This document shows positions 1-64,000 of a stretch of DNA of 64,000 nt, one piece after another (position 1 is the stretch's first letter; the number at the start of each line of letters is the position of its first letter). The notes under the pieces were generated by a model. The model saw only the letters and a program-made list of their open reading frames with translations, ran no database searches and was not told the DNA's origin. The position numbers and the translations under genes are program-made. Source of the DNA: a virus (lineage: Duplodnaviria; Heunggongvirae; Uroviricota; Caudoviricetes); IMG/VR virus record IMGVR_UViG_2974602345_000001, positions 13,332 to 77,331 of that record; one strand, written 5' to 3'.

Positions 1-4
1 TTGC

Positions 5-214
5 TCACTTGGTTGGCTCCAGAATGATTTGATATTGTTTACCTTCACGCTCAAACGAAAGCGGGAGGCAGTCGTAGTTGACGTTGGCCAGCTTGAACCC
101 GCGCTTGTTGCTGCAGTCAGCTGAAATAGTGTCAGCGAGGTTTTGGTGGCCGTAACCAGCACCAACGCAGAACGCAATGATACCGATAACTAGTACACCA
201 ATGAGATCACCCAT
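5..214 (-). CDS. small membrane/secreted hypothetical protein
   Basis: 69 aa ORF with hydrophobic N-terminus; start codon abuts the stop of the upstream ORF at 214. Confidence 0.6.
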   Translation of the reverse strand: MGDLIGVLVIGIIAFCVGAGYGHQNLADTISADCSNKRGFKLANVNYDCLPLSFEREGKQYQIILEPTK

Positions 215-492
215 CAGTATTCTCCGAACGATGAAGTTGCTTCATTGCGAGTGGTTTTGCCCTGGCTGACTTTGTAGTTGGTGGAAACGTCAGCGCGCTC
301 GATGAAGTAGACATAGTGGTCGTGCATATCAGCATTCACCACCTTGATGCGTTTCACTTCGCGACCATCAGGAAGCTTGGCAACCACAGTGGGGTGTTCT
401 GCGTTGCGCTGGGTTTTGAATTGTGCGCCCTCTTGCGACTCGCAACCAGTCAGCAGGACAGCAGCCAACAAAGGCAGGATATAGCGTTTCAT
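214..492 (-). CDS. putative lipoprotein
   Basis: Signal peptide with lipobox LLTGC. Confidence 0.7.
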   Translation of the reverse strand: MKRYILPLLAAVLLTGCESQEGAQFKTQRNAEHPTVVAKLPDGREVKRIKVVNADMHDHYVYFIERADVSTNYKVSQGKTTRNEATSSFGEY

Positions 493-501
493 CAGTTCAC
501 C

Positions 502-858
502 TCAGCAGGAGCAGCTAAAGAAGGAATCTTGCTTGACGTCATCAAGCTCTTTTTCACGCAGGATGGCGTACTTGGTCCAGAAGGTTGGATCCACATACTC
601 ACCTTCGAAGGTACCACCGCGGACGATGTAGTCGCCCCAGCCATCACCTTGATGCGAGTCGGCTGCGTCCATGAGGTCGTCAACCGTAACTGGACTGCAT
701 TCGTAGTCGCGGTGCCGGTTGCCATCTTCAACGTCTTGGGTCAGGTTGAGCGCATACGCAGCGATCCACTCGTAAGCTTGCGCGATGACACAACCTTCTT
801 TCAGGCGTGCGTCATGTTCTTCTGGTGGATACGGAACGTGGTTCGGTTGTGGAAGCAT
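502..858 (-). CDS. hypothetical protein
   Basis: 118 aa, tightly packed in the minus-strand array. Confidence 0.6.
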   Translation of the reverse strand: MLPQPNHVPYPPEEHDARLKEGCVIAQAYEWIAAYALNLTQDVEDGNRHRDYECSPVTVDDLMDAADSHQGDGWGDYIVRGGTFEGEYVDPTFWTKYAILREKELDDVKQDSFFSCSC

Positions 859-859
859 T

Positions 860-1204
860 TCACTCTCCTTTAGGGAAATCAGGATGTTCCCAGACGTGAC
901 GCAGCGACTGCACCATGCGCGGGGCCATTACGAACCAGAAGGATTCACCTCCGTAAGGGCCGCGGGGCAGAAATGGATCAACGATGCCGTGGTAAGGTAC
1001 ACGAACGTCGCTGCTGATGTTCGAACCAGCGGGCCATGCTTTGCCATCAATGATGCCAATCCGTTGCCCTACTTCAAGCGCGCAACCCGCTACCACAGGT
1101 TCAACAGCCAGGTGAATGGCGTCGCGGGCTTCTTCTTTGAAGTGGATCATGCCCAAGGTTTCGAGGGCGTCGGTTGCAGGACTGCGCTTATCTGCGTTGC
1201 TCAT
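860..1204 (-). CDS. conserved phage hypothetical protein
   Basis: 114 aa, GIVDPFL...FWF...LRHVWEHP motif typical of phage small proteins. Confidence 0.65.
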   Translation of the reverse strand: MSNADKRSPATDALETLGMIHFKEEARDAIHLAVEPVVAGCALEVGQRIGIIDGKAWPAGSNISSDVRVPYHGIVDPFLPRGPYGGESFWFVMAPRMVQSLRHVWEHPDFPKGE

Positions 1205-1272
1205 TATCTTTTCCTCATCACAAAATTAAGCTGGGCCTATTTCTAGGCCCAGCGGTTACGAAACTTGTGGTG

Positions 1273-1548
1273 TTACAGGTGCTTGTTGAAGAAGCGCTCG
1301 CTCAACAGTTCAAAGTGGGAGCGGAGGGTGCGGTCGTTGCCGATGGCGTCTACCGACCAGTACTCACCGTTTACAGAGAAGAAGCCCAGGACCTTCTTGG
1401 CGTCGACATCGATGACCGGTACCGCCTTGTACGAGCGCGACGACAGGATGCGGCCGTTGACCCACTTGTCGTAGGCTACGCGAGCGCCTTCAACCGAGTC
1501 TACCGAAACGCGATTCTTGTCGTTGGTGATGATTACGAGATTTGCCAT
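1273..1548 (-). CDS. early hypothetical protein
   Basis: 91 aa, directly downstream of a consensus sigma70 promoter and the conserved leader. Confidence 0.7.
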   Translation of the reverse strand: MANLVIITNDKNRVSVDSVEGARVAYDKWVNGRILSSRSYKAVPVIDVDAKKVLGFFSVNGEYWSVDAIGNDRTLRSHFELLSERFFNKHL

Positions 1549-1594
1549 GATGTAGTACCTGCTTCACTGTGTGGTTGTTTGTTGCTATGGACGT

Positions 1595-1623
1595 ATATTA
1601 CTGCCATAGCACAGGCGTGTCAA
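1595..1623 (-). promoter_or_regulatory. early (sigma70) promoter TTGACA-17-TAATAT
   Basis: tgtcaa 1618-1623 and atatta 1595-1600 on plus, 17-nt spacer. Confidence 0.85.
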
Positions 1624-1719
1624 CCCTTCTTTTGATTATTTTTAGCCAATTGTTGCAGGACGAACACCAGCAGCCCACCCAGTACGAAAATCTTCACCAT
1701 GTCGATTGCCAATACTGCT

Positions 1720-1938
1720 TCAGGTGCACACATCATTATTGTTCTCCTCAGGATAGACGTGGCCGCAGAGCTCGTAAAAGCGCTTCAGTGCTGCCGCCAA
1801 CTTGCTGATTCGGTCAGCGTTCTTTTCTTCATGCACACCAAGCACCATACCCCAAGCCATGACAGCCTCGATGAAGTTTTCATCGATTAGCTGCTTGAGC
1901 TCAGCGTTTTCAGCCTCCAGCTCAGCTAAACTTTTCAT
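1720..1938 (-). CDS. small coiled-coil hypothetical protein
   Basis: Likely start MKSLAELE at 1938 within ORF 1720..1977. Confidence 0.5.
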   Translation of the reverse strand: MKSLAELEAENAELKQLIDENFIEAVMAWGMVLGVHEEKNADRISKLAAALKRFYELCGHVYPEENNNDVCT

Positions 1939-2279
1939 AGGTGCCCACACGGCGCAGGTTGCGGATGATAGTTTCACCCTTCTGCACTGCTTCCTCGAAG
2001 GTTGCAGCGCGAACGGTGAAGTAGATGCGCCCAGTTTCGGGCGTGTAGTACTCCATTTGCCAAGTTGTCATCCGAGCCACCCAATGCCGCGGAAGGAGTA
2101 GACAACAGCAACCAGAGCTGCAACAAAGACGCTAGCCAACACGCCGTCATACAGAATGGTGCTGCCAGTGTACAGGTATTGCCGAAACTTGTTCATGTTA
2201 GCTCCAGGCTGTGGACATTAAGATGGCCATTGTAACACCATAGGCCACAAGGAAACGACACGCAAACTTGCAGGTAAGC

Positions 2280-2468
2280 TTAACCATAGAACCCCTTGAA
2301 CGACTCGTGAGTGTCCATGGTGTGCTCCTCAAGCAGGTCACGGACTTCGCGTGCTTGTTCGCGAGTCAGGCCGCCACCTTGAGACACCATGCGGTTCGTG
2401 TGACGGCCAACGACTGCATAGCCATTGCCGTGCAGGATGACTTTGTACTGCGAAGGTTTGTTAGCCAT
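2280..2468 (-). CDS. hypothetical protein
   Basis: 62 aa ORF in the co-oriented array. Confidence 0.5.
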   Translation of the reverse strand: MANKPSQYKVILHGNGYAVVGRHTNRMVSQGGGLTREQAREVRDLLEEHTMDTHESFKGFYG

Positions 2469-2479
2469 GACAGGATTCC

Positions 2480-2743
2480 TCAGTAGATGACGCGACCGAT
2501 GAGTTCGTTGATGTCGAAGCCTGCTTCTTCTGCGCGCATACCGGCAGCGCTGCAGGCTTGACGATGCATTTCAACCCAGTACTCTGCGGGAGCCCAGTTG
2601 ACCTCCCACAGGGCAGCAATTTCAGCCGAGAGGTTTTCACGATCGACGCTTTCGTCTGCCAGGTACAGGCCAGTACGAGCTTCGATAGCTTTCAGCTCGT
2701 CTTGGAGGTTTTCGTACTTGATGCGGGCGGCGCTGCTCATGAT
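2480..2743 (-). CDS. hypothetical protein
   Basis: Likely start MSSAARIK within ORF 2480..2863. Confidence 0.5.
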   Translation of the reverse strand: MMSSAARIKYENLQDELKAIEARTGLYLADESVDRENLSAEIAALWEVNWAPAEYWVEMHRQACSAAGMRAEEAGFDINELIGRVIY

Positions 2744-2768
2744 ATGTCTCCAGGCTTCACAGGGTAGG

Positions 2769-3014
2769 TTAGGCGTACTTGACGCCAGGAATGCGTGGCT
2801 TGCCGAAGGCGTCGATGTTGTGCTCTTCGCGGTACTGTTGCATGGCAGCGTGAGCAGCGTCAACGAGGGCTTTTACTTCAGCGAAGCGAGGAGTATCAGT
2901 TTGGCGCGCCTTCTTAAGCACAGTCCACTCAGCGCGCAGCTTGTTGAGCTTGTAGAAGCTCATGCCCATTGCTGCTTCGAGGCCTTTGGTGTGGTTGACT
3001 TTGGCTGCTTTCAT
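2769..3014 (-). CDS. early hypothetical protein
   Basis: Start MKAAKV at 3014 follows the conserved leader ACTACATCATG. Confidence 0.7.
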   Translation of the reverse strand: MKAAKVNHTKGLEAAMGMSFYKLNKLRAEWTVLKKARQTDTPRFAEVKALVDAAHAAMQQYREEHNIDAFGKPRIPGVKYA

Positions 3015-3061
3015 GATGTAGTCCTTCTTCACTGTGTGAGCGTTTTGCTCTTCATGTGTGT

Positions 3062-3090
3062 ATAGTACGACGTGCAAGGTAAGGTGTCAA
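3062..3090 (-). promoter_or_regulatory. early promoter TTGACA-17-TACTAT
   Basis: tgtcaa 3085-3090, atagta 3062-3067. Confidence 0.85.
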
Positions 3091-3113
3091 CCCTACCTCA
3101 CACATATTTTTGA

Positions 3114-3410
3114 TTATTTGTTGCGTTCAGCTTCGATTCCAATTTGGATTGTCTCCGCTTGTTCGAGTGCCTGGTCGAGCGTCAGGTCCTCGATAGTGCT
3201 GGCAGTAGGCGACTCCAGGAACGGCAGGTCCATAGGCTCCTGCGTTGGTTCCTCTGGCACTACAACACGCGCAGGCTTGTGTGGAGGAGGATTGTCAGGG
3301 AACTCGGCCACATAGCTGAGCGCCCTGAACATTTGACTGAACACTGGACGAACGTCAGTGCCCGTGAGGAGGAGCAGCGACAGGAAGACAATAATCAAAG
3401 TTTTCATCAC
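3114..3410 (-). CDS. secreted/membrane hypothetical protein
   Basis: N-terminal signal-like helix and Pro-rich linker; lies downstream of the spanins. Confidence 0.55.
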   Translation of the reverse strand: MMKTLIIVFLSLLLLTGTDVRPVFSQMFRALSYVAEFPDNPPPHKPARVVVPEEPTQEPMDLPFLESPTASTIEDLTLDQALEQAETIQIGIEAERNK

Positions 3411-3422
3411 ATTCCCCTGGTG

Positions 3423-3725
3423 TCACTTTTTGGCAGTGTTCTCAAGTTGGAGGCAACGGGGCTCTTCAAGCGCCTTGCGGTAGAAGCACATGACGGCGTT
3501 TGCATCGCGCATGTAACGGGTCATGTCTTCCATCATCACACGGAGGCGCAGGGACTCGTCATACGGCAGGGCGACGTAAACACGACCATCAGTCGGGATC
3601 ACTTTCCAATGGAAGGTGTATGGGCTGATAGGTGTCGGCAGTGGCGGATCCGAGATAGTCTCAGAACTCGAGCAACCGAACATCGCGAGCATTGCTGCAA
3701 CGATTAGGGCTTTCTTGGCAAACAT
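3423..3725 (-). CDS. outer-membrane spanin (o-spanin; T4 pseT.2-like)
   Basis: Lipobox AMFGC, Pro-rich segment, C-terminal MCFYRKALEEPRC; overlaps the i-spanin 3' end. Confidence 0.75.
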   Translation of the reverse strand: MFAKKALIVAAMLAMFGCSSSETISDPPLPTPISPYTFHWKVIPTDGRVYVALPYDESLRLRVMMEDMTRYMRDANAVMCFYRKALEEPRCLQLENTAKK

Positions 3726-4108
3726 GGCGTTGAGTCTCCAGTGGTGCACGAAATTTCATCAGTGAATGCGTTGAAGCTCTTGTTGATCATCTTCTCTGTC
3801 AACGAGGGCTTAGCGCGCAGCACATCTTCACGACCAGTGAAACGTTCAAGGCCACGCTTGGTGTCGTTGAACTTCTGCGTCGATGCTGCAGTCTGCGCGT
3901 TGAGCTTCTGGCGAGCCTCCTTATCAGCCTTGATACGCTCCTCCAGGTCGTCGAACTTATCTTGGAGCGTGCTGAGGTTGCTGGCGACTTCTGCCGTTGT
4001 CTCTACTTGCTTAGTGTATAACACACCGAACGTTATCGCTAGTGCCAATAGCGACGCACACACGACAGCCATGACTGCGGTAAGTTTACCCTTGATAAGC
4101 TCTATCAT
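3704..4108 (-). CDS. inner-membrane spanin (i-spanin; T4 pseT.3-like)
   Basis: Single N-terminal TM helix, long coiled coil, C-terminal Cys pair; overlaps the o-spanin. Confidence 0.75.
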   Translation of the reverse strand: MIELIKGKLTAVMAVVCASLLALAITFGVLYTKQVETTAEVASNLSTLQDKFDDLEERIKADKEARQKLNAQTAASTQKFNDTKRGLERFTGREDVLRAKPSLTEKMINKSFNAFTDEISCTTGDSTPCLPRKP

Positions 4109-4109
4109 T

Positions 4110-4436
4110 TCACAGCCCCTTTGGACGACGAAGGAAGGCAGCGGCACCACTGTCCTTGTTCACTACCAGCAGCGTCTTGGCAGTTGAGTAGTGCTTCTGG
4201 ATGAAGGTGCGCAGTTGCTCGTCTTCGATGTAGCCGTTCCACTTGGCATACGGAACCTTACCAAACTGACACTTGGTGTAGGTGGCGTGGTCAACCTCGA
4301 CGAACTTGTGGCCTGCGATGCTACCCGTTCGGAACGGATTATCAGCAGCAGCGACACCTGATGTGGTGTTGGCAGCCATCTCAGACTCAAGCAGCTTCAG
4401 CACTGCAAAGTCAGACAGACTCAGAATAGACATTTC
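4110..4436 (-). CDS. hypothetical protein
   Basis: Co-oriented ORF between conserved genes. Confidence 0.6.
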   Translation of the reverse strand, partial: EMSILSLSDFAVLKLLESEMAANTTSGVAAADNPFRTGSIAGHKFVEVDHATYTKCQFGKVPYAKWNGYIEDEQLRTFIQKHYSTAKTLLVVNKDSGAAAFLRRPKGL

Positions 4437-4773
4437 GTACCTCAATCAAGAACTTGGAGTTGAACGCTTGTGGCTCGATCATCGGTAGTGAAAGGAACAG
4501 CAGCACAGAGTTCGCATATTCAACTTGATGATCGAACAGCTTGAACTTGAGGATCTCTGTTGCTGCGTGGTGCTCAAACACGTTGAAGAAACTGATCACA
4601 GTGTTGACCAGAAGCCGGGTGTTGTCTTTGCCCAGAGACAGGTAGTTTGTAATCAGTTTCTTGATCATGCTCGCTTTGAACAGATCAGACTCAAACTCCG
4701 CCTCCGTCAGGCAGAACGGGTTGTCATAGCTCTTGGCCGCATAAAGGCGGAAGTTTGATTCTGTCAGCTTCAT
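4411..4773 (-). CDS. conserved T4-like core hypothetical protein
   Basis: YAAKSYDNPFCLTEAEFESDL...LLVNTVISFFNVF motif common in T4-supergroup phages. Confidence 0.7.
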   Translation of the reverse strand: MKLTESNFRLYAAKSYDNPFCLTEAEFESDLFKASMIKKLITNYLSLGKDNTRLLVNTVISFFNVFEHHAATEILKFKLFDHQVEYANSVLLFLSLPMIEPQAFNSKFLIEVRNVYSESV

Positions 4774-4776
4774 GGG

Positions 4777-5280
4777 TTACTGGGCCGCTACTGGTGCAGG
4801 TTGCTCAGCTTCAGGACGAACTTTCGGTGGACGGCCACGACGCTTTGGCACTGGTGCGTTTGGGTCAACAGGTGCAACTGCTGGTGTTGGTGCAGCTTGG
4901 GCCACGACGGCATCTACTACAGGAGCAGGTACATCAGCTGGTGCTTCGGCAACCACAACAGCATCGACCACTGGTGCAACTACAGCAGCTTCAGGGGCGA
5001 TGACTGCATCTGGAACTGGCAGTGGAGTGTCAGGCAGGTTTTCGATCAGTGCCTTGACGTCAATGGCAGCTGGTGCTTCTTGGACAGGAGCCACAACTTC
5101 TTCAAGCACTGGCGGAACCAGGGATATGACACTACCCAGGTATTCGCTGATACGCTTGTCGAGGTTCTTGACACTGACCAGCAGTTCGCCAGTTTCTTCT
5201 ACCACCCAGCCGCGTGCCGTTGCGACTACAGTACCCGAGTGAACGGGCTTGTTAAGGAAAGCGGGTGCTCTGGTGCTCAT
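4777..5280 (-). CDS. late Ala/Pro/Val-rich protein with C-terminal AT-hook
   Basis: ARGWVVEETGELLVS N-terminal motif, PVVDAVV repeats, KRRGRPPK; CATAAATA upstream. Confidence 0.65.
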   Translation of the reverse strand: MSTRAPAFLNKPVHSGTVVATARGWVVEETGELLVSVKNLDKRISEYLGSVISLVPPVLEEVVAPVQEAPAAIDVKALIENLPDTPLPVPDAVIAPEAAVVAPVVDAVVVAEAPADVPAPVVDAVVAQAAPTPAVAPVDPNAPVPKRRGRPPKVRPEAEQPAPVAAQ

Positions 5281-5314
5281 AAGGTAAATCCTGGTTGGTT
5301 TTGGTAGGTAAACC

Positions 5315-5322
5315 TATTTATG
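5315..5322 (-). promoter_or_regulatory. late promoter variant CATAAATA
   Basis: TAAATA core as in T4 TATAAATA, ~35 nt upstream of the ORF. Confidence 0.55.
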
Positions 5323-5332
5323 AGCCAAAACA

Positions 5333-5352
5333 AAAGGCGCCGGAGCGCCTTT
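5333..5352 (-). terminator. intrinsic terminator
   Basis: AAAGGCGC/GCGCCTTT stem followed by a U tract on minus. Confidence 0.8.
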
Positions 5353-5368
5353 GTTAGGGTGAAGCTGA

Positions 5369-5587
5369 TTAGGCCAGGGCCTTCTCCACTTCAGCAATCT
5401 GTGCAGTGATAGTGGTGATCAGCTGCTGACCTTTAGCCTGCTTGGCTTTGTCTTTCGAACCAGCGAAGGCAGGACCCTGTGCAAGCTTCAGGTTGACCTT
5501 CAGGGTTGCCAGGTAGGCGTTGACGTCTTTGTAACCAGCTGGGAAAGTTACGGTGATGTTGTTACGAACGAAAGTTTGAGTTTTCAT
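5369..5587 (-). CDS. early Lys/Ala-rich hypothetical protein
   Basis: Start MKTQTF after the conserved leader and promoter. Confidence 0.7.
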   Translation of the reverse strand: MKTQTFVRNNITVTFPAGYKDVNAYLATLKVNLKLAQGPAFAGSKDKAKQAKGQQLITTITAQIAEVEKALA

Positions 5588-5636
5588 GATGTCTACCTTC
5601 TTCACTGTGTTTGGTGTGTTGTTGCTCTATGTGTGT

Positions 5637-5665
5637 ATAATATGATAAGGTAGGGTAGGTGTCAA
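5637..5665 (-). promoter_or_regulatory. early promoter TTGACA-17-TATTAT
   Basis: tgtcaa 5660-5665, ataata 5637-5642. Confidence 0.9.
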
Positions 5666-5680
5666 GCACTAAAACACAAA

Positions 5681-5700
5681 AAAGGCGCCGAAGCGCCTTT
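5681..5700 (-). terminator. intrinsic terminator after rIIB (UUCG loop)
   Basis: GGCGC-TTCG-GCGCC plus U tract on minus; the same hairpin family recurs at ~18880, 35121, 49508, 50560. Confidence 0.85.
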
Positions 5701-5720
5701 TTCTTTTGCCTTGCTACTGA

Positions 5721-6794
5721 TTAGTAGCGGTTCACCTCTTTGTAGAAGGTGTCAGTCACGTCGGACTCGACGAAGTAGCCTGCGCAGCGCATCTTGCTGT
5801 CGTTGTAGTCCTTCGGAATGGCTACCACGTCAGCTGGGTTGACCTTCACGCGAACAACGCGGTCGCCGTTGCTCGAGAAGTGGCTGATGTATGACTTGGC
5901 GCAGACGTGCAGACCATAGGAGCAGGTCACGTCGCTGTCTTCGTTCACCTGGTTGCGAGCGACACGAACTTCCTTGCCCACGGAGTTGTCCATGGTGTTC
6001 GAGTGCTTGTCCATGTAGGTGCTACGGACGACCTTCCAGGCGTAGAAGTCACCATCGGCAGCCAGTTCGATGTCGTTGTGCTGCAGGAAGCCATACAGCT
6101 CGTTGACCGAACGGTTGCTTGGGTTCAGCATCAGCTTGTCCAGGAAGTTGAACAGGGTTTCGGCACCAGCCTCACCGTCCTTCTTGATGGTGTCGATGAT
6201 GCGCGCACTCAGCTTGCCGCTGATGTCGAACGGCACGCCGCTGTCCGGGGTGTAGGTGATGGCACCGCGAACGACGTCGACCTTGAACTTGCCCTTGGTG
6301 AAGCCTTCGACCATCTTCTTCGGCTGCGACAGGTGGTAAGCCTTTTCCAGGGCTTCTTGGGCCATGCCGCTTTCAGCGATCAGCTTGAAGATGTCGTCGA
6401 AAGTTGGAGACGACTTGTCGACAACAGTGGAGTCATCCACAGCGCCGTTCACCAGGCGGGTCAGGCTGATCGACTTGCGGGTGGCCAGGACGCGGTACTC
6501 GACGTCGTCATCGACTTGTTGGTTGAAGGTCTCAACCAGAGCCTTCACCTGCTCAGGGCTGTCAGCAGTGACAGTGACGGTCTTCTTCGACTTCTTCTTT
6601 TTCTTGGCTGGCTTCTTCACTTGAGCAGGCTTGGCGGCAGCGGTGCTCTTGTCACCATCCGCTGCCAGTTGCTCCAACCAACGACCAATGGTGCGAACAG
6701 ACACACCCAGGCTTGCAGCAACTTGCGAACGCGGAGTACCCGCAGCGATCATGTCGCGAGCAGTGATCTTGGTGGTCAGGCTTGCAGTAGTCAT
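5721..6794 (-). CDS. rIIB: RIIB lysis-inhibition/protector protein
   Basis: N-terminal HTH; LFNFLDKLMLNPS...FLQHNDI...CSYGLHVC...KVNPADVVAIPKDYN motifs; follows rIIA. Confidence 0.9.
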   Translation of the reverse strand: MTTASLTTKITARDMIAAGTPRSQVAASLGVSVRTIGRWLEQLAADGDKSTAAAKPAQVKKPAKKKKKSKKTVTVTADSPEQVKALVETFNQQVDDDVEYRVLATRKSISLTRLVNGAVDDSTVVDKSSPTFDDIFKLIAESGMAQEALEKAYHLSQPKKMVEGFTKGKFKVDVVRGAITYTPDSGVPFDISGKLSARIIDTIKKDGEAGAETLFNFLDKLMLNPSNRSVNELYGFLQHNDIELAADGDFYAWKVVRSTYMDKHSNTMDNSVGKEVRVARNQVNEDSDVTCSYGLHVCAKSYISHFSSNGDRVVRVKVNPADVVAIPKDYNDSKMRCAGYFVESDVTDTFYKEVNRY

Positions 6795-6850
6795 TCAGTG
6801 TTCCTCAGTTTCATTTAGTTTGATGTAAACAGGCGCTTAGTGTATGGGTG

Positions 6851-9100
6851 TTACTCTTCTTCTACAACCGGTTGTTCAACTTCTTTTGCACTTTCGACAC
6901 TATCAACCAACTGGATGTACCGCTTGACGGCATAGCAGTCATCAGGAGTGAACAACATCGGATAACGGTCCTGGACAGCATCAGTGATAGTAGTGACAGA
7001 CGCTTTGATGTCCGCAACACGGTCCTTGACGCTGATAGTCCGTCTGATGTTGTGGGGTATCGAGTTCCAGTTCGTGTATGAAGACAATGCCTTGGCCTTC
7101 TCTGCAAACTTCACAAGTTCACAGTCAGGGTTCTCTGCAACATACTTCAGACCTTCACGCACCATAAGGTCGTAAATTTCACCCATTTCTGCGCTGATTG
7201 CAGCTGCCAGCAAGTTTTCAAGTGTGCACTCGCTGTTCCAGAAGTTCAGCCCATAGTGTGTAGCTGCATCCATCAGGAAGTCTTCATCAAACGCAGTTAC
7301 TTCAGTGACACTATCACCAAACAGCTTCAGCGCCTTGTTGTGAGTTTCCTTCTTGACGATGACCAGCGCGTCCAGACCCAGAGCTCGGCAGATGTTGTAC
7401 ATCGTCTGCTCACTATTGGTCGCCACAGTGACCGTGATTTCCTTGCCGTTGTCGTCCATCACAGACGTTTTGATCTCACCTTCACTGTACCAGTCGGCGA
7501 TGATAACGTACTTGAGGAACGTCAGGTCGTCTGCAGTGATAACCTTCTCACCAAAGGTTGGATAACCGGCACTATCCTTCGCCAGGAAGAATCGGCAGCG
7601 CAGTTCTTCCTTGGTGATACGGTTAGTGACTGCTTTGCGCTCAGTCGGGCCCAGCAACGCCTTCTGAGCATCACGCTCAGCCTTGCGCTTGATGCGATCA
7701 GCTTCGATGACGTCGGCAGCTACCATGAACTCGATGTAGCTACCAAAGACTTCAGTGAGCTTATCACGCATTGAGTCCGGGATCACCTTCTTGGTGAAGA
7801 ACACAGCATAAACCATGTAAGGGTCAGCGAGCTGTCGAGCAACGCGCTGATACCCTTTGTCATCACCCATCAGAACGATGATTTTCTTACCGTTCAGTTT
7901 GGTGAAAGTGTGGTAGCTGGGGTAGTCCGTGCTGTGGCGCTTGACGTAACCACGGTTGTTCCGACCGAAGTAGAAGTCTTCGAAGTACTCAATATCACCA
8001 ACGTTGTTGTCGGTGTCGAGGATGGTTGACATGAACGACGTCTTACCCCAAACCTCGATGGTCGAGCCCTTGTAGCTGAACATATCGTGGGCCCAGAGAC
8101 CTACAGTGTCCTGCACGAGTTTGATGGCATCGATGACAGTGGTGATCTCGCTATCCAGCTTGTCTTGGGTCTCCTGACTGAACAGTCGGATAACGTCCTG
8201 AACGCGCTTGATGAAGACCTTTTCAGTCTCCTCGTCAAAGGAGATGGTTTCACGCGAAGCTGCAACGTCGAGGTCACCGATCTCGAACTTGACGTACAGT
8301 GAGTTGTTCTTGAAGAACGTTTGCTCGCCTTTCGTGAAGTGAGCAGCGAAAGTCTCAGCCACGTTGGGTACGTGGTAGCAGACGTTGCCCATGACTGCGT
8401 AGATGATGTTCTTGTTGTAGCTGCCGTGGCCGTAGGTAGCCCAGAACGAACCATCAGTAGCCAGGCGAATAGCGTTCTTGTTGTCTACCTTCAGCTCACG
8501 GCCGACGATCTCGGGCAGCACAGGGAACCACTGGTACACCTTGTTGGCGTCCTGGGCGAACTGGTCATAGTCGTCGATCTTGACTGGCACAGTGACGCGC
8601 ACGCCGTTCGGTTCAGTGGTTGGGGTTGAGGTCAACAACGACACCGAAGGCTCACCCGCCATGTTGATGTACGCGTTGTAGTGGCATTCAATGCCATCTT
8701 TGCGCGTGCGGATGTTGAAGCTGTCAGTGTACGAGAACGGTGTCTTGGAGCCCAGACCCAGGCCACCAATCACGTCGTTGCTTTCAGTCTTGGTAGACGT
8801 GAAGTACGAGGTGTAGATGTTCTCAACGTCAGCTGCACTGAGGCCGATGCCGTAGTCTTCGACATAGAACTCGGAAGACCATTCGTTCGGCAGATGCACA
8901 GTGAACGGGCGCTCAGGGTAGCCGGCCATCATGTGACTGTCGAAGGCGTTGCAACTCAGTTCACGGATGATCGCTTCAACCTTGCGCGAATACAGCGCAC
9001 TGGAGAGGATCTGGAACGCTTTGGCCGAAGCCTGGATCGTGAACTTCTTCTCGTTGTTGCCGTTGGTCAGTAAGAGGTTTTCTTCTGTCCTGATCTTCAT
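6851..9100 (-). CDS. rIIA: RIIA protein (GHKL ATPase N-terminus)
   Basis: FQILSSALYS...IIRELSCNAFDSH...DYGIGL...IGGLGLGSKTPFSY. Confidence 0.92.
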   Translation of the reverse strand: MKIRTEENLLLTNGNNEKKFTIQASAKAFQILSSALYSRKVEAIIRELSCNAFDSHMMAGYPERPFTVHLPNEWSSEFYVEDYGIGLSAADVENIYTSYFTSTKTESNDVIGGLGLGSKTPFSYTDSFNIRTRKDGIECHYNAYINMAGEPSVSLLTSTPTTEPNGVRVTVPVKIDDYDQFAQDANKVYQWFPVLPEIVGRELKVDNKNAIRLATDGSFWATYGHGSYNKNIIYAVMGNVCYHVPNVAETFAAHFTKGEQTFFKNNSLYVKFEIGDLDVAASRETISFDEETEKVFIKRVQDVIRLFSQETQDKLDSEITTVIDAIKLVQDTVGLWAHDMFSYKGSTIEVWGKTSFMSTILDTDNNVGDIEYFEDFYFGRNNRGYVKRHSTDYPSYHTFTKLNGKKIIVLMGDDKGYQRVARQLADPYMVYAVFFTKKVIPDSMRDKLTEVFGSYIEFMVAADVIEADRIKRKAERDAQKALLGPTERKAVTNRITKEELRCRFFLAKDSAGYPTFGEKVITADDLTFLKYVIIADWYSEGEIKTSVMDDNGKEITVTVATNSEQTMYNICRALGLDALVIVKKETHNKALKLFGDSVTEVTAFDEDFLMDAATHYGLNFWNSECTLENLLAAAISAEMGEIYDLMVREGLKYVAENPDCELVKFAEKAKALSSYTNWNSIPHNIRRTISVKDRVADIKASVTTITDAVQDRYPMLFTPDDCYAVKRYIQLVDSVESAKEVEQPVVEEE

Positions 9101-9390
9101 GCCTGTAGTTTTTCCTTCAGTTTGTTGATGACATCTTCGATGCGGGGTGCAACGAAATTCTTGGCGTGCATGTGAGCCTTGTCGAGCTTGAGCAGCCTGC
9201 AGTGAGGTTTCTTGATAATACGCGGCACACCACCATACTCCTTAACCATGATACGGCCGTCGGCAGCAAAGCCTGCAAAGAAGTAGAAGCGCAGGTGAGC
9301 GCCTCCGATGTTGTCTTCGATCCGCATGAACGAGTCACCCTTCGAGATAGGTTGATCGAACATGTCAGTGAGCTGAGTTTTTGACGCCAT
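9097..9390 (-). CDS. hypothetical protein upstream of rIIA
   Basis: 97 aa, stop overlaps the rIIA start. Confidence 0.65.
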   Translation of the reverse strand: MASKTQLTDMFDQPISKGDSFMRIEDNIGGAHLRFYFFAGFAADGRIMVKEYGGVPRIIKKPHCRLLKLDKAHMHAKNFVAPRIEDVINKLKEKLQA

Positions 9391-9431
9391 CCAGGGTCAC
9401 CTTTGTTGGGTGGTTTGTGTAAAGAGCACAA

Positions 9432-9467
9432 ACTATAAAGGGGTTGACCCGTTAGAGTCAACCCCTT
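9432..9467 (-). promoter_or_regulatory. promoter TTGACT-18-TATAGT embedded in an 11-bp inverted repeat
   Basis: AAGGGGTTGAC 9438-9448 / GTCAACCCCTT 9457-9467; actata 9432-9437. Confidence 0.6.
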
Positions 9468-9487
9468 AATCATGAATGAGTTTGTGG

Positions 9488-9700
9488 TTATTTGTTGATG
9501 AACTCAACCTCATCACCGTGCTCACGTTCTATCTCCGCGAGAATCGCGTCATAGCTGCCGAGATTCACATAGCGCTGGATAGCCCTGGCGTGCTCAAGAG
9601 ACTCGCGAGCATGGCCCTGCAGCGTGGTTACAACGTACTCCAGGACCCAGAACACGTTACCCTCAGGACTGGACAGGTCGATTACCTTTTTGTTCTTCAC
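9488..9700 (-). CDS. small hypothetical protein
   Basis: IDLSSPEGNVFWVL motif; GGAGG SD before a GTG start. Confidence 0.7.
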   Translation of the reverse strand: MKNKKVIDLSSPEGNVFWVLEYVVTTLQGHARESLEHARAIQRYVNLGSYDAILAEIEREHGDEVEFINK

Positions 9701-9772
9701 GTGAAACCTCCATGATAAGTGATACGCAGTTGAGTGCGTGGAGGTATTGTACTGATAATCTAGTCACAAGTA

Positions 9773-9790
9773 AAGCCCGAAAACGGGCTT
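9773..9790 (-). terminator. intrinsic terminator
   Basis: AAGCCCG-TTTT-CGGGCTT on minus; identical hairpin at 12662-12683. Confidence 0.7.
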
Positions 9791-9813
9791 CACTTGTTGC
9801 AGCTGCCTGGAGT

Positions 9814-10218
9814 TTACAGGGCGTCGCGCAGAGCGATCAGCTCGTCCAGGGACTTGCCTTCCAGCTCGCCTTGTTGCTTGCGAGCGATCAGCTCGTCCAG
9901 TTCCTGGCGCTTCTGCTTGCGCTGGAGAGCGTCCTGGGCGGCAGCAGCTTCAGCCTGGCGAACGGCGATAACATGCTTGACGATGTCGAGCTTCAGCTGA
10001 GCGGTAGCGTTGACAGCGTTCGGCGTGGTCGACACGAAGCTGACTTGGGTGTCCTTCAGCTGGTTGTGCAGGCCGACGGCGATGTCGTTCAGGTTGACTT
10101 TGGTCGCATGGGTCAGCGGCAGGTCCCACAGGTCCTCGGTGGCCAGTTCGCCCACTTTGGAGTTGAAACGCAGCTTCTGACGGGAAGCGACTTGGAACAG
10201 ATCGGTGGTAGTGGTCAT
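9814..10218 (-). CDS. conserved phage hypothetical protein (partner of the 665-aa protein)
   Basis: FQVASRQKLRF...EDLWDLPL...KLDIVKHVI motifs. Confidence 0.75.
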   Translation of the reverse strand: MTTTTDLFQVASRQKLRFNSKVGELATEDLWDLPLTHATKVNLNDIAVGLHNQLKDTQVSFVSTTPNAVNATAQLKLDIVKHVIAVRQAEAAAAQDALQRKQKRQELDELIARKQQGELEGKSLDELIALRDAL

Positions 10219-10267
10219 TTTCAGTTTCCTTCAGTTTTCAGTAAGAACTTCAGTAAGTTGTTGGCGT

Positions 10268-12265
10268 TTAGAACGAAACGTTCAGGACGCGGTTGACGGA
10301 GCCTTTGACGCGAACGGTGATCGACTCTTTCTTGGTAGTCGAGATGCCGATGCCACTCAGCTGGTTTTCACTGGCCGGAGCCTTCAGCTTGCTACCCAGC
10401 AGTTCGAAGACCTTGCGGTGTTCGTTCAGGTCGTCGCGGAGGAACTCGTTGTAGAAACCGCGAGTACTGTCCGGATTGACACAGCCCTTCAGCATGAAGA
10501 AGAGGTGTTCGTTGCCGACCTGCTTGCCTTCCCAGAAGTTAGGCGAGCGCATTACCATGTCGACTGGAACCCACTGTTCGGTGGTCACGCCCCACTTCTC
10601 GATCGAAGCGCTACCTTCCTTCAGGCCATGGACAGTGATCTCGTTACCGCGGACGGTGATGGTGCCAACGGAAACGCGCTCTTTGTGTCGCAGACCTTTT
10701 GGTTGCGCGAAGCTGAACACGCGACCACCGAACTCGACTTCGATTTCGAACCCAGCGTTCGAGGTCGAGCGCTGATTGAAGTTGTTGACTTCGACGGTAT
10801 AGGTACCGTTCTGCGGATGTTTCGACCAGACGATGTTCTCGACTGGGTTGGTGCTGTTGGTTGCACAGCCGGCGTTCATGTCAACGTCGAGCGCAGCACC
10901 GAAACGGTTGCGGTCACCGAAGTACACACGCTCGCCGCCGTTCTTGATGACAGCCAGGTCGAGGTCATCGCCGTTGAACCATGACAGCGACACACGCAGG
11001 GCACCGTCAACCTTACCGCCTGCAGCCTTGACACGCTCCTTGATGGAGTCAGTCACTTCGCCGTCATACGACCAGGAGAAGGCGTTGCCCCACTTGAACA
11101 GTGGCTGGGCGTCGGCGATGGCCGGTGCAACCAGGCTCACGAAGTTGTTGGCGTGCTGCGACTTGACGAACAGTTCCACCTCGGTAGCCCGCGGCAGCAC
11201 GTTGGCCAGGAAGTCAGCGACGCTGATGGTTTCGACGTTCTTCAGTTCAGGCGCGTTCTGCTTGGTCGGCGCGATGGAGTCGAAGGCACCACCCAGCAGC
11301 TTCGGCTTGACGTCACGGTTGACGAACAGCACGTCGTTGACCGAGATGTCTTCTTTCACTGCGTAACGACGTTGCAGCGATGCTTCCAGACCCAGTTCTT
11401 CAACCTTCTTCGACGCTGCGTCGATCATCTTCTGGGTGACCAGTGCAGTCGAACGCTTGTAGTTCTGCGGCGCGACCTTACTTTCAAAGGACTTCACTGC
11501 CGATTCCAGGTCCTCGCCTTCAGACAGAGCTACCAGCAGGGTGCCGATAACAGTGCCACGGTAGCGAGTTGCCGGAGTCGCGGTGTTCCAGAGCCACAGT
11601 TCGCGCTCACGCTCGGTCTTGAGCTTGGCGTATTCAGCCTGGCACTTTTTCAGGCCGGCGACGGTGCCTTTGTGTTCAGCGCCACGGTACAGCGAGTTCG
11701 ATGCGATCAGGTCTGACACCACTTCGATCGAGTCGGCAGTGATTTCGGTAACCGAGCGCTTCAGGACTGCAACGTCAGTGCTGCGTTCGCCGATGGCGTT
11801 GCTTGCGTTGTTGCGGATGATCCGTTCACGCGGCACAGCGACATGGAAGTGGTTCCAGATCACGTCAGCCTTGTCATCGCGGTTTGGCGCGGAGCCGTAC
11901 GAAGACTCGCCAACCAGGAAGATGGACTTGATCGGCGCAGAGCGGACCAGCTTGGCCATCTCTTTTGCAACGACGGAGTACACTGGGTCGTCGATGTTGA
12001 TGTCCCAGACGGTCATCAGTTCGCCGTTCTTGACGTAGACGACGTTGCCGATGTTCTTCACGAAGTTGCGGCAGCACGAACAGTCGTGCTCGGTGCGCTC
12101 ACGGAAGATTGGGTTGGTGCCGGCCGGGAAGGACGCCAGGTAGTGAGCCCACAGATCGTCACCAGCCACGTCGACGATGAACATCTGGTTCTTGTTCTTG
12201 TCGGCGTTGATGAATTGGTTGAACAGATGCTGGACAGCTTGGCCAAACGGTTTGAAATCGCTCAT
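10268..12265 (-). CDS. large conserved phage protein with C-terminal YfaP/DUF2135-like domain
   Basis: HDCSCCRNF N-terminal Cys motif; LRVSLSW..DDLDL...LDVDMN...PVENI motif. Confidence 0.75.
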   Translation of the reverse strand: MSDFKPFGQAVQHLFNQFINADKNKNQMFIVDVAGDDLWAHYLASFPAGTNPIFRERTEHDCSCCRNFVKNIGNVVYVKNGELMTVWDINIDDPVYSVVAKEMAKLVRSAPIKSIFLVGESSYGSAPNRDDKADVIWNHFHVAVPRERIIRNNASNAIGERSTDVAVLKRSVTEITADSIEVVSDLIASNSLYRGAEHKGTVAGLKKCQAEYAKLKTERERELWLWNTATPATRYRGTVIGTLLVALSEGEDLESAVKSFESKVAPQNYKRSTALVTQKMIDAASKKVEELGLEASLQRRYAVKEDISVNDVLFVNRDVKPKLLGGAFDSIAPTKQNAPELKNVETISVADFLANVLPRATEVELFVKSQHANNFVSLVAPAIADAQPLFKWGNAFSWSYDGEVTDSIKERVKAAGGKVDGALRVSLSWFNGDDLDLAVIKNGGERVYFGDRNRFGAALDVDMNAGCATNSTNPVENIVWSKHPQNGTYTVEVNNFNQRSTSNAGFEIEVEFGGRVFSFAQPKGLRHKERVSVGTITVRGNEITVHGLKEGSASIEKWGVTTEQWVPVDMVMRSPNFWEGKQVGNEHLFFMLKGCVNPDSTRGFYNEFLRDDLNEHRKVFELLGSKLKAPASENQLSGIGISTTKKESITVRVKGSVNRVLNVSF

Positions 12266-12328
12266 TGCGCTTACTCTTCCTGTTTCATGATGTAGTGGTT
12301 GTTCACGTTGTTGCGTTGTGTGAGGCTT

Positions 12329-12357
12329 AATTTACAGAAGGTGTTGGTTGGTGTCAA
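12329..12357 (-). promoter_or_regulatory. early promoter TTGACA-17-TAAATT
   Basis: tgtcaa 12352-12357, aattta 12329-12334. Confidence 0.8.
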
Positions 12358-12375
12358 CACCTTCTGCAAAACTTT

Positions 12376-12594
12376 TTACTTGATGATAACCAGGTCACTG
12401 GCCTTGAACACGTTACCTTTTCCTGCCTTACATTTGGCGTCGAAGGTTACGAGAATGTTGTAGCCCATCAGCTTGTCTGTAGGGTCTGGGATGATCTTGG
12501 TGATCTTACCAGTTACACCATTACTCAGTCGCTTGAGCGGGTTAGTGGTGTCCACCTTCACTTTCATTCCGACCTTGGCGTCTACTGCGTTCAT
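12376..12594 (-). CDS. small basic SH3/KOW-like hypothetical protein
   Basis: Start MNAVDAKVG after the conserved leader; VGMKVKV...GVTGKITKII pattern. Confidence 0.6.
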   Translation of the reverse strand: MNAVDAKVGMKVKVDTTNPLKRLSNGVTGKITKIIPDPTDKLMGYNILVTFDAKCKAGKGNVFKASDLVIIK

Positions 12595-12811
12595 GATGTA
12601 GTACCTCTTCACTGTGGTTGTTTACTGCATGGACACAGTATACTGGTAGTCTTATCAAAACAAAAGCCCGAAAACGGGCTTTTGTTGGTTACACTGAATT
12701 AAACCCTCTTACCGCACACTGGCTGGGCCTTGCTACAGGCGGGTAACGCAACTAGACGAGCTCTTTTACCATACAGCCTCCTCTAGGACAGTTCAGCGTT
12801 CTACTTGCGTA

Positions 12812-13303
12812 CTACTTAGTGGACGACTTCATCAGCAGCCGGCAGAGGTCTTCCAGGTTGCCGTTGGAGCGGTCCAGGGTCAGCACAGTGCTGCCATCGA
12901 CCTTCACCGATGCGAAGTGCTTATCGACAGTTACCGTGATGTCACCCAGCACGCCGATGACGTGCTGTTCGTGATTCTCCGGGTCAACCTTCTCCAACAT
13001 CTGCTGGAAGGTGCAACCCTGCGACTTGAACGCAACCACAGGCGCTACAGCCGATGGAGGCTCGATGGTCAGGTCGCTGTCGATTGCGCGTACGACGTCC
13101 ATCACAGTTGCGTTGACGAACTTATCAGCGAATTCGTCTGGGATCTCGATGCAGAAATCCTCCTCCAGGCGCATGATGATCTCGATGTTATCGAGCGAGT
13201 CGGTACCCAGTTCGTGGATGGGCTCGAGGATGTTGATCTCATCTGCGTTGAGACCCAGCTGTTCAGCCAGGGCGGCTGTAACCTTGTTCAGTGTTGTGCT
13301 CAT
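12812..13303 (-). CDS. acyl carrier protein domain fused to a C-terminal domain of unknown function
   Basis: LAEQLG...ELGTDSLDNIEIIMRLEEDFCIEIPDE: ACP signature with the phosphopantetheine Ser in DSL. Confidence 0.85.
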   Translation of the reverse strand: MSTTLNKVTAALAEQLGLNADEINILEPIHELGTDSLDNIEIIMRLEEDFCIEIPDEFADKFVNATVMDVVRAIDSDLTIEPPSAVAPVVAFKSQGCTFQQMLEKVDPENHEQHVIGVLGDITVTVDKHFASVKVDGSTVLTLDRSNGNLEDLCRLLMKSSTK

Positions 13304-13364
13304 GCCTATCATTCCTTATCAGTCGTAGAAAAGGCCCACAGTGTGGGCCTTTTGCAGGGGCGTC

Positions 13365-13562
13365 TTACTTCTTCTTGCCATTGCCTTTGGTGTTACCACC
13401 TTTGGCTGGCGCAGGAGCAGCAGGGGCCTCACGGCGCGACATCTCACGCTTGCGCTTCTTGGCAGTGGCGCCGACGCGCGAACGTGGGTGACGACCGCTT
13501 GGAGTAGCAGGGCGTTCGAATGGCTTGAACTCGCCGGAAGCATCGTTGGTGCGGATGGTCAT
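13365..13562 (-). CDS. small basic hypothetical protein
   Basis: MTIRTNDASG..., Lys/Arg-rich; GGAG SD. Confidence 0.5.
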   Translation of the reverse strand: MTIRTNDASGEFKPFERPATPSGRHPRSRVGATAKKRKREMSRREAPAAPAPAKGGNTKGNGKKK

Positions 13563-13579
13563 CTGTGTATCTCCAGTTT

Positions 13580-13744
13580 TCAATGTTGATCAGTTTCAGG
13601 TTTGGTTTCTTGCGACTCTACCGCAGCAGGTTCATCCTGCTTAGGCTTGTTCTTGCCGAAGATGGCATCCCAGTTGTCTGCGTAAGCTTTGCTGTTCACG
13701 CGGGTCTGGATGCTGTCGCCGGTTACATCGTTCTTTGCAGCCAT
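13580..13744 (-). CDS. small hypothetical protein (54 aa, below the ORF track cutoff)
   Basis: MAAKNDVTGDSIQTRVNSKAYADNWDAIFGK..., a motif common in T4-like small proteins. Confidence 0.6.
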   Translation of the reverse strand: MAAKNDVTGDSIQTRVNSKAYADNWDAIFGKNKPKQDEPAAVESQETKPETDQH

Positions 13745-13772
13745 CTACTTCTCTACTTCAGTTAACACGATT

Positions 13773-13863
13773 TGGCGGTGTCATAGAGATTCGAACTCTA
13801 GGGCAGGTCTCCCCCACCTACGGTTTTCAAGACCGTCGCCATCGACCACTCGGCCATGACACC
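13773..13863 (-). tRNA. tRNA-Ser(UGA)
   Basis: Cloverleaf with long variable arm, anticodon loop CT-TGA-AA, encoded CCA. Confidence 0.95.
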
Positions 13864-13870
13864 TTAAACT

Positions 13871-13987
13871 GTATGCAGCGGAGGGAGTTGAACCCTCAGT
13901 TCTAAGTCTTAATCCCACCGTGGGCGCAGCGTGTTGCAGAGCTAAGCCGTTGGCCTCCCGTCGAACAACGGCTAGCTTCACACTGCG
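13871..13987 (-). ncRNA. tRNA-like structured RNA (acceptor + T arm, non-tRNA body)
   Basis: GCAGTG/CGCTGC stem, T arm GAGGG-TTCAACT-CCCTC, internal hairpin AGCCGTTG/CAACGGCT. Confidence 0.5.
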
Positions 13988-14031
13988 TCAGGAATTGAAC
14001 CTGATACTTTCACCGGAAACTGCAAACCCTG

Positions 14032-14496
14032 TTACAAGCACAACCCTTCACCACGAAGGTTACTGCGGATGCGCATGAGAATCTCACCCAACTTGTTCTT
14101 GCCAACCAGGTTACCATTGGCGTCACGCACCATACCCCAGTACTTATCGCCCCAGTAGTTCAGTTCGACAAGCTTGCGGTTGCCTGTAGCAAGCAACAGC
14201 TTCTTCAGGTCTTCGTTCTGCTCGAACTTAGCCAGAACGATTTGGTACATGAAATCGTCCTTCAAGTGCTCCCAGTTGAAGCGGACAGGAACCTTCCGAC
14301 CAAGGCGCTTGGCTTCACCTGGCGTTTCCAGTGCAGCAAACTCAACCCACACATCTTGGCCATCAACCTTCATGGCCTGGTAGGCGTGTTCCGAAGTTGG
14401 CCAGTTGATACCTTTGTACACCAACGGCGCTTCGAAGAAGTTGCTGAGGAAAGCAAACTCCTGGAAGAAGCCGAGGATGTCATCATTTGGTGCCAT
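14032..14496 (-). CDS. NADAR (YbiA/T4 gp30.3-like) ADP-ribosylhydrolase family protein
   Basis: FLSNFF...WPTSEHAYQAMK...AKRLGRKV...AKFEQN..L...LLATG...D.YWG...GKNKLGEILMRIR. Confidence 0.9.
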   Translation of the reverse strand: MAPNDDILGFFQEFAFLSNFFEAPLVYKGINWPTSEHAYQAMKVDGQDVWVEFAALETPGEAKRLGRKVPVRFNWEHLKDDFMYQIVLAKFEQNEDLKKLLLATGNRKLVELNYWGDKYWGMVRDANGNLVGKNKLGEILMRIRSNLRGEGLCL

Positions 14497-14515
14497 ACGT
14501 TACCTCTTCACGAAA

Positions 14516-14591
14516 TGGGACGCCAGGTAGGAGTCGAACCTACAACCAACGGATTTGGAATCCGCCATTCTGCCAATTGAACTACTGACGT
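14516..14591 (-). tRNA. tRNA-Trp(CCA)
   Basis: 76-nt cloverleaf, loop TT-CCA-AA, CCA end. Confidence 0.93.
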
Positions 14592-14597
14592 ATATTA

Positions 14598-14678
14598 GGT
14601 GGGCCAATAAGGGAATCGAACCCTCGACCTTGCATGTATGGTGTTAACCCCATGGCATGAAAGCCAACCATGTAGCCC
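14598..14678 (-). pseudogene. degenerate tRNA / tRNA-like element
   Basis: T arm GAGGG-TTCGATT-CCCTT and GGGCTA/TGGCCC acceptor, but no proper D arm, irregular anticodon arm, ends ACCT. Confidence 0.5.
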
Positions 14679-14684
14679 GTTGAC

Positions 14685-14760
14685 TGGTGCCGGCAGCAGG
14701 AATCGAACCCGCGACATCTTGCTTACAAGGCAAGCGCTCTACCATCTGAGCTATACCGGC
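14685..14760 (-). tRNA. tRNA-Thr(UGU)
   Basis: 76-nt cloverleaf, loop CT-TGT-AA, CCA end. Confidence 0.95.
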
Positions 14761-14770
14761 GTGTAACTGT

Positions 14771-15112
14771 TTATGGGCGGATAATGTACAAGCTGATATC
14801 CGACCCAGTGGTGACAAGCGTTTCGTTGCCACGCTTGACCATGTCGATCATGCAGTTCTTGAGCTCCAGCGAACCTGGCCATGGGCACTCAAAGGTGTTC
14901 TCCCAAGCAGCCTTGATGCGTTCCATCCGTTGTGCATGATCCGCTTTGATCAGCTCCATTGTCTCGTAGACGCTGGTGGCATCACCGACGAAGTCTGTGG
15001 AAGATACGTCAGCGTTGAAAGTCATTTCCGAATAGTAGATCTTCACTTGGTGTGTCCTGTGTACGTTGTCTATGCGGCGTATTGTAGAGCGGTACGCCGC
15101 CGATGTAAACAC
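14771..15112 (-). CDS. hypothetical protein
   Basis: 113 aa ORF in the tRNA region; start uncertain. Confidence 0.5.
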   Translation of the reverse strand: MFTSAAYRSTIRRIDNVHRTHQVKIYYSEMTFNADVSSTDFVGDATSVYETMELIKADHAQRMERIKAAWENTFECPWPGSLELKNCMIDMVKRGNETLVTTGSDISLYIIRP

Positions 15113-15117
15113 TTCTT

Positions 15118-15438
15118 TTAAAACTTCATGTCCGCGAGGTAACTACCTTCTTGAAGGACGGTGTAGATGACCGTCTCATCGCTCACTTCAGAGTGAACGA
15201 ACACTATGTTGCGAACCTTCGAGATCCTCACCTTGCGACCATGCTTGACGCACAGCGCATTGTAACGACCTGGACACTGGCGAAGCGCGAAGTCAACAGA
15301 CTTGGCTTCACGGAACAACTTGCGAAGCATGTAGGCTTCGTTACCGCCCCTGAAAATCTCAGGGTTGAACTGAAGACGGAAGCGCTCTCTGAAGCGCTGT
15401 TTGGCATGAGCCGTTACCTTGATCATCACTGTCATCAC
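15118..15438 (-). CDS. hypothetical protein (HAKQRFRER motif)
   Basis: IKVTAHAKQRFRERF N-terminal motif seen in many phage small proteins. Confidence 0.6.
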   Translation of the reverse strand: MMTVMIKVTAHAKQRFRERFRLQFNPEIFRGGNEAYMLRKLFREAKSVDFALRQCPGRYNALCVKHGRKVRISKVRNIVFVHSEVSDETVIYTVLQEGSYLADMKF

Positions 15439-15598
15439 CTAAACGTTGAAGCTCATCAAATACCAATTTGCGACTTTGCTGACGCTCGATGCTCGCAGTG
15501 AGCTTCTTGGTGAACGGACCTGGGATCGCATGGCTCAACGCACGCTTACCCCAGTACTCACAATGACCACCTTTGGAGCCTCTTACACTGCGCGACAT
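15359..15598 (-). CDS. small basic hypothetical protein
   Basis: MSRSVRGSKGGHCEYWGKR...; AGGGA SD; overlaps the next ORF in another frame. Confidence 0.45.
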   Translation of the reverse strand: MSRSVRGSKGGHCEYWGKRALSHAIPGPFTKKLTASIERQQSRKLVFDELQRLGDDSDDQGNGSCQTALQRALPSSVQP

Positions 15599-15808
15599 AT
15601 CGACGTCCCTATACTGAATTCAATTGGCAGTTTTGAAGCATGCCAAGGCTTATCGGTTGGCGATTTACCGCTGCTTGAGCTTACCACAGCCCACTTTACA
15701 CCGTGCGGTTTGGTGGCCATGCACTACCGAGCTCGGCATGGCTGTTCTCATCACTGTTTGGGCCACTGCATGCAGTGTTAGGCCGGTGATGACTCGGGAA
15801 CTAATCGG

Positions 15809-15911
15809 TTCAGTGTAGAGCGCTTTAACCTTATGCGTAAGCTATCAGCCCTGTTAGATAGGCGGGCCTTCCGAGACAAGGGAGTTGAACCCAAGTTCTC
15901 TCTACACTGAA
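15809..15911 (-). ncRNA. candidate structured RNA closed by a 12-bp helix and containing a T-loop motif
   Basis: TTCAGTGTAGAG 15809-15820 / CTCTACACTGAA 15900-15911; GGG-TTCAACT-CCC inside. Confidence 0.45.
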
Positions 15912-15913
15912 TA

Positions 15914-15990
15914 TGGTGGGACGCCTGTGATTCGAACACAGGACCCTCGGCTTAAAAGGCCGATACTCTAACCAACTGAGTTAGCGTCCC
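15914..15990 (-). tRNA. tRNA-Lys(UUU)
   Basis: Cloverleaf, loop CT-TTT-AA, CCA end. Confidence 0.95.
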
Positions 15991-15995
15991 AAAAC

Positions 15996-16071
15996 TGGTC
16001 TCGGTAGCTGGTCTCGAACCAACGGCCTCTTGCTCCCAAAGCAAGCGCTCTACCAACTGAGCTACACCGAG
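15996..16071 (-). tRNA. tRNA-Pro(UGG)
   Basis: Cloverleaf, loop TT-TGG-GA, CCA end. Confidence 0.95.
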
Positions 16072-16082
16072 TGAAAAAGGGG

Positions 16083-16275
16083 GTGCAGTGGTGCGCTTCT
16101 ACGCCAAAGGGAAGTTCAGCCTTACCGTCTCCGGGGTGCCTCTCTACTATCCGCAACAGTGTGCTAACCGTGCTGCCTTACCTACCATGGTGGTAGATAG
16201 GTTATAGTCACATGCTCTGTTACTTCGTCCCACTCTTTAAAGGATGGCTGCTTCTAAGCCTACCTTCCACTGCAC
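16083..16275 (-). ncRNA. 23S rRNA GTPase-associated-centre (L11-binding domain) mimic RNA with internal insertion
   Basis: Minus strand: GTGCAGTGG-AAGGTAGGCTTAGAAGCAGCCATCCTTTAAAGAGTG-[~125 nt]-GGCGTAGAAGCGCA-CCACTGCAC; matches recalled 23S nt ~1054-1107. Confidence 0.8.
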
Positions 16276-16321
16276 TTACAAGGTTGACCGGGACAGAGTT
16301 CACTGTCTCTTCAGTCGAAAT

Positions 16322-16397
16322 TGGCTCCCACTCCTGGACTCGAACCAGGGACCACACGGTTAACAGCCGTGCGCTCTACCAACTGAGCTAAGTGGGA
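16322..16397 (-). tRNA. tRNA-Asn(GUU)
   Basis: 76-nt cloverleaf, loop CT-GTT-AA, CCA end. Confidence 0.95.
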
Positions 16398-16403
16398 ACA
16401 AAC

Positions 16404-16482
16404 TGGTTGCGAGAGCAGGATTTGAACCTGCGATCTCCGGGTTATGAGCCCAGCGAGGACGACCAAGCTCCTCTATCTCGCT
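16404..16482 (-). tRNA. tRNA-fMet(CAU), initiator type
   Basis: Loop CT-CAT-AA, three G-C pairs in the anticodon stem, unpaired 1:72, CCA end. Confidence 0.88.
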
Positions 16483-16489
16483 ACAACAG

Positions 16490-16582
16490 GGTGAAGCATG
16501 CTGTCTCGAACAGCCTAGTGCACCAACTGCGTCAAATTCGAACGGTTGCCCGTTTGCCCTATTCTGCCGCCTTGCTTGCTTC
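16490..16582 (-). ncRNA. tRNA-like structured RNA (acceptor + T arm)
   Basis: GAAGCA/TGCTTC stem + ACC, T arm GCTG-TTCGAGA-CAGC, AACGG-GCAA-CCGTT hairpin; no anticodon arm. Confidence 0.45.
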
Positions 16583-16587
16583 GTAAT

Positions 16588-16674
16588 TGGTGGGCGCTCC
16601 AGGATTCGAACCTGGGATGTATCGTTGTACGGGGTTACAGCCCGCCGTCTTCGACCACTCGACTTCAAACGCCC
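16588..16674 (-). tRNA. tRNA-Tyr(GUA)
   Basis: Cloverleaf with long variable arm, loop CT-GTA-AC, CCA end. Confidence 0.93.
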
Positions 16675-16695
16675 TGAACTTTGTTTCTGTACGTT

Positions 16696-16703
16696 TATTT
16701 AGT
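16696..16703 (-). promoter_or_regulatory. late promoter ACTAAATA heading the tRNA cluster
   Basis: Recurrent octamer, 22 nt upstream of tRNA-Tyr. Confidence 0.65.
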
Positions 16704-16780
16704 GTAGTCTAATTTCTAATGAGGTGGTTCTACAACAAATTTTTAAACTCTTTTGTTATAAAACCACCATCATCTACTTA

Positions 16781-16948
16781 TCAAGCCTGGTCGTATTCGT
16801 CCTGGGCTCGACGAGCTTCTTCATCGTCGAAGTCATCGCCAGGTTCACACGCCATGTCGCCTTTGCGAACCATCTCTTCTGCAACACGTTCGAACGGGTC
16901 GATAGAGCGAGTTGGTTCGTAGTCAGGGTTTGCAAAACGGCTACGCAT
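16781..16948 (-). CDS. small acidic hypothetical protein (55 aa)
   Basis: MRSRFANPDYEPTRSIDPFERVAEEM...; GGAG SD. Confidence 0.5.
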   Translation of the reverse strand: MRSRFANPDYEPTRSIDPFERVAEEMVRKGDMACEPGDDFDDEEARRAQDEYDQA

Positions 16949-16957
16949 GGCGAGCTC

Positions 16958-17371
16958 CTACTTAGCGAAGTGGTTCTTCAACAGTGCCGAAGTGGTCTTG
17001 CCATCGTACTGACCGGCGACGTTGGCCTTCAGCCACTTCATGGCATCTGCCATGTTAGTGATGCCGTTCTGCTGGATGCGCATGATGATCTGATCATCGG
17101 TCAGCTGCTTGGGCGCATAGTTGTTCAGCATCGACCCGAGGAAGAAGCTTTCTTTCTCCAGCTTTTCAGTAGGAGCCAGCTTCAGGCACTCATCAACGCC
17201 AGCCTTCATCTTGCGGATGATCTGGATGACAGTTGCGTCATCAACAGCCTTGCCCAGGCGTTCACACTCACCGATAACCAGGGTCATCAGATCGTAGGCG
17301 GTCTTCAGGTGGCCGTCTTTGCGCAGGCGCGCAGTTTCACGCGACTGTTTGATCTCTTCAAGCAGCGACAT
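16958..17371 (-). CDS. GatB/YqeY-domain protein
   Basis: Helical; IIRKM...E......YAPKQLTDDQI...M..AMK.LK....GQYDGK matches the YqeY pattern. Confidence 0.8.
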   Translation of the reverse strand: MSLLEEIKQSRETARLRKDGHLKTAYDLMTLVIGECERLGKAVDDATVIQIIRKMKAGVDECLKLAPTEKLEKESFFLGSMLNNYAPKQLTDDQIIMRIQQNGITNMADAMKWLKANVAGQYDGKTTSALLKNHFAK

Positions 17372-17549
17372 CTACCACCTCCACTAAACGAGTTTCGATG
17401 ACACGGGCTTCAGGGAACTCCGCAGAAGCCTTCAGCGCTGCATAGGTGTAGCTGTGGGCAGCGGTAGGTCCTGCTTCAACGTCGACAGTGACAGCGAAGT
17501 TGAACTTCTTGCCGTTGACTTGGTCTTCCATCAGTACACGATATTGCAT
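17358..17549 (-). CDS. small hypothetical protein
   Basis: MQYRVLMEDQ... within ORF 17358..17594. Confidence 0.45.
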   Translation of the reverse strand: MQYRVLMEDQVNGKKFNFAVTVDVEAGPTAAHSYTYAALKASAEFPEARVIETRLVEVVDVAA

Positions 17550-17577
17550 TTCACACCTCACAGGATTTTGAATGGGT

Positions 17578-17760
17578 TTACTTGCAGGTCGCAACCTTGC
17601 CTTCAGGGGTGTACTTCACAGTCACGCCCGAAGTGAACTGCAGGTAGGTGACGCCATCAACGCAGGACTCGGCTTTGCCAGTCCAGGCAGCGACGGAACG
17701 GTCAAAGGCACCGCAGCCCGCCAGGGACAGTACAGCTACCAGCATGAGAATCTTTTTCAT
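17578..17760 (-). CDS. small lipoprotein
   Basis: MKKILMLVAVLSLAGC lipobox; CVDGVTYLQFTSGVTVKY family motif. Confidence 0.75.
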   Translation of the reverse strand: MKKILMLVAVLSLAGCGAFDRSVAAWTGKAESCVDGVTYLQFTSGVTVKYTPEGKVATCK

Positions 17761-18140
17761 CAGTTTGCTCCTTTGGTCCAGTTGCAGGGACCGCACATGG
17801 TTTGGGTGTTGTCAATGTGATCGGCGCCGCCTTTCGAGCGAGGCTGGATGTGGTCGTGAGTGAACAGGACCTCATCACCGTCGGCGTCCACACCGTACAT
17901 ATTGATGTGGTATGGGCCTTCTTTTAAGTGAACCTGGCGCTCGATGGCGAAGTGAGTAGCCTTCAAGCCACACGCCGCACAAACTTGACCCTTCTCCTTG
18001 AAGGTGCGCATCCGAAGGCTTTCAGCCCTGACCATTTGCCCACCGATGAGCCTGCGCTCACGGAACGGGATGCTTGGCAGAACCTCTTCAAGAGGAACAA
18101 TGGATGCGCGGTTGTAGTTCGATTGGCGTGCGTCTTTCAT
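17760..18140 (-). CDS. HNH endonuclease
   Basis: CAAC...THDHIQPRSKGGADHIDNTQTMCGPCNWTKG. Confidence 0.85.
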   Translation of the reverse strand: MKDARQSNYNRASIVPLEEVLPSIPFRERRLIGGQMVRAESLRMRTFKEKGQVCAACGLKATHFAIERQVHLKEGPYHINMYGVDADGDEVLFTHDHIQPRSKGGADHIDNTQTMCGPCNWTKGAN

Positions 18141-18172
18141 AGTGTACTTACCTCGTCACAAGTGCTTGATGG

Positions 18173-18556
18173 TTACTGCGCGAACGGGCTTTGGCCAGGA
18201 TACTCTTCGTCCAGGTCTTCCGGCTCATCAGCGTCCGAATGCTCGACTTGAGGTTCTTCGCCCTGGTTCTGGTTGTGCGACTTGAGCATGATCATTTCGA
18301 ACAGCTCAGCGTACTCGTCCGCTTCTTTGACCGTCTTGTCGAACTGGTCTTTGTGGAAGTCGGTCAGCATCTTGCGCAGCCACTTGGTGTCGATCTTGAA
18401 CTTTTCTTTGAGCGACTTGAGCGTTTCGTTGATGTAGTCTTGCTCACCAACGATGCGGTTCAGGCTCTTGTTCATCTCGATGATGGCGTCCTGCAGAGCC
18501 TTGCGGTCGGCTGGGGATGATGGAACGATGATTTCCGGTTCTTCAACGGTAGACAT
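18173..18556 (-). CDS. dsbA: double-stranded DNA binding protein (T4 DsbA-like)
   Basis: Helical LQDAIIE...YINETLKSLKEKFKIDTKWLRKML..FHKDQF pattern. Confidence 0.65.
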   Translation of the reverse strand: MSTVEEPEIIVPSSPADRKALQDAIIEMNKSLNRIVGEQDYINETLKSLKEKFKIDTKWLRKMLTDFHKDQFDKTVKEADEYAELFEMIMLKSHNQNQGEEPQVEHSDADEPEDLDEEYPGQSPFAQ

Positions 18557-18584
18557 ATTGCATTGCTTCCTTCAGGGTTGGTGT

Positions 18585-18737
18585 TTACTTCAAACGTGCA
18601 ATGAACTTGCAATCGTATTTGGGTGTGAAGCCGAACTGCATGAAACAATACCCGGTGGCCTGCGACCAGATCAACACTGGATGGTAGCCGTCTCGGATGT
18701 TGTCATCCCATTCGACGAAATCAGCGAGGTTGTACAT
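18585..18737 (-). CDS. small early hypothetical protein (50 aa)
   Basis: MYNLADFVEWDDNIRDGYHPVLIW...; follows two sigma70 promoters. Confidence 0.5.
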   Translation of the reverse strand: MYNLADFVEWDDNIRDGYHPVLIWSQATGYCFMQFGFTPKYDCKFIARLK

Positions 18738-18774
18738 AAAGCGAATACGCCTCTAGTTGTTCACTGTGAGGCGT

Positions 18775-18858
18775 ATGTTAGAAGGGTTTGGTTTGACTGT
18801 CAACTGCTAATCAGCGTACTTTATGCGGTGTAGTAGGGCCTCATGATAAGCATGTCAA
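18775..18858 (-). promoter_or_regulatory. tandem early promoters TTGACA-17-TACTAC and TTGACA-17-TAACAT
   Basis: tgtcaa 18853-18858 with gtagta 18830-18835; tgtcaa 18798-18803 with atgtta 18775-18780. Confidence 0.75.
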
Positions 18859-18901
18859 GCATTTTGTTGCCACAAAAAAGAGCGCCGAAGCGCCCTTTGT
18901 G

Positions 18902-20317
18902 TCAGTCCCACTTTACATCACTGGGGATACCCGTCTGTCGTTGCGGTAAACCGCTGACAGCGCCCACTGCAGGCCCCTTGTTGAGCCCTACAGCCTGCTG
19001 GACCTGCTCTACCTTTGAGTCATTCGAAGGGTCAATGTCGTAGTAACGCATCTTGTTCCAGTCAATCCCCACCAACTGCTTCTGCATCCCCTGTTTGTTG
19101 CCGAAGCGAGTCTTCAACAGCAGGATCATCTGCCGGCCCATCTCCATCAGATCTTCGTTTGTCACGATAGCTGCGAAGAAGTCGAGCGTTTGAGGCAAGC
19201 CTACGGACTCTGAAGTCGAAGCCATGTCAGGGTTCTGCGAACCCATACCCTCACGAGTAGTTTGGGTTGCAGTCATGATAGCCACTTCAAACTCCACAGC
19301 CAGGCCACGCAGTTCTTCTGCAATGGACTTCACCATGGTGTAGGAGTTGGCGCCACTGCCCGCTTTGTAGCGAGCGCTTGCACAGATGTTGATGTAGTCG
19401 ACGAAGATGATGTCCGGCTTGAACTTCTTCTTCTGACGGAGTTCCTTCAGCAGGTGACGGAAGTGCCCACTATGACCACCAGCGGTCGGGTACTCCTTGA
19501 CGATCAACTTGCCGAGGGTCTTGGTCTTCAACTGTGCAACCTTACCAAGGAACCACTCTTTGTCAAGGGTAGGTTTCTTGAGGTCATCAGTGCTGATATC
19601 CAGCAGGTTGGCGTCCACACGCTCCTGGATAGCCTCTTCAGACATCTCCAAGGTAATGTACAGGGCGTTCTTGCCAGCCTTCAACCACTCGCCGGCAAGG
19701 AAGCACATCAGCGCTGACTTACCGACGTTGGAACCTGCGAGGAATGCAGACAATGTCTTGGGCGGCAACCCGCCGTTCGACAGCTTGTTCAGCGCATTGA
19801 GAGGGAACGGAATGCGACTGTCAGGGTTGGTGTAGTACTCATAACGACGCAGGGCATCTTCAAGGTAGTCTGACCCTACAGTCTGCTCGAAGCTAATCGA
19901 CAGTGCGTCGTCCAGGATCTCTGGAATGGCGTGCTTGTCGAGGTGCTTATCGTTGCCCTCGATGATCGAGATTGACTTGTAGATGGCGTTGAACAGCGCC
20001 TTGTCAGAGCAGTAGCGTTCAGTTTCATCCACCAGCCATTGGGTCTCGGACATCTCGTCCTTTGACTGATAGGCTGACTGCAACGCATCCACTGCTGTAG
20101 CGAAGACATCCTCGCTCAGACCCTTGTTCTGGATGGACACCAGCATGGCTTCCATGCTTGGCACTTTGGTGTACTTGTCGTAGAGCTCTGAATAGAGGTT
20201 GAATACCTCGCGGGTAGCTCCGTCGAAAAACTCTGGCTTGAGGTGCGGGTAGACCTTGCGGGAGTATTCCTCATCGTATAGCAGCCCTTTGAGGATAGCG
20301 TTTTCAATACTTTCCAT
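18902..20317 (-). CDS. 41: replicative DNA helicase gp41
   Basis: Walker A AGSNVGKS, YITLEMSEE, IFVDYINI, DnaB-type motifs. Confidence 0.95.
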   Translation of the reverse strand: MESIENAILKGLLYDEEYSRKVYPHLKPEFFDGATREVFNLYSELYDKYTKVPSMEAMLVSIQNKGLSEDVFATAVDALQSAYQSKDEMSETQWLVDETERYCSDKALFNAIYKSISIIEGNDKHLDKHAIPEILDDALSISFEQTVGSDYLEDALRRYEYYTNPDSRIPFPLNALNKLSNGGLPPKTLSAFLAGSNVGKSALMCFLAGEWLKAGKNALYITLEMSEEAIQERVDANLLDISTDDLKKPTLDKEWFLGKVAQLKTKTLGKLIVKEYPTAGGHSGHFRHLLKELRQKKKFKPDIIFVDYINICASARYKAGSGANSYTMVKSIAEELRGLAVEFEVAIMTATQTTREGMGSQNPDMASTSESVGLPQTLDFFAAIVTNEDLMEMGRQMILLLKTRFGNKQGMQKQLVGIDWNKMRYYDIDPSNDSKVEQVQQAVGLNKGPAVGAVSGLPQRQTGIPSDVKWD

Positions 20318-20373
20318 CAATACTCCGGGTTCATAGTAAAGGCTGCACAGTCACCTGTGCAGCCGCATGCGAC

Positions 20374-21486
20374 TTACTGGTCGAGGACTTCGCCAGTTTG
20401 GCCATCAACCTTCAGGTCAGGCTCACCATCAACACCTTCAACGGTGAAGGTTTTCGGGCTGTTCAGCGCAAACATCTTCTGCACAGCTGCCTTGAACGTT
20501 GGGTCTGCCAGGATAGGGTCCCAGAACTCAGCGGTGCCGAGCTCCTTCTTCTTCCACAGACGGGTTTCAGGCTCACCATCCTCACCAAGTACGAACGGAC
20601 GAACGTGCGACTGGGTGGTAGGCTTCTTGACGTGACCGGTGGCCAGCGCCACTTCGTACAGGCCGGAGTAAGGGTCGATACCGCCCTCGAAGGTCACTGT
20701 GACCGGGATGGCAGACTTCTCCTTGATGTGACGCGACTTCTCTGCGTTGAGCACGAAGTCAAAGCCTTCCAGCGGCTTGCCCTCAGGCTTGACTTGACGC
20801 TTGCCCATGATGAACACGGAGTGCGAAGACAGCATCCAGCCCTGACCGCCCGACACGACTTTCTTGGCGTACATTTCCATGGTGTCGTAGGTATGCTGGA
20901 TCGCGACGAATGGGATCTTCAGGTCAGTCAGGTACGGTGTGACCATGCGAGCCAGGCTCTTGCCCACTTTAGCGCGGGTCATGTCAGCGGCACTGCTTTC
21001 CTTCAGCGAGTCCTCGATCTCTTTCTTAGACGCCAGGTTACCCAGGGAGTCGACGAAGATCATGACGCGGTCGTCGGTCTTCGCCGCGCTGAGCTCTTCC
21101 AGCTTCTTCATGACGTCGAACTTGAACTCTTCCATGTTCTTGATCGGGATGTGCAGCACGCGGGTGGTGTCGATACCCTGCTCTTCGAAGTACGACGGCA
21201 GCGAACCGAACTCGCTATCGTAGAACAGGACGACGCCTTCAGGGTACTTGTCCATCCAGGCCTTGACCAGGATCAGGCTCAGGTTCGACTTGAAGTGCTT
21301 GGACGGGCCCGCCACCAAGTGCATGCCAGGGCCGAAGCCACCATCCAGTCGCCCAGAATAGGCCACGTTCATCATATGGACCGGCAGACGGACCAGTTCA
21401 TCCTGATTGAAGAACTGGGACTCGGCCATTACAGCGGCTTTGTCGATCACGCCAGTTTTAGCCATGCGTTGCATAAGACTTGACAT
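20374..21486 (-). CDS. uvsX: RecA-like recombinase UvsX
   Basis: AGPSKHFKS, LFYDSEFG, IFVDSLGNLASKKE, ADMTRAK. Confidence 0.97.
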   Translation of the reverse strand: MSSLMQRMAKTGVIDKAAVMAESQFFNQDELVRLPVHMMNVAYSGRLDGGFGPGMHLVAGPSKHFKSNLSLILVKAWMDKYPEGVVLFYDSEFGSLPSYFEEQGIDTTRVLHIPIKNMEEFKFDVMKKLEELSAAKTDDRVMIFVDSLGNLASKKEIEDSLKESSAADMTRAKVGKSLARMVTPYLTDLKIPFVAIQHTYDTMEMYAKKVVSGGQGWMLSSHSVFIMGKRQVKPEGKPLEGFDFVLNAEKSRHIKEKSAIPVTVTFEGGIDPYSGLYEVALATGHVKKPTTQSHVRPFVLGEDGEPETRLWKKKELGTAEFWDPILADPTFKAAVQKMFALNSPKTFTVEGVDGEPDLKVDGQTGEVLDQ

Positions 21487-21544
21487 TGTTTCTCCTTGCA
21501 GTGTTGAAGGCGGTAGCCACAGGAGCGACTACCGCCAGGGTAAA

Positions 21545-22057
21545 TCAGTGGATGGTCTGCGCTGCGACGTCGTTGATAGCGTCGCCAACACTGATGCCTT
21601 TGTCGTCCAGCTTGTCGACAATGACGTTCAGGATGTGGCGCATGTGGTCGAGACCGTTCAGGGTAGCGGATGCTTCCATACGGTCCAGGCGGGTCAGAGC
21701 TTCACTTGCTTCGTTGCTGGTTTCAGCAATGATCTCAGCCAGGGCTTCCGAGGATGCCATGTTGATGTTCATGCGCTGACACTGGTAGAACGCTTGCAGC
21801 TCGGGATCGTCGATGTAGACGCTGAGCTCGAACAGCGACACCTCTTGCTCAACTTCTTGACCCATGGTCTCGTAGTCAGCGAGCAGACGGCGGAGGAAGG
21901 ACTTTGCATCGCGTTGGGTTTCGAAGTAGACCTTGACGTTGTCGTCTTCTGCACTGTATGCCGGATCGAACTGAATGCTCTTCAGCATTGCTTCGGTGTA
22001 CAGTGCCAGCTGTTCGACGGACGGCGAGTCGATCAGCTCAAGTTTAGCGGTGATCAT
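21545..22057 (-). CDS. hypothetical protein
   Basis: 170 aa acidic ORF in the replication operon. Confidence 0.65.
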   Translation of the reverse strand: MITAKLELIDSPSVEQLALYTEAMLKSIQFDPAYSAEDDNVKVYFETQRDAKSFLRRLLADYETMGQEVEQEVSLFELSVYIDDPELQAFYQCQRMNINMASSEALAEIIAETSNEASEALTRLDRMEASATLNGLDHMRHILNVIVDKLDDKGISVGDAINDVAAQTIH

Positions 22058-22061
22058 GCCT

Positions 22062-22877
22062 TTAGGCTCCCAGATCGTTATGTTGTTTGAGTTGGTATAC
22101 GATCGCGTCTACTTTGGACGCAATGCTTTGTAGGTTGACGCCGTCATGTACTAACGTGATGTCAGGTGTAGCAGTATACACCAATTGCTCGGATGCGTGT
22201 CCGCTATTCTTGATACCACGTTGATTTTCGTTAACAATTTTTATGATAACGCCTCCGTTCCTTCGGATGTACTCAAGCTCGTTGGCAAACCGCACGTCGG
22301 TCATGATAACGCCCGACCGCGGTGCAATGTCAGTCCAGAACGACTCACTCACATACTCCCTGAAGAACTCGGTGCCGATCTTCTGCAGGATGCTGCGAGG
22401 AGTAGTCTTGAACGACAGAGCCGTATCCCCCAGTACGCCACGCAGTTTAGAACGGAACCACGAGGGCTTACAAGTGTCGTCCTTGAGAACTTCGAGGAAT
22501 TTGTAACTGAGCTGTAACAAGACGTTCTCGTCGCGAGAGATCCCCAGCTTGTCGGCAATCTGATCCTCGACTATCACGATGTCGAGGCCCGCTGACTCGC
22601 AGTACTCAGCGAGGATTGCATCCAGCTCGTACATGAGGCGGCTGACGAAGCGACGCTTATCGTAGCCTATCTTGAACTCCTGCTCCTTGAGTACATGGTC
22701 GTACACGGCGCTTGGGGTGAGCCCGAACACGTCCATGGTAAAGTCCTTCAAGGGGGCTGCGAAGGCCCGAAGCTCGAAGTCACCCAGGTTCTCACGAAGA
22801 AGAGCCTCACGCAGGATCTTGGCGGTAGTGTCTTTGCCGCTACCAGCCAGGCCCATCAAACCGAAACTGCTGTACAT
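22062..22877 (-). CDS. deoxynucleoside monophosphate kinase (gp1-like)
   Basis: GLAGSGKDT P-loop, TPRSILQKIGTE, TDVRFANE. Confidence 0.9.
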   Translation of the reverse strand: MYSSFGLMGLAGSGKDTTAKILREALLRENLGDFELRAFAAPLKDFTMDVFGLTPSAVYDHVLKEQEFKIGYDKRRFVSRLMYELDAILAEYCESAGLDIVIVEDQIADKLGISRDENVLLQLSYKFLEVLKDDTCKPSWFRSKLRGVLGDTALSFKTTPRSILQKIGTEFFREYVSESFWTDIAPRSGVIMTDVRFANELEYIRRNGGVIIKIVNENQRGIKNSGHASEQLVYTATPDITLVHDGVNLQSIASKVDAIVYQLKQHNDLGA

Positions 22878-22896
22878 AGTTGTTACCTCATTTGTG

Positions 22897-25533
22897 TTAA
22901 GAGAAGAAGTCTTCGAGCGATACGACAGGTTCGTGTGACCACTTGATCGACTCGAGGAAGATCTTCAGCGGGCTCATGAACGCAGTCTCAAAGATGGTTT
23001 CACGGTCTACGAACTGGTCGAGCTTGAACTCAGGTGGCATGAACCACGCAAAGCCAATGACGTCCTGGTTGATCGGGTTGGGCTTCTTGAGATCAATGTA
23101 CTTGATCTTGTTGCCGCCGGTCAGTTCAGGAATGCCCAGACCCAACTGTTTAACGTACCAGTTGTGAATGAGCGCAGCCTTGACGTGCTTAGGCGTGCCC
23201 TTGATGTAGATGGTTTCAGGGTCAGCGTTCTTGCTGATGTTGTTGGTGCCCCGTGGGATCGCGATTGCGTCGATCGGCAGCTTGTAGAAGGCATCACGGA
23301 TCTCAGCAACACGGGCGTGCAGCTTGTCCTGATCGCCATCCAACGCGATGCGGTAGCACTCCTTCAGGTAGTTCCGGCTCCACTCAGGGGTCGACGACTT
23401 CACCGCCTCGAGTCCAGTGACCTTGAACTTCGGATCCTTGAAGCGAACCCCTTCAGAGTCGAGCACCAGCATGGTGTAACCCTTCTTGCGAACGAAGATC
23501 GACACAGGAGAGATAACCTCACGCTCCCACACCATCTTGTTCTGCACGCCGTTCATGTACTCGCACAGCTCAAGTGCAAAGCCATCAATCTTCGGTGCCA
23601 GGATCTTCTTCATGAAGTTGTCGAGGGCATCAGCAATGCCGTTGTCATCCAGGTGGCTGACATTCAGGGCGTTGACGACATCTTCCATTACCAGGTAAAG
23701 GGAGTCCGTGTCGCCCGCGACCGTTCGATTCTTGCCTGGCGTGTTCAACAGCTTGTTCAGCAGGTCGTTCACGCGCACGTGAGTCCACTTGTTGATCAGC
23801 TGCCCCGACGAAGTGATAGCCTCTGCGTTCTCCACCTTATAGTACAAGAAGTGCTGGTTACCGACTGCACCATAGCCTGCGTTGAGCAGAATCTTCAGCG
23901 CCATCTGGAGGTTGTTGAACAGAACGTCCTTGCCGTTCTCAACGTCAATCGCTTTCGCAATGGCGCTCTTGTCCATGTTGGGGGTATCGTACTCGTCGCA
24001 CGCTTTACCGCCCTTCAGCGCCTGCACGTTGGCTTGAGCCTTAAGCATCATCTTCTTGTAGCGCTTCCGGCCGGTGTACAGCTCGTCTTTGATCTGCGCC
24101 ATGAAGCCAACATAGCTGCGATCGTAGAACTCGAAGTTCGCCGTCATTGCGACGTTGTACTTCTTGAGGACAGACAGGTCCACCTTCTTCTCGACCAGAT
24201 CCTGCAGAGTGTGCTTCGACTTCAGCTCAAGCAGCTCAGGTGGCAGGGTCTCACGCGGGATGTAGGTGTTAGGCCCGATGTTGTACTGGATCTCGTTCAT
24301 CGGGTACAGGCTGTTCAAGTCGACAGACAGCAGCCAGCGATGGCGACCCACAACAGTTGGGTGAACGAACGCTCCGTCGAACTCAGCACCTTCGCGGAAC
24401 TTCGCTTTGAACAGTGGCACCTGCCCATTGCCGTAGAGCTGCTTGGCAATCAGCTGTTCCCAAATCTTCGTTGTGCCGAGCGTGTCTTCATAGTTCGCCA
24501 GGCAGTAGTAAGCGAGGGTGTAGGTGATGTTGAACAGGCCCAACTTGTCGTTCAAGCGCTTGACGATGTCAACGTCTCGAATGTTGTACTTGTAGAAGCC
24601 CTGTGGGTCGTTGTCGTACAGCGCCATCAACGAACCAGCTTCCTCGTAGCTCATCTTGTTCATGCCAAGTTCGGCGGAACCGATGAAGTCCAGTCGGTAA
24701 CTTTCGCGTGGTGTGAAGATGTGCTTCTTGTACAACTCCATGAAGTCGCAGTGCGGCAGACCCATGATGTTGGCCTTTAACTGCGTCTTACCAAAGTTGC
24801 CGTTGATCTCGCGCATCTCGATCATGCCGAACGGAGACAAGCGCTGGGCCATCTCTTTGCCCAGGATCTTCGTGATGCGGTTGACGATGTACGGCATGTC
24901 AAAGGTTTCAGAGTTCCAGCCCGACGTCAAGTCGTACTGCATCTCAACGAAGTGCATCACCAGCGCACGAAGCAACTCAACTTCGTTGTCAACCAGGATG
25001 AACACTACCTTCAGGTGTCCTACGTCCTTGTCTTGCTTGTCGTGGACGTACTCTTTGTCGCCGATGGTGTAATAGGTGTCAGTGAAGCTATCGTAGATCG
25101 TGATGCCGTTGATAGGCCACTTGACCTCAGCAGGTTCAGGGAAGCCCTCACCTTCAGGTACACGAACCTCGATATCGAGGATACCCACTCGGACCTGACT
25201 TGGATCAAAGTTAGGCATCTTTCCGTCATACAGTTCAATAATGAACTGGTTGGCGAAGTTGCTGTTACCTTCGATCGTGAAGCCTTCAACATCCGAATAG
25301 TTTTCAGCAAACGCTTTCGCATCGCGGATACTATCGAACTGAGTTCGCTTGAGCGGGTAGTTGAAAATGGAGTTGGCATCGCCTTGTTGTCCTGGGTCAG
25401 CTTTCGTGAACAGGGACGGCCTGTAGAAGTCAATCTTCTTTGCATAGGACACACCATCCCGCCGGTAGCGGAACAGGATGTTGTTTCCCCATGTCTTGTA
25501 GAACGTGTACAACTTATCGTCGCTATCAGCCAC
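22897..25533 (-). CDS. 43: family B DNA polymerase gp43
   Basis: Exo DIE, WNSETFD, YNIRD; pol DLNSLYP, KILLNAGYG, GDTDS. Confidence 0.98.
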   Translation of the reverse strand: MADSDDKLYTFYKTWGNNILFRYRRDGVSYAKKIDFYRPSLFTKADPGQQGDANSIFNYPLKRTQFDSIRDAKAFAENYSDVEGFTIEGNSNFANQFIIELYDGKMPNFDPSQVRVGILDIEVRVPEGEGFPEPAEVKWPINGITIYDSFTDTYYTIGDKEYVHDKQDKDVGHLKVVFILVDNEVELLRALVMHFVEMQYDLTSGWNSETFDMPYIVNRITKILGKEMAQRLSPFGMIEMREINGNFGKTQLKANIMGLPHCDFMELYKKHIFTPRESYRLDFIGSAELGMNKMSYEEAGSLMALYDNDPQGFYKYNIRDVDIVKRLNDKLGLFNITYTLAYYCLANYEDTLGTTKIWEQLIAKQLYGNGQVPLFKAKFREGAEFDGAFVHPTVVGRHRWLLSVDLNSLYPMNEIQYNIGPNTYIPRETLPPELLELKSKHTLQDLVEKKVDLSVLKKYNVAMTANFEFYDRSYVGFMAQIKDELYTGRKRYKKMMLKAQANVQALKGGKACDEYDTPNMDKSAIAKAIDVENGKDVLFNNLQMALKILLNAGYGAVGNQHFLYYKVENAEAITSSGQLINKWTHVRVNDLLNKLLNTPGKNRTVAGDTDSLYLVMEDVVNALNVSHLDDNGIADALDNFMKKILAPKIDGFALELCEYMNGVQNKMVWEREVISPVSIFVRKKGYTMLVLDSEGVRFKDPKFKVTGLEAVKSSTPEWSRNYLKECYRIALDGDQDKLHARVAEIRDAFYKLPIDAIAIPRGTNNISKNADPETIYIKGTPKHVKAALIHNWYVKQLGLGIPELTGGNKIKYIDLKKPNPINQDVIGFAWFMPPEFKLDQFVDRETIFETAFMSPLKIFLESIKWSHEPVVSLEDFFS

Positions 25534-25623
25534 TGTGTCAGCCTTCTTTCAGTTGAGTGGGGCAAGGATACTACTGCGCACAAAAGCCGCTGTAAAGTGC
25601 TAATACAGCGGCTCTCGCCAGGC

Positions 25624-26313
25624 TTATACAGCGTTGAACAGAGACATCACATCAGGTTCAACGAAGCAGGCTGGCTTCATGATCTTGCCAGTGCCGTTCT
25701 GGTTGCGGAAGGAGACGCGCTTGATGCCGTTCACCTCAACAACGCTGTGCGCAACGTGGGTTTGAACACGGTTGTCCTCAATCCAGCGGCACTCAGCATC
25801 GTAGTCGACGCCCTCTTGGAACTCAGGGAACTTGCTCCAGTTGCTGCGCATGACTTCGTCAACCACAGCATGCATGTCAACGCCGTACCAGGACTCGATC
25901 AGCTCCATCAGGGTCCACAGGGCGCTCATGGCCTCTTCGAGTTCACCGACGGTTTCGGAGTACAGGTTGTGACCCGAGATCACAGTGGAAACGAAGATGA
26001 GCGCCTGTTGGCGTTGGCGGGCTTCGGTAACAACCTCTTCCTCAAACACGTCATGGAGTTCGAAGTCGTTTTGGAAGCCTCCACGTACCAGGAAGTACTT
26101 GTAGGCCAGGGTAACGAAGATGTCACCGGCACCATCAAACAGCTCTTTGATGTTCTTCGTGGACGCGGCAGCGATGGTTTCCATGATCTCCTCATGGACG
26201 TACTCAGCCTGCTTGTTGATAACCGACTGGTCGAACGAGTGGGTCATGTTGCGAGCCACTGCGTTCCAGTCGATGACGTTTTGGATTTGACGGTTGAATT
26301 CGATCAGGTTCAT
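25624..26313 (-). CDS. MazG-like all-alpha NTP pyrophosphohydrolase
   Basis: EEIMET...ELFDGAGDI and VVDEVMRSNWSKF...GKIMKP motifs. Confidence 0.8.
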   Translation of the reverse strand: MNLIEFNRQIQNVIDWNAVARNMTHSFDQSVINKQAEYVHEEIMETIAAASTKNIKELFDGAGDIFVTLAYKYFLVRGGFQNDFELHDVFEEEVVTEARQRQQALIFVSTVISGHNLYSETVGELEEAMSALWTLMELIESWYGVDMHAVVDEVMRSNWSKFPEFQEGVDYDAECRWIEDNRVQTHVAHSVVEVNGIKRVSFRNQNGTGKIMKPACFVEPDVMSLFNAV

Positions 26314-26316
26314 TCT

Positions 26317-26955
26317 TTATAGGTCCAGGGTAATGATGTCAAAGACATAGGGGTTTTCGAGGGTTTTGAACTCGCCGATAGTGGCAAGTCCACTTTTGCC
26401 AACGGCGAAGAACTTGTTGGCAGGTAGCGACTGCGATCCTTCAAACTTCACGCTACTGAAGTTCATCTGCTTGTCATAGAACAGAGGGGAAATCTCGTTC
26501 CTGAAGACAAACATGGATCCCGTGTATGTGCTCACCAGCACACAGGCGAAGCTGCCGTTGATCTCCGACAGGTTGTCCAGCCACTGACCTTTAGGTTGAC
26601 CCAACTCCTCCAACAGCAGTCGAGTGTCCCAGCCAGTCTCCATGCCATGTTTAGCCTGGAGGCGCTTGACGTCGAAGTCCTTGATGATACCGTTGTGCCA
26701 CAGCATAGCACCTGTGGCGGGCTGGATTGCAGGATGGACAGAATCCATCCCACGTTCAGCAGTCGTTGGCGCCTGTACATGGCAGATGCTGTAGTTACCA
26801 TCAACTACAACACTTGGGTCAAACTCACCAAAACGTTTGGTGAGCTCACCAGTCACACGGTCATACACACTGAAGCTGTGAGAACCGCGGTACTGGTTCA
26901 ACGACGCCAGCTTAGCCAGCGTCTCCTTGTTTGAACTACTGAAGATCCCGCACAT
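26317..26955 (-). CDS. class II (Ntn) glutamine amidotransferase
   Basis: True start MCGIF (catalytic Cys2) at 26955; RG, HVQAPT, HPA, HNGII, D.R.L motifs. Confidence 0.85.
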   Translation of the reverse strand: MCGIFSSSNKETLAKLASLNQYRGSHSFSVYDRVTGELTKRFGEFDPSVVVDGNYSICHVQAPTTAERGMDSVHPAIQPATGAMLWHNGIIKDFDVKRLQAKHGMETGWDTRLLLEELGQPKGQWLDNLSEINGSFACVLVSTYTGSMFVFRNEISPLFYDKQMNFSSVKFEGSQSLPANKFFAVGKSGLATIGEFKTLENPYVFDIITLDL

Positions 26956-26966
26956 GGCGAAGTACC

Positions 26967-27719
26967 TTACTTGTTGATGAGGGCTTTCCACGGCAGGTCG
27001 ACTGCGTATGGAATCTCGTCCACCAGGCCCACTTTGGCGAAGTTGGCGATGCGTTCAGCGCAGCTTGGGCACTTGGCGCAGCTCACACCATCCACCGGGT
27101 CGTAGCAGGTCAGGGTGTTCTTGAGCAGGTTAGCATTGCCATCGAGCTCTTGCAGGATTGCGATTTCCTGGGCCTTGTTGACACCCTGCCATGGAGCATG
27201 AACCTTGATGTTGTGCACCCGGTTCTGCTTGATGACGTCGTTCATCGCTTGGATGAACGCTGGGGTGGTGTCCCAGTAGCTGTATTCATCCTGTGCCTGG
27301 ACACCAGTGAAGATGACCTGCAGGCGATTGGCCTGCGCATACGACGCTGCTACCATGATCAGGATGCTGTTACGGAACGGCACCTCGGTCACAGGAGCAG
27401 GGTCGCCCAGGATGTCACGGATGGTAGGCATTGCCTGGCCGCCCACGATGTTTGCGCTCACGCCACGCACCATGTCGCCTAGGAAGGTAATGTCTACCAG
27501 GGTGTGCTTGGCCAGGCCCAGGGTGGCACTGTTTTGCTGTGCTTTGTCGAGCTCGATGCTCTGCTTCTGGCCGTAGTAGAAGCTCAGAGCATGGACGTTC
27601 TCTTTGCCGTACTTCTCAACAGCGAGACGGGCAGCGATAGTGCTGTCCATACCGCCGCTCATCACTACAACGGCACCGGTGCCGTTCGGGCATGCTTGGA
27701 GGGCTTGCGTCAGGTTCAT
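26967..27719 (-). CDS. queC: 7-cyano-7-deazaguanine synthase
   Basis: MSGGMDS, FYYGQK, VPFRNSI, TLTCY...CAKCPSCAER. Confidence 0.95.
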   Translation of the reverse strand: MNLTQALQACPNGTGAVVVMSGGMDSTIAARLAVEKYGKENVHALSFYYGQKQSIELDKAQQNSATLGLAKHTLVDITFLGDMVRGVSANIVGGQAMPTIRDILGDPAPVTEVPFRNSILIMVAASYAQANRLQVIFTGVQAQDEYSYWDTTPAFIQAMNDVIKQNRVHNIKVHAPWQGVNKAQEIAILQELDGNANLLKNTLTCYDPVDGVSCAKCPSCAERIANFAKVGLVDEIPYAVDLPWKALINK

Positions 27720-27728
27720 GTGTGGTCC

Positions 27729-28673
27729 TTATTGACGTGCAGTCTTGAACTGCATGGTGTTGATGTCTGTCAGCTGAGCGAACTCGTCCAGCGCGTTGAA
27801 GCTGGTTGCGCGGACTGGGTTGATGTCGATGCCGCCGCGGCGAGTGTACAGCGCACCTACAGCGATGTCAGTGCCGCGTGGCAGCAGGTCGTACAACCGC
27901 TTGAACACGCACTCTACGATCTCTTCATGGAAGTGGCTTTCGTTGCGCATGCTGACGATGTATTGTAGCACAGAACGCTCAACCAGTTGTGATGGGCCTT
28001 TGACGAAGATGTAAATGTCACCCCAGTCAGGTTGGTTAGTAATCTGACAGTTACTGCGCAGGGCATTGGTAGTGATACGCTGAACGGACGAAGTGCTAAC
28101 ACCGGGGCTTACTTCAAGCAGTCCAGGGTTCTCATTGAAGTCGTTGAACACGACAGATTGCATATGAATACCGTGTTCGATACGACGGTACTCCTCATGC
28201 AGATGGTTCTTCTTGCTGCTTGCAGAGTCCCAGTAGGCGAAGAACTTCACCGACACTGCACAGTCGAGTAGCTCACCCAGGTGGGTTTCAACTGTCTGCT
28301 GAATGACTTCGATCACATCATCAACAGAGTCTGCCAGGCGATCCATGTTGAAGCTGTTCAGGAACAACTTGAGTGACTTCGACTCAACGATGGACGGGCT
28401 GTTGGCTGGGTACTTGATCTTCAGCACGCCCGACACAGGGTAGCCGTTGGTGGTCAGAGCCGAGACTTCGTAGCAGTTCCATACATCGAAGCCGATGAAT
28501 GGCAGGTTGTCTTCAGCGATGTTGTAGTCTGTGCGGTTCAGGTGACGCGGCACCGCCACCAGCAGGCTCGGGTCGATGGCGTCAGGGGTCTGGTACGGGT
28601 TCACTACCGAGCCATCACCTGCTTTGCCCAGGTGGACACCAGCCAGCTTGCGGATTTCACTTTGGTTTGACAT
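27729..28673 (-). CDS. queF: NADPH-dependent preQ0 reductase, bimodular (E. coli type)
   Basis: VESKSLKLFLNSFN QueF motif, catalytic SNCQITNQPDWG, HFHEE, YTRRGGIDINP. Confidence 0.93.
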   Translation of the reverse strand: MSNQSEIRKLAGVHLGKAGDGSVVNPYQTPDAIDPSLLVAVPRHLNRTDYNIAEDNLPFIGFDVWNCYEVSALTTNGYPVSGVLKIKYPANSPSIVESKSLKLFLNSFNMDRLADSVDDVIEVIQQTVETHLGELLDCAVSVKFFAYWDSASSKKNHLHEEYRRIEHGIHMQSVVFNDFNENPGLLEVSPGVSTSSVQRITTNALRSNCQITNQPDWGDIYIFVKGPSQLVERSVLQYIVSMRNESHFHEEIVECVFKRLYDLLPRGTDIAVGALYTRRGGIDINPVRATSFNALDEFAQLTDINTMQFKTARQ

Positions 28674-28685
28674 CTATATCTCCAG

Positions 28686-30011
28686 TTAGGCACACATCAG
28701 ATCGAGTGTTACATTGTATTGGGTCTGCTGCATCGAGTCAACGCGCATGATACGGTTAGACTCAACATACTTAGCATAGGTTTTGAACCAGTGCTCGAAG
28801 TCAGCAGGGGTGTTGACGTTGGCAAGTTGCATCAGAGGCTTGATGGCCTTGAGGTTCTTCTTGCTCATCACCGTCCAGTAGTGTTCAGGGTCCTTCTGAC
28901 ACTTCACCACGTTGCCCATGAAGTTTTCGGTACAGACCATGATACTGAAGATGTACGTCAGGTTGGCCGCGATGGTCTTCTCAACGTCCTTGTCATACTC
29001 ACCCAGGTGAGTGGTAGTCGTGATGTTTTCAACCACGTGCGACAGGTAGTCGTCAAAGGAGATCTTCAACGGATAGTACTGGCAGATGAGGTCATAGACC
29101 CGTTTGAAGTACTTGATGTTGGAGCGGTTGGCAGTCTTGCCCAGCTTTTCAACACGACCACGCTCGTTGGTGAACCGACCCATCATCAGAGCGCTGGTAT
29201 GAGTGGTTGAGTCGAACGAGATGTGAGCATCAGTGAACAGTGTGCCGCGGCTCAGTTCAATGATAGGCACCAGGCGGCTCAGGCTGCCGATACCCAAGAA
29301 GTGGATGTTCTTCTTGATGCGGTCAGGGATGTTCATCAGCGGAACGGATGCACACATCTCCACCGTTTCGAGGATGCCGTTACCGATACAGGTATCCGCC
29401 AGCGCGATGCCGTGTACGCCTTCCTTGAGGTCGTCGTCAACTTCATCGTAGGCGAACTCAGCCCACTGGGCGAAGTCGAACCGGTTGTTGCCCTGAACAA
29501 TCATCATCACTTTGGCAGAGGAGTTCATCTCCTTGAAGCACCGAAGCTGTTCGTTGATGTTGCGACCAGTAGCACGCGCCTTGGCTTCCATCTCCTCCAC
29601 GACGTAAATCTTGTTGTCGATGGATGTACGGTTCGACTTGGTGTTGCTCCCTTCCATCACATGCAGAGGGATTTCGTCGAAGCACATGGCGATGTCGCCG
29701 TAGGTACCTTGGGTCTTGTAGATCTGACGCTTCAGCTCAGGCGTGATGGGCAAGCCACGAGTGATAACCTGCAGGCCGCCCGAGTCCACATGGACTGCGC
29801 TGAAATGGCCACGGAAGTTGTCGTGAATCTTGGGCCCGAACCCTTGCTCGACGTAGGCGTTGAACAGGCCACCAACCAGGTACTCACCATTCTTGTTGAC
29901 GTCACTCAGCAGTCGCTGTGTCGCCTCAACGTTGGACGGTGAAGTGTAGAAGTTGTTTGCCATGATGCGGCTCATTCCGAGACCGCTGTGGATGTATTCA
30001 AAGATCATCAA
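28686..30011 (-). CDS. dpdA: TGT-family 7-deazaguanine transglycosylase (DpdA-like)
   Basis: VDSGGLQ, AMCFDE, IVQG, HFLGIG, SFDSTT TGT motifs; no tRNA-TGT CxCxxC zinc site seen; sits inside the preQ pathway cluster. Confidence 0.8.
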   Translation of the reverse strand: MMIFEYIHSGLGMSRIMANNFYTSPSNVEATQRLLSDVNKNGEYLVGGLFNAYVEQGFGPKIHDNFRGHFSAVHVDSGGLQVITRGLPITPELKRQIYKTQGTYGDIAMCFDEIPLHVMEGSNTKSNRTSIDNKIYVVEEMEAKARATGRNINEQLRCFKEMNSSAKVMMIVQGNNRFDFAQWAEFAYDEVDDDLKEGVHGIALADTCIGNGILETVEMCASVPLMNIPDRIKKNIHFLGIGSLSRLVPIIELSRGTLFTDAHISFDSTTHTSALMMGRFTNERGRVEKLGKTANRSNIKYFKRVYDLICQYYPLKISFDDYLSHVVENITTTTHLGEYDKDVEKTIAANLTYIFSIMVCTENFMGNVVKCQKDPEHYWTVMSKKNLKAIKPLMQLANVNTPADFEHWFKTYAKYVESNRIMRVDSMQQTQYNVTLDLMCA

Positions 30012-30060
30012 CGACTCCTAACGTGATGGTGAGACACCTCACCATCAACGTCACCATTGG

Positions 30061-30747
30061 TTACTTGGACTTGTTGACGATGCCGTAGAACTCGGCGCGG
30101 ACTTGTGCGTCGTCATGGAACAGACCACCCAGCTTCACGGTGCTGGTCGAGGAGTTGGAGTCACCCACACCACGAGCCTTCACACAGTAGTGAGTGCCGT
30201 TGATGAACACAGCGATGTCATCGGTTTCCAGGATGAACTGCAGAGCGTGGTAGATCTGCATGGTCAGGCGTTCAGCTTCCTGCGGACGGCGGCTGAAGAA
30301 CTCAACCACGCGGTTGATCTTCGACAGACCGATCACCTTGTCCTTCGGGATGTAGGCGACAGTAGCCAGGCCGTCGATGGTCACTAGGTGGTGGGAGCAC
30401 AGCGACATCGAGGACACATCGTGTTCAACCACCATGCCAGCCGACTTGAACTTGTTCTCGAAGCACATCACTTTCGGGAAGTTGTTGTAGTCCAGACCCG
30501 ACATGGTTTCCTTGACCCACATCTTCGCGACACGCTGATGGGTGTCTTGAACGGAGTCGTTGGTCATGTCGAAGCCCAGGGTCTGCAGGATCTCCAGCAT
30601 GTGGCCGGCGATGATCTCCTGCTTCTGGTCAGCAGTGGTGCTGTGGTAGACGTCGAAGTCGATCGGACTTTCCACGTTGTGCTTTGCCAGGTGTGCCTTG
30701 ATCTGTTGGCCCAGTGCTGCGTCTTTCTTTCCACTCATATACTTCAT
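30061..30747 (-). CDS. folE: GTP cyclohydrolase I
   Basis: THQRVAKM, SLCSHHL, VIGLSKINR, RRPQEAERLT, HYCVKARG. Confidence 0.96.
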   Translation of the reverse strand: MKYMSGKKDAALGQQIKAHLAKHNVESPIDFDVYHSTTADQKQEIIAGHMLEILQTLGFDMTNDSVQDTHQRVAKMWVKETMSGLDYNNFPKVMCFENKFKSAGMVVEHDVSSMSLCSHHLVTIDGLATVAYIPKDKVIGLSKINRVVEFFSRRPQEAERLTMQIYHALQFILETDDIAVFINGTHYCVKARGVGDSNSSTSTVKLGGLFHDDAQVRAEFYGIVNKSK

Positions 30748-30818
30748 TACCTTTTGGTTGAGGAATAGTTTAAGACGGGGCTGCCGAAGCAGCTTCCCGT
30801 CTTCAAAATTTCTGACCC

Positions 30819-30826
30819 TATTTAGT
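30819..30826 (-). promoter_or_regulatory. late promoter ACTAAATA followed by a UUCG hairpin, upstream of folE
   Basis: Octamer, then GACGGG-AAGCTGC-TTCG-GCAGC-CCCGTC (~30774-30801). Confidence 0.6.
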
Positions 30827-30831
30827 CGGTG

Positions 30832-31377
30832 TTACGCCTTTGCATCGGCCTCTGCGGCAGCTGCTTTCTTGGCGTCACGACGAACTTCACAGATCAACAC
30901 GTAGAACGCGGACTTCTTGATCGGTTCAGCACCCATCTCAGCGGCGAGCTCGTTTGCACGAGTATACAGATCCGCGGTTGGGGCGTCAAGACCCAGCTCC
31001 TTACCGGCGTTGCGGATGCATTCCATACGGCCGTTGCGAGCGCGGAAACCACGTGGGCCAGGCACTTCAGGCTGTGCAGATGCTGCGTCGTTTACCAGCG
31101 GAGTGGTCTTTGGCACAGGCGCTGGCATCACAGCGATTGGAGTGACAGCAGGCTTGACCAGCGGCGCAGTGGTAGGCTTCGCTTTGGCGGCAGGCTTCTT
31201 CTCAGCCTCGACGATGCGCTTGGCTTCGTCCCAGTAAGCGGTCTTGGCGCGGCGCACAGTGCTTTCGCTGACGCCGAACTTGGCCGACAGGCCTTTGATA
31301 GTGGCTTCAGGGTTCTTGATAGCGGCCAGGGCGATGTCCAGCTTGATTTTGTCGTCGATGGTCTTGACTGCGTTCAT
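30832..31377 (-). CDS. early HTH protein with Ala/Lys/Pro linker and conserved C-terminal domain
   Basis: TIKGLSAKFGVSESTVRRAK HTH; C-domain GFRARNGRM...KKSAFYVLICEVRR. Confidence 0.75.
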   Translation of the reverse strand: MNAVKTIDDKIKLDIALAAIKNPEATIKGLSAKFGVSESTVRRAKTAYWDEAKRIVEAEKKPAAKAKPTTAPLVKPAVTPIAVMPAPVPKTTPLVNDAASAQPEVPGPRGFRARNGRMECIRNAGKELGLDAPTADLYTRANELAAEMGAEPIKKSAFYVLICEVRRDAKKAAAAEADAKA

Positions 31378-31430
31378 GATGTATTCCTTCTTCACTGTGT
31401 TTGGTAAGTGTTACTGCTTTGTATGGATGT

Positions 31431-31459
31431 AGTTTAAGTGCTACCACTACCTGTGTCAA
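31431..31459 (-). promoter_or_regulatory. early promoter TTGACA-17-TAAACT
   Basis: tgtcaa 31454-31459, agttta 31431-31436. Confidence 0.85.
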
Positions 31460-31548
31460 CAGAAGATTGTAAAATTTTCCAAAATATTTTGCAGTCAAAG
31501 CAAAGGGCCCGTATTTGGGCCCTTTGAGGGGTGTTGCTGGTGGTCAGG

Positions 31549-32043
31549 TTATGCCAGTTCTTTGCGGACTTCGCTGACCAGGGTGTAAAATGCAGTCTTG
31601 TTGATCTCCTTGAGACCGCGCTGTTTCGACACTTCGTTAACCTTGTCCAGGAGTTCCTGGGTAGGTGTACCGACGCCCATTGCGTTGACGACTGCGCGGA
31701 TGATATCCATCCGGCCGTTGCGTGGGCGGAAGCCCTTATCGTCAGGCTTGGAAGGCGCCTTGCCTGCAGCCGCTTTACCTGCTGGAGTAGCCAGGTACTC
31801 GTCGATCTTGGCCAGTAGCGCAGTGTTGCCGTCGCCAGCTGGCTTGTTGGACTGCTTTGCAGCAGCCTTCGTGGTAGACTTGGCATTGGCCGCCGGCTTT
31901 GCAGGAGTAGCTGCCGGTTGAGCCTTGTTGCCGTCCTGGATGGCCTTGAGATCAGCCTTTTCCATGTCTTGCAGGAGTTTGATTGCGGCCAGGGCGTTTT
32001 TGACAATTTCAGCGCGTTCAGCGTTATCAGTGATCTGTTTCAT
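31549..32043 (-). CDS. paralog of the 30832-31377 protein (shared C-terminal domain)
   Basis: GFRPRNGRM...NKTAFYTLVSEVRK. Confidence 0.75.
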   Translation of the reverse strand: MKQITDNAERAEIVKNALAAIKLLQDMEKADLKAIQDGNKAQPAATPAKPAANAKSTTKAAAKQSNKPAGDGNTALLAKIDEYLATPAGKAAAGKAPSKPDDKGFRPRNGRMDIIRAVVNAMGVGTPTQELLDKVNEVSKQRGLKEINKTAFYTLVSEVRKELA

Positions 32044-32278
32044 GATAGTATTCCTCAGATAATGAACGAGTTAAGTGTTGGCTAAACCGTTGATAACCTT
32101 GGGTTACTCTTCGAAAACACACTACACGACGAACCCTACTTCCCTTGCATCCTGTTTCTAGCCTACGAACAAATACTAGTACAGGTAACACCAAGGTGTA
32201 AAGCACTTTTGTATAAAACTTACAGCCATGCCAAAACGGCAGCGAACTAGGCTGCCGTGGCGGTTGAGCGAGGTGTTG

Positions 32279-32881
32279 TCAGTGTTCGCGGTTGATAAGC
32301 TCAAGCAAACTGACAGGAGAGTTGAACTGCCAACGCGGGCACATAGGCAGAAGGTCAAACCCTTCTGACATGTAGTAGTGCTTGTTCATCTCGTTCATGC
32401 GGTCTGCGGTCTTGCGGTCGATAGTGACAAACGCACTGTTACGCTCATGCTCGCGACACTCAACCTTCGACACATAGCACCGCCCTTGAGTGATACTATT
32501 AATGTACATGTTGACGTGTTCAAGGATGAACAGCGACGACATCTCCATCGACACGCCGTAGGGCAGGACGCGCAGGGTACCCAGCAGGCCGCCCGCTTGG
32601 GTCATGCTTTCAGGGATGTCTTGCACGCGCTTGTCGTTGGCCGGCAGAACGGTCGTGTGGTCGAAGTAGTACTCCAGCCACTCCTTGACCTTCTTCAACT
32701 CGCCGAACGCGACGATCCAGCCATATTCGTCCACTTGGCCAGAGAACGTCAGGGTCACAGAGCGGTCATAGCCATGAATGCTTGCGCACTCGCCTGGGCT
32801 ACCATCAGGCTCCAGGTCGAACCACTGCGCATGAGCGCAAGGAAGGTTCACAAACGACTTCGTGCTGTGTACTTCGAGCAT
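32279..32881 (-). CDS. queD: 6-carboxytetrahydropterin synthase
   Basis: CAHAQW...CASIHGY, FGELKKVKEWLE..FDHT, ECREHERNSA. Confidence 0.92.
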   Translation of the reverse strand: MLEVHSTKSFVNLPCAHAQWFDLEPDGSPGECASIHGYDRSVTLTFSGQVDEYGWIVAFGELKKVKEWLEYYFDHTTVLPANDKRVQDIPESMTQAGGLLGTLRVLPYGVSMEMSSLFILEHVNMYINSITQGRCYVSKVECREHERNSAFVTIDRKTADRMNEMNKHYYMSEGFDLLPMCPRWQFNSPVSLLELINREH

Positions 32882-33138
32882 CAATGTTTCTCCTGCTTGT
32901 CGAGATCCAGGTTCTTTCTCATCATACCCAGATACATTTTGATGAATGCGGCGAGGCCAAGGGCTGTGCCCAGTCCAGTGAAGAACAGGGCTTGCCAGTC
33001 TTGCTTATCGTATGCGAGCCAGACCCAGCATACGTCAGCCAGAAGATACGTCGCCACGGCTTGATAGACTTTGCCCTTGAAGGACAGGAAGGCACCGATA
33101 GACATCATGATGCCGCCCAGGGTTGCAATGGTAAACAC
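32881..33138 (-). CDS. small 3-TM membrane protein (PnuC/SemiSWEET-like half unit?)
   Basis: Three hydrophobic helices; translationally coupled between queE and queD. Confidence 0.55.
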   Translation of the reverse strand: MFTIATLGGIMMSIGAFLSFKGKVYQAVATYLLADVCWVWLAYDKQDWQALFFTGLGTALGLAAFIKMYLGMMRKNLDLDKQEKH

Positions 33139-33141
33139 TGC

Positions 33142-34026
33142 TTATCGTCCGATCTGATCGTCGCCCCAGATGAGCACGTGAACCCGAGGGCTGACGTTCC
33201 ACTGGTACTCACGAATGGCTTTGTCAGCAATGCGGCCCACTGCAGGGTCAGACTGTTGCCCGACGTTGGCGCCCACCGGCATCACCCACACTTCAACGTC
33301 AGTGTACTCAGGGTAAGGCTCAGCCTTGAGTGCATTGACAATCCACAGGGCTTGGTCCCATGCGCGCTGGTCTTCGTTCAGCACGAACTTCAGGTAACTG
33401 CGCGGGCAGAGCTCGACATAGTCCGCCATCAGGTCGATATGGATAGCCTTCTTCGGCTGTTCACCCGCCACGTGGAGCAGTTTTGGCGACATTGAGAAGT
33501 ACACCAGCACCTCTCTGTCCTGCAGCGCTCGGATAGCCGCTTTCAGCTCAGGGCGCAGGGCTTGGGTCACGTTGGTCTCGAAGCCGACCCACGCAGGGTA
33601 GTCCTCATCTTCGATCCAGAAGTTGATGATCTCAGCCAGGGCCGGCTGTTGCATCAGAGGTTCACCGCCAGTGAAGACGTGGCCGATGACACCATCAAAG
33701 GTGTTCTTTGGCGTGGTTGCACGGATTTCAGTTGCCAGCTCACGGGTCGTCTTGTTCAGCACCAGGTGCTTGAACTGGGCGCTCCAGCTGTATGCACTGT
33801 CACAGCCAGTGCTGGGCAGTGGGATGTGGTTGATGTCCGTGATGTTCTTCACGTCAATCAGCGGAAACTGTGGTTCCCAGGTCTCTGGGTTGCCTGGTTC
33901 TACTTGACCGAAACCGCGGCACTGCAAGGAGCAGAGAAAGGTCCGCAGCCAGGTGCAGAGCTTACCCGTGTTCACGGCCTCGCCCTGGATCGAGTAGAAC
34001 ATCTCGGTGTACTTTACGTTCTTCAT
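33142..34026 (-). CDS. queE: 7-carboxy-7-deazaguanine synthase (radical SAM)
   Basis: EMFYSIQGE, CSLQC...CDSAYSW, FTGGEPL, FETN, SMSPKL, SPRVHVLIW. Confidence 0.93.
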   Translation of the reverse strand: MKNVKYTEMFYSIQGEAVNTGKLCTWLRTFLCSLQCRGFGQVEPGNPETWEPQFPLIDVKNITDINHIPLPSTGCDSAYSWSAQFKHLVLNKTTRELATEIRATTPKNTFDGVIGHVFTGGEPLMQQPALAEIINFWIEDEDYPAWVGFETNVTQALRPELKAAIRALQDREVLVYFSMSPKLLHVAGEQPKKAIHIDLMADYVELCPRSYLKFVLNEDQRAWDQALWIVNALKAEPYPEYTDVEVWVMPVGANVGQQSDPAVGRIADKAIREYQWNVSPRVHVLIWGDDQIGR

Positions 34027-34610
34027 GCAACTCTCCGACGTGAAAGGAGGCTATTGTAAACGCCCCGTGGATCGTCCAACAAGTGGTTCCACGACTTGAT
34101 GGTGGATAGCAGGAAAACTGGTTCCACTGTTTGAGCGTATGCACTTTCAAACAGGATGGGCGCTATACCTACCTTGGCGCAGGCGTTGAGGTTTTCAACG
34201 CGATCATCAACCAGCATGTCGATGCGGGCGAAGTCCTTCTGTTTAGTACAGACGAGAGCATCAGCGAACGGGAAGTGGCGGTCCAGGAAATGACGTTTAC
34301 TGTCATAGTGGTCGCCGGTCAGGATCGTCACGAAGACGATGTGGTGTTGCTTGCTCAGCTGGCGCAGTACTTCAACCGCACCCTCCTTGGGCTCCATGAA
34401 GTCGTACAGATCACGCTGGCCCCAGTAGCGCATGATCTGCGCGTCCGTCAGCTCAGGATAGATCTTGCTGAAGTCGTAGGGCACGTGGCCCATCCGCTCC
34501 GTCACGATCTCGTGGTTCAGGTTGAGGCCGGAGAGCATATTGCAATGCTCGAACAGACCGCTGTCACTATCAACAACGGTCAAATCAACGTCTACACCGA
34601 TAATCGCCAT
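34023..34610 (-). CDS. 5'(3')-deoxyribonucleotidase (HAD)
   Basis: IGVDVDLTVVD, MLVDDRVENL. Confidence 0.8.
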   Translation of the reverse strand: MAIIGVDVDLTVVDSDSGLFEHCNMLSGLNLNHEIVTERMGHVPYDFSKIYPELTDAQIMRYWGQRDLYDFMEPKEGAVEVLRQLSKQHHIVFVTILTGDHYDSKRHFLDRHFPFADALVCTKQKDFARIDMLVDDRVENLNACAKVGIAPILFESAYAQTVEPVFLLSTIKSWNHLLDDPRGVYNSLLSRRRVA

Positions 34611-34613
34611 GGG

Positions 34614-35099
34614 TCAGCCTGTGAACTCAACGTAGGTAATGTCTTTGAAGCCGATGGACTCGATGATCGCACGGATGCGGGTCCAGTCGCCGCCACCCAG
34701 GCCAGCACCGATCTTCGGAATGCCGATCTTGGGCTGAACATCGAAGTCGATGAACATCAGGTTCAGCTGGTACAGGCCACGTGCAAGGCCGTCATAATCG
34801 ACGTTGTTGCCCGGCTGGCCGATAGTGGCCTGCGTGTACAGGTTCACGCCCATGACGGTGTAGAAGTCAGGGTTACCAGTCTGGCTGACGAAGCCCGTGT
34901 CTGCGAGGGTGAAGGTGCCCAGCTTGCGGATGTCGCCCGCAACGGTCATGCAGTCAACTTCAACCATAGACGGAATACGGCGACGGATCTCGCCAGCAAT
35001 ACCCGAGCCCATGGTGTTGTGGATGTTGGCGCCGTGGATGATAATGTCGAACTCGCCACGTTCGGCCATGTCGATCAGGTTACCTTGAACAGTTTTCAT
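34614..35099 (-). CDS. macrodomain ADP-ribose hydrolase (T4 tk.4-like)
   Basis: VQGNLID, IIHGAN.HNTMGSGIAGEI, NLYTQ, PKIGAGLGGGDW. Confidence 0.9.
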   Translation of the reverse strand: MKTVQGNLIDMAERGEFDIIIHGANIHNTMGSGIAGEIRRRIPSMVEVDCMTVAGDIRKLGTFTLADTGFVSQTGNPDFYTVMGVNLYTQATIGQPGNNVDYDGLARGLYQLNLMFIDFDVQPKIGIPKIGAGLGGGDWTRIRAIIESIGFKDITYVEFTG

Positions 35100-35156
35100 A
35101 GTTGAAGCTCCATATGTAGCAAAGGCGCCGTGAAGCGCCTTTGTTGAGGAAGGCTG

Positions 35157-35696
35157 TTACGCCTTGGACTTGAGGGTGGACTCGAGCACTGCGATCAGCG
35201 CCTTGGTCGACTTCTGGCTCAGGTTGCCTTCCAGGATCAGCTTGGTCAGCTTCGACACCTGGTCACCCTTCACTTTGCGGATGCGACGAACCTTGCGAAC
35301 GATCTGCTGCTGGGTCAGATCAGGCTGAGTGGCCTCGTCCAGGGTCACAGTCGGTGCAGGCTGGTAGACTTCCTGGGTGGTGTAAGCTTCGCGGTACAGC
35401 GCGTTGTTACGGGTGTACAGCACGAACTTCTTGTCGACCGACAGGACCTTCAGCTTCACGGTGTTCTGGCGCAGCTGGCCGGTTTCGTAAATGGCAGCGG
35501 CGAACTTGGCAGCGTCTTGTTCCTTCAGGTGGAAGCCGACGGCACCCAGGCTGTGGGTCTCCTCACCGTTCGCTGGTTTGTAGCTGACCATCCAGCGATC
35601 GCGGCAGGTGTCGTCTTGGCGGACTGTGACGCCCCAGTACTTGGAACGGCCACGGTTGTTGATATAGCCGAAATCGTCACGTACAAAATTCTTCAT
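35157..35696 (-). CDS. AP2-like DNA-binding domain protein
   Basis: SKYWGVT...W...LGAVGF..EQDAAKFAAAIY; own early promoter. Confidence 0.55.
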   Translation of the reverse strand: MKNFVRDDFGYINNRGRSKYWGVTVRQDDTCRDRWMVSYKPANGEETHSLGAVGFHLKEQDAAKFAAAIYETGQLRQNTVKLKVLSVDKKFVLYTRNNALYREAYTTQEVYQPAPTVTLDEATQPDLTQQQIVRKVRRIRKVKGDQVSKLTKLILEGNLSQKSTKALIAVLESTLKSKA

Positions 35697-35742
35697 TTCT
35701 TACTCCACTACATGAACGGTTGTGTTTGTGTGTATGCTGGCT

Positions 35743-35771
35743 AGTTTATAGCGGTTTGGTTTGACTGTAAA
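35743..35771 (-). promoter_or_regulatory. early promoter TTTACA-17-TAAACT
   Basis: tgtaaa 35766-35771, agttta 35743-35748. Confidence 0.75.
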
Positions 35772-35863
35772 CACCATCACCTAAAATATTTTGGCTTGGC
35801 TTCACCGTTTCCATACACAAATAGTAAGGGGCCCGTAGGCCCCTTGTAAACAGCGATGTTGGA

Positions 35864-36202
35864 TCAGACAGAAGTGCCGTCGTCAGCCAGTGCGTCTTGG
35901 ACGCGGTCGTCGTAGTTGTCGTTGGCCCAGGCGTAGGACTCGAGGTCAGCGAGGTCTTCGTCATCCAGATCGAAGTACTCCTCAACGAAGCCAATGGCCA
36001 CGTCAGGGTCTTCAAACTCCATGCTGCCGAGACCTTGGTTCTTGTCGTCATACAGCCACAGGGCTGTCATGCCGGTGATAGGGTTCCACTTGAGTGCGTA
36101 CGACGCGGCACACTCAAGCTGTTCAGGTGTGAAGACAGGGCTCTCCCCCTCCATCAACTGAACAGCTTGCGTGATTTGGATGTGTTCTTTGAGAGTGATC
36201 AT
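35864..36202 (-). CDS. highly acidic late protein, candidate internal head protein
   Basis: 112 aa, 26 D/E versus 4 K/R; MITLKEHI N-terminus; CATAAATA at 36238-36245. Confidence 0.65.
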   Translation of the reverse strand: MITLKEHIQITQAVQLMEGESPVFTPEQLECAASYALKWNPITGMTALWLYDDKNQGLGSMEFEDPDVAIGFVEEYFDLDDEDLADLESYAWANDNYDDRVQDALADDGTSV

Positions 36203-36264
36203 TCGTTTGACCTTCTGATTCGGTTGTGGCGTTGTACTATTTATGACTCGCCACAACCTAACCA

Positions 36265-36921
36265 TCACATCAGGTCAAACTCCTCAGGAATGGCGACGTC
36301 ACCAGTGCCATAGCCTACCGCGTGCTGTAGCAGGATGACGTCCTTGCAGCAGTCGTGAACCGAGTTGTGCTTGATGAAACCCTCAAACAGCCCTTTCGGT
36401 ACAGGCATCTTGCGAAGGTGAGGGTCCAGCATGGCGAAGGCAATGGCTGTGCGGACATCGCGCTGCATCCAGAACGGCACAGGGAATGAACTGTAGTCCA
36501 AGCCAAACGTGTTGAACAGCTTGTCAACGATGTCAGCCATCAGCGGGAAGTCGAACGACGCACCGCGTACATAGCCCAGTGAGTTCCTTGGGTCAACACC
36601 AGCGCGCTCGCAGAAGGCTTTGAACTCCAGGATGCCATCAGCCAGGTCCATATCGTCAGGAGACGGGTCAAACACCTTGCGAGCATCGCCAGACTGCTTG
36701 TTCCACCATTCCAGCGTGGACTTGCCTACAGTGCGGCCAGGTTGGGTCTTGACGTTGAACTTGACACTGAAGACGCGGGCGCTGTTGTTTACAAGCTCGG
36801 CGAAGGTGTCGACTTGCTTCTCGTAGAAGACGACGGCAGCGAGGTCGAGTACGATAGCAGAGGGCTTGACGTCAACAGTTTCGAAGTCCATCAGGATGCT
36901 GGGTGGATGAGGATTGGTCAT
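36265..36921 (-). CDS. dexA: 3'-5' exonuclease DexA (DEDDh)
   Basis: LMDFET, STLEWW.KQS, RGASFDFP, FWMQRDVRT, HNSVHDC. Confidence 0.85.
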   Translation of the reverse strand: MTNPHPPSILMDFETVDVKPSAIVLDLAAVVFYEKQVDTFAELVNNSARVFSVKFNVKTQPGRTVGKSTLEWWNKQSGDARKVFDPSPDDMDLADGILEFKAFCERAGVDPRNSLGYVRGASFDFPLMADIVDKLFNTFGLDYSSFPVPFWMQRDVRTAIAFAMLDPHLRKMPVPKGLFEGFIKHNSVHDCCKDVILLQHAVGYGTGDVAIPEEFDLM

Positions 36922-37002
36922 TGTGGTTCTCAGTGGTTGGAGGAGCTACACAGTATATACCACAGCCAACAAAAAGGGCTAGTCTCCTAGCCCTTGATGG
37001 TG

Positions 37003-40000
37003 TTACGCCTTGCCGTTGAGGTAGTCCAGGAACTGCCCAATCTTCTCACGATCGTACATCATCGACTTGGTTGAGCGCACACAGAACACGCCGCCAGGTC
37101 CGTTGGTAGCAATTTGGACAGTAGGACCAGAGCCCGACCAGTCAAGTTTGACATGCTTACCAAACTTGGAGGCATCGAAGTCTTCAAAGTCGACAGCCTT
37201 AGTCTTCGACACTGGGATAGTACCATCCATGAAGATGAACACTACCGCGTTCTTCATTTTGCCTCCTGGACCCGCCTCATTGATGAAGTTTGTGAAGTGT
37301 TTGATCCCCACTATTGATGTACTTTCGTTGATACCATGTTTGGACTTTAACGCACTCATCTGGGCTTTGTCAATAAGCTCACACTCGTACGCCTTGTAGA
37401 TCCGAGTCTGCTCGTTGGCGTTGAACACAGCCCACTCAGGGCTAATCACGCGGGTTGTGCTGTATCCAGTGCCTGGCCCTGCAGCTTTGAAGTCACGAGC
37501 GTACTTACCAAGAGACACTTCCATCTCAAAGATGTAGCCTTTGACACCAGTACCTCGACTGTAACCGCCGTCCGACATGTACTGGCTTACCTTGTCCAGC
37601 ACGTTCGAGAAGTAGATACCGTCGCCGAGCATCCGACCCACTACTGACGAGTCGTTGGCGTTGATGACCTTGAACCCGTAGCGCAGAATCATCGACGCGG
37701 CGATGCTACCCGTACCATGGAACATTGGGCGCATGATTTGTGGATCAGTCCCTTCAGCGTTCATCTTAGCTACCCAGTCAGCAAAGCCCTTTTCTTGAAC
37801 TGGGATGTTCACGCTGAACGAACGCAGCATCTTCACAGCGATGTTACCATGCTTGTACCGGTTGAAGGCGTCATACTCGATAGTCATCTCCTCAAGCTCT
37901 TGCTCAGTCTTGACGTCTTCGGTCACTGCCAGTTTGTTGATCGGATCAGTAATGACATTTTTAGCCATCAACTCAGTCAATGTGGTGTTATCACGCACCT
38001 GGCTTACTCGAGGGACCTTGATGTCGTTGTACTTCAGGATCTGGTTGATTCGCTCAGGTGTAAGGTCTACCAGTGGCTTGATAGGGATGTTGTCGCCTAC
38101 AAGCTCAGCCTTGGTGCTGTTCATGAAGTTCTTGGAATGAACAGCTTTGGCGACCAGGCGACGCTCTTCGATTGGCATGCTACCGAACATGGACTCACCT
38201 ACAGCGTTGTCCTTGGTCCACAGTTCAACTACAGCAGTCGAAACAGCTTGCTCGTCAACTGCACGAACCGATGGAGCCTGTGAACGATCGTACGAGTTCA
38301 GCTTGATCGCCAACCGCTTTACTGTATCAATGCTCAGCTTGTCCCACAGGTTATTGACGTTGAGTCCTTGGACCAAACCAAAGCCGTTAGGGAACTTGGC
38401 ATACGTGTCCATTGCTCTGCCCAGCACCTTGTTGAGTGTATCAGCGTCGAGTAACTTGATAAACCGAGCAGTCTCGTCAAACACCATGTTCACTACAAGT
38501 TCAGGGTTTGCTTCTGCATAGTCGTTCACAGCATCAGCGCCCAGCACTTCAGCAACCTTGTCAGCATATCCTTGGCTGATAAGTTTCACAAGACGACCCT
38601 TCACTGCATCTTGATCGATGGTAGGCGACCCATTGTACACTTTGACAAACATGTCCTGGCGACGTGACAGATGATCAGGGATGCTAGGGATCAGGCCCAG
38701 CAGGTCAACCACAGTTTTACCCGCCGCAAGGTATCCTTCAGCCATGTTGGGCGCTCGAAGGGCCAGGGTTTTGAAGTTGGTGCTATCAAGCAAGTTTGCA
38801 TTGACAAGTTTTGCAATCTGCGTTTCAGTAAGCACAGGTCCGAACATAGAAGCAAAGACGTATGCGTTGAACACCTCCCAGTTACTTGTGCCTGGTTTGA
38901 ACGTGCCGATTACCTTGTCAACGTAGGCGTCAACATCCATCTTGCCAATAGAGATGAACGACACAGCCGTTTGATCAACTATCATTGCCGGGGCTGTGAT
39001 GAACTTGTTGTAGAATACATCAGGACGTTTTGAGAAATACGCTATGGTCCCAAGGGCTCGGTTTGATGAAGCGTCGTATCGAATGAAGCCAAACAGGGCG
39101 TTGACGTTGACGTCGCTCAGTGACTGGTCAGCAGGCAGGTTGCCAATGCGCTTAGCATACGCGCCAATCACAGCGTCGTTGAAGTTGTACATCGTTCCGA
39201 TAGCAATTTGGCCATCAAACGCAGACAAGAGAGTCTTGTTGATGAAGTCCATCGGAGCAGTGGCCACGAACTCTTCAACCAGGCGGGTCAGCTCTTTCTG
39301 ATCAATGGTTCGATAGTTGGCAGCACCGGTTGAGTTGAACGTCTTGATGTCACCCGCCATGAAGAGCTTGAGCATAGTCGTCTCAATGCCTTCACCGGTG
39401 CCGAACGACACACTAGTCTTGTTGACGTACTTCTTGACCAGGGCGTCAATCAGTTGCTGAGACTGATCAAACCAATCGTCATACTTGGTAAAGATCAGCG
39501 ATCCATTTTGGGTAACAGACGCATCCGACACCACATAGCCATCAATGTCCTGTGCAAGTACAGTACCGTCAACCAAGCCAGCATAATAGCCAGTGACCAT
39601 CAGCTTGGCGATGTTAGGGTTGCTGTAGCCGTTGGTCCGATCTGTGATGAATGGGACGAAACTGCCTTTGACTACCAGGTCCTCACTGATAGCCTCCTGA
39701 ACTGTTCCGTAGGCTTGGGTCAGGGCAACTTCAAAGTCACCCGGCTTGGCATCAAGCAGAAGACTAGCAGCAGCCGCGTTGATGCGCGACGACATGGTTT
39801 CAAACAACTTGCTGATAGAGCCCCCAGTCTTGACGTTACCTGACTGTGCCTTCAACGTGATAACTTCACCGCTGATCTTCGACATCTCCTCACCGAGGTC
39901 TTCAACAGCAGTCTTCGAGTTGGTGACATACACCACGATGTACGCATAAGCGACAGGGTCATACCGCTTCAGGTAGAAGCCCATACCTTCGCGCCATTGG

Positions 40001-40941
40001 TCGAGGTTAACCTTGTCGAACAGTGCGTCAAGTGACTTACCAACGTACAGCTCGTTGAACAGAGTGTCGAAGTGCTGCTGCATGTACTGGCGGTGCACAC
40101 GCACATCACGGAGGATGCTTGCGAAGTCATCGCGGCCCTTGGCATAGTGCAGGCGAGCGAACAGATCGTCGTTAAACGCAGTCGGGTTGTTCATTGGGTC
40201 AGGCAGGTTGTCTGCAGGTGCTGCTTGGGTGGCTGGCGGTGTCAAGCCAGCATTTGGGTCAGCCGCGACGCTCACAGGAGTCACCTGACCTGCAACAGCC
40301 GGCTGAACTTCGTGGCCTTCGAGCTTCGACAGCTTGACGTGGGTCGGGTTGCCAACGAACTTGGCTTCGTCAAACTCAGGACCACCCCAGTATGGGTAGA
40401 TAGTCTGTGGGTTGACATACAGCAGCTCAATGGAACCGTTGGTGCCCTCTTCGTTGACCCCGTACAGGCTCAGGTGAAGTTTGCGGTTCGACTTGAACGC
40501 CCGCGCAGTGGCACGCACGAACAGCGTGGCGTAAGGCTTGAGCGATGCCTGGAGGATGATAGCGTAAGACGAAGCCAGCGGGCCGTCTTTGCTGTCCTTG
40601 TACTCGGTGTAGCACTGCATGAAGGTAACCAGGACCTTCTTGAACGTGCCTGAGTCAACAGTGATGTTCTGGGCGAAGTTCTTGGTCTTGCGGCGCATGA
40701 ACGCCAGAACGCGGGTGTTCTTGCCGTACTTGCGTTGGCCCGAGCCTTGGATCAGGTTTGCTTTGTAGACACGGAAGGCAAACTCAGTACCATGGTCGTC
40801 AGTAAAGACAGCCTGGAACGTGATAGCAGGGTCGGCAGGATACTCGCCTGGAGCAGATACGGTGAATGGGTAGCCTTTGGCTGAGCCCATATTGAAGAGC
40901 TCTGTCAAGAGCTCTTCGCTGATAATCTCGAGGTCTTCCAT
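37003..40941 (-). CDS. large late protein with C-terminal PARP-like (H-Y-E) ADP-ribosyltransferase domain
   Basis: MFHGT, GRMLGDGIYFS, KVSQY, IFEMEVSLG, SPEWAVF; ACTAAATA promoter at 40980-40987. Confidence 0.8.
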   Translation of the reverse strand: MEDLEIISEELLTELFNMGSAKGYPFTVSAPGEYPADPAITFQAVFTDDHGTEFAFRVYKANLIQGSGQRKYGKNTRVLAFMRRKTKNFAQNITVDSGTFKKVLVTFMQCYTEYKDSKDGPLASSYAIILQASLKPYATLFVRATARAFKSNRKLHLSLYGVNEEGTNGSIELLYVNPQTIYPYWGGPEFDEAKFVGNPTHVKLSKLEGHEVQPAVAGQVTPVSVAADPNAGLTPPATQAAPADNLPDPMNNPTAFNDDLFARLHYAKGRDDFASILRDVRVHRQYMQQHFDTLFNELYVGKSLDALFDKVNLDQWREGMGFYLKRYDPVAYAYIVVYVTNSKTAVEDLGEEMSKISGEVITLKAQSGNVKTGGSISKLFETMSSRINAAAASLLLDAKPGDFEVALTQAYGTVQEAISEDLVVKGSFVPFITDRTNGYSNPNIAKLMVTGYYAGLVDGTVLAQDIDGYVVSDASVTQNGSLIFTKYDDWFDQSQQLIDALVKKYVNKTSVSFGTGEGIETTMLKLFMAGDIKTFNSTGAANYRTIDQKELTRLVEEFVATAPMDFINKTLLSAFDGQIAIGTMYNFNDAVIGAYAKRIGNLPADQSLSDVNVNALFGFIRYDASSNRALGTIAYFSKRPDVFYNKFITAPAMIVDQTAVSFISIGKMDVDAYVDKVIGTFKPGTSNWEVFNAYVFASMFGPVLTETQIAKLVNANLLDSTNFKTLALRAPNMAEGYLAAGKTVVDLLGLIPSIPDHLSRRQDMFVKVYNGSPTIDQDAVKGRLVKLISQGYADKVAEVLGADAVNDYAEANPELVVNMVFDETARFIKLLDADTLNKVLGRAMDTYAKFPNGFGLVQGLNVNNLWDKLSIDTVKRLAIKLNSYDRSQAPSVRAVDEQAVSTAVVELWTKDNAVGESMFGSMPIEERRLVAKAVHSKNFMNSTKAELVGDNIPIKPLVDLTPERINQILKYNDIKVPRVSQVRDNTTLTELMAKNVITDPINKLAVTEDVKTEQELEEMTIEYDAFNRYKHGNIAVKMLRSFSVNIPVQEKGFADWVAKMNAEGTDPQIMRPMFHGTGSIAASMILRYGFKVINANDSSVVGRMLGDGIYFSNVLDKVSQYMSDGGYSRGTGVKGYIFEMEVSLGKYARDFKAAGPGTGYSTTRVISPEWAVFNANEQTRIYKAYECELIDKAQMSALKSKHGINESTSIVGIKHFTNFINEAGPGGKMKNAVVFIFMDGTIPVSKTKAVDFEDFDASKFGKHVKLDWSGSGPTVQIATNGPGGVFCVRSTKSMMYDREKIGQFLDYLNGKA

Positions 40942-40979
40942 CGTTTGGAGTCCTAGCAAAAGGGATCATTGGATCCCTT

Positions 40980-40987
40980 TATTTAGT
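40980..40987 (-). promoter_or_regulatory. late promoter ACTAAATA plus 5' hairpin
   Basis: Octamer followed by AAGGGATC-CAAT-GATCCCTT. Confidence 0.65.
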
Positions 40988-40995
40988 TCAACCCC

Positions 40996-41463
40996 TTACT
41001 TGAACAGCAGCCCTCGACCACCAGCAGCCTCCCATGCGTCAATCGCTTTCTGGCGGTCATCAACCAGGATACAGGTGCGGTAGGCTGGGTCAACGTACAG
41101 ACCCTTCTGATCTACCTTATCGACAAGGATGAGTCGCACATCACTACCGAGGTTGTCGGCGACCCAATGCATCTTGGCGCGGGTGACCTCGTCCTTGTTA
41201 ATGTGGCCCGTGGCGCTGAGGATAGCAACCGGCACTCCCGCAGAGACGAACGACTGATAGAGCTCCATACCCCGCTCAATCTTCCTCATACAGTAGAAGA
41301 ACTCGTAATCAAACAGGTTCTGCTTGACCTCATCCTTCTCAGCCTTGCTCATGCCGTTGAAGCGTTTGAGCGTCACACAAGCGTTCTGCTTGAATGCGTA
41401 CTCCCAATCAGCCAGAACGCCGTCAAGGTCGAAGAATACTTTCAGTGGTTGCTTATCAGTCAT
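40996..41463 (-). CDS. HAD-family nucleotidase (T4 30.2-like)
   Basis: FFDLDGVLAD, AILSATG, ILVDDRQKAIDAWEAAGG. Confidence 0.8.
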   Translation of the reverse strand: MTDKQPLKVFFDLDGVLADWEYAFKQNACVTLKRFNGMSKAEKDEVKQNLFDYEFFYCMRKIERGMELYQSFVSAGVPVAILSATGHINKDEVTRAKMHWVADNLGSDVRLILVDKVDQKGLYVDPAYRTCILVDDRQKAIDAWEAAGGRGLLFK

Positions 41464-41490
41464 TAGTACCCCTGTTAAACTCATCAAAAC

Positions 41491-41498
41491 ACTAAATA
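41491..41498 (+). promoter_or_regulatory. plus-strand late promoter ACTAAATA for the homing endonuclease
   Basis: Same octamer as the other late sites, 27 nt before the ATG at 41525. Confidence 0.6.
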
Positions 41499-41524
41499 AA
41501 TTAAACATCAATTTGGATACTGCT

Positions 41525-42376
41525 ATGTATTACATCGTATACGAGACAATCAACAAAATCAATGGAAAGGTCTACATCGGTAAGCACAAAACCACCAACA
41601 TGGAGACCGACCGATACATAGGCTCAGGCAACTTGATCAAGCAAGCTATCAAGAAGTACGGTGAAGAGAACTTCGAGCGCTCAATCATCTTCTGTGCGTT
41701 CACTGAGGAGGACGCTTTTGAGGTTGAGCGCATTCTGGTAGATGAGGAGTTCGTACGCCGCGTTGACACCTACAACTTGGCTACCGGTGGCAGGGGCGGG
41801 TACACAATGTCTGAGGAGTTCTGTGAGAGAGCTTCGAAGCGCATGATGGGTGAGGGTAACCCTAACTTTGGCAAGCCGAGACCAGACCATTCAAAGAAGA
41901 AGCAGAGCGACGCTATGAAAGGTCGGACGCTTAGTGATGAACACAAGTCAAAGATATCAGAGGCTGTACGCGGAGAGAACCATCCAAACTTCGGTAAGCA
42001 CCACAGTGAAGAGACTCGTATGAAGCTGCGCGAGTCAAACTTGGGCGTCCCTAGATCAGATGAGACACGGGCTCGCATGTCAGAGTCACACAAGGGGTTG
42101 AAGCAGAGTCAGGAGACAAAGGACAAGCGTGCAGCTCATCACATTGGAGTGAAACGGTCCGACGAAGCTCGCCAAAGGATGTCGGACGCTAGAAAGAATG
42201 CACCAATGGTTACTTGCCCTCACTGCAACAAGACTGCAAAGCGAAGTGGTCGTATGACGTTCAACCACTTCGACAATTGCAAGCAGCGAGTTCAAGTCAC
42301 CTTAGACAGCTATCTCAGTGAAGCCATCCTTGAGCCTGAACTGGAGCTCGGTGCGGAAGTGGTCGCGGAATTCTGA
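41525..42376 (+). mobile_element. free-standing GIY-YIG (Seg-like) homing endonuclease with NUMOD3 repeats
   Basis: IVYETINKINGKVYIGKH...YIGSG; repeated HSEETR-type motifs; 3' end overlaps gp46 by 75 nt. Confidence 0.88.
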
Positions 42377-44008
42377 GAACCTTTGCGTGATAACGAAACA
42401 GTTGCGATGTGGCAACTTCTCACGCACCAGTTTCATGAAGCTGCTGACGCCTTCACTATCCAAGTTTTCCATCACTTCGTCAAGTGCCAGGAGGTTGGTA
42501 ACCACCGAGTTCTTGATAGCAGCAACTTCAAGCAGGGCCAGCCAGATGGCCAAGTTGACACGGCTCTTCTGACCAGTCGACAGGTTGTCGTAGGTGAAGC
42601 CTTCACGGTTGATGGAGGTGATCTTGTCTTCAAACTTCTCGTTCAGAGCGATCCCAATGAAGAAGTCCATAGCACCCAGGTACTCGTTTACCCGAGTGTT
42701 GATGAACTCGATGTAGTCACGAACGATGGATGCCTTGATACCGTCGTCTTTGAGCAGGTCCTTGGCACGCGCTTGAGCAACCTCCTTCTGCTTGAGCTCC
42801 TCGAGGCCATCGGTCATGGTGTCAAAGGTAGTGGTTGAGGACTGAAGCTCTTGGCGATACTGGTCTACCTTCGACTCCACAGACAGCCGGGCAATTGCAG
42901 CCCGTTTAGACGCGATCTCGCGGTCGATGCGTGCGATTGCATCCTGAGTGGTACGTCTGGCCCGCTGGAGCTCTTGTTCAGCCTGCTGGGTGGCTACGAG
43001 GTCGTTCAGCGTGGCTACAGCAAGCTGGTAGTGCGAAACCATGTTCGCAGCTGACTCTTTGATACCCGAAACCTTAGTGTTGCATTCATCATGCTTAACA
43101 CGTTTGATCTCGTCATCAATAGGCTGGCTACAGGTCGGACAAACATCGTTGTCCTTGAAGAAGCTCGCCGTGCGCTCAAGCTCTTTGATGTTAGCCTGGA
43201 ACTTGACTGCAACATCTTCAAACTGGCGCTTCTTAGCCGAAGCGGCAGTCACCTTTGAGCCAACACCTTCAAACTCAACCAAACGAGTGTCAATGTCAGT
43301 AAGTTTGGAGGTCTCACCATCCTTCTCAGTTTCGAGCCCTGTGATGTCGTCGCGCAGGCCTTGGACTTGACCATCGACGTTGGACGCAGCCTCATCGATC
43401 AAGCGCTGTTGCCCTCGCATGCGCTCCTGGAGGCGCTCACGCTCAAACTTCAGGTCTTCAATCTCGCTCGATAGTGTTCGGGCACGCGACTTCTGGAGGT
43501 CAGACATGACGCTGAACACTGAGATGTCAAGGATATCTTCAACCACCTTCCGGCGATCAGCGGCACCCAGGTCCATGAATGGCGTGTACTTCTCCTTGTT
43601 CAGGACCACTACCTGAGTGAACAGCTTGAAGTCCATGCCCAGGACGTACTCGATCTTCGCCTGGTAGTCGCTGGACTTGGCACTCTGGTCCTGCATCTCA
43701 CCATCAATCCAGAACTCCAACACAGCTGGCTTCTGGCCCCTGACGATCTTGTACTCTTTGCCGTTCTTGGTGAACTCAATCTCTACCACCAGCGCCTTGC
43801 GGTTGATGGTGTTGATCAGCTGCGCCAAGGTCAGCTTCTTGAGCGGCTTGCCAAACAGGCCGTACGACACAGCCTCAAGCATGGTCGATTTACCAGCGCC
43901 GTTCTGCCCGCCGATCACAGTGGTAGGCGACCGGTCAAGGTCGATAGTGATGAAGGTGTTGCCGACGGACTGGAAGTTTTTGTACCGAACTTTCTTGAAG
44001 AGAAGCAT
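42302..44008 (-). CDS. 46: recombination endonuclease subunit gp46 (Rad50/SbcC-like)
   Basis: GQNGAGKS, CPTC hook, LSTGQK, LDE. Confidence 0.96.
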   Translation of the reverse strand: MLLFKKVRYKNFQSVGNTFITIDLDRSPTTVIGGQNGAGKSTMLEAVSYGLFGKPLKKLTLAQLINTINRKALVVEIEFTKNGKEYKIVRGQKPAVLEFWIDGEMQDQSAKSSDYQAKIEYVLGMDFKLFTQVVVLNKEKYTPFMDLGAADRRKVVEDILDISVFSVMSDLQKSRARTLSSEIEDLKFERERLQERMRGQQRLIDEAASNVDGQVQGLRDDITGLETEKDGETSKLTDIDTRLVEFEGVGSKVTAASAKKRQFEDVAVKFQANIKELERTASFFKDNDVCPTCSQPIDDEIKRVKHDECNTKVSGIKESAANMVSHYQLAVATLNDLVATQQAEQELQRARRTTQDAIARIDREIASKRAAIARLSVESKVDQYRQELQSSTTTFDTMTDGLEELKQKEVAQARAKDLLKDDGIKASIVRDYIEFINTRVNEYLGAMDFFIGIALNEKFEDKITSINREGFTYDNLSTGQKSRVNLAIWLALLEVAAIKNSVVTNLLALDEVMENLDSEGVSSFMKLVREKLPHRNCFVITQRFSEFRDHFRTELQFRLKDGFTEIAV

Positions 44009-45084
44009 TATTCCCCCTTGACCATCAAAGTATGGGCTTCGTTGTAGAGTTCGACCATCAGTGTTTTGACCTCTGGCGACTCGTTGGCCATGTAGTCCTC
44101 GATGTACTGCAAGGTGGACTTGCTGGTTCGTTCCTCAAGCTCTTCTGCATTGGTGTCCTGCGAATCTTCAGTTAACGCATAGGTGTTGACGATTTGCAGG
44201 TCGTGCGGCTTGGACCGGTTGATCTTGCTGATAGTGTCCATCAGCGCGACCTTGGTGTGTTCACGATCAATGACGAGACGAACGAAGCGGCCCTCGAACA
44301 TCTGCTTGTACTCATCATCAGTCATGCCCTTGAAGGTCTCTTCGTCGAAACCAACCTGGGTGAACATGCAGAGATCGTTCTCAACGAACTGGAGGTCCCC
44401 TGGGTTGTACAGGTGGAAGCCTCGAGCGTCACCATAGTCCTGCCAGTTCAGGTGGAAGGCTGAGCCCATGTACCGAACGTTGCCGATCTTTGACTTGTGG
44501 TGGTAGTGGCCAGACCAGACCTCTTGGAAGTCCTTGAAAGCTTCAGTAGCCATGCCGTGATCTGCGGGTGCCGAGTTTGCGTAGTGCTTGAACCCCTCGA
44601 ACTCAAAGTGACCGGCGACAATGATGCTTTCCTTGTCGTTCAGATCAGCCAGGAACTGCATGGTGTCATCGTAGTTCGATGCATTGATCCATGGTACCAG
44701 GGCGTATCGCTGGCTGTCGATGATCTTGTAGGTAGGCTCTTCGATGACGGTCACGTTGTTGGGCGCAGCAGCCTTGAGCACGCTGAGCGAATGCACCTTG
44801 TTGGTGTTCTTGAACGCGACGTCGTGGTTGCCGAGGATGACGATGAACTCGTGACCGCCTGCAACCAGTTGGGGCGCAAACCAGTTGACCACCCAGTCGA
44901 TGTCCATCACAGAGATCGAGTTGCGGTTGTCAAAGAAGTCACCTAGGTGAAGGATAGTTTTGACACCCTTCTCCTTCAGGCCAGGGAAGAACTCCGTCTC
45001 GTACCAGTACTGCATGTAGGCACGGAAGATCGAACTCGACCCTCGTGCCCCGCAATGGGTATCGGTTATGATAGCGACTGTCAT
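44008..45084 (-). CDS. 47: recombination endonuclease subunit gp47 (Mre11/SbcD-like)
   Basis: TDTH.G, HLGDFFD, LGNHD, SGHYH. Confidence 0.96.
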   Translation of the reverse strand: MTVAIITDTHCGARGSSSIFRAYMQYWYETEFFPGLKEKGVKTILHLGDFFDNRNSISVMDIDWVVNWFAPQLVAGGHEFIVILGNHDVAFKNTNKVHSLSVLKAAAPNNVTVIEEPTYKIIDSQRYALVPWINASNYDDTMQFLADLNDKESIIVAGHFEFEGFKHYANSAPADHGMATEAFKDFQEVWSGHYHHKSKIGNVRYMGSAFHLNWQDYGDARGFHLYNPGDLQFVENDLCMFTQVGFDEETFKGMTDDEYKQMFEGRFVRLVIDREHTKVALMDTISKINRSKPHDLQIVNTYALTEDSQDTNAEELEERTSKSTLQYIEDYMANESPEVKTLMVELYNEAHTLMVKGE

Positions 45085-45542
45085 TGCTTGGTGTACCCCT
45101 TAGCCACGATCATCTCAGCGATATCTTCAGTAACGCCAAGGTCTTTGGCAACTTCGATGATTCGCAGCTCTTCGTGGGTCTTGTTAAACGGGCGGATGTG
45201 CAGTGGACTGGTCACTCGCATGAGCTTTCGATCAGACTCTGCAATCATGTCACCATTCGACGCCAGGCCTATAACAGTGGCGACGATCCCTGGGTTGATG
45301 CGGATAGTGGTACCCGCTGGAGGGAACTCTTTGCGGTCATACCACCCAGTGTCTTCGACCAAAACCCACGAGCCCTGTGCAAGCATGTGAAGTACTTGGG
45401 CCGGCGAATACTTGCGGACTTGGATGTCTTTGTTGACATCAATCCACGAGATTGAGTTGGACTCGGGGTGCCAGGTGTAAACTTGTTGATCCGACCCGCC
45501 AGCCACGGTGAACTGGATCGGTTTGCTGATGTCTACTGTCAT
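45081..45542 (-). CDS. hypothetical protein
   Basis: 153 aa between gp55 and gp47. Confidence 0.65.
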   Translation of the reverse strand: MTVDISKPIQFTVAGGSDQQVYTWHPESNSISWIDVNKDIQVRKYSPAQVLHMLAQGSWVLVEDTGWYDRKEFPPAGTTIRINPGIVATVIGLASNGDMIAESDRKLMRVTSPLHIRPFNKTHEELRIIEVAKDLGVTEDIAEMIVAKGYTKQ

Positions 45543-45562
45543 GTCTTATCTCAGTTGGTGGT

Positions 45563-46201
45563 TTACTGCAAAAACTCTAGCACGCCGAGGTTTTCGTCGT
45601 CAAGTTCATCTTTGGCGCCCTTCACCATGTGACGTGCTTCGTAGTCGGCGATGTACTGGAGGTGGTCACGGTACATATCGGCTGTTTCGTCGACCAGGTG
45701 CAGCTCATCCTCATCCACGTTGCCGTCCAGGTAGCCCGCGAAGCCCTTGGCATTGTCAAACGCCTTGAACTTGATGTAGGTCTGCTTCTTCTCACGCTTG
45801 ATGCGCAGGATGATTGCATTGGTTACGAGCTGAGTGATGTAGGCGAACGGGTTGTTGTACTTGAACGGGTTGTAGTTGTGCGCGTAGCGGGTGCAGGTCT
45901 CAATGGCGTCACCAATCATCTCCTCCTTCCAGGCTTGGGTGTAGCCTACGAAGTTCCGGGAATAGGTGCGGCGGGTTGAGATGTCGATGATTGCTTGACC
46001 GATCTTGTTGGTCAGCGGCGGCACGCCAGGCTTGCCAGCAGCAATCCACTCAGCTTTGCGCGTGGCGTAGCGAACGAACTCCTCTTGAAGCTCTTTGTTG
46101 TTGACGTACTGTGCCGGCTTGGGCTTCTCAGTTTGAGCCTCAGCCAGTTCAAAGGTCAGGGAGTCAATATCACTTTCGAGGATGGGTGTAGTCGAGTTCA
46201 T
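45563..46201 (-). CDS. 55: late-transcription sigma factor gp55
   Basis: YVNNKEL, NFVGYT.AWKEEMIGDAIE, NPFAYITQ. Confidence 0.93.
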   Translation of the reverse strand: MNSTTPILESDIDSLTFELAEAQTEKPKPAQYVNNKELQEEFVRYATRKAEWIAAGKPGVPPLTNKIGQAIIDISTRRTYSRNFVGYTQAWKEEMIGDAIETCTRYAHNYNPFKYNNPFAYITQLVTNAIILRIKREKKQTYIKFKAFDNAKGFAGYLDGNVDEDELHLVDETADMYRDHLQYIADYEARHMVKGAKDELDDENLGVLEFLQ

Positions 46202-46674
46202 TAGCGAAGCCCCTTTTCAATGAGTGCCTGTTGATTTAGTTGGTCGACGCGCTCGTTCAAGAAGATGCCAGCGTGGCCTTTCACCCACTTGGCTTTGACG
46301 CTCTTGAACGAGTGGTACAAGGTGTGGATGCGCTGCCAAAGGTCCTGGTTCTCCTTGCTGTCAGGCCATCCTGCCTTGTACCACTTGTGCATCCAGTCAT
46401 TGACGGAGTTGACACAGTACTGCGAGTCCGAGGTTACTTCGATGTCGAGTGTCTTCGACTTGGCGAGGTTGCCACCACACAGAGTGTTCATTGCGAACTC
46501 AAGCGACTGGATGATCGCCATCATCTCAGCGACTTGTGAGGTTTGTTTGTGGTGTTCGACGATACCGTAACGTTCAATGCGAACGTTTTCGTCATTGGTG
46601 AACAGCAGGAAGGACCAAGATCCCACCTTGTTGTTGTACGAGAAACCACCATCGGTCCAGATTTGAATGTTCAT
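46201..46674 (-). CDS. ribonuclease HI (RnhA type)
   Basis: WTDGG, AEMMAI, TSDSQYC, ENQDLWQ, WVKGHAG..LNERVD. Confidence 0.92.
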   Translation of the reverse strand: MNIQIWTDGGFSYNNKVGSWSFLLFTNDENVRIERYGIVEHHKQTSQVAEMMAIIQSLEFAMNTLCGGNLAKSKTLDIEVTSDSQYCVNSVNDWMHKWYKAGWPDSKENQDLWQRIHTLYHSFKSVKAKWVKGHAGIFLNERVDQLNQQALIEKGLR

Positions 46675-46744
46675 AGGTTGTCTTCTTGAGCTTTAGAGCA
46701 TTATACGGTGACTGGCCGTAGAACACAAGAGCCACTATATACTC

Positions 46745-46773
46745 TTGACACTCATACCTAACACCACTACACT
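46745..46773 (+). promoter_or_regulatory. plus-strand sigma70 promoter TTGACA-17-TACACT
   Basis: TTGACA 46745-46750, TACACT 46768-46773; divergent from TATAAT at 46700-46705 (minus). Confidence 0.8.
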
Positions 46774-46779
46774 TAACCG

Positions 46780-47340
46780 CTTCAAAAATTCAAATCGAAA
46801 CATCGTAGATTGACCACTGTATGGTGCGGGGGCCGAACCCGTTAATGCTCACACAGCAGATGGAGCCACCAGTGGAAGCTGTACAATCAAATGTGTGCAA
46901 GTCCCTAGTCCAGACGGTTCATAGGGTGGAAGAGTCAAACGGAACTGGTTGCTACGAGCCAGAGGTAGATGAAGTCGTTAAAGCTACCATGCAGATGAAC
47001 TTCTGCTAAATTGAACGATGCGATGGTGTCTCTGCTGCGAAGCATGCACCGAGCTCTGCCCTGTTGCATAAGAGGCTAGGTAGAGCTGCCGTTGATTATA
47101 CCAGCGAAACAGTTTGTAAAAGGCGACCGGTCAACCGCCCTAATCCTGCTAACACAGAGGTTGAACTTCTTATGTACGGCGAGCGACGCTGTATTCAAGT
47201 ATGCACTCGATGAGTGCCTAGCTGAATGCAACGTTGAGCGGGTCGTAAGGTAGAGGGGAAGCCCTCGAGCCTTTGAGTTTCTGCCTTTGATAGGCGAAAT
47301 ACGGCTCGCTCAACTGCTTTCAACAGAGCAACCAGACAAC
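46780..47340 (+). ncRNA. candidate large structured RNA / origin-associated transcript
   Basis: ~560 nt with no convincing ORF; multiple helices (47233-47246/47301-47314, 47052-47060/47079-47087, GCGA-loop hairpin 47033-47044). Confidence 0.5.
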
Positions 47341-47360
47341 AGATGTTAATGGGGTTTTAT

Positions 47361-47534
47361 ATGAGTATAGAAGATTTGATAGCAGAGGCTCGTGCAAAGC
47401 GATCGCCCGAAGAGCAAGCTCGCCTTGATGAAGCTCATCGCCTCAGGATTCTCGAGTTTGATAAGCGTATAGCTCAGAAGTTCAAGGCACGTGAAGTAAC
47501 ACAGGAACTCCTGAACAAGGTCATCAATCTCTAG
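47361..47534 (+). CDS. small plus-strand hypothetical protein (57 aa)
   Basis: MSIEDLIAEARAKRSPEEQARL...; converges on the uvsW stop. Confidence 0.55.
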   Translation: MSIEDLIAEARAKRSPEEQARLDEAHRLRILEFDKRIAQKFKAREVTQELLNKVINL

Positions 47535-49080
47535 GCTCAGTCATGTTCAGCGTCATGAACTTCACCTTGAACTGCTCGTTCGAATAGAACTTGATCCTCT
47601 CCTCGACGTGTTTGAACGTCGCATTGGGCTGCCCGTTGTAGTCGATCTTATCAACAAGATCGTAGAGGGTAGCCACATCCTTTGAGCTATGTAGCCTCAT
47701 CAATCGACCAATCGACTGCAGCACACGAATCTTGGCTTTCGACGATGACCCGAACACCATGTTGTGAAGGTTCTTGATGCTCACACCAGTTGACATGATA
47801 GAGAACGTCGCATACAACACAACGTCATCATGCTCGTCAAACAGGGCTTTGATCTCCTCGCGTTCCTTATCACCTACATCGCCGCAGATGAGATAGGTGT
47901 GCTCATGAATCGCCTTCATGTGCTCATACAGCGGCACGCCCTGGTCTTCGACGCGGTCAAACAGAACGATAGTGTTGCCCTTGAGGGTCTTCACCATGTT
48001 CTGGATGAAGTTGAACCGACACTTCAGGTTGTTGATGAAGTTGATCTCGGACAGGTACCGTGCGTTCTGCACAGGCGACTTGGCTGCGTTCAGCTGATCC
48101 TCATGGAAGGCCCGCTTCGTTGCCTTGTCATAGTCGAGAATCATGCAGTTGACCTTGACCTCAGTAGCACGACCTGCGTCAATGATCTGCTTGGCTGTGA
48201 CAATCCGCTTTGCAGGTCCGAGAAGGCCCTGAGCAGCCATGATATTACTTTCCATGTCATCTAGTGTACCTGTCAGTCCGTGCCTTACATCGCACTGCAC
48301 AGCGGCTTCTAGCAGGGTAGCCAGAACAGGACCTCGTACTGTGTGCGCTTCGTCAATGAAGATAGCACCAGCCTCAGCGATCGTGTCAGGCGGCAGACCC
48401 TTCAGAGACTGCCAGGTGGTAATGACAATCTGTTTGTCGATGAACTTCGAGTACTTCCCCGATACCTTCTGGCAGAAGGTTGATACATGCCACTTCGACT
48501 CAGGATACGACGAGTAGTTCTCGAAGTCTGCATAGAGCTGTTCAACCAGCATTTTTGAAGGCACGACGATAACCATGCGCTTTCCGTCGAACTCCTCAGC
48601 GAGCTGATACATTCGGATAGCGAGGTAGATCGAAAGACTCTTACCGGCTGAAGTAGCAGCCAGGCATATAGTACGGTTAGCATTGAGCATGTACTCAACA
48701 GCTTTGTACTGGTAGTCGTAGGGTTCAATTGGAACTCCTTTGTCGTGTGGCCTGATGAACTCTTCGGTGACAGCCTTGATGTCCTCAATCGTCAGCTCGC
48801 CGCGCTTCAACAGCTGAGGATCTACCGTGAACTTGTACTCCTGCTTCGTCAGGAACTTGATCAGCTCAAACAGGAGACCCGTGTACATGCGCTTGTAGGT
48901 GCGGTTGTACAGCCGCTTGATGCCGTCCCACTGTCCACTCCGGACTCGTGGGTCGAACTGTGCATCAGCCACTTTGAAGCTGAAGCGCTCGGAGATCTCC
49001 ATCTCCATGTAGGTCTCGCGACACTTGACGGAAATGTAGGTGGCGTTGAGCTTTGTGATTGTAACGTCGACTGGCCTACT
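47524..49080 (-). CDS. uvsW: SF2 RNA-DNA/DNA helicase UvsW
   Basis: AATSAGKS, IDEAH, GLTGT, STGVSIKNLH, LQSIGR. Confidence 0.96.
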   Translation of the reverse strand, partial: SRPVDVTITKLNATYISVKCRETYMEMEISERFSFKVADAQFDPRVRSGQWDGIKRLYNRTYKRMYTGLLFELIKFLTKQEYKFTVDPQLLKRGELTIEDIKAVTEEFIRPHDKGVPIEPYDYQYKAVEYMLNANRTICLAATSAGKSLSIYLAIRMYQLAEEFDGKRMVIVVPSKMLVEQLYADFENYSSYPESKWHVSTFCQKVSGKYSKFIDKQIVITTWQSLKGLPPDTIAEAGAIFIDEAHTVRGPVLATLLEAAVQCDVRHGLTGTLDDMESNIMAAQGLLGPAKRIVTAKQIIDAGRATEVKVNCMILDYDKATKRAFHEDQLNAAKSPVQNARYLSEINFINNLKCRFNFIQNMVKTLKGNTIVLFDRVEDQGVPLYEHMKAIHEHTYLICGDVGDKEREEIKALFDEHDDVVLYATFSIMSTGVSIKNLHNMVFGSSSKAKIRVLQSIGRLMRLHSSKDVATLYDLVDKIDYNGQPNATFKHVEERIKFYSNEQFKVKFMTLNMTEPRD

Positions 49081-49450
49081 CATCCTCAAGGAAATCCTTT
49101 GCATGCTTCAAAAGCTGGTTGATAGGGGCAGCACACAGGTAAGTACTTATGGTGCTGGTTTCAGGGTCAGCAAGGGCTGCAAAGTACCGGTGATGGCCGT
49201 CGAGGATGTGACCTACATCAGACACGATGATAGTGCCGTATGGAGCCTTGATGGCGTCAACCTTCGCCTGGTCGAAATTCACCTGGGTGGGGGCCAGCGT
49301 CTTCAGCGGTGAGTCAACCTTCTCAACAGGGATGCCTACGAACTCGAGGTACTGGACAAACGCTTCTTGGTCGGCGATCTGTGGCATCTCTGAACGTGCA
49401 ATGTTGAACGCAGAGTGGCGGGCGACGTACTGACTGAAGGACTGGATCAT
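49076..49450 (-). CDS. ParB-like nuclease-fold protein
   Basis: LAPTQ..FDQAKV...IIVS....ILDGHHRY. Confidence 0.7.
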   Translation of the reverse strand: MIQSFSQYVARHSAFNIARSEMPQIADQEAFVQYLEFVGIPVEKVDSPLKTLAPTQVNFDQAKVDAIKAPYGTIIVSDVGHILDGHHRYFAALADPETSTISTYLCAAPINQLLKHAKDFLEDE

Positions 49451-49546
49451 GGTGGTCTCAAAAGTGATGGGATATCACTACTTATCGCACCAAATTTCAG
49501 CCAAAACAAAAGGCGCCGAAGCGCCTTTGCTACAACACAGCAGGGG

Positions 49547-50023
49547 TCAGCTACCGCTTTCAAACTTCCGCCAGTCAATGGCTGCACGGATGTCGAAGCT
49601 GCGTGAGCTGATGATCTTCACTGTCTTCTCGAGGAAGCCTACGACCTGTGTTTGGATCTCGAGGATCTCCTTGACGTAGCACAGGTGTTCATCAGCATCA
49701 AGGTACAACGGCAGGTCAGTCTTCAACACCTTCACATGGCACGGACCGTACTCAGCGTAGTACTTATCGGACTGGGTGCCCGAGTAATACCGAGTGCGAT
49801 CAAGCAGCAGCTTCTTGTACAGGTTGCTCAGCTTCTTGTGCTTGATAGCTTCATCGCCCAAGAAACCCAACCAACGGCTGTGCAGCTTGGACGTGCGGAT
49901 TGCCTCACCATCAAGGTCATACCCATCAATCACAACTTCAGCGTCAGCCAAAGTCTTCAGTTCAGCGAAGCGATCGCTGACGTCGAGCTTCAGCTCTTCA
50001 TAGACTTCTTTGCTACTCGGCAT
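49547..50023 (-). CDS. uvsY: recombination mediator UvsY
   Basis: SKLHSRW...RYYSG...KVLKTDL..YLDAD...FLEKTVKII.SRSFDIRAAIDWRKFESG. Confidence 0.88.
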   Translation of the reverse strand: MPSSKEVYEELKLDVSDRFAELKTLADAEVVIDGYDLDGEAIRTSKLHSRWLGFLGDEAIKHKKLSNLYKKLLLDRTRYYSGTQSDKYYAEYGPCHVKVLKTDLPLYLDADEHLCYVKEILEIQTQVVGFLEKTVKIISSRSFDIRAAIDWRKFESGS

Positions 50024-50516
50024 GACCGATACGTTCTCCAGTCTTGAGATTTTCGAGAATGAACGTGTCAAAGTTGAACGAAACGTCGCAACTCAACACA
50101 GTCTCTTCACCCACTACTGTATACTGAATGTCGCCGAGTGTCAAAGGCCATACGCCGGTATAGACGAACCGCAGCACGGGGACGTTTTGAGAGTTGAGGA
50201 TGGTCAACTCAGCAGTATCACCGCTTATGTCATTCTCTCGTGTCAACTCTACCATCCAGCGATAGACGTCAATCCACTCAGTCAGGTCTTCTGACAACAG
50301 CATGCGCAGCGGCAATGGACCACTGAAGTCAATCTTGTTCGAAGGGATGATGATGTCAATCAGCTGGGTTTGAAACGGAGTACCACCAAGCATCACACCC
50401 GGGACTGCAGCATTTTGCAGCTTGAATGAGATGTTGCGCGAACTCGTGATAGTGAAGATGTATGTCCCGTTGCGGGCTGGGTTGTACTGCTTGTATGTTG
50501 AAATGTCTTGACTCAT
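50013..50516 (-). CDS. 3: tail tube terminator gp3
   Basis: FKLQNAAVPGV.LG...LLSEDLTEWIDVYRWM...L.ILNSQN...F...WP..LG.IQY. Confidence 0.85.
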   Translation of the reverse strand: MSQDISTYKQYNPARNGTYIFTITSSRNISFKLQNAAVPGVMLGGTPFQTQLIDIIIPSNKIDFSGPLPLRMLLSEDLTEWIDVYRWMVELTRENDISGDTAELTILNSQNVPVLRFVYTGVWPLTLGDIQYTVVGEETVLSCDVSFNFDTFILENLKTGERIGHAE

Positions 50517-50605
50517 GGTGTCCACCTATTCTGACTATCACTATGTATCAGCCACAAGAAAGGGCGCCGAAGCGCCCTTTCAGGGAGTGTACCAACGCCG
50601 CTGTA

Positions 50606-51892
50606 TTAGCCGGTGATGTTGGCGACACGCATTTTGCGGAAGTACTGGTTCTCACCCTGACCCAGACCCAGGCCTGGCTTGGCTGCCGAAGCAGTGTGCG
50701 AGGCGAACGGGTTGGCAACCACGCCGTAGCGGGTAGCGAAGCCGATGATCGGGTTGAAGGTGGTTTCACCGACGGTACGGTACAGTTCCAGCGGCAGGTA
50801 CGGGCAGTAGTAGATACCGGCGTCCCAAGCGTTGGCACCGCGATAACCGACAGTGATGTAGTCCACAGTGGCGAACGGGTCGATGAAGACCTGGTAGCGG
50901 CCCATCAGAACACCAGCGTAGGTCTGAGCAGTGTCGTCGACAGCCAGGTTTGCAGTGTAACCTGGGTTGTAATCCAGCACACCAGCCATGTTCAGAGCAG
51001 ATGCAACGTTGCTCGAGCAGATGATGCGGTTGGCGCGACCACGACGAGTGGCTTTCGCTACTTCGTTGGCTTCAATTTCCAGCTGGAACAGCAGGCCCTT
51101 GAAGCGCTCTACCAGCCAACGGCCATCGCTGTCAGCAGCGACGTCGAACAGACCAGGAGTAGCAGCGTGCTTGGCACCCAGAACAGCCGAAACGTTCACA
51201 GTACGGATAACCTCACGGTCAGTCTCTGCGATGATCTCGGTGGACAGGATGTTGGCCAGCTCGGTTTCAGCGTCCAGGCCGTGAATGTTCTTCAGGTCGA
51301 ACTGGAGTTCGCGAGAGAACTGAGCTTTCAGCTTGCGAGTTTTTGCCGACACGTCGACGCGCTCGATGCTGAATGCCATTTCGTTCCAGGCGGTACCACC
51401 GTCAACACCCAGGGCTTCACCAGCGGCCTTGGTCATACCGGTACCGTAAGTGGTAGCGGCAGCAGGGTCACCTACACCGAAAGCGTCAGCGGCGAAACCG
51501 GAAGTGTCACCACCCTGAGTGCCAGTACCACTGAAGGCCGAGTTGGCTTCGTTGTACAGAGCTTCAGCGCCGGTCTGAGTGGAGTAGCGCGAACGCATGG
51601 CGAAGATGGAACCGGTCGGGCCAGTCATCGGCTGGACGCCCAGCAGGTCGAATGCCATCAGTTGCGGAACGGAGCGGCGCACCATCTTGACCAGGACCGG
51701 ATCGAAGTTTGCAACACCACCAGTGGTGTTGGCAGGCATAGCGGAGCCAGCGGCTTCGTTGATGCTCTTCATGAAGTTGATCTGGTTTTCCAGCAGACGC
51801 TCGGTTACGTTTTTGCGGTACTGCGAGGTGATCTCCGGAAACTGCTTGTTCTCGATCAGCTTCTGGATATCTTCTTTGAGAAGTTCGGTCAT
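50606..51892 (-). CDS. 23: major capsid protein gp23
   Basis: GVQPMTGPTG.IFAMR, EMAFSIE, RKLKAQFS.EL..DLK.IHG.DAE.EL.NILSTEI, YCPY.PL, IGFATRYG. Confidence 0.98.
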   Translation of the reverse strand: MTELLKEDIQKLIENKQFPEITSQYRKNVTERLLENQINFMKSINEAAGSAMPANTTGGVANFDPVLVKMVRRSVPQLMAFDLLGVQPMTGPTGSIFAMRSRYSTQTGAEALYNEANSAFSGTGTQGGDTSGFAADAFGVGDPAAATTYGTGMTKAAGEALGVDGGTAWNEMAFSIERVDVSAKTRKLKAQFSRELQFDLKNIHGLDAETELANILSTEIIAETDREVIRTVNVSAVLGAKHAATPGLFDVAADSDGRWLVERFKGLLFQLEIEANEVAKATRRGRANRIICSSNVASALNMAGVLDYNPGYTANLAVDDTAQTYAGVLMGRYQVFIDPFATVDYITVGYRGANAWDAGIYYCPYLPLELYRTVGETTFNPIIGFATRYGVVANPFASHTASAAKPGLGLGQGENQYFRKMRVANITG

Positions 51893-51926
51893 TTGGGGTC
51901 TCCGTTACGAACTTTGTAATTAACTT

Positions 51927-51934
51927 TATTTATA
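51927..51934 (-). promoter_or_regulatory. late promoter TATAAATA (T4 consensus)
   Basis: Exact T4 late consensus upstream of gp23. Confidence 0.85.
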
Positions 51935-51966
51935 AACCCCCAATTTCTAATCAGGGGTTTATGTGA

Positions 51967-52722
51967 TTAGCCGTTCAGGCCCAGGGCATCAAACAGATGA
52001 CGCTCGTAGGTGGCGTTCTCGTTCAGCGGCTTCTGATGAGGCTGCTGCACTTGTTCGTTCACCGGGGTCTGTTGAGTCTGGTCAACCTGAGCAGGGAAGT
52101 ACGATTCAACCAGTGACTTCACAGCCGTGGTGAACTGTTCGTCGTTCTTGTATTCGACTTTCTCGACTACAGGAGCGAAGGTTTCCTTCTGGTTCTCACT
52201 CAGTTTGACAGTTGCTTCACCGATGATCTGAGACATCTTGAACTTGCGGTTCTCAGTCTGCAGTTCGATGTTCTTGTCGGTCAGAGTGGTCAGGTTTTCT
52301 TTCAGGCCAGCGATCTGACCTTCCAGGACGCCGATCTGGTCAACGGTGCCTTGCGGCAGGTTGAGATTGTGCGACTCAGCCAGGCCAACGAGGCCAGACA
52401 GGAAGGACTCAGCCAGACCCACTTTGGCTTCACCAACGAGGGCTACCTTGTTCTCTTCGCGCCATTCGGCGATGGCAGCAGCCACGTACTTGTCGACTTG
52501 CGGCAGTACCTGTTCCTGGATGTAGGTTTCGGAGAGCTTCTCCAGCTCTTCCAGGCGAGCCTGGGTGCGGGTTTCGAAAGCTTCCTGAAGCTCAGCGGTC
52601 ACAGATTCACGAATCTGCTTGGCTTGTTCATCAAGGGCGGCTGCGAAGATCGTACCAGCTTTGGCCTTGAATTCTTCAGAAAGTTCTTGTCCCTCAAAGA
52701 GAGCTTTGATGTGTTCGGACAT
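51967..52722 (-). CDS. 22: prohead core scaffolding protein gp22
   Basis: LSEEFKAKAGTIF.AA...VDKYV..A..EW.EEN; ACTAAATA at 52755-52762. Confidence 0.9.
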   Translation of the reverse strand: MSEHIKALFEGQELSEEFKAKAGTIFAAALDEQAKQIRESVTAELQEAFETRTQARLEELEKLSETYIQEQVLPQVDKYVAAAIAEWREENKVALVGEAKVGLAESFLSGLVGLAESHNLNLPQGTVDQIGVLEGQIAGLKENLTTLTDKNIELQTENRKFKMSQIIGEATVKLSENQKETFAPVVEKVEYKNDEQFTTAVKSLVESYFPAQVDQTQQTPVNEQVQQPHQKPLNENATYERHLFDALGLNG

Positions 52723-52790
52723 TAACTGTTCCTCTAAAGTGTGGTGTATCATTGTATTTAGTAGGTGGTAAGTTCTAATCAAAAGCGCCC

Positions 52791-53423
52791 TTACGAGCGC
52801 TTGATCGATTTGATGTATGCTTCGAGACGTTCCAGGAACAATTGTTCATTGATCCCTTCAGCTTCGACGTCATTCCCTGGCACCCACATACCTTCCTTGT
52901 TCTTTACCCATGCAGACTCAAACAGCGGTTTGACATAGGCGTTTGGCGCGGATGGGTTGTCGACCGCATCGACCGCAGTAAGCATGAAGTCGCTCTGGAC
53001 GTACTTCATACCGTTGCTTTCACGCAGTGATCCCAGACCACGGGTAGACACACCCATGTTGAAACCACCCTCGAGCAAGCCTGCAACGATTTGACCTTTG
53101 GGTGTCGGTAGGACCAAAGCCTTACCAATCACGTCGTTACCTTTCCACTCGAGAGACTCGATCAGGATTGCGGCGTGTTCAGGGTCAGCGAACGGGCGGT
53201 CAGGGTGGTTGAGTTCACCCAGAGCCCGACGTCGGCTGACGAAGTTGTCTTGATAGGCCTGTACGGCGGATTCCATGATACCTTTGGAGTACCAACGCCC
53301 GTTGCCGTTTTTGACTTCGGCTTGGGCGAAGATCCCCTCGATATACAGCTTCTTACCACCGCCCTCAGTAGCCTCGTGGAGGACTTCAACCTCCTGGCTT
53401 GATTCGATGAGCAGTTTGGCCAT
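52791..53423 (-). CDS. 21: prohead protease gp21
   Basis: LYIEGIFAQAE.KNGNGR.Y, ALGELNHP, GVSTRGLGS, DAVDNPSAP. Confidence 0.96.
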   Translation of the reverse strand: MAKLLIESSQEVEVLHEATEGGGKKLYIEGIFAQAEVKNGNGRWYSKGIMESAVQAYQDNFVSRRRALGELNHPDRPFADPEHAAILIESLEWKGNDVIGKALVLPTPKGQIVAGLLEGGFNMGVSTRGLGSLRESNGMKYVQSDFMLTAVDAVDNPSAPNAYVKPLFESAWVKNKEGMWVPGNDVEAEGINEQLFLERLEAYIKSIKRS

Positions 53424-53426
53424 TTC

Positions 53427-53696
53427 TTAGAGCCCCAGTGCTTTGCGTTTGCGCATAGCGCGAATGCGTTTGCGTTTTGTGCGGTTTTTCAAGGCCTGGC
53501 CTTCAGCGCGCTTGGTACGCAGTGCCTTTCGGATTGCAAGGCGTTTTGCAGCCTTCTCGCCACCCGTGATAGGCACACAAGAGGTACCAGTGCTGTTAAG
53601 CTTGAACCCTGGTTTGCACCGCACTCGTTTTGTCTTCTCGCCCGCCGCGTTCACCTTTGTGATGATAACGGCTTCGGTAGTCAGTTCGAGTTCCAC
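53427..53696 (-). CDS. prohead core protein (gp68-like)
   Basis: Basic K/R-rich C-terminus KRIRAMRKRKALGL; synteny. Confidence 0.7.
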   Translation of the reverse strand: MELELTTEAVIITKVNAAGEKTKRVRCKPGFKLNSTGTSCVPITGGEKAAKRLAIRKALRTKRAEGQALKNRTKRKRIRAMRKRKALGL

Positions 53697-53699
53697 GGC

Positions 53700-53942
53700 T
53701 TATTCCTTGTCAGTTTTACCGCTGTCAACGCTGTCGGCGTCGCTCTTGTTTTTGTTTTCATCATCCTCCTGCTCATCATCTTCTTCCATCTTCTCAGACA
53801 GTTTGAAGGAGGCAGCAACCTCGACGCCGATCTTGGCTACTTCGGCACGAGCTTGTTCGGAGAGCGAGGTTTTGATGAGGTTCATTGCATCAAGGACGTT
53901 TTCTTCCTTGAGCAGGTTTACGAATTGGGCTGCAGTCGTCAT
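53700..53942 (-). CDS. prohead core protein (gp67-like)
   Basis: Small with an acidic tail; synteny after the portal. Confidence 0.65.
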   Translation of the reverse strand: MTTAAQFVNLLKEENVLDAMNLIKTSLSEQARAEVAKIGVEVAASFKLSEKMEEDDEQEDDENKNKSDADSVDSGKTDKE

Positions 53943-53953
53943 TTCAGTTCCTC

Positions 53954-55492
53954 TTAATTCTGGATAGGGTTGCCGTCGTCATCAACGGGCGGTTGGTATT
54001 GCGGAACGCTCTTCTCAGCTTTGATGGCCTTGTCGTTCTCAGCAATCTCTTCGTCAGTCTGGCGCAGGATCTTGGTACGGATGTACTCATTGCTGTAGTA
54101 GCGACCAATGTACGGAGCCATCTCCTCAGCCAACGAGATGCGATCTCGCATCATCTCGAACTCTTTGCGCTCTTCGAGGTACATGTCTTGGGCATACACG
54201 AACTTCAGGTTCTGTTCGATTGCAGGCCACTCAGTGTCCTTGATGATGTTAGTCAGGATCAGCTCAGTACGGAGCAGGTCGCGCAGCATCATGTTGAAGC
54301 GCTTGCGGACTTTCGACACAAACTTCGAGAACTTCAATTCGTCCCGGTTGATCTGGGTGTCCTGGTTGCCGAACGACAGTTGTGAGTCCTGGTCCAAACG
54401 TGACGTTGGGACGTTCAGTGCCTTGTACAGGCGCTTCAAGAAGTACAGGATGTCGTCGATCTCGCCCAGCGAAGTGCCGCCTGGCAGAGTTGACACCTCA
54501 GTACCTTTACCAGATGTAGTACGCGGCAGCCAGAAGTCTTCCTGCATGGTAGTCAGGTGACGCTGGTCCTTGAAGTTACCAGACTCAGGGTCGTACGACA
54601 TACGGTTGCGGAACGAGTTTTTGAGGTTCTGCAGGTACTGCTCGGCTTTGCTCTTTGGCAGGTTACCGACATCGATGTAGAACACGCGACGTTCAGGAGC
54701 ACGAGAGATCCGGTAGATGACCAGGGCGTTTTCCATCATGCGGAGCTGGTTTGCAGGCTTGATAGCCTTGTGGAGCCAGCTGATGGCGTAGCCTGTCTTC
54801 GGATCAATCAGACCTGATGTCACATAGGTAACCGACTCTTTCGCCAGAACCAGCGCAGGTCGGAACTGCTTGTTGCTGTTGATGCCAGAGCCGCCCTTGG
54901 AGGTTTCACGCTCATCCGCCTTCTCATCGTACAGGAAGTGTTCTTCAATGCTGTCGATAGTGCGGTTGTCAGGGTTGTACTGGACGTTGCGGATCTTGGT
55001 AACGAACGATGGGTTCAGTTCGATAACGTTCAACAGACCACGCTTGATGTTCTTACTGTCAACTACCTTCTGGTAGGCCAGTCGACCATCAACGTAGAAG
55101 TTGTACGCGCGCTGGTGGATAGTATCCTTGAGCGCAAGCATATCGAAGATCTTGACCCATGCTGCCATCACCTTCTCTTTAATGGCATCAGAGAGTTCTA
55201 CGTCCGTCAAATCGAGTTCGATCGGATCGTCATCTTCACCAAACGAGACCATCTCGTTGATGATGTCTTGAATTGCATAGTCAACTTCATTGTAGTTTGC
55301 TACTTCGCGATACTTTGCGAGCAGCTCACTCTGGGAGTTGGCAGCCCAGTCAAAGTTCATCACAAAGCTGTTGACAGGGTTGTCAACAGTTACAGCGCCA
55401 TCAGTGAAGTCAATAGCGATCTGATTGTTGAGAGCCCGTTCAGGGACTTCGTCAGCAATCTTTTTACTGCGCAGAAAATCGAACATTGACAT
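53954..55492 (-). CDS. 20: portal protein gp20
   Basis: FYVDGR, KAIKPANQLRMMENALVIYRISRAPERRVFYIDVGNLP, EDFWLPR, INRDELKF. Confidence 0.98.
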   Translation of the reverse strand: MSMFDFLRSKKIADEVPERALNNQIAIDFTDGAVTVDNPVNSFVMNFDWAANSQSELLAKYREVANYNEVDYAIQDIINEMVSFGEDDDPIELDLTDVELSDAIKEKVMAAWVKIFDMLALKDTIHQRAYNFYVDGRLAYQKVVDSKNIKRGLLNVIELNPSFVTKIRNVQYNPDNRTIDSIEEHFLYDEKADERETSKGGSGINSNKQFRPALVLAKESVTYVTSGLIDPKTGYAISWLHKAIKPANQLRMMENALVIYRISRAPERRVFYIDVGNLPKSKAEQYLQNLKNSFRNRMSYDPESGNFKDQRHLTTMQEDFWLPRTTSGKGTEVSTLPGGTSLGEIDDILYFLKRLYKALNVPTSRLDQDSQLSFGNQDTQINRDELKFSKFVSKVRKRFNMMLRDLLRTELILTNIIKDTEWPAIEQNLKFVYAQDMYLEERKEFEMMRDRISLAEEMAPYIGRYYSNEYIRTKILRQTDEEIAENDKAIKAEKSVPQYQPPVDDDGNPIQN

Positions 55493-55561
55493 AGATTTGA
55501 GTCTCTAAACTAAAGTTGGACTAGACAGCAGGTGCCTAGTCCAACTATTTAGTCAGCGTGA

Positions 55562-56086
55562 TTAGTTGCTGTTACCGTTGGTGATATCGCTATACACGAA
55601 CGTCACCGAGAACAGTTCCAGTTGGTCGTTGCTGTCTTGGGCAACTTCAATTGGAGCAACTACACTTGGCCACGCCAGCTGCAGGTTGTACTCTTTCACG
55701 CGGTTGTCCGCGTTGTCGAGTTGGTACACAGTCACGTTCGACATGTATTCGTCCGGGATAGTGGAACCTGTGTTGCTGTTGTAGCTGTTGATGAAGTTGT
55801 GCCACCGCTCGAACGAGTTGCGGATGTCAAAGTCAGTGTCGTTGACGAAGGTAACTTCCCACTCGTCGAAGACGCGGTCGCCCGCCAACTTCAACACACG
55901 GCCGCGGAACGGCTGTTCAATCACGCCCAGGGTCGAGCCTGGCAGTTGGGTCGATGAACACAGAAACGCAGTCTTGCGGATTGCGTCGTTGGTACCAGCG
56001 AAGGCTGGGAAGGCGATCAGTACCTCGAACCGGTTAGCTCGAGCACCCCCGCCCTTCAGGGCAGCCTTGAATTTTGAAATACTCAC
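55562..56086 (-). CDS. 19: tail tube protein gp19
   Basis: GGARANRFEV, AGDRVFDEW.VTF.ND.DF.IR..FE.W, AWP..V..IE. Confidence 0.95.
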   Translation of the reverse strand: MSISKFKAALKGGGARANRFEVLIAFPAFAGTNDAIRKTAFLCSSTQLPGSTLGVIEQPFRGRVLKLAGDRVFDEWEVTFVNDTDFDIRNSFERWHNFINSYNSNTGSTIPDEYMSNVTVYQLDNADNRVKEYNLQLAWPSVVAPIEVAQDSNDQLELFSVTFVYSDITNGNSN

Positions 56087-56157
56087 GGATGGAGATCCTC
56101 AATTGAACTTAGAGTTTGGCATGGTAGTATTTACCACCATGCCGTTTCCGGTTGAGA

Positions 56158-57759
56158 TTAGGCGCCTTCGATCTCAGCGAACTCAACGCCAGTTGCAACA
56201 GCGATGAAGTTCAGACGGATCACGTTGATCGAGCGAGCTGGCTTCACGTAGATGTCACCAACGAACTCGTTCGCGTCAATCACCTGAGGCGTGTTGTTCG
56301 ACGAGTCGCAAATCACGCGGCGATCGTAGATACCACGACGGGCCTGGATGTCACCCAGGTATTGGTCAGTGGAGTTACGGAACAGGGCCTGGGTGATGAA
56401 GTCGTTCAGCTCGAACAGTTGGTAACGAGCAGAGCGAGTGATTGCCTTCTTCATCACGATGAACAGCGTACGCACGTTGATGCGGCTGAAGGCAGACGGT
56501 GCCATCAGTGCAGTCTTGTCGCCGAACAGGACAGTACCCTCGCCTTTGAAGGCAACGATGCTGTTGATCGACTGTGGGTACAGCAGGTCACGTTGGGCCT
56601 GGTTGGAGCTCCACGCCAGTTTGATGACGTTCTTCAGCTGACCGCGGTTGAGACCTGCAGGGCTGAACCATGGTTCGTTCTGGACGAAGACACGAGCGTG
56701 CAGACCAGCGGCATCAGAGTCACATGGAATCCAGATGTTCTTGTCGTTGTACTTGTCGTTGACCATCTTCCAGTTGTCGACGTTGAACGCATAGCTGGTA
56801 GGCTTGTTCAGCGTGGTACCGAAGTACTCGATCAGGTTGTCAGTACGGTCAAGGGTGTTGTACACTGCTGCCAGCGGCGGAGCGTTGAACGCAACGGCGT
56901 CGAGGCGGCTATCCATGACGTCAATGGCGCGAACCACAGCAGCCAGCGGGTTGAACGCAGTGAACACACGAACGATGTCAACCGTGTCTTTGTTGGCGAA
57001 CAGATCCCAGCCACTGACGAAGTCTGCGTTTTCAGCGTCGTTGTCGTCGACACCCAGTTCCAGAGTGGTTTCAAACAGACCGGTAGTGAAGACAATCTTG
57101 GCAGCATCACCCAGGAGGATGTACTTGGACTGAGTCCGCAGCGCTTCTTTCAGGTTGGCAGTGGTACCATCAGTCTTCTTCGCACCAGCGGTCAGGGTCA
57201 TCAGCTCGTATTTCTCGAGGATGGTACCAACGGTGCCTGAGATCAGACCAGATGCGTCAATCACAACCATGTTGAAAGTGGTAGCGTTTTGAGGCGCATA
57301 CTCAAACTGGCCTTTGTGCGCCCAGGTTGCGTAACCAACAGAGTTGGCAATCGAAACCTTGACACCGTTTACCAGATCGCCAGGGTAGCGGCCAACGAAG
57401 CTGATGCCGGTCAGGGTCAGTTCATCGTAGTGGTCACCGTTACGGATCAGCGGAGCACTGACACCGTCAGCAGCGTCATCACCCATGGCGTTCTTGGAGC
57501 CAGTACCCACAACGCGAACTGTCATCAGCGGAACGCTGTACAGCAGATAGTTGGCGGCTGCATGGAAGTACTGGGTAGTGGCCGCGTCTGGTTGACCGAA
57601 GCGCTGAACCAGTTCACCTTCGTTCGTGGTGATCTCAACGATCTCGTCAACAGGACCCCAGCGGAACATACCTACATAACCGGTTGCGTTCGAAGTGACG
57701 CTTTGGGTATTGTAGGTAAGGTCTTTCTCGACAGGATACACTCCAGGGGAGTTAGCCAT
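56158..57759 (-). CDS. 18: tail sheath protein gp18
   Basis: SPGVYPVEKD, FRWGP, WFSPAGLNRG, FSRINVR.LF, IKPARSIN.I.LNF.A. Confidence 0.97.
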   Translation of the reverse strand: MANSPGVYPVEKDLTYNTQSVTSNATGYVGMFRWGPVDEIVEITTNEGELVQRFGQPDAATTQYFHAAANYLLYSVPLMTVRVVGTGSKNAMGDDAADGVSAPLIRNGDHYDELTLTGISFVGRYPGDLVNGVKVSIANSVGYATWAHKGQFEYAPQNATTFNMVVIDASGLISGTVGTILEKYELMTLTAGAKKTDGTTANLKEALRTQSKYILLGDAAKIVFTTGLFETTLELGVDDNDAENADFVSGWDLFANKDTVDIVRVFTAFNPLAAVVRAIDVMDSRLDAVAFNAPPLAAVYNTLDRTDNLIEYFGTTLNKPTSYAFNVDNWKMVNDKYNDKNIWIPCDSDAAGLHARVFVQNEPWFSPAGLNRGQLKNVIKLAWSSNQAQRDLLYPQSINSIVAFKGEGTVLFGDKTALMAPSAFSRINVRTLFIVMKKAITRSARYQLFELNDFITQALFRNSTDQYLGDIQARRGIYDRRVICDSSNNTPQVIDANEFVGDIYVKPARSINVIRLNFIAVATGVEFAEIEGA

Positions 57760-57823
57760 AATTCTTACCTCTTATAGAGAGTTGGAAAATATTTAAAGTT
57801 ATTTATCACTCTTGATTATCTAA

Positions 57824-59530
57824 TCAAAAGACCCCGTAACGACGGGGTGACTCAGGAATTCCTGTGAACTCTTCGATGCCATCGTCAATGATTCCAAACG
57901 GTATCAATGATTCCATGATGTCTTCCTCGAGAGATGCACGGACGTTCTTCCGGACGTCCTTATCAGTCAAGTCGATGAAGTACTGTTGAACTGTCGCCCA
58001 AGCGAACAGTACACAGCACATGGCAAGGTCGTCGTTGGAGCCTGAGTCAGCTTCGTACGACTTGCCTCTCGGTACAAAGGTACCAAACTCGCCGATGATT
58101 GTCTCATCGTTGAGGACCAACTTGTCAGTTTCAATCAGCGTCTTGACGTTTGAACACCCTACTGACTTCACCTGGACTGTAGTGCGGACGCCAATCCGAC
58201 CATCGCCACGGAAGCCAATTGTCTGCACGTTCTTCTCTGAGAAGCACATCAGGAGGTTCTCATACTCGAAGTCGTAGTAGAGGATGTTAGCCACCTGTTC
58301 GCCAATGTCGTTGATCTCGACCAAGACATAGGCGCTGTTGAACTTCTCAGCCACCGTTTTCACTACCTGCGGGTAGATCATCGGAGAGACCCTGTTGTTT
58401 CGGTAGACTGCGACAACCTTGTACGGTACCTCTGTGATGTCAAACACCACGAACGCTGAATAGTCGCTGCCAACACCACGAGAGGTATCGACTGTGATGA
58501 AGTACTCACGCCCAGGCACGGGCTCCTCATACACCTTCAGGTCCCCATAGACATCAACAGGACGACGGTTGACCAGTCGAGCCAGAGTGTCAGATGAGAT
58601 CAAGCTGTTCTGACTACCACGGAACGACAGCCCGTGTTCTTGAGCAAACTGTTCAGCTGAGGTGTTGTTGATCTGCTCCTGCTTCCACTTCTCATCACGA
58701 CCTGGTACCAGATACCATGGCACTTCCATGCGGTGGTAGCTGTTGATGCCAGACTTCGACTCTTCCCACAGCTTGTAGAACAGGCCACGAGCACCGTTTG
58801 GAGTTGAAGTGATGATAACCCGCGACTCTTTACCTGACGCAATTACCGGGTATGTGGATTCGTAGAACTCCATATCACGCGGAATGAACGCCGCTTCGTC
58901 GATGTACAGCAGTGAGATGGACCGACCACGGATGGAGCTCGATGTCGATGCACCACAGAAGATTTCAGACAGGTTGCCAAACTTCGTTGAACCCTTGTTG
59001 TAGCTTACGACGCCCTGTTTGAGAAACGCGGGAAGGTTCTCGTAGGACATCTGTACCCGGGACAGGATCTCACGCGACTGCGCCGCCTTGTTCGCCAGAA
59101 TAGCCACGGTCTTGGCAGGGGTAAACGTCGCATAGTGCAGGATGTAGGTCGCTGTGGTCTGGGTCTTACCTGACTGGCGGCACTGCATCGAAATCACAAA
59201 CCGGTGGGCTTGGTACAGGGCCAGGAGTTCTTCCTGGAACTGATACAAGTTGAACGGAATGATACCGTCGTCCACCGAGATGATCTTGACGTACTTGCGA
59301 GCGAAGTACACGACATCCTTCATGCACTTGATATACTCAAGCTTCTGTAGGTCGGAATACTCGAACCCTGAGCCCGCCCGCAAGATGTTCATGTTGCCCT
59401 GGTAGTACTGCTCCTTGTCCACCATTACGTCTGGTACGAACACTGGATAGGTATTCTTGGACAGGTACTTCTTGACGAGGTCAACGTTCTCGTTGATGAA
59501 CGCTACTATGTCGAACGGGTAATCACTCAT
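57824..59530 (-). CDS. 17: terminase large subunit gp17
   Basis: RQSGKT, RGRSISLLYIDEAAF, ITSTPNG, VDTSRGVGSDYS, DDLAM. Confidence 0.98.
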   Translation of the reverse strand: MSDYPFDIVAFINENVDLVKKYLSKNTYPVFVPDVMVDKEQYYQGNMNILRAGSGFEYSDLQKLEYIKCMKDVVYFARKYVKIISVDDGIIPFNLYQFQEELLALYQAHRFVISMQCRQSGKTQTTATYILHYATFTPAKTVAILANKAAQSREILSRVQMSYENLPAFLKQGVVSYNKGSTKFGNLSEIFCGASTSSSIRGRSISLLYIDEAAFIPRDMEFYESTYPVIASGKESRVIITSTPNGARGLFYKLWEESKSGINSYHRMEVPWYLVPGRDEKWKQEQINNTSAEQFAQEHGLSFRGSQNSLISSDTLARLVNRRPVDVYGDLKVYEEPVPGREYFITVDTSRGVGSDYSAFVVFDITEVPYKVVAVYRNNRVSPMIYPQVVKTVAEKFNSAYVLVEINDIGEQVANILYYDFEYENLLMCFSEKNVQTIGFRGDGRIGVRTTVQVKSVGCSNVKTLIETDKLVLNDETIIGEFGTFVPRGKSYEADSGSNDDLAMCCVLFAWATVQQYFIDLTDKDVRKNVRASLEEDIMESLIPFGIIDDGIEEFTGIPESPRRYGVF

Positions 59531-60050
59531 CGGTTACCTCTCCTGGTACAGCATCTTCCAGCCCGTCAAGCAGTGCAGCAATGCTCTTCGGATCACCTGG
59601 CGACCCGTTGAAGTTCTGTTGGACGTTGATTTGTTGCTTGATAGTTTGCTTGCCCGCTGCCCCAGCACCGCCACTGACAGTCTTCTGCAGGGCCATGAGG
59701 TCTTTGGTCACGTCAGCAATGCCCTTCATCAGCGTTGCAGCCACTTCAAACGCCTTAGGATGCTCAGACTCCCGGGCTACTATGGTTGCACCTTCAAGCG
59801 CCACGATACCGCGTGCAATCAGGCCTCGCAGGATGTCACGACTGAACTTGTAGTCGTCGACCATGTCAGCAGGCAGAGTGACAGCAGACTCCTCAATCTT
59901 CGAAGGCACCTTGTCGTATTCAACGACTGTTGGTAGCGTTGACTTTGCAGTCTCACCATCAAGCGCATCGAGCGCCTTTGAGACGTCATCCTCAGCGCCG
60001 ATGATTTGATTCAGCCGCTCCTCAAAGCGAGTTTGTTGGCGATCATTCAT
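59523..60050 (-). CDS. 16: terminase small subunit gp16
   Basis: DDYKFSR..L, SEHPKAFEVAA.LMK, synteny. Confidence 0.88.
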   Translation of the reverse strand: MNDRQQTRFEERLNQIIGAEDDVSKALDALDGETAKSTLPTVVEYDKVPSKIEESAVTLPADMVDDYKFSRDILRGLIARGIVALEGATIVARESEHPKAFEVAATLMKGIADVTKDLMALQKTVSGGAGAAGKQTIKQQINVQQNFNGSPGDPKSIAALLDGLEDAVPGEVTDE

Positions 60051-60739
60051 CAGGGTACCTCCACATAGGTTTCGAGCAGCTGGTTGGTGCTCAGGTCAAA
60101 CACGTTCACGATCACTTTGGTGATGATCTTGCTGTCAGCGGTTGGCATGTACAGCCAGCCTTCAAGCTCGAAGTTGAACGTGGTTTCAAGGATCTGCTCG
60201 TCTTCAAACGACCCCTCGAAGATGTCTTGCATCTGTGAGTCAAGCAGCTTGATGTTGATAGCCGATTCTTCATTCAGGTCAGGGTTATCTTTTACCTTCA
60301 CGTTCAGCGAAGGGTTGAACATCACAAGGATTTGCTCTACGATTTGAAGCATGTCTTGGATGTTCTTGGCCTTGACGTTCAGCTCGTATCCGAAGATGAA
60401 CGGGACGCGGTTCTTCTGTGACGCCAGGCCTTGTACAGTAGTTCGGTCAACGCCCTGCTCAACCAGCATATTGAGCCGGCCCAGCGAGCGCTCAGTATCA
60501 CGCCGCCAGGAGTTCAGCTTGAAACTCATCCGCGGCAGCTGGGTCTTGTACTTGAGCTTGTTGGGCTCAGGGTTCTGCTCGTTGCGGACGTCGTACTTCT
60601 GCTTGGTTGCATAGGCGATAGGCACCAGGATTTTGGTGCCGTCATCGCGCTCAAGCATGATCTCGTTGAACACAGCACCAAAAACGCCAGTAAGCAGCGT
60701 GATGGTCTTGTGGTACTGGAACGGATTGAAAAGCTTCAT
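60050..60739 (-). CDS. 15: tail terminator/connector gp15
   Basis: FG.VFNEI, VPIAYA.KQK, LPRMSF, VP...GYEL, QILVMFNP. Confidence 0.93.
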   Translation of the reverse strand: MKLFNPFQYHKTITLLTGVFGAVFNEIMLERDDGTKILVPIAYATKQKYDVRNEQNPEPNKLKYKTQLPRMSFKLNSWRRDTERSLGRLNMLVEQGVDRTTVQGLASQKNRVPFIFGYELNVKAKNIQDMLQIVEQILVMFNPSLNVKVKDNPDLNEESAINIKLLDSQMQDIFEGSFEDEQILETTFNFELEGWLYMPTADSKIITKVIVNVFDLSTNQLLETYVEVP

Positions 60740-60741
60740 GC

Positions 60742-61368
60742 TTACCTCACTGCAAACGGGTTAGCAGGATCGAACGATGTTTGCGGCTGAGCATCAGCTT
60801 CAAGCTCAGCATTGTCACCATACGGGCCAGTGTCAGTTTCAGGAGTGGTGCCCAGGACCTCATCCAGCAGCGCATTGACGTCAACGTCGCCAGTGTCAAT
60901 CTGCTCATGGCTGGCTTCAAACAGTTCAACCTTCAGTTCGTACACCAGTTGCTTACCCTGCTGGAAGAACGGACTTTCAGTGTTGACGTACTTGATCTCG
61001 AGGATCGCGTTTGTGATAGGCATGAAAAGCAGGTCACCCTCACGCGGACGCTTCAAGTGAGGGAACTCCTCAGCGAAGCGTGTCTTGCTCAGCACGAAGG
61101 TAGCCGAGTCACTGATCGACAAGCCAAACTTGCCCATCAGCTCACCCTGGCCTTCCCAGCCCGATACGCTCGCTGGGTACATTTCAATCGACTTCGTACC
61201 CGTGAATGAAGACGTTGGGTCCTCGCCGTACAGGTAGTTGTAGTTGTTGTGGGTGCGCTCAAGGTAGCGAAGCTCCACGCCTTTGGCTTGAATCGCTTCG
61301 ATGATGAGTTCATCTGTCAACGATTGTTCTTCGTTGACATAGTAGTTATTCATGTAGGGGTTCAACAT
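60742..61368 (-). CDS. 14: neck protein gp14
   Basis: MLNPY...LIIEAIQ..G, LMGKFG, PREGDLLFMP, DPANPF. Confidence 0.93.
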   Translation of the reverse strand: MLNPYMNNYYVNEEQSLTDELIIEAIQAKGVELRYLERTHNNYNYLYGEDPTSSFTGTKSIEMYPASVSGWEGQGELMGKFGLSISDSATFVLSKTRFAEEFPHLKRPREGDLLFMPITNAILEIKYVNTESPFFQQGKQLVYELKVELFEASHEQIDTGDVDVNALLDEVLGTTPETDTGPYGDNAELEADAQPQTSFDPANPFAVR

Positions 61369-61979
61369 TTGAATGCACTCCATCCCGTTGTGTTGATGAC
61401 GCTGGGTGACGCATCCTTTCGTGTAGGAGCGCTGATTACACCTTTGCCGAGGTTTCGTCTGATCTTGTCATGCGATATGCTGTGTGCTTCACAGAATCTG
61501 TTCAACTCGTCAAACCACCAAACCCACTCGCCCGAGGGCTTCACGAAGAGGTATAGCGAACGCTTAGCGAGTGAAATGCTGTTTCGCGCCTTGTCTGTTC
61601 TTGGCTTACCCAACATGGTAGCCCGCTGCTTTTCGATAGACTCTGTAGGTCTAGGCCGCCCCTTCAGTGTCGCTGATGCCTTGGCTCGTGATTCAAGGCC
61701 GTTGGGCCCATACACACCACCAGCTTTTAAGTTGTAGAACTCTTTTGAGTTGACCACCTCGTCGGTCACCAAAGCGGCTTCAAGTTCGTAGGCATCATGT
61801 TCAGTCAGACCACAGAAGATGTCAGTCCGCACGAAGTTTTCACGGCCATATTTCTCGACGGCGCTGCACAGGTAAAGGCCTGACCCTAGGTACCCGTCGT
61901 TAGGGTCCTTTGTCGAGTGCTTGCCAATATATTGTTTACCATTGATAAGATTCGTTGTGATGTAGACAAGGTGGAACAT
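61362..61979 (-). mobile_element. free-standing GIY-YIG (Seg-like) homing endonuclease
   Basis: LVYITTNLINGKQYIGKH...YLGSG; ACTAAATA at 62009-62016; stop overlaps the gp14 start. Confidence 0.88.
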
Positions 61980-62036
61980 TCAGTGTCACTCGTGAGAGTC
62001 ATATAACCTATTTAGTAAATCGGGTGTGATAATAAA

Positions 62037-62058
62037 AAGCCCTCCTAGGAGGGCTTTT
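62037..62058 (-). terminator. intrinsic terminator
   Basis: AAAAGCCCTCC-TA-GGAGGGCTTTT inverted repeat. Confidence 0.7.
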
Positions 62059-62064
62059 CTATGA

Positions 62065-62373
62065 CTACTTCGGCGTCAACTTGTCCTTATCGAACAGGTA
62101 CGACGTACCGTAGTAGCCGAGCAGCAACGATACCAAAGCACCGATGATCGACACGACGATGCTGTTGAACTCAGCCATCGTCTTGGCTTGATCGAGCGTG
62201 ATGAATACGCCAATAAGCGCATAGTAGACCCCGCAAACAATCAAGGCAATGAACGAGCTCACTGCCATGCGACGGCGGACGATCCACTTCAAGCGGTCAC
62301 GTTCAAGCTCTGTCAAGGCTCTCTCCTGGTCGATGTTGTCATCGATGCCGTTAGCGTTTTGGTCTTCCATACT
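62065..62373 (-). CDS. 2-TM membrane protein (holin-like?)
   Basis: Two hydrophobic helices with charged termini. Confidence 0.5.
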   Translation of the reverse strand, partial: SMEDQNANGIDDNIDQERALTELERDRLKWIVRRRMAVSSFIALIVCGVYYALIGVFITLDQAKTMAEFNSIVVSIIGALVSLLLGYYGTSYLFDKDKLTPK

Positions 62374-62380
62374 TATACCT

Positions 62381-63130
62381 CTAGCCAAGCATAGGGTTCA
62401 CTGGCTCCTCGTAAGTGTCGCGAAGGTCTGCTTCCAGAGCTTCAAGTTCGGCAGTTGCCTCGTCAAAGATCTGCTGACCGTTGACAGTAACGCCACCCAG
62501 AAGCTGGATCTCTCCATGCTTCTTCATGTTCGAGCCCCAGTTCTGTTTGATCAGCGCTGTGGCATACCGTTTCAACCACTTGTCACCCCAAGCTGCAGGA
62601 GTTTCATCCGGGTTGATCTTTTTGAAGACGTGGAACGTCAGGATTTCCCCAACCTTCGAGTCTTCCATACCGCGGTAGATAATCAGCTTCGACTTGTGCT
62701 TCGTGAACTCAAAGCGTTCAGTCGTGTTAACCAGGTCGTTGACGTCCTGAAGGTTCACCATCGTCATGTAGTAGTTGATCATGTCCAGTGGCTGGAAAGG
62801 CGACAGGTTCGAGATCAAGAACTGATAGCGATAGCTGAACAGGCTGTCAGACCCGTTCTCCTTGTAGATCGTCGACATCGGCACGATCTGATCAACGATA
62901 TGGATGTCAGACGGCAGTGTCACATAACCGTTGAGGATGTCCTCTTGGGTCAGTGCATACCCCACCCACTGCTTCTCCGTGGCGTCGTAGTGCTTGTCCT
63001 GCCACGCCAGAATGGCTTCGTCGACTCGGTCGTCAAGCTGTTCTGGCGCAACGTTGATCCGGATGACAGGTTTACCGAGCTTGCGCAAGCAATACTCGAT
63101 AAACTCTGCGCGTGTTGTGATAGCAGCCAT
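62381..63130 (-). CDS. 13: neck protein gp13
   Basis: EFIEYCLRKLG.PVI.INV..EQLDDRV.EAI, W...YATALIK.NWG.N..K, GGVT.NG. Confidence 0.95.
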   Translation of the reverse strand: MAAITTRAEFIEYCLRKLGKPVIRINVAPEQLDDRVDEAILAWQDKHYDATEKQWVGYALTQEDILNGYVTLPSDIHIVDQIVPMSTIYKENGSDSLFSYRYQFLISNLSPFQPLDMINYYMTMVNLQDVNDLVNTTERFEFTKHKSKLIIYRGMEDSKVGEILTFHVFKKINPDETPAAWGDKWLKRYATALIKQNWGSNMKKHGEIQLLGGVTVNGQQIFDEATAELEALEADLRDTYEEPVNPMLG

Positions 63131-63699
63131 TACAGCACCACCCAGATTGATCCATCACTTACTTCAACTGTCACTCCTTCAGCTACGGTAGGGCTGATAG
63201 AGAGTGCGTTTTTGTTCGACGGTACGACGATGTTGGTGTCGATCAGTTTGTCGAACTGCATGATACCACTTGCCGCTGTTGCATCACCCGCAGAAGTGGT
63301 AAACTGAGTTCGCAGATCGGTGTAGGCAGTAACCACCGTACCGTTTGTGGTGAAAATGCCGATTGGGATGACGTACCGTTCAGGTACGGCGTTTGTGGCG
63401 TAGAGCTGCAAGGTAGGGACTACGCCCTGGACCTTGTAGATAGCCAAAACTCGTACCGAGTTGGCAGGCAGCGTAATGGACTGATCGGCAATAGTCTCGA
63501 CAAGCGAGCCACTGCGGACCTTACCTCCATTAATGCGGACTACCAACCCAGACGAGAGCTTGGTGTCGTAGCTGAATGCGCGAATGTATGGGAGTTGCTC
63601 ATTGACAGCTTGAGAGTCATTGTTGTGACTGTCAATCAGGTCGTTGAGCTTGTCCATCCATTCGCTGAACGTATCAGCTACTGTCAATTCGTTAATCAT
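63130..63699 (-). CDS. putative structural protein
   Basis: ADTFSEWMDKLN N-terminal motif typical of T4-like virion/fibre proteins. Confidence 0.55.
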   Translation of the reverse strand: MINELTVADTFSEWMDKLNDLIDSHNNDSQAVNEQLPYIRAFSYDTKLSSGLVVRINGGKVRSGSLVETIADQSITLPANSVRVLAIYKVQGVVPTLQLYATNAVPERYVIPIGIFTTNGTVVTAYTDLRTQFTTSAGDATAASGIMQFDKLIDTNIVVPSNKNALSISPTVAEGVTVEVSDGSIWVVL

Positions 63700-63910
63700 C
63701 CGCCTTCTCTCCTAGCAGCTGCTTCAGGAGCAACTCCATCTTAGCAACCTTGTCTTCGAGTTCGTTGACCTTGTTGATCTCAGCCAACCGCTGTTCTTTC
63801 AAGCGGCGGGCGGCCAACAGAGCTTCACGATCATTATTTATGACGGCGCCGGTCTGCGCATCCTTGCGCAGACCTGGGTTACCTTCAACGAGCAGCAGAT
63901 CCATTATCAA
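63692..63910 (-). CDS. small hypothetical protein
   Basis: VEGNPGLRKD..TGAVIN...coiled coil; conserved position in T4-like phages. Confidence 0.65.
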   Translation of the reverse strand: MIMDLLLVEGNPGLRKDAQTGAVINNDREALLAARRLKEQRLAEINKVNELEDKVAKMELLLKQLLGEKADD

Positions 63911-64000
63911 GTCCCCAAGGCGATGCCACGAAGGCGTTTGAACTGCGGAACCTTACCCGACACCGGCGAGACCATCACGATCTTGAACTGGTAGAAGCTG
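63907..64000 (-). CDS. C-terminal end of a large structural protein (VrlC/DUF4815-like), truncated by the window edge
   Basis: ...SFYQFKIVMVSPVSGKVPQFKRLRGIALGT*. Confidence 0.55.
   Translation of the reverse strand, partial: SFYQFKIVMVSPVSGKVPQFKRLRGIALGT

Follow-up and report, generated by a model that had tools for sequence, protein, structure and literature searches.

A phage RNA family predicted to copy the uL11-binding domain of 23S ribosomal RNA

Here we describe a phage non-coding RNA whose two ends, as read from its sequence and from those of its relatives, together reproduce the fold of that domain of 23S rRNA which binds ribosomal protein uL11 and on which the translational GTPases dock. 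Rebuilt are 23S positions 1054-1105, i.e. the end of helix H42 together with H43 and H44, and the copy is split by a structured insert of 123 nt. On the evidence of covariation and base conservation across its family the element imitates the structure of the uL11-binding domain under selection and is not a captured scrap of rRNA. Its probable role is that of a decoy of the uL11 site, acting away from the ribosome.

An rRNA-like RNA gene in a phage genome

The window, i.e. the whole stretch of 64,000 nucleotides that was analysed, is part of a 158-kb IMG/VR virus record rated 100% complete. Its phage is a distant T4-like virus with a gp41-type helicase at most 48% identical to known ones. A whole-genome search found a single copy of the element. 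It reads GUGCAGUGG-AAGGUAGGCUUAGAAGCAGCCAUCCUUUAAAGAGU-(insert)-UUUG-GCGUAGAAGCGCA-CCACUGCAC on the minus strand of 16083-16275, and the sequence and 23S numbering given in the first-pass annotation matched exactly, including the positions of A1061 (16261), A1067 and A1095. In the same numbering G1058-C1080 falls on 16264/16242 and U1082/A1086 on 16240/16236. The parts of the element and the flanking tRNA genes are listed below.

16083..16275, minus: whole non-coding RNA gene, 193 nt, bounded by the two arms of the closing helix (direct sequence read, blastn and covariance model R1)
16267..16275, minus: closing helix, 5' arm, GUGCAGUGG; pairs with 16083-16091, the final two G being rRNA 1054-1055
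16241..16266, minus: copy of H43 (rRNA 1056-1081) with loop UUAGAAG, A1067 at 16255 (alignment to Salmonella 23S and pair covariation)
16232..16240, minus: junction UUAAAGAGU (rRNA 1082-1090; covariation of 1082-1086 and base conservation)
16109..16231, minus: insert of type A, 123 nt (closing stem paired across the inserts of the family)
16113..16145, minus: P3 module of type-A inserts (RNAalifold consensus and compensatory changes)
16105..16108, minus: linker UUUG from the insert to H44 (UUU conserved in loci found via the 5' half alone)
16092..16104, minus: copy of H44 (rRNA 1091-1103), GCG-UAGA-AGC-GCA, A1095 at 16100 (conservation in loci not selected on the 3' half)
16083..16091, minus: closing helix, 3' arm, CCACUGCAC; partner of 16267-16275 in the 9-bp outer helix
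16322..16397, minus: tRNA-Asn(GUU), 46 nt upstream of the element (ARAGORN; Rfam tRNA, 70.5 bits)
15996..16071, minus: tRNA-Pro(UGG), 11 nt downstream of the element (ARAGORN; Rfam tRNA, 64.7 bits)

The junction contacts of the window element are U1082 with A1086, A1088 with U1060 (16262) and U1090 with G1101 (16094). H42 had been thought to be replaced by a 9-bp helix. The helix is present (16083-16091/16267-16275), the full replacement is not: its innermost pairs, GG/CC in the window (16267-16268 with 16090-16091), are homologous to rRNA 1054-1105 and 1055-1104, therefore H42 is not wholly replaced. Kept in addition to these two junction-proximal pairs is the G/A1056-A1103 mismatch, in the window A1056 (16266) opposite A1103 (16092). 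The insert, previously estimated at about 125 nt, was found as claimed; its length is corrected to 123 nt, and it sits between U1090 and G1091 and is followed by the UUUG linker. Features of the family are seen in both parts of the window element. In 16232-16266 these are the H43 loop UURRARGC and the junction U/C/A1082-UAA-A/G/U1086-GAGU, in 16092-16231 a stem-closed insert right after U1090, the UUUR linker and the H44 copy GCGUANNAGC-R-CA.

Likeness to the 23S rRNA GTPase-associated centre

Local alignment of the 5' half to Salmonella 23S rRNA gave identity at 28 of 30 bases and placed it on the GTPase-associated centre. By blastn against GenBank phage records, genuine 23S rRNA entries matched bases 13 to 42 or 45 of the element with 93-94% identity. 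Conversely, a covariance model made from phage sequences only aligned over its full length with the true centre in each of three 23S rRNAs (57.9-63.6 bits, E ~1e-15). The alignment to the 23S centre proposed at first sight is confirmed. Rfam 15 gave no match over the element stretch at the gathering threshold or at E <= 10, LSU rRNA included; the earlier view that no described Rfam family covers this RNA was upheld. As a side observation, some GenBank 'phage' records hold real rRNA, e.g. that of Paenibacillus phage Pd_22F (locus L007).

Phage RNA and rRNA centre (E. coli 1051-1108; the 58-nt uL11/thiostrepton fragment) have the secondary structure in common, and H43 and H44 are near-identical. 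The tertiary signatures of the rRNA centre, U1060/A1088, 1082-1086, G1071.(G1091-C1100), C1072.(C1092-G1099) and G1093.A1098, are also present in the phage RNA. However, the phage RNA is a free-standing gene in phage tRNA arrays whereas the centre is part of an rRNA. Unlike the rRNA centre, the phage family is closed by its own helix of 8-11 bp, and this terminal helix is free to vary as it is in laboratory minimal constructs (PMC1802607). The extra arm between 1090 and 1091 and the UUUR linker are constant in the phage RNA, yet not part of the rRNA centre. Positions 1090-1101 form a Watson-Crick U-A pair in the phage family; the pair is A-U in Salmonella 23S rRNA and U.U in the two other 23S sequences compared. 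Compared with rRNA, the phage RNA is relaxed at 1067/1068/1070 and at 1096/1097.

Three real 23S rRNAs, from Salmonella, the Paenibacillus phage record mentioned above and an Anaerolineae genome, have no counterpart of A1101 (G in the window) pairing with U1090. Also missing in those three are the UUUR linker and the insertion exactly between U1090 and G1091, states that are common to all members. GAGU at 1087-1090 is the variant of two of the three real 23S rRNAs, whereas the rRNA of Salmonella, a gammaproteobacterium, has GAAA. Because the named hosts are Gammaproteobacteria as well, this indicated that the element was not recently captured from a host. Its origin, to judge from these comparisons, looks single and old, followed by spread among phages.

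Size and spread of the family

IMG/VR was scanned twice, with one pattern for the 3' half and one for the 5' half; all counts come from the matches listed, and the family size is therefore a lower bound. At least about 190 IMG/VR loci were obtained, nearly all with a member. Among the matches listed, 135 elements, 116 of them distinct, have both halves and a complementary closing helix. The filter required at least 6 of 8 outer pairs, which inflates the pairing figures for the outer helix; independent of it are the inner helices, the tertiary pair and the model-based sets. Covariance model R1 was built from 54 members, no rRNA among them. It scored the window element at 115.6 bits, found a member in each of the 67 loci newly retrieved by the second scan (67/67) and gave 94 matches over 100 first-scan loci.

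About ten GenBank phages carry a member, mostly large or jumbo phages of Gammaproteobacteria. Pseudomonas phage UNO-G1W1 has a full-length relative (193 nt aligned by blastn at 87.6% identity, E 3e-61), and in the surrounding 6 kb the two phages had no similarity beyond the element. Both halves with other inserts are found in Pseudomonas phages Astolliot and Milchi, in Aeromonas phage 4_4572 and in the jumbo phages Xanthomonas XacN1, Cronobacter GAP32 and Pectobacterium CBB. In Erwinia phage Kaldavass and Xanthomonas phage XbC2 the match was confined to the 5' half. Astolliot, Milchi and locus L167 have a tandem pair of copies. With an AT-rich member (L026) as the query blastn matched no named phage.

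In 185,579 prokaryotic species genomes a single gapped pattern with a reach of about one quarter of the family matched 10 times, and nine of these matches were true members. These were mostly on contigs of metagenome bins, several with tRNA arrays. With only nine members matched by this pattern in so many genomes, the family is almost absent from cells and therefore essentially viral. The tenth match, L205, was considered as a possible 23S rRNA into which an insertion had naturally entered at the 1090/1091 site; it proved to be an ordinary 23S rRNA with a chance match downstream.

Selection on the fold

In alignment A1 (54 sequences) 96.8% of the structure cells were paired, compared with 76% after shuffling and 38-57% with slid partners, and 259 double-sided changes stood against 67.5 in controls. 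Among the 116 distinct elements the pair 1058-1080 was intact in 100% and used all six pair types; 1057-1081 exchanged A-U and C-G, and 1054-1105 and 1055-1104 were 100% paired with G-C/A-U exchanges. The outer helix is unconstrained in sequence, with all six standard pair types at outer positions. Covariation extended to tertiary contacts known from rRNA. The tertiary pair 1082-1086 is U-A in 58, C-G in 33 and A-U in 11 of the 116 distinct elements. The triple C1072.(C1092-G1099) has turned into U.(U-A) in locus L167 and likewise in the related copies that come second in Astolliot and Milchi; one partial change of this triple was seen in L154. Both contacts had first been predicted from rRNA comparisons and were later observed in crystal structures.

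Because the search patterns fixed many bases, the conservation of each half was taken only from loci found via the other half. Where loci had not been selected on the 5' half (n = 86), G1059, U1060, G1071, C1072, A1077, C1079, U1083, A1084 and A1085 were conserved to 98-100%, as were G1087, A1088, G1089 and U1090. The exposed bases of the H43 loop were looser, with A1067 at 87% (75/86), G1068 at 72% and A1070 at 79%. Position 1061 was variable in this set (U 54, A 22, G 7, C 3), and the idea of A1061 as a selected stabiliser of the fold found no support in its stated form; A1061 does not characterise the family. In the 3' half of loci not selected on it, G1091, C1092, G1093, U1094 and A1095 were present in 53-54 of 55 and A1098 in 55 of 55, with A1095 itself in 53/55. 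The tip of H44 varied in the loci found via the 5' half (1096: A 42, G 12; 1097: U 26, C 24, A 5). The linker was UUU in 54 of 55 loci found via the 5' half alone, followed by G in 37 and A in 18. The homologues thus conserve both halves and covary in their pairing, the point on which the first reading was to be checked, with the loop positions differing in stringency as given. This family-wide covariation, rRNA tertiary contacts included, bears out the original claim of a selected mimic and is stronger than the evidence open to the first-pass annotation.

A non-functional origin is hardly credible in the light of these data. The element would then be a captured fragment of host rRNA, an artefact of assembly or contamination, or two rRNA exons that flank a mobile intron. 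This would fit the high local identity to 23S rRNA and the presence of real rRNA in some GenBank phage records, such as L007. However, the flanks are phage tRNAs and not rRNA, Rfam gave neither an LSU nor an intron match at E <= 10, and all members have in common derived states (1101 A/G, UUUR linker, insert site) that are missing in the three real 23S rRNAs. Compensatory changes are abundant and none of the IMG/VR pattern matches listed runs on into normal rRNA sequence. We consider this explanation refuted by the tests and retain that of a selected mimic.

The insert arm

Across the family the insert is always located between U1090 and G1091, with a length of 23-396 nt (median 128). A covarying stem of 3-4 bp closes it, paired at successive positions to 100/98/92/74% over 106 inserts versus 62-39% after shuffling. 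In the window this stem is formed by GGGA (16228-16231) with UCCC (16109-16112). Further inside are P2 (16217-16223 with 16153-16159) and a hairpin (16191-16199 with 16179-16187). Inserts of type A contain the 33-nt module P3, AG..GGC-ACC-CCG GAGA CGG-UAAG-GCU..CU, with invariant internal loops, which was found in 27 of 115 distinct elements. Together with the closing stem it was 97.4% paired, against 82.4% in shuffled sequences and 28-59% with slid partners. The pairing of the closing stem throughout the family and the compensatory changes in P3 support the initial description of a copy split by a structured insert. A different ending, AGACCCUUAGAGC, defines type B and is common to XacN1, GAP32, CBB and several IMG/VR contigs. 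Nine members of the first scan have a second hairpin after A1077.

Several identities of the insert were tried and rejected. As a second piece of rRNA it scored 21 in local alignment to whole 23S rRNA, compared with a shuffled mean of 20.9. The window has AGUAGAGAGG, reminiscent of the sarcin-ricin loop, but the GAGA varies among type-A relatives. Kissing of the P3 UAAG with the H43-loop CUUA was not accompanied by co-change in the alignment where U1065 is C. In window positions 13500-17200 Rfam gave no intron match at E <= 10. A mobile intron between rRNA exons was discarded on this ground, and also because insert lengths are continuous from 23 to 396 nt and the types are unrelated.

The prominence of the insert raises the question whether it does the actual work. 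The rRNA-like fold with bound uL11 would then serve as a nuclease-resistant handle, and the variable insert would carry modules for individual partners. Every intact member analysed does have an insert, and recurring covarying modules exist, i.e. the type-A P3 with its invariant internal loops and the type-B ending. Yet some members have only a plain hairpin of 23-41 nt, no insert type is universal, and the sole constant throughout the family is the rRNA-like core with tertiary contacts visibly under selection. Accordingly we rate a mere supporting role of the core as quite unlikely, and return to the core as the candidate decoy of the uL11 site.

Genomic setting

The window element belongs to an array with eight tRNA genes, every one of them on the minus strand. 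The flanks named in the first-pass annotation, tRNA-Asn and tRNA-Pro, were both confirmed on this strand with ARAGORN and Rfam, and so was a setting in which processing could release the RNA. Of 134 loci, 90 have tRNAs within 5 kb, and all 576 of 576 tRNAs in this range are on the strand of the element, none opposite. The nearest tRNA is no more than 300 nt away in 73 loci, often at a spacing of 3-13 nt. Such co-orientation and closeness are expected if the RNA is co-transcribed with the tRNAs and released by their processing. There was no preferred neighbour; 13-14 different kinds of tRNA were encountered on each side.

Roughly one locus in three lacks a neighbouring tRNA. In XacN1 a promoter-like site immediately precedes the copy, which on visual inspection is followed by a long GC hairpin with a U-run. 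Together with the tRNA-free loci this suggests that some copies are independent genes. A U-tract after the closing helix was examined as a terminator of stand-alone copies and was uninformative (23/60 versus 8/28 in tRNA-followed copies).

An all-against-all blastp of 2,260 ORFs from the 134 loci yielded no protein cluster present in more than 8 loci, and no uL11 gene was found in the phage genome of the window. Therefore, a constant partner of the RNA would be host-derived, or the RNA acts alone. The tRNA array of the window holds a NADAR gene (14032-14496), and an ACP-like and a YqeY-like gene are located beside it; in locus L030 a NADAR gene is directly upstream of the element. A link to NADAR, YqeY or ACP was rejected: phmmer with the window proteins gave one other NADAR (L030) and nothing else, which is anecdotal.

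NADAR proteins are ADP-ribosyl-hydrolases, and this neighbourhood bears on another explanation, which we consider unlikely: the RNA might be a decoy substrate, absorbing a toxin or anti-phage effector (ADP-ribosyltransferase, nuclease or methylase) that attacks the centre, so that the host ribosomes on which the phage depends are spared, in the manner of phage tRNAs which offset anticodon nucleases. A toxin for exactly this site exists, Tre23, which ADP-ribosylates H44 at 1095-1098 (PMC8661411). The exposed A1067 and A1095 are 87-96% conserved, and the element is located in tRNA arrays. On the other hand, NADAR adjacency is limited to 2 of 134 loci. The H44 tip at 1096/1097 varies freely (GUAAUA, GUAACA, GUAGCA, GUAAAA, GUAGUA, GUAGAA), and seven of eight named phage copies differ from the Salmonella 23S loop GUAAUA, which the phages' own hosts presumably share. 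A stoichiometric trap would be weak against a catalytic enzyme, and we know of no anti-phage system aimed at the GTPase-associated centre.

A proposed function off the ribosome

The functions suggested in the first-pass annotation, i.e. titration of uL11 with a block of RelA, a decoy for toxins, methylases or thiopeptides, or recruitment via the insert, are hypotheses. We propose that the element gives rise to a processed, stable RNA that would adopt the fold of the stalk base and capture host uL11 away from the ribosome; confidence in this reading is about evenly balanced. The RNA would be transcribed with the phage tRNA array and excised by tRNA processing. It would then fold into the compact tertiary structure of the GTPase-associated centre, closed by its own helix and with the variable arm projecting at U1090/G1091. 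In the infected cell the free RNA would bind the C-terminal domain of host uL11, since uL11 recognises the tertiary fold and not the surrounding ribosome. Such an off-ribosome copy of the stalk base would withdraw uL11, and possibly other readers of the same surface, from ribosomes. In the most speculative step, ribosomes that lose uL11 would show a blunted activation of RelA.

All covariation and invariant-base signatures of the 58-nt uL11-binding fold are present in the sequences of the family. Binding of uL11 needs the tertiary fold, the domain folds autonomously and natural variation occurs at position 1061 (PMC6239185). L11 is tightly bound by a 60-nt laboratory RNA that has U1061A and changed terminal pairs (PMC1802607). 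By analogy, the phage RNA would in effect be a natural version of this 60-nt construct (PMC1802607).

Several points count against uL11 capture. The insert breaks the 5' strand of H44 between 1090 and 1091, and a pure sponge leaves conserved insert modules such as the type-A P3 unexplained. Ribosomes probably outnumber the phage RNA, and stripping of uL11 might be inefficient. Finally, A1067 and A1095 have no known need in uL11 binding. That they are nevertheless so highly conserved hints at another ligand, possibly a GTPase, a toxin or a tRNA elbow.

The first and the last of these ligands would be compatible with a trap in which the RNA, with or without uL11, binds EF-G, IF2, RF3, RelA or the tRNA elbows that touch A1067/A1095, and retunes translation or the stringent response. 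Apart from the 87-96% conservation of these two bases, Munishkin and Wool reportedly observed in 1997 that EF-G binds to oligonucleotide mimics of the domain. Productive binding of factors to the ribosome, however, also requires the sarcin-ricin loop and bL12, and the alignments contain no conserved sarcin-ricin-like element in the inserts. Moreover, the H43 loop is relaxed relative to the fold residues (A1067 87%, G1068 72%, A1070 79%), and trapping of elongation factors would harm translation of the phage as well. We regard such a trap as very improbable and keep uL11 capture as the working model.

Relation to known systems

Leader RNAs of ribosomal protein operons, e.g. the L10 leader (RF00557, bound by L10(L12)4) and the L1 site of the L11 operon, are likewise non-ribosomal RNAs which imitate binding sites of ribosomal proteins. 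According to Iben and Draper (2008), cited in PMC10931766, the L10 leader imitates part of the same stalk region. However, these leaders act in cis in host operons of ribosomal proteins and imitate local features only, whereas the phage RNA would act in trans and comprises the whole tertiary domain. At the element Rfam reported no such leader and no gene for a ribosomal protein is downstream; it is surrounded by tRNAs and by genes for a NADAR and a YqeY-like protein.

Structured non-coding RNAs beside or within phage tRNA clusters have precedents in species 1 and 2 RNAs of T4 and in GOLLD and ROOL, whose functions are obscure or have only recently been approached. None of them is related in sequence or structure to the phage RNA, the element has no Rfam match to GOLLD or ROOL, and, unlike the phage RNA, none copies a functional domain of rRNA. 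Structures of GOLLD and ROOL are reported in PMC12286853.

Pieces of rRNA as separate molecules are a feature of organelles, where they come together in a ribosome without a contiguous rRNA. In contrast, the ribosome of the phage's host already has its own centre, and incorporation of the phage RNA into it is therefore implausible. The uL11-binding domain is, we assume, among the rRNA pieces of apicomplexan mitochondria. Short separate RNAs homologous to E. coli rRNA are reported for these mitochondria in PMC10948144.

A full-text search of the literature and Rfam 15 disclosed no such phage RNA family, and in a full-text search the conserved 15-mer appeared only in an NMR study of L11. To our knowledge, no virus-encoded trans-acting RNA that copies a whole functional rRNA domain has been described. 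None of the closest known systems combines a viral origin with action in trans and a copied functional domain of rRNA.

Implications

Tentatively, and with considerable doubt, the data may be extended to a general strategy. Large lytic phages of many bacterial phyla would deploy a free copy of the uL11- and GTPase-docking site as a counter-measure. Either uL11 would be stripped or occupied such that RelA cannot raise (p)ppGpp in the course of infection, or a hypothetical class of immune effectors and toxins directed at this site would be absorbed, with the insert arms tuning the choice of partners.

The cultured carriers UNO-G1W1, Astolliot, Milchi, 4_4572, XacN1, GAP32 and CBB make the question directly testable. 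If the RNA binds uL11 or a reader of its site, more than 100 natural variants of a classic model of RNA folding would be at hand, in which evolution has marked the bases needed for the fold and a position where an extra helix is tolerated. It would also constitute a new route by which phages reach translation, the stringent response or ribosome-directed immunity.

Protein genes and tRNA-like folds in and around the tRNA array

The tRNA array that houses the 23S rRNA-mimic element of the window also carries a protein gene, is flanked by two others, and contains two further stretches with tRNA-like folding.

Features of the window in and around the tRNA array
12812-13312, minus strand: gene of an ACP-like protein (PP-binding, E = 2.6e-10)
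14032-14496, minus strand: NADAR ADP-ribosyl-hydrolase-type gene inside the array (Pfam, E = 6.5e-31)
14592-14684, minus strand: tRNA-like RNA of 93 nt between tRNA-Thr and tRNA-Trp
15800-15913, minus strand: cloverleaf-like folding stretch of 114 nt directly downstream of tRNA-Lys
16958-17371, minus strand: gene of a YqeY-like protein (E = 4.5e-07)

A NADAR homologue was present in a second phage locus, L030 (376-798), where it ends 6 nt before that phage's mimic element. The combination of NADAR gene and mimic RNA was seen at just these two of the 134 loci compared. Homologues of the flanking ACP-like and YqeY-like genes were not found near other members of the mimic RNA family.

In the fold of the RNA at 14592-14684, a stem resembling an acceptor stem is accompanied by a canonical T arm (GGGUUCGAUUCCC) and a single long central arm. 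ARAGORN did not call this RNA as a tRNA, and its sole Rfam hit was a weak one, to tRNA-Sec (17.8 bits, 14601-14678). In the stretch at 15800-15913 three hairpins, the first of which is T-arm-like (GGGUUCAACUCCC), are enclosed by a closing helix of 11 bp (z = -2.07). The stretch had no match in Rfam and may represent a tRNA-like RNA that is permuted or degenerate.

Apparently genuine rRNA, and degenerate, stand-alone and tandem copies

Notable loci
L007 (Paenibacillus phage Pd_22F, GenBank MZ092003.1), about 82.5-85.5 kb: apparently genuine 23S rRNA in a 'phage' record
L205 (Anaerolineae metagenome-assembled genome), 369-1058: group I intron within 23S rRNA (Rfam, 74 bits)
L176, 941-998 and downstream: degenerate family member
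L005 (Xanthomonas phage XacN1), 1455-1800: stand-alone mimic element
L002 (Pseudomonas phage Astolliot), 1163-1478: tandem pair
L004 (Pseudomonas phage Milchi), 1164-1479: tandem pair
L167, 3850-4082 and 4103-4332: tandem pair

In the Pd_22F locus the match to the covariance model R1 is a 58-nt copy without the insert, and the centre runs on into normal rRNA sequence. This locus is host DNA or contamination and no mimic RNA. The Anaerolineae intron has no relation to the mimic RNA.

In L176 an intact 5' half is followed by an eroded H44 copy (GGUAAUAGUA) and then by very AT-rich sequence; this element may be a decaying copy.

The XacN1 element adjoins a 2'-5' RNA ligase gene. Directly upstream lies a promoter-like TTGACT-17-TAATAT; on the downstream side, inspection by eye showed a U-run together with a long GC hairpin.

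The upstream copies of the Astolliot and Milchi pairs are divergent (23 and 17.6 bits). Both have U1072 together with U1092-A1099, the covarying variant of the base triple C1072.(C1092-G1099) of rRNA.

Follow-up and report, generated by a model that had tools for sequence, protein, structure and literature searches.

A single ORF, counted from an upstream TTG, fills positions 37003-40959 on the minus strand of the window, by which we mean the entire 64,000-nucleotide stretch analyzed here. The following elements are found in and around it.

36974..36995, minus strand: hairpin followed by a T run, resembling an intrinsic terminator, directly after the stop codon
37003..40941, minus strand: coding sequence of a 1312-aa protein (P0001), stop codon 37003-37005, ATG 40941-40939
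40951..40954, minus strand: Shine-Dalgarno-like AGGA (CTAGGAC is kept in the related locus L005)
40959..40980, minus strand: 9-bp hairpin (AAAGGGATC / GATCCCTTT), -20.6 kcal/mol, z -4.0
40980..40986, minus strand: late-promoter-like box CTAAATA, located 39 nt ahead of the ATG and a variant of the T4 TATAAATA

Judging from the AGGA ahead of it and from the Met aligned with it in all homologs, the true start is the ATG at 40941; CTAGGAG is enriched ahead of genes across the phage genome. The 1312 aa thus obtained agree with the approximately 1310 aa given for the region 37003-40987 by the initial annotation, which did not name the strand, and the same length is seen in P0002 and in protein A0A1S5R3W8 of phage pf16. 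The genome of the window matches pf16, a cultured T4-like phage of Pseudomonas putida, at two published promoter coordinates, and hence the steps proposed below are open to direct bench testing.

A late promoter had been posited for this gene, and the box CTAAATA bears this out as late-promoter-like. Genome-wide, there are 29 [ACT]TAAATA sites (22 of them intergenic), located mostly 30-55 nt ahead of gene starts, including those of the capsid, portal, and sheath genes, whose spacing is the same as here, and the box recurs upstream of the homologs in loci L005, L006, L008, and L009 and in phages Marzo and RSP15. The upstream hairpin, whose first base is the final A of the box, precedes a short stretch of T and is likely a terminator for transcription arriving from upstream; late transcripts would start within its left arm. 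The same arrangement of box and hairpin, with differing stem letters, is present in L005 and L008. With hairpins on both sides, the gene is, as read from the DNA, an insulated one-gene unit. Its neighbors are genes of replication and nucleotide metabolism, the head genes being about 10 kb away, and late-type boxes are also found ahead of non-structural genes, namely, those of GTP cyclohydrolase and a homing endonuclease. This location, and the presence of the box ahead of enzymes that are surely unpackaged, fit a late cytoplasmic ADP-ribosyltransferase (ART) that is never packaged and acts inside the cell that makes it, its targets being proteins or nucleic acids of the host or the phage, e.g., to hold the cell productive or mark progeny components. 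We consider such a role somewhat unlikely, as strict insulation as a predicted late-only unit suits a virion component; further evidence bearing on it is given below.

The protein is organized as follows.

40900..40941, minus strand: residues 1-14, acidic helical peptide ending in LTE at a conserved site, a candidate propeptide/capsid-targeting sequence
40297..40941, minus strand: residues 1-215, alpha/beta N-domain (pLDDT about 90), common to Alt/VIP2-type ART proteins
40201..40296, minus strand: residues 216-247, disordered A/P/T/V-rich linker of variable length (pLDDT under 50 at 217-247)
39892..40200, minus strand: residues 248-350, second conserved helical domain (DPMNNPTAF ... AKGRD ... 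HR ... GMGFYLKRYD), from the alignment and the model
38242..39891, minus strand: residues 351-900, all-alpha, solenoid-like, fast-evolving middle region, from conservation and a confident model
37363..37938, minus strand: residues 1002-1193, PARP-type ART core with H1075, Y1110, K1117, Y1121, and E1169, from Pfam, the alignment, the AlphaFold model, and structure matches
37006..37269, minus strand: residues about 1225-1312, conserved beta-rich domain C-terminal to the ART, from the alignment and the model

By both sequence and model, the ART domain is of the PARP-type H-Y-E fold. The Pfam family PARP (PF00644) matches residues 1031-1146 with 28.7 bits (gathering cut-off 26.7), scores 32.6 bits in a six-frame search of the genome, and is precomputed on most homologs. 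The four motifs that the initial annotation placed in approximately 37400-37870 all map inside this interval: FHGT with H1075 at nt 37717-37719, GRMLGDGIYFS with Y1110 at nt 37612-37614, KVSQY with K1117 and Y1121, and PEWAVF with E1169 at nt 37435-37437. The top 50 PDB matches of the ART-domain AlphaFold model (pLDDT 83.6) in Foldseek are all PARP1/2/3, with E about 1e-10, and VIA comparisons with PARP1, PARP2, tankyrase 1/2, and PARP10 yield Z 14.9-15.4, with 168-190 residues superposed at rmsd 3.3-4.4 A; at Z 15.4 the rmsd is 3.3-4.1 A for 174-186 residues, and the structural alignment to PARP1 is limited to the ART part (model residues 50-294). H1075, Y1110, and Y1121 align with PARP1 H862, Y896, and Y907, respectively, and K1117 and E1169 correspond to K903 and E988. 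The H-Y-E assignment, made initially from motifs, is therefore upheld: the Pfam score is above the cut-off, and the predicted fold is ART-like and closest to PARP/tankyrase. The accompanying claim that this is not the R-S-E fold of the Alt type also stands, as the R-S-E family PF03496 matches neither the protein nor any part of the genome.

In the alignment, V1118 stands where PARP1 has S904, a nicotinamide-contact residue, and thus the NAD+ contacts are not fully canonical. This substitution and the very large size of the protein, most of which is non-catalytic, would be compatible with a catalytically dead or structural internal head protein that retains a PARP-like fold. We regard this as highly improbable: H1075, G1076, Y1110, K1117, Y1121, and E1169 are invariant in the alignment of 65 sequences with identity down to 27%, and the ART block is the best-conserved part of the protein, which is the pattern expected of an active enzyme. 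Among the N-terminal regions, residues 248-350 form the best-conserved block, and the per-column identity with the query drops to 0.22-0.42 in the middle region from 0.6-0.86 at both ends; the middle region has only weak matches of the HEAT/ARM type in PDB.

Two known architectures were considered and rejected. One is the bacterial DNA-dependent PARP (WGR + PARP_reg + PARP), as the WGR and helical regulatory domains are absent: the Pfam scan (E <= 1) matched PARP alone, without any WGR, PARP_reg/helical regulatory, zinc-finger, or ankyrin module. The other is the MuF-fused/polyvalent packaged effector, since neither MuF (Phage_Mu_F) nor another known head-anchoring domain has a match in Pfam or PHROG.

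The N-domain leads to ARTs of the Alt/VIP2 type. The search profile built on residues 1-360 matched 30 protein clusters in a database of 1.84 billion representatives, and 16 out of 21 other metagenomic N-domain proteins bear an R-S-E ART (Alt/VIP2, PF03496). Twelve of these N-domain-linked ARTs match T4 Alt at E = 1e-4 to 1e-8, and for the PF03496 ART from an N-domain protein, BLASTP against T4 Alt yields E = 5e-9. The two Alt-type genes whose contigs were retrieved are found in the slot of the PARP-type genes, with gp47-gp46 ahead of them and the gene of the Rv2179c-like exonuclease behind. In the Ralstonia phage RSP15, the PARP-type and Alt-type genes lie in tandem, both with the N-domain; the genome of the window has one N-domain copy. 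In the N-domain tree, proteins with one warhead are interspersed among those with the other: 200/200 bootstrap trees require three changes, and the well-supported branches alone force at least two. That related phages exchange or keep both warheads at one locus points to a modular delivery system. With T4 Alt itself, hhalign aligns only 11 residues of the N-domain to the N-terminal region (E = 0.051), and the N-domain profile found nothing in T4, Marzo, or phiAS5; on the structural side, the sole connection to an annotated Alt is to that of phiAS5, matched weakly in BFVD (E = 4.8e-3, rmsd 27 A).

Since the N-terminal module is joined to a T4-Alt-type enzyme at the same position in relatives, the protein is probably packed in the head and injected. 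The Alt-like reading proposed initially gains from this shared module and locus; packaging and injection are what we infer from them. If the protein acts only in the producing cell, the N-domain would be a substrate-binding or localization module rather than a delivery one, and one N-domain on two ART types fits a common target equally well. Nevertheless, the partners of the N-domain are Alt-type ARTs, whose T4 prototype is packaged and injected. In favor of the cytoplasmic role, we found no published virion proteome for pf16 or its relatives that would attest packaging, and the pf16 paper is silent on the gene and contains no mass spectrometry.

The N-terminal peptide also bears on this question. 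The predicted structure has a helix at residues 2-15, and residues 12-14 read LTE. The LTE/INE-type processing pattern noted by the initial annotation exists and is conserved, with E14 the same in 29 out of 29 N-domain members and L or I two residues earlier (P3) in 28 out of 29; the L/I-x-E sits 6-21 residues from the N-terminus across these members. No other [LI]xE outside the core is conserved in the full-length homologs; as [LI]xE occurs inside the first 25 residues in 48 out of 234 predicted proteins of the phage, it is conservation alone that gives LTE weight. The phage has a suitable protease gene.

52791..53423, minus strand: T4 gp21-type prohead protease (Peptidase_S77), 165 bits

This enzyme, whose own N-terminus reads MAKLLIE, is presumed to process the LTE site. 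The short N-terminal propeptide of T4 Alt (given as seven residues) is removed by gp21, and T4 N-terminal propeptides of 10-19 residues ending in L/I-x-E are capsid-targeting sequences (PMC9026906). In a never-packaged protein, a protease-type L/I-x-E near the N-terminus, with its invariant Glu, would have no obvious cytoplasmic role.

Two further genes may be involved in ADP-ribose metabolism.

34614..35099, minus strand: gene of a macrodomain protein, a putative ADP-ribose hydrolase, lying 2 kb downstream of the ART gene
14032..14496, minus strand: NADAR protein, 107.6 bits (cut-off 35.1)

A writer-plus-two-erasers circuit had been suggested for these genes and the ART. Its components are present, but the circuit itself amounts to co-occurrence, and the macrodomain is not confined to the PARP type, since a 51% identical copy accompanies the Alt-type warhead in locus L008. 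Microbial PARG was not found in our analysis. NADAR domains are predicted to free ADP-ribose from macromolecular conjugates, e.g., DarT-type adducts (PMC9503650). Their presence, together with the macrodomain, would fit an enzyme, delivered or late, with a non-protein substrate, which would modify DNA/RNA ends or bases or mainly hydrolyze NAD+ and could blunt NAD+-dependent or ADPr-signaling host defenses; among the members of the H-Y-E clade are enzymes that modify nucleic acids and others that consume NAD+ (Iyer et al. 2022, PMC9503650). On the other hand, the nearest folds are the protein-modifying PARP1/tankyrase/PARP10, not DarT or Tpt1/KptA, and Alt-type protein ARTs replace the PARP-type one or coexist with it at the same locus, suggesting equivalent use, so that we find a non-protein substrate quite unlikely.

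The reading that we favor, and hold to be reasonably probable, is a head-delivered ART effector, an analogue of T4 Alt in which a PARP-type H-Y-E warhead replaces the R-S-E one. A promoter of its own, the CTAAATA box, would drive late expression of the gene as an insulated unit; the box and the flanking terminators are visible in the sequence, and the timing is presumed. The N-terminal peptide and/or the N-domain would bring the protein into the prohead core, and the S77 prohead protease would cleave it after E14, as the conserved L/I-x-E suggests. By analogy with Alt, the ~145-kDa protein would be kept in the head and enter the next cell with the DNA. There, during the initial minutes of infection, the predicted ART domain would use NAD+ to ADP-ribosylate host macromolecules, and the target may be held or chosen by the fast-evolving helical middle region. 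By default, the predicted activity is expected to be mono-ADP-ribosylation of proteins; the retained catalytic Glu, which is necessary, not sufficient, for elongation of ADP-ribose chains, leaves this elongation possible. An injected true poly-ADP-ribose polymerase or nucleic-acid ADP-ribosyltransferase acting early in the bacterium is, in our opinion, unlikely.

Were it so, this phage group would pass freely between the Arg-directed mono-ADP-ribosylation of the Alt type and the chemistry of PARPs, both mounted on a single conserved head-delivery module, and the N-domain would be a tag of natural origin for bringing cargo in general into T4-like heads. The exchange of warheads in related phages also points to the ~215-residue module with the 14-residue peptide as a candidate packaging tag and to a bacterial setting for studying PARP-type chemistry. 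PARP-type ARTs have been listed as one of the commonest kinds of viral ART (PMC9503650), and we found no characterized phage PARP-type ART in the literature.

Among known proteins, relatives are annotated in cultured myophages (“ADP-ribosyltransferase / PARP catalytic domain”; phrog_18612), namely, Stenotrophomonas phages Marzo (gp073), Moby, and Ps15 (ORF165), Ralstonia phage RSP15 (ORF127), Aeromonas phages Aeh1 and phiAS5, and Xanthomonas phages X1 and BUDD; we found no study of them in the literature that goes past annotation. They are similar in size (1180-1370 aa) and homologous in the C-terminal ~400 residues (31-46% identity, tblastn). RSP15 ORF127 bears the N-domain, and in Marzo the gene is preceded by a terminator and a GATAAATA box and followed by the gene of an exonuclease. 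Marzo and phiAS5 also share an L-x-E peptide at the start, whereas their N-terminal and middle regions are different, the N-domain being unmatched.

Cellular PARPs (human PARP1-3, tankyrases, PARP10, and the bacterial ones of Herpetosiphon and Clostridioides difficile) have the same ART fold, H-Y-E, and second Tyr. Unlike them, the phage protein is devoid of WGR, PARP_reg, zinc-finger, and ankyrin domains (Pfam), has Val for S904, and combines a probable phage late-gene context with a delivery-type N-terminus.

The T4 internal proteins IPI-III have capsid-targeting sequences of 10-19 residues that end in L/I-x-E, direct cargo to the prohead core, and are removed by gp21 (PMC9026906), similar to the 14 residues ending in LTE here, although that of IPIII has no sequence similarity to the present peptide. 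In contrast to IPI-III, a whole conserved domain of ~215 residues stands behind the peptide, and thus the targeting determinant may be the domain, not the peptide.

T4 Alt is the textbook head-carried enzyme that reprograms the host at once. Alt is a large late protein and the present one a large, probably late one; both have the ART at the C-terminus and a short N-terminal peptide ending in a gp21-type site (MELITE|LF in T4 Alt, ...ELLTE|LF here), both are encoded outside the head gene cluster, and Alt-homologous ARTs are joined to the N-domain of this protein at the same locus. The differences are that Alt is an R-S-E mono-ADP-ribosyltransferase of 682 aa, whereas the PARP-type H-Y-E protein is twice as long; that the N-terminal region of Alt has no detectable sequence homology to the N-domain; and that packaging is proven for Alt, while here we infer it. 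The protein would be the same kind of carrier as T4 Alt, its warhead belonging to the other of the great clades of ARTs.

The studied interval is filled, on the minus strand, by a single ORF translated into 1312 residues from the ATG at 40941, which has AGGA 9 nt 5' of it and encodes a Met aligned with the start of all homologs. The source genome is a 158,136-bp T4-like virus record, of which the window spans bases 13332–77331. Two sigma-70 promoter sequences (30-mers) from the paper on phage pf16 (PMC5587285) recur in it at precisely the positions stated there, 14925 and 16392, its three perfect TATAAATA sites are those given in the same paper, and one BFVD match of the protein is [quoted passage not shown] (1312 aa, 98% identity). 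Given the promoter coordinates and this match, the genome is that of Pseudomonas putida phage pf16, or one that barely differs from it. Thus, the gene appears to be carried by a cultured phage, which makes it readily testable. The pf16 paper mentions neither the gene, nor ADP-ribosylation, nor mass spectrometry (PMC5587285), and when cultured phages, with pf16-like records left out, were searched with the gene by megablast, no match was obtained. The features considered below are as follows (window coordinates).

37003–40941, minus strand: the studied gene
37006–37269: part encoding the domain that follows the ADP-ribosyltransferase (ART) domain
37435–37719: part encoding the ART motifs
40959–40986: late-type box running into a terminator-like hairpin
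34614–35099: macrodomain gene
14032–14496: NADAR gene
52791–53423: prohead protease gene
51933, 52761, 55552, 57796/57806, 40986, 30825, 62015, 5321: examples of late-type boxes

All four motifs quoted in the initial annotation as a PARP-type (H-Y-E) signature are present, namely, H1075, Y1110, K1117/Y1121, and E1169. The Pfam PARP family covers residues 1031–1146 (28.7 bits, cut-off 26.7), and the phmmer alignment with PARP1 (residues 1071–1145) pairs H862, Y896, K903, and Y907 of PARP1 with H1075, Y1110, K1117, and Y1121, respectively; the position of PARP1 S904 is occupied by V1118. Across 65 aligned C-terminal modules with identities as low as 27%, H1075, G1076, Y1110, K1117, Y1121, and E1169 are invariant. 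The predicted model of residues 900–1312 has a mean pLDDT of 83.6; the best 50 Foldseek matches of this model in the PDB are all PARP1/2/3 catalytic domains (E about 1e-10), and VIA gives Z of 14.9–15.4 and rmsd of 3.3–4.4 Å over 168–190 residues for PARP1, PARP2, tankyrase 1/2, and PARP10, with the alignments spanning model residues ~103–294, that is, residues 1002–1193 of the protein. Hence the predicted fold is ART-like, as had been proposed. WGR and PARP_reg domains were not found in a Pfam scan of the protein. On the C-terminal side of the ART domain lies a beta-rich domain of some 90 residues (~1225–1312), itself conserved: nearly all of the 65 homologs have it, and certain F, D, G, and P positions in it hardly vary.

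Three modules were delimited by BLAST comparison with 79 database relatives. Residues ~900–1311 are common to all relatives and to large proteins of cultured myophages, namely, RSP15 ORF127 and proteins of Stenotrophomonas phages Marzo, Moby, and Ps15, Aeromonas phages Aeh1 and phiAS5, and Xanthomonas phages X1 and BUDD, several of which are annotated as "ADP-ribosyltransferase" or "PARP catalytic domain protein." Residues 1–~346 are common to 17 full-length homologs and a second group of relatives (P0020–25, P0032), whose middle part is unlike that of the full-length homologs, and residues ~350–900 are variable among relatives. The column identity to the query is 0.6–0.8 in the N-module, 0.22–0.42 in the middle, and 0.65–0.86 in the C-module. 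The model of residues 1–900 is confident (mean pLDDT 87) and predicts the following parts.

Residues 2–15: helix
Up to about residue 206: alpha/beta domain
Residues 217–247: disordered A/P/T-rich linker
Residues 258–900: all-alpha region

The all-alpha region weakly resembles HEAT/ARM solenoids: Foldseek of this 900-residue model against the PDB yielded only generic alpha-solenoid matches (E about 1e-3, TM under 0.3), and for this reason we term the middle region solenoid-like and nothing further. PHROGs and Pfam searches assigned no family to residues 1–350 and 340–900, and tblastn against cultured phages gave no match at E ≤ 1 with either residues 1–350 or the N-domain of P0083, an Alt-type relative. 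The DUF6934 candidate from an ESM Atlas feature search (scores of 0.76, below the useful level) was rejected, PF22028 having no match in the genome. BFVD matches to the 1–900 model occur in Vibrio phage VP-1, Erwinia phage phiEa2809, Dickeya phage RC-2014, Shigella phage MK-13, and Aeromonas phage phiA8-29; these myophage proteins are of 147–1282 aa, align with part of the model over some 230–260 columns (E = 1e-5 to 1e-4), and may carry the predicted N-domain fold.

The N-domain (residues 1–215), a probable delivery module, links the protein to ARTs of the other, Alt-type (R-S-E) class. A profile of residues 1–360 searched against 1.84 billion representatives retrieved 30 clusters, and outside the PARP-type set the first ~215 residues open proteins of 700–2175 aa. 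PF03496 (ADPrib_exo_Tox, the R-S-E Alt/VIP2 family) is found in 16 of the 21 further N-domain proteins, and PARP in one. The ART domains of twelve N-domain members match the T4 Alt ART at 1e-4 to 1e-8, and that of P0083 does so with E = 5e-9 and 30% identity over 174 residues. The genes of P0083 and P0093, both Alt-type, are located precisely where the PARP-type gene is, 3' of the gp47/gp46 (SbcD/SbcC-like) pair and 5' of the Rv2179c-like exonuclease. The pf16-like genome has one N-domain copy and no PF03496 ART, and Ralstonia phage RSP15 carries both warhead types, in paralogous genes that lie in tandem and share the N-domain.

RSP15 ORF128 (L014 65–3208): 1047 aa, N-domain and PF03496, annotated as hypothetical
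RSP15 ORF127 (L002 3124–7245): 1373 aa, N-domain and PARP, annotated as hypothetical

In the maximum-likelihood tree of 29 N-domains, the warhead types are interleaved, and every one of the 200 bootstrap trees requires three changes of label, at least two of them forced by well-supported branches, and Alt-type P0083 is the sister of the pf16-like PARP clade; labels were withheld for P0099 and P0100 (no ART detected) and for the short P0088 and P0095, and P0102 and P0103 form long branches. The interleaved tree, the shared slot, and the RSP15 tandem together argue for repeated exchange of Alt-type and PARP-type warheads on one N-terminal module, and, judging by these sequence comparisons, the Alt-type warhead is repeatedly replaced by the PARP-type one. 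We do not claim homology to the N-terminal region of T4 Alt itself, since the 32-residue hhalign match from the first alignment was spurious and with the wider alignment the N-terminal 11 residues align and nothing beyond. The N-domain profile has no match in the whole genomes of T4, Marzo, and phiAS5.

The short N-terminal propeptide of T4 Alt (given as seven residues) is removed by gp21, and T4 internal proteins have propeptides of 10–19 residues that are capsid-targeting sequences (PMC9026906). The start of T4 Alt, MELITE/LFDED, has a likely counterpart here: Glu aligned with E14 is invariant in 29/29 N-domains and is preceded two residues earlier by L or I in 28/29, the motif taking the forms LTE, INE, LNE, LAE, LKE, ILE, and others 6–21 residues from the N-terminus, which agrees with the suggested LTE/INE-type processing pattern. 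The phage encodes a protease of the Peptidase_S77 (gp21) type (165 bits); its N-terminus, MAKLLIE, resembles "LIE-9" of T4 gp21 and is a candidate self-cleavage site. The PARP-type proteins of Marzo (MLLLE/N) and phiAS5 (..FLTE/N) open with a similar motif despite other N-terminal regions. As [LI]xE occurs somewhere in the first 25 residues of 48 of the 234 predicted proteins of the phage, the argument for processing rests on conservation of the motif, not its presence. Conserved internal protease sites that would free the warhead were rejected: in the 17 full-length homologs, [LI]xE is kept only at E14 and at E1139, a buried residue of an ART core beta-strand.

Promoter-like motifs also suggest a late protein. 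There are 29 copies of the heptamer [ACT]TAAATA in the genome, 22 of them within the ~8% of intergenic sequence; the copies are co-oriented with the next gene and mostly 30–55 nt from its start. Such boxes precede the genes of the major capsid protein (TATAAATA), portal, scaffold (just 3 nt from the called ATG), tail sheath, and the tailspike array; they also stand 5' of genes for GTP cyclohydrolase and a homing endonuclease. Late promoters reported in the pf16 paper number just three, all perfect TATAAATA (PMC5587285); the relaxed box stands, at constant spacing, before about 20 genes, and the predicted late regulon is thus much larger than the published set. The studied gene has CTAAATA 39 nt before the ATG, a spacing as at the capsid, portal, and sheath genes, and boxes also precede the homologs, which is consistent with the putative late promoter of the initial annotation. 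A 9-bp hairpin (−20.6 kcal/mol, z −4.0) begins at the last A of this box, and directly 3' of the stop codon there is another hairpin, terminator-like and followed by a T run. The corresponding boxes at comparison loci are listed below.

L005: TATAAATA; hairpin at the same position, stem letters different
L006: CTAAATAG; 3' of the terminator
Marzo (L003): GATAAATA; 3' of the terminator
RSP15: CTAAATAG; 5' of the hairpin
L008 (Alt-type): CTAAATA; overlaps the hairpin
L009 (Alt-type): CTAAATA; no hairpin noted

The box runs into a terminator-like hairpin in L005 (4950–4985) and L008 (5953–5990), as in the window, and between these three phages the stem letters vary and the pairing is kept. From its sequence, the gene can be read as an insulated late-only transcription unit. 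In these three loci, the late transcript would start a few bases past the box, within the hairpin's left arm, and would thereby escape the terminator that halts upstream transcription; the box–hairpin might serve to stop early or middle read-through while letting late transcripts pass.

The genes for the proposed circuit of one ADP-ribose writer and two erasers co-occur. Both putative eraser genes are present, the macrodomain (Pfam Macro, 23.4 bits, cut-off 22) and NADAR (107.6 bits), and a gene for 161–164 aa lies at the matching downstream position in all loci examined. The macrodomain gene of L008 (12375–12866), an Alt-type locus, is 51% identical to that of the window; thus, the macrodomain goes with the locus and is not tied to the PARP warhead. 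Microbial PARG, sought as a sign of poly-ADP-ribose metabolism, is absent from the genome. Poly-ADP-ribose synthesis is considered possible for some phage PARTs (PMC9503650); this protein may perform mono- or poly-ADP-ribosylation. In Marzo (L003 10758–13340), some 3 kb separate the PARP-type gene from NAD+ salvage genes annotated as NatV-like and nicotinate ribosyltransferase, a case to which Ps15 may be added; perhaps such phages make up for the NAD+ that they consume.

The PART (PARP) family is among the commonest viral ARTs, and phage ARTs have been argued, in general terms, to be often head-packaged, based on MuF fusions, head-gene neighbourhoods, and T4-Alt-like context (Iyer, Burroughs and Aravind, PMC9503650). 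The literature searched describes neither the N-terminal module, nor the protease site conserved in it, nor Alt/PARP warhead exchange at one locus, and for phages that carry homologs (Stenotrophomonas, Ochrobactrum, RSP15, pf16) it holds no usable virion proteomics. The N-domain and the locus common to Alt-type ARTs of related phages favour the Alt-like reading, and this comparative evidence strengthens the core of the initial interpretation. On balance, we lean towards a head-delivered ADP-ribosyltransferase effector, for which we infer packaging, cleavage, activity, and target. Alt-like delivered ARTs are a known class, and this protein would be a PARP-warhead form of it.
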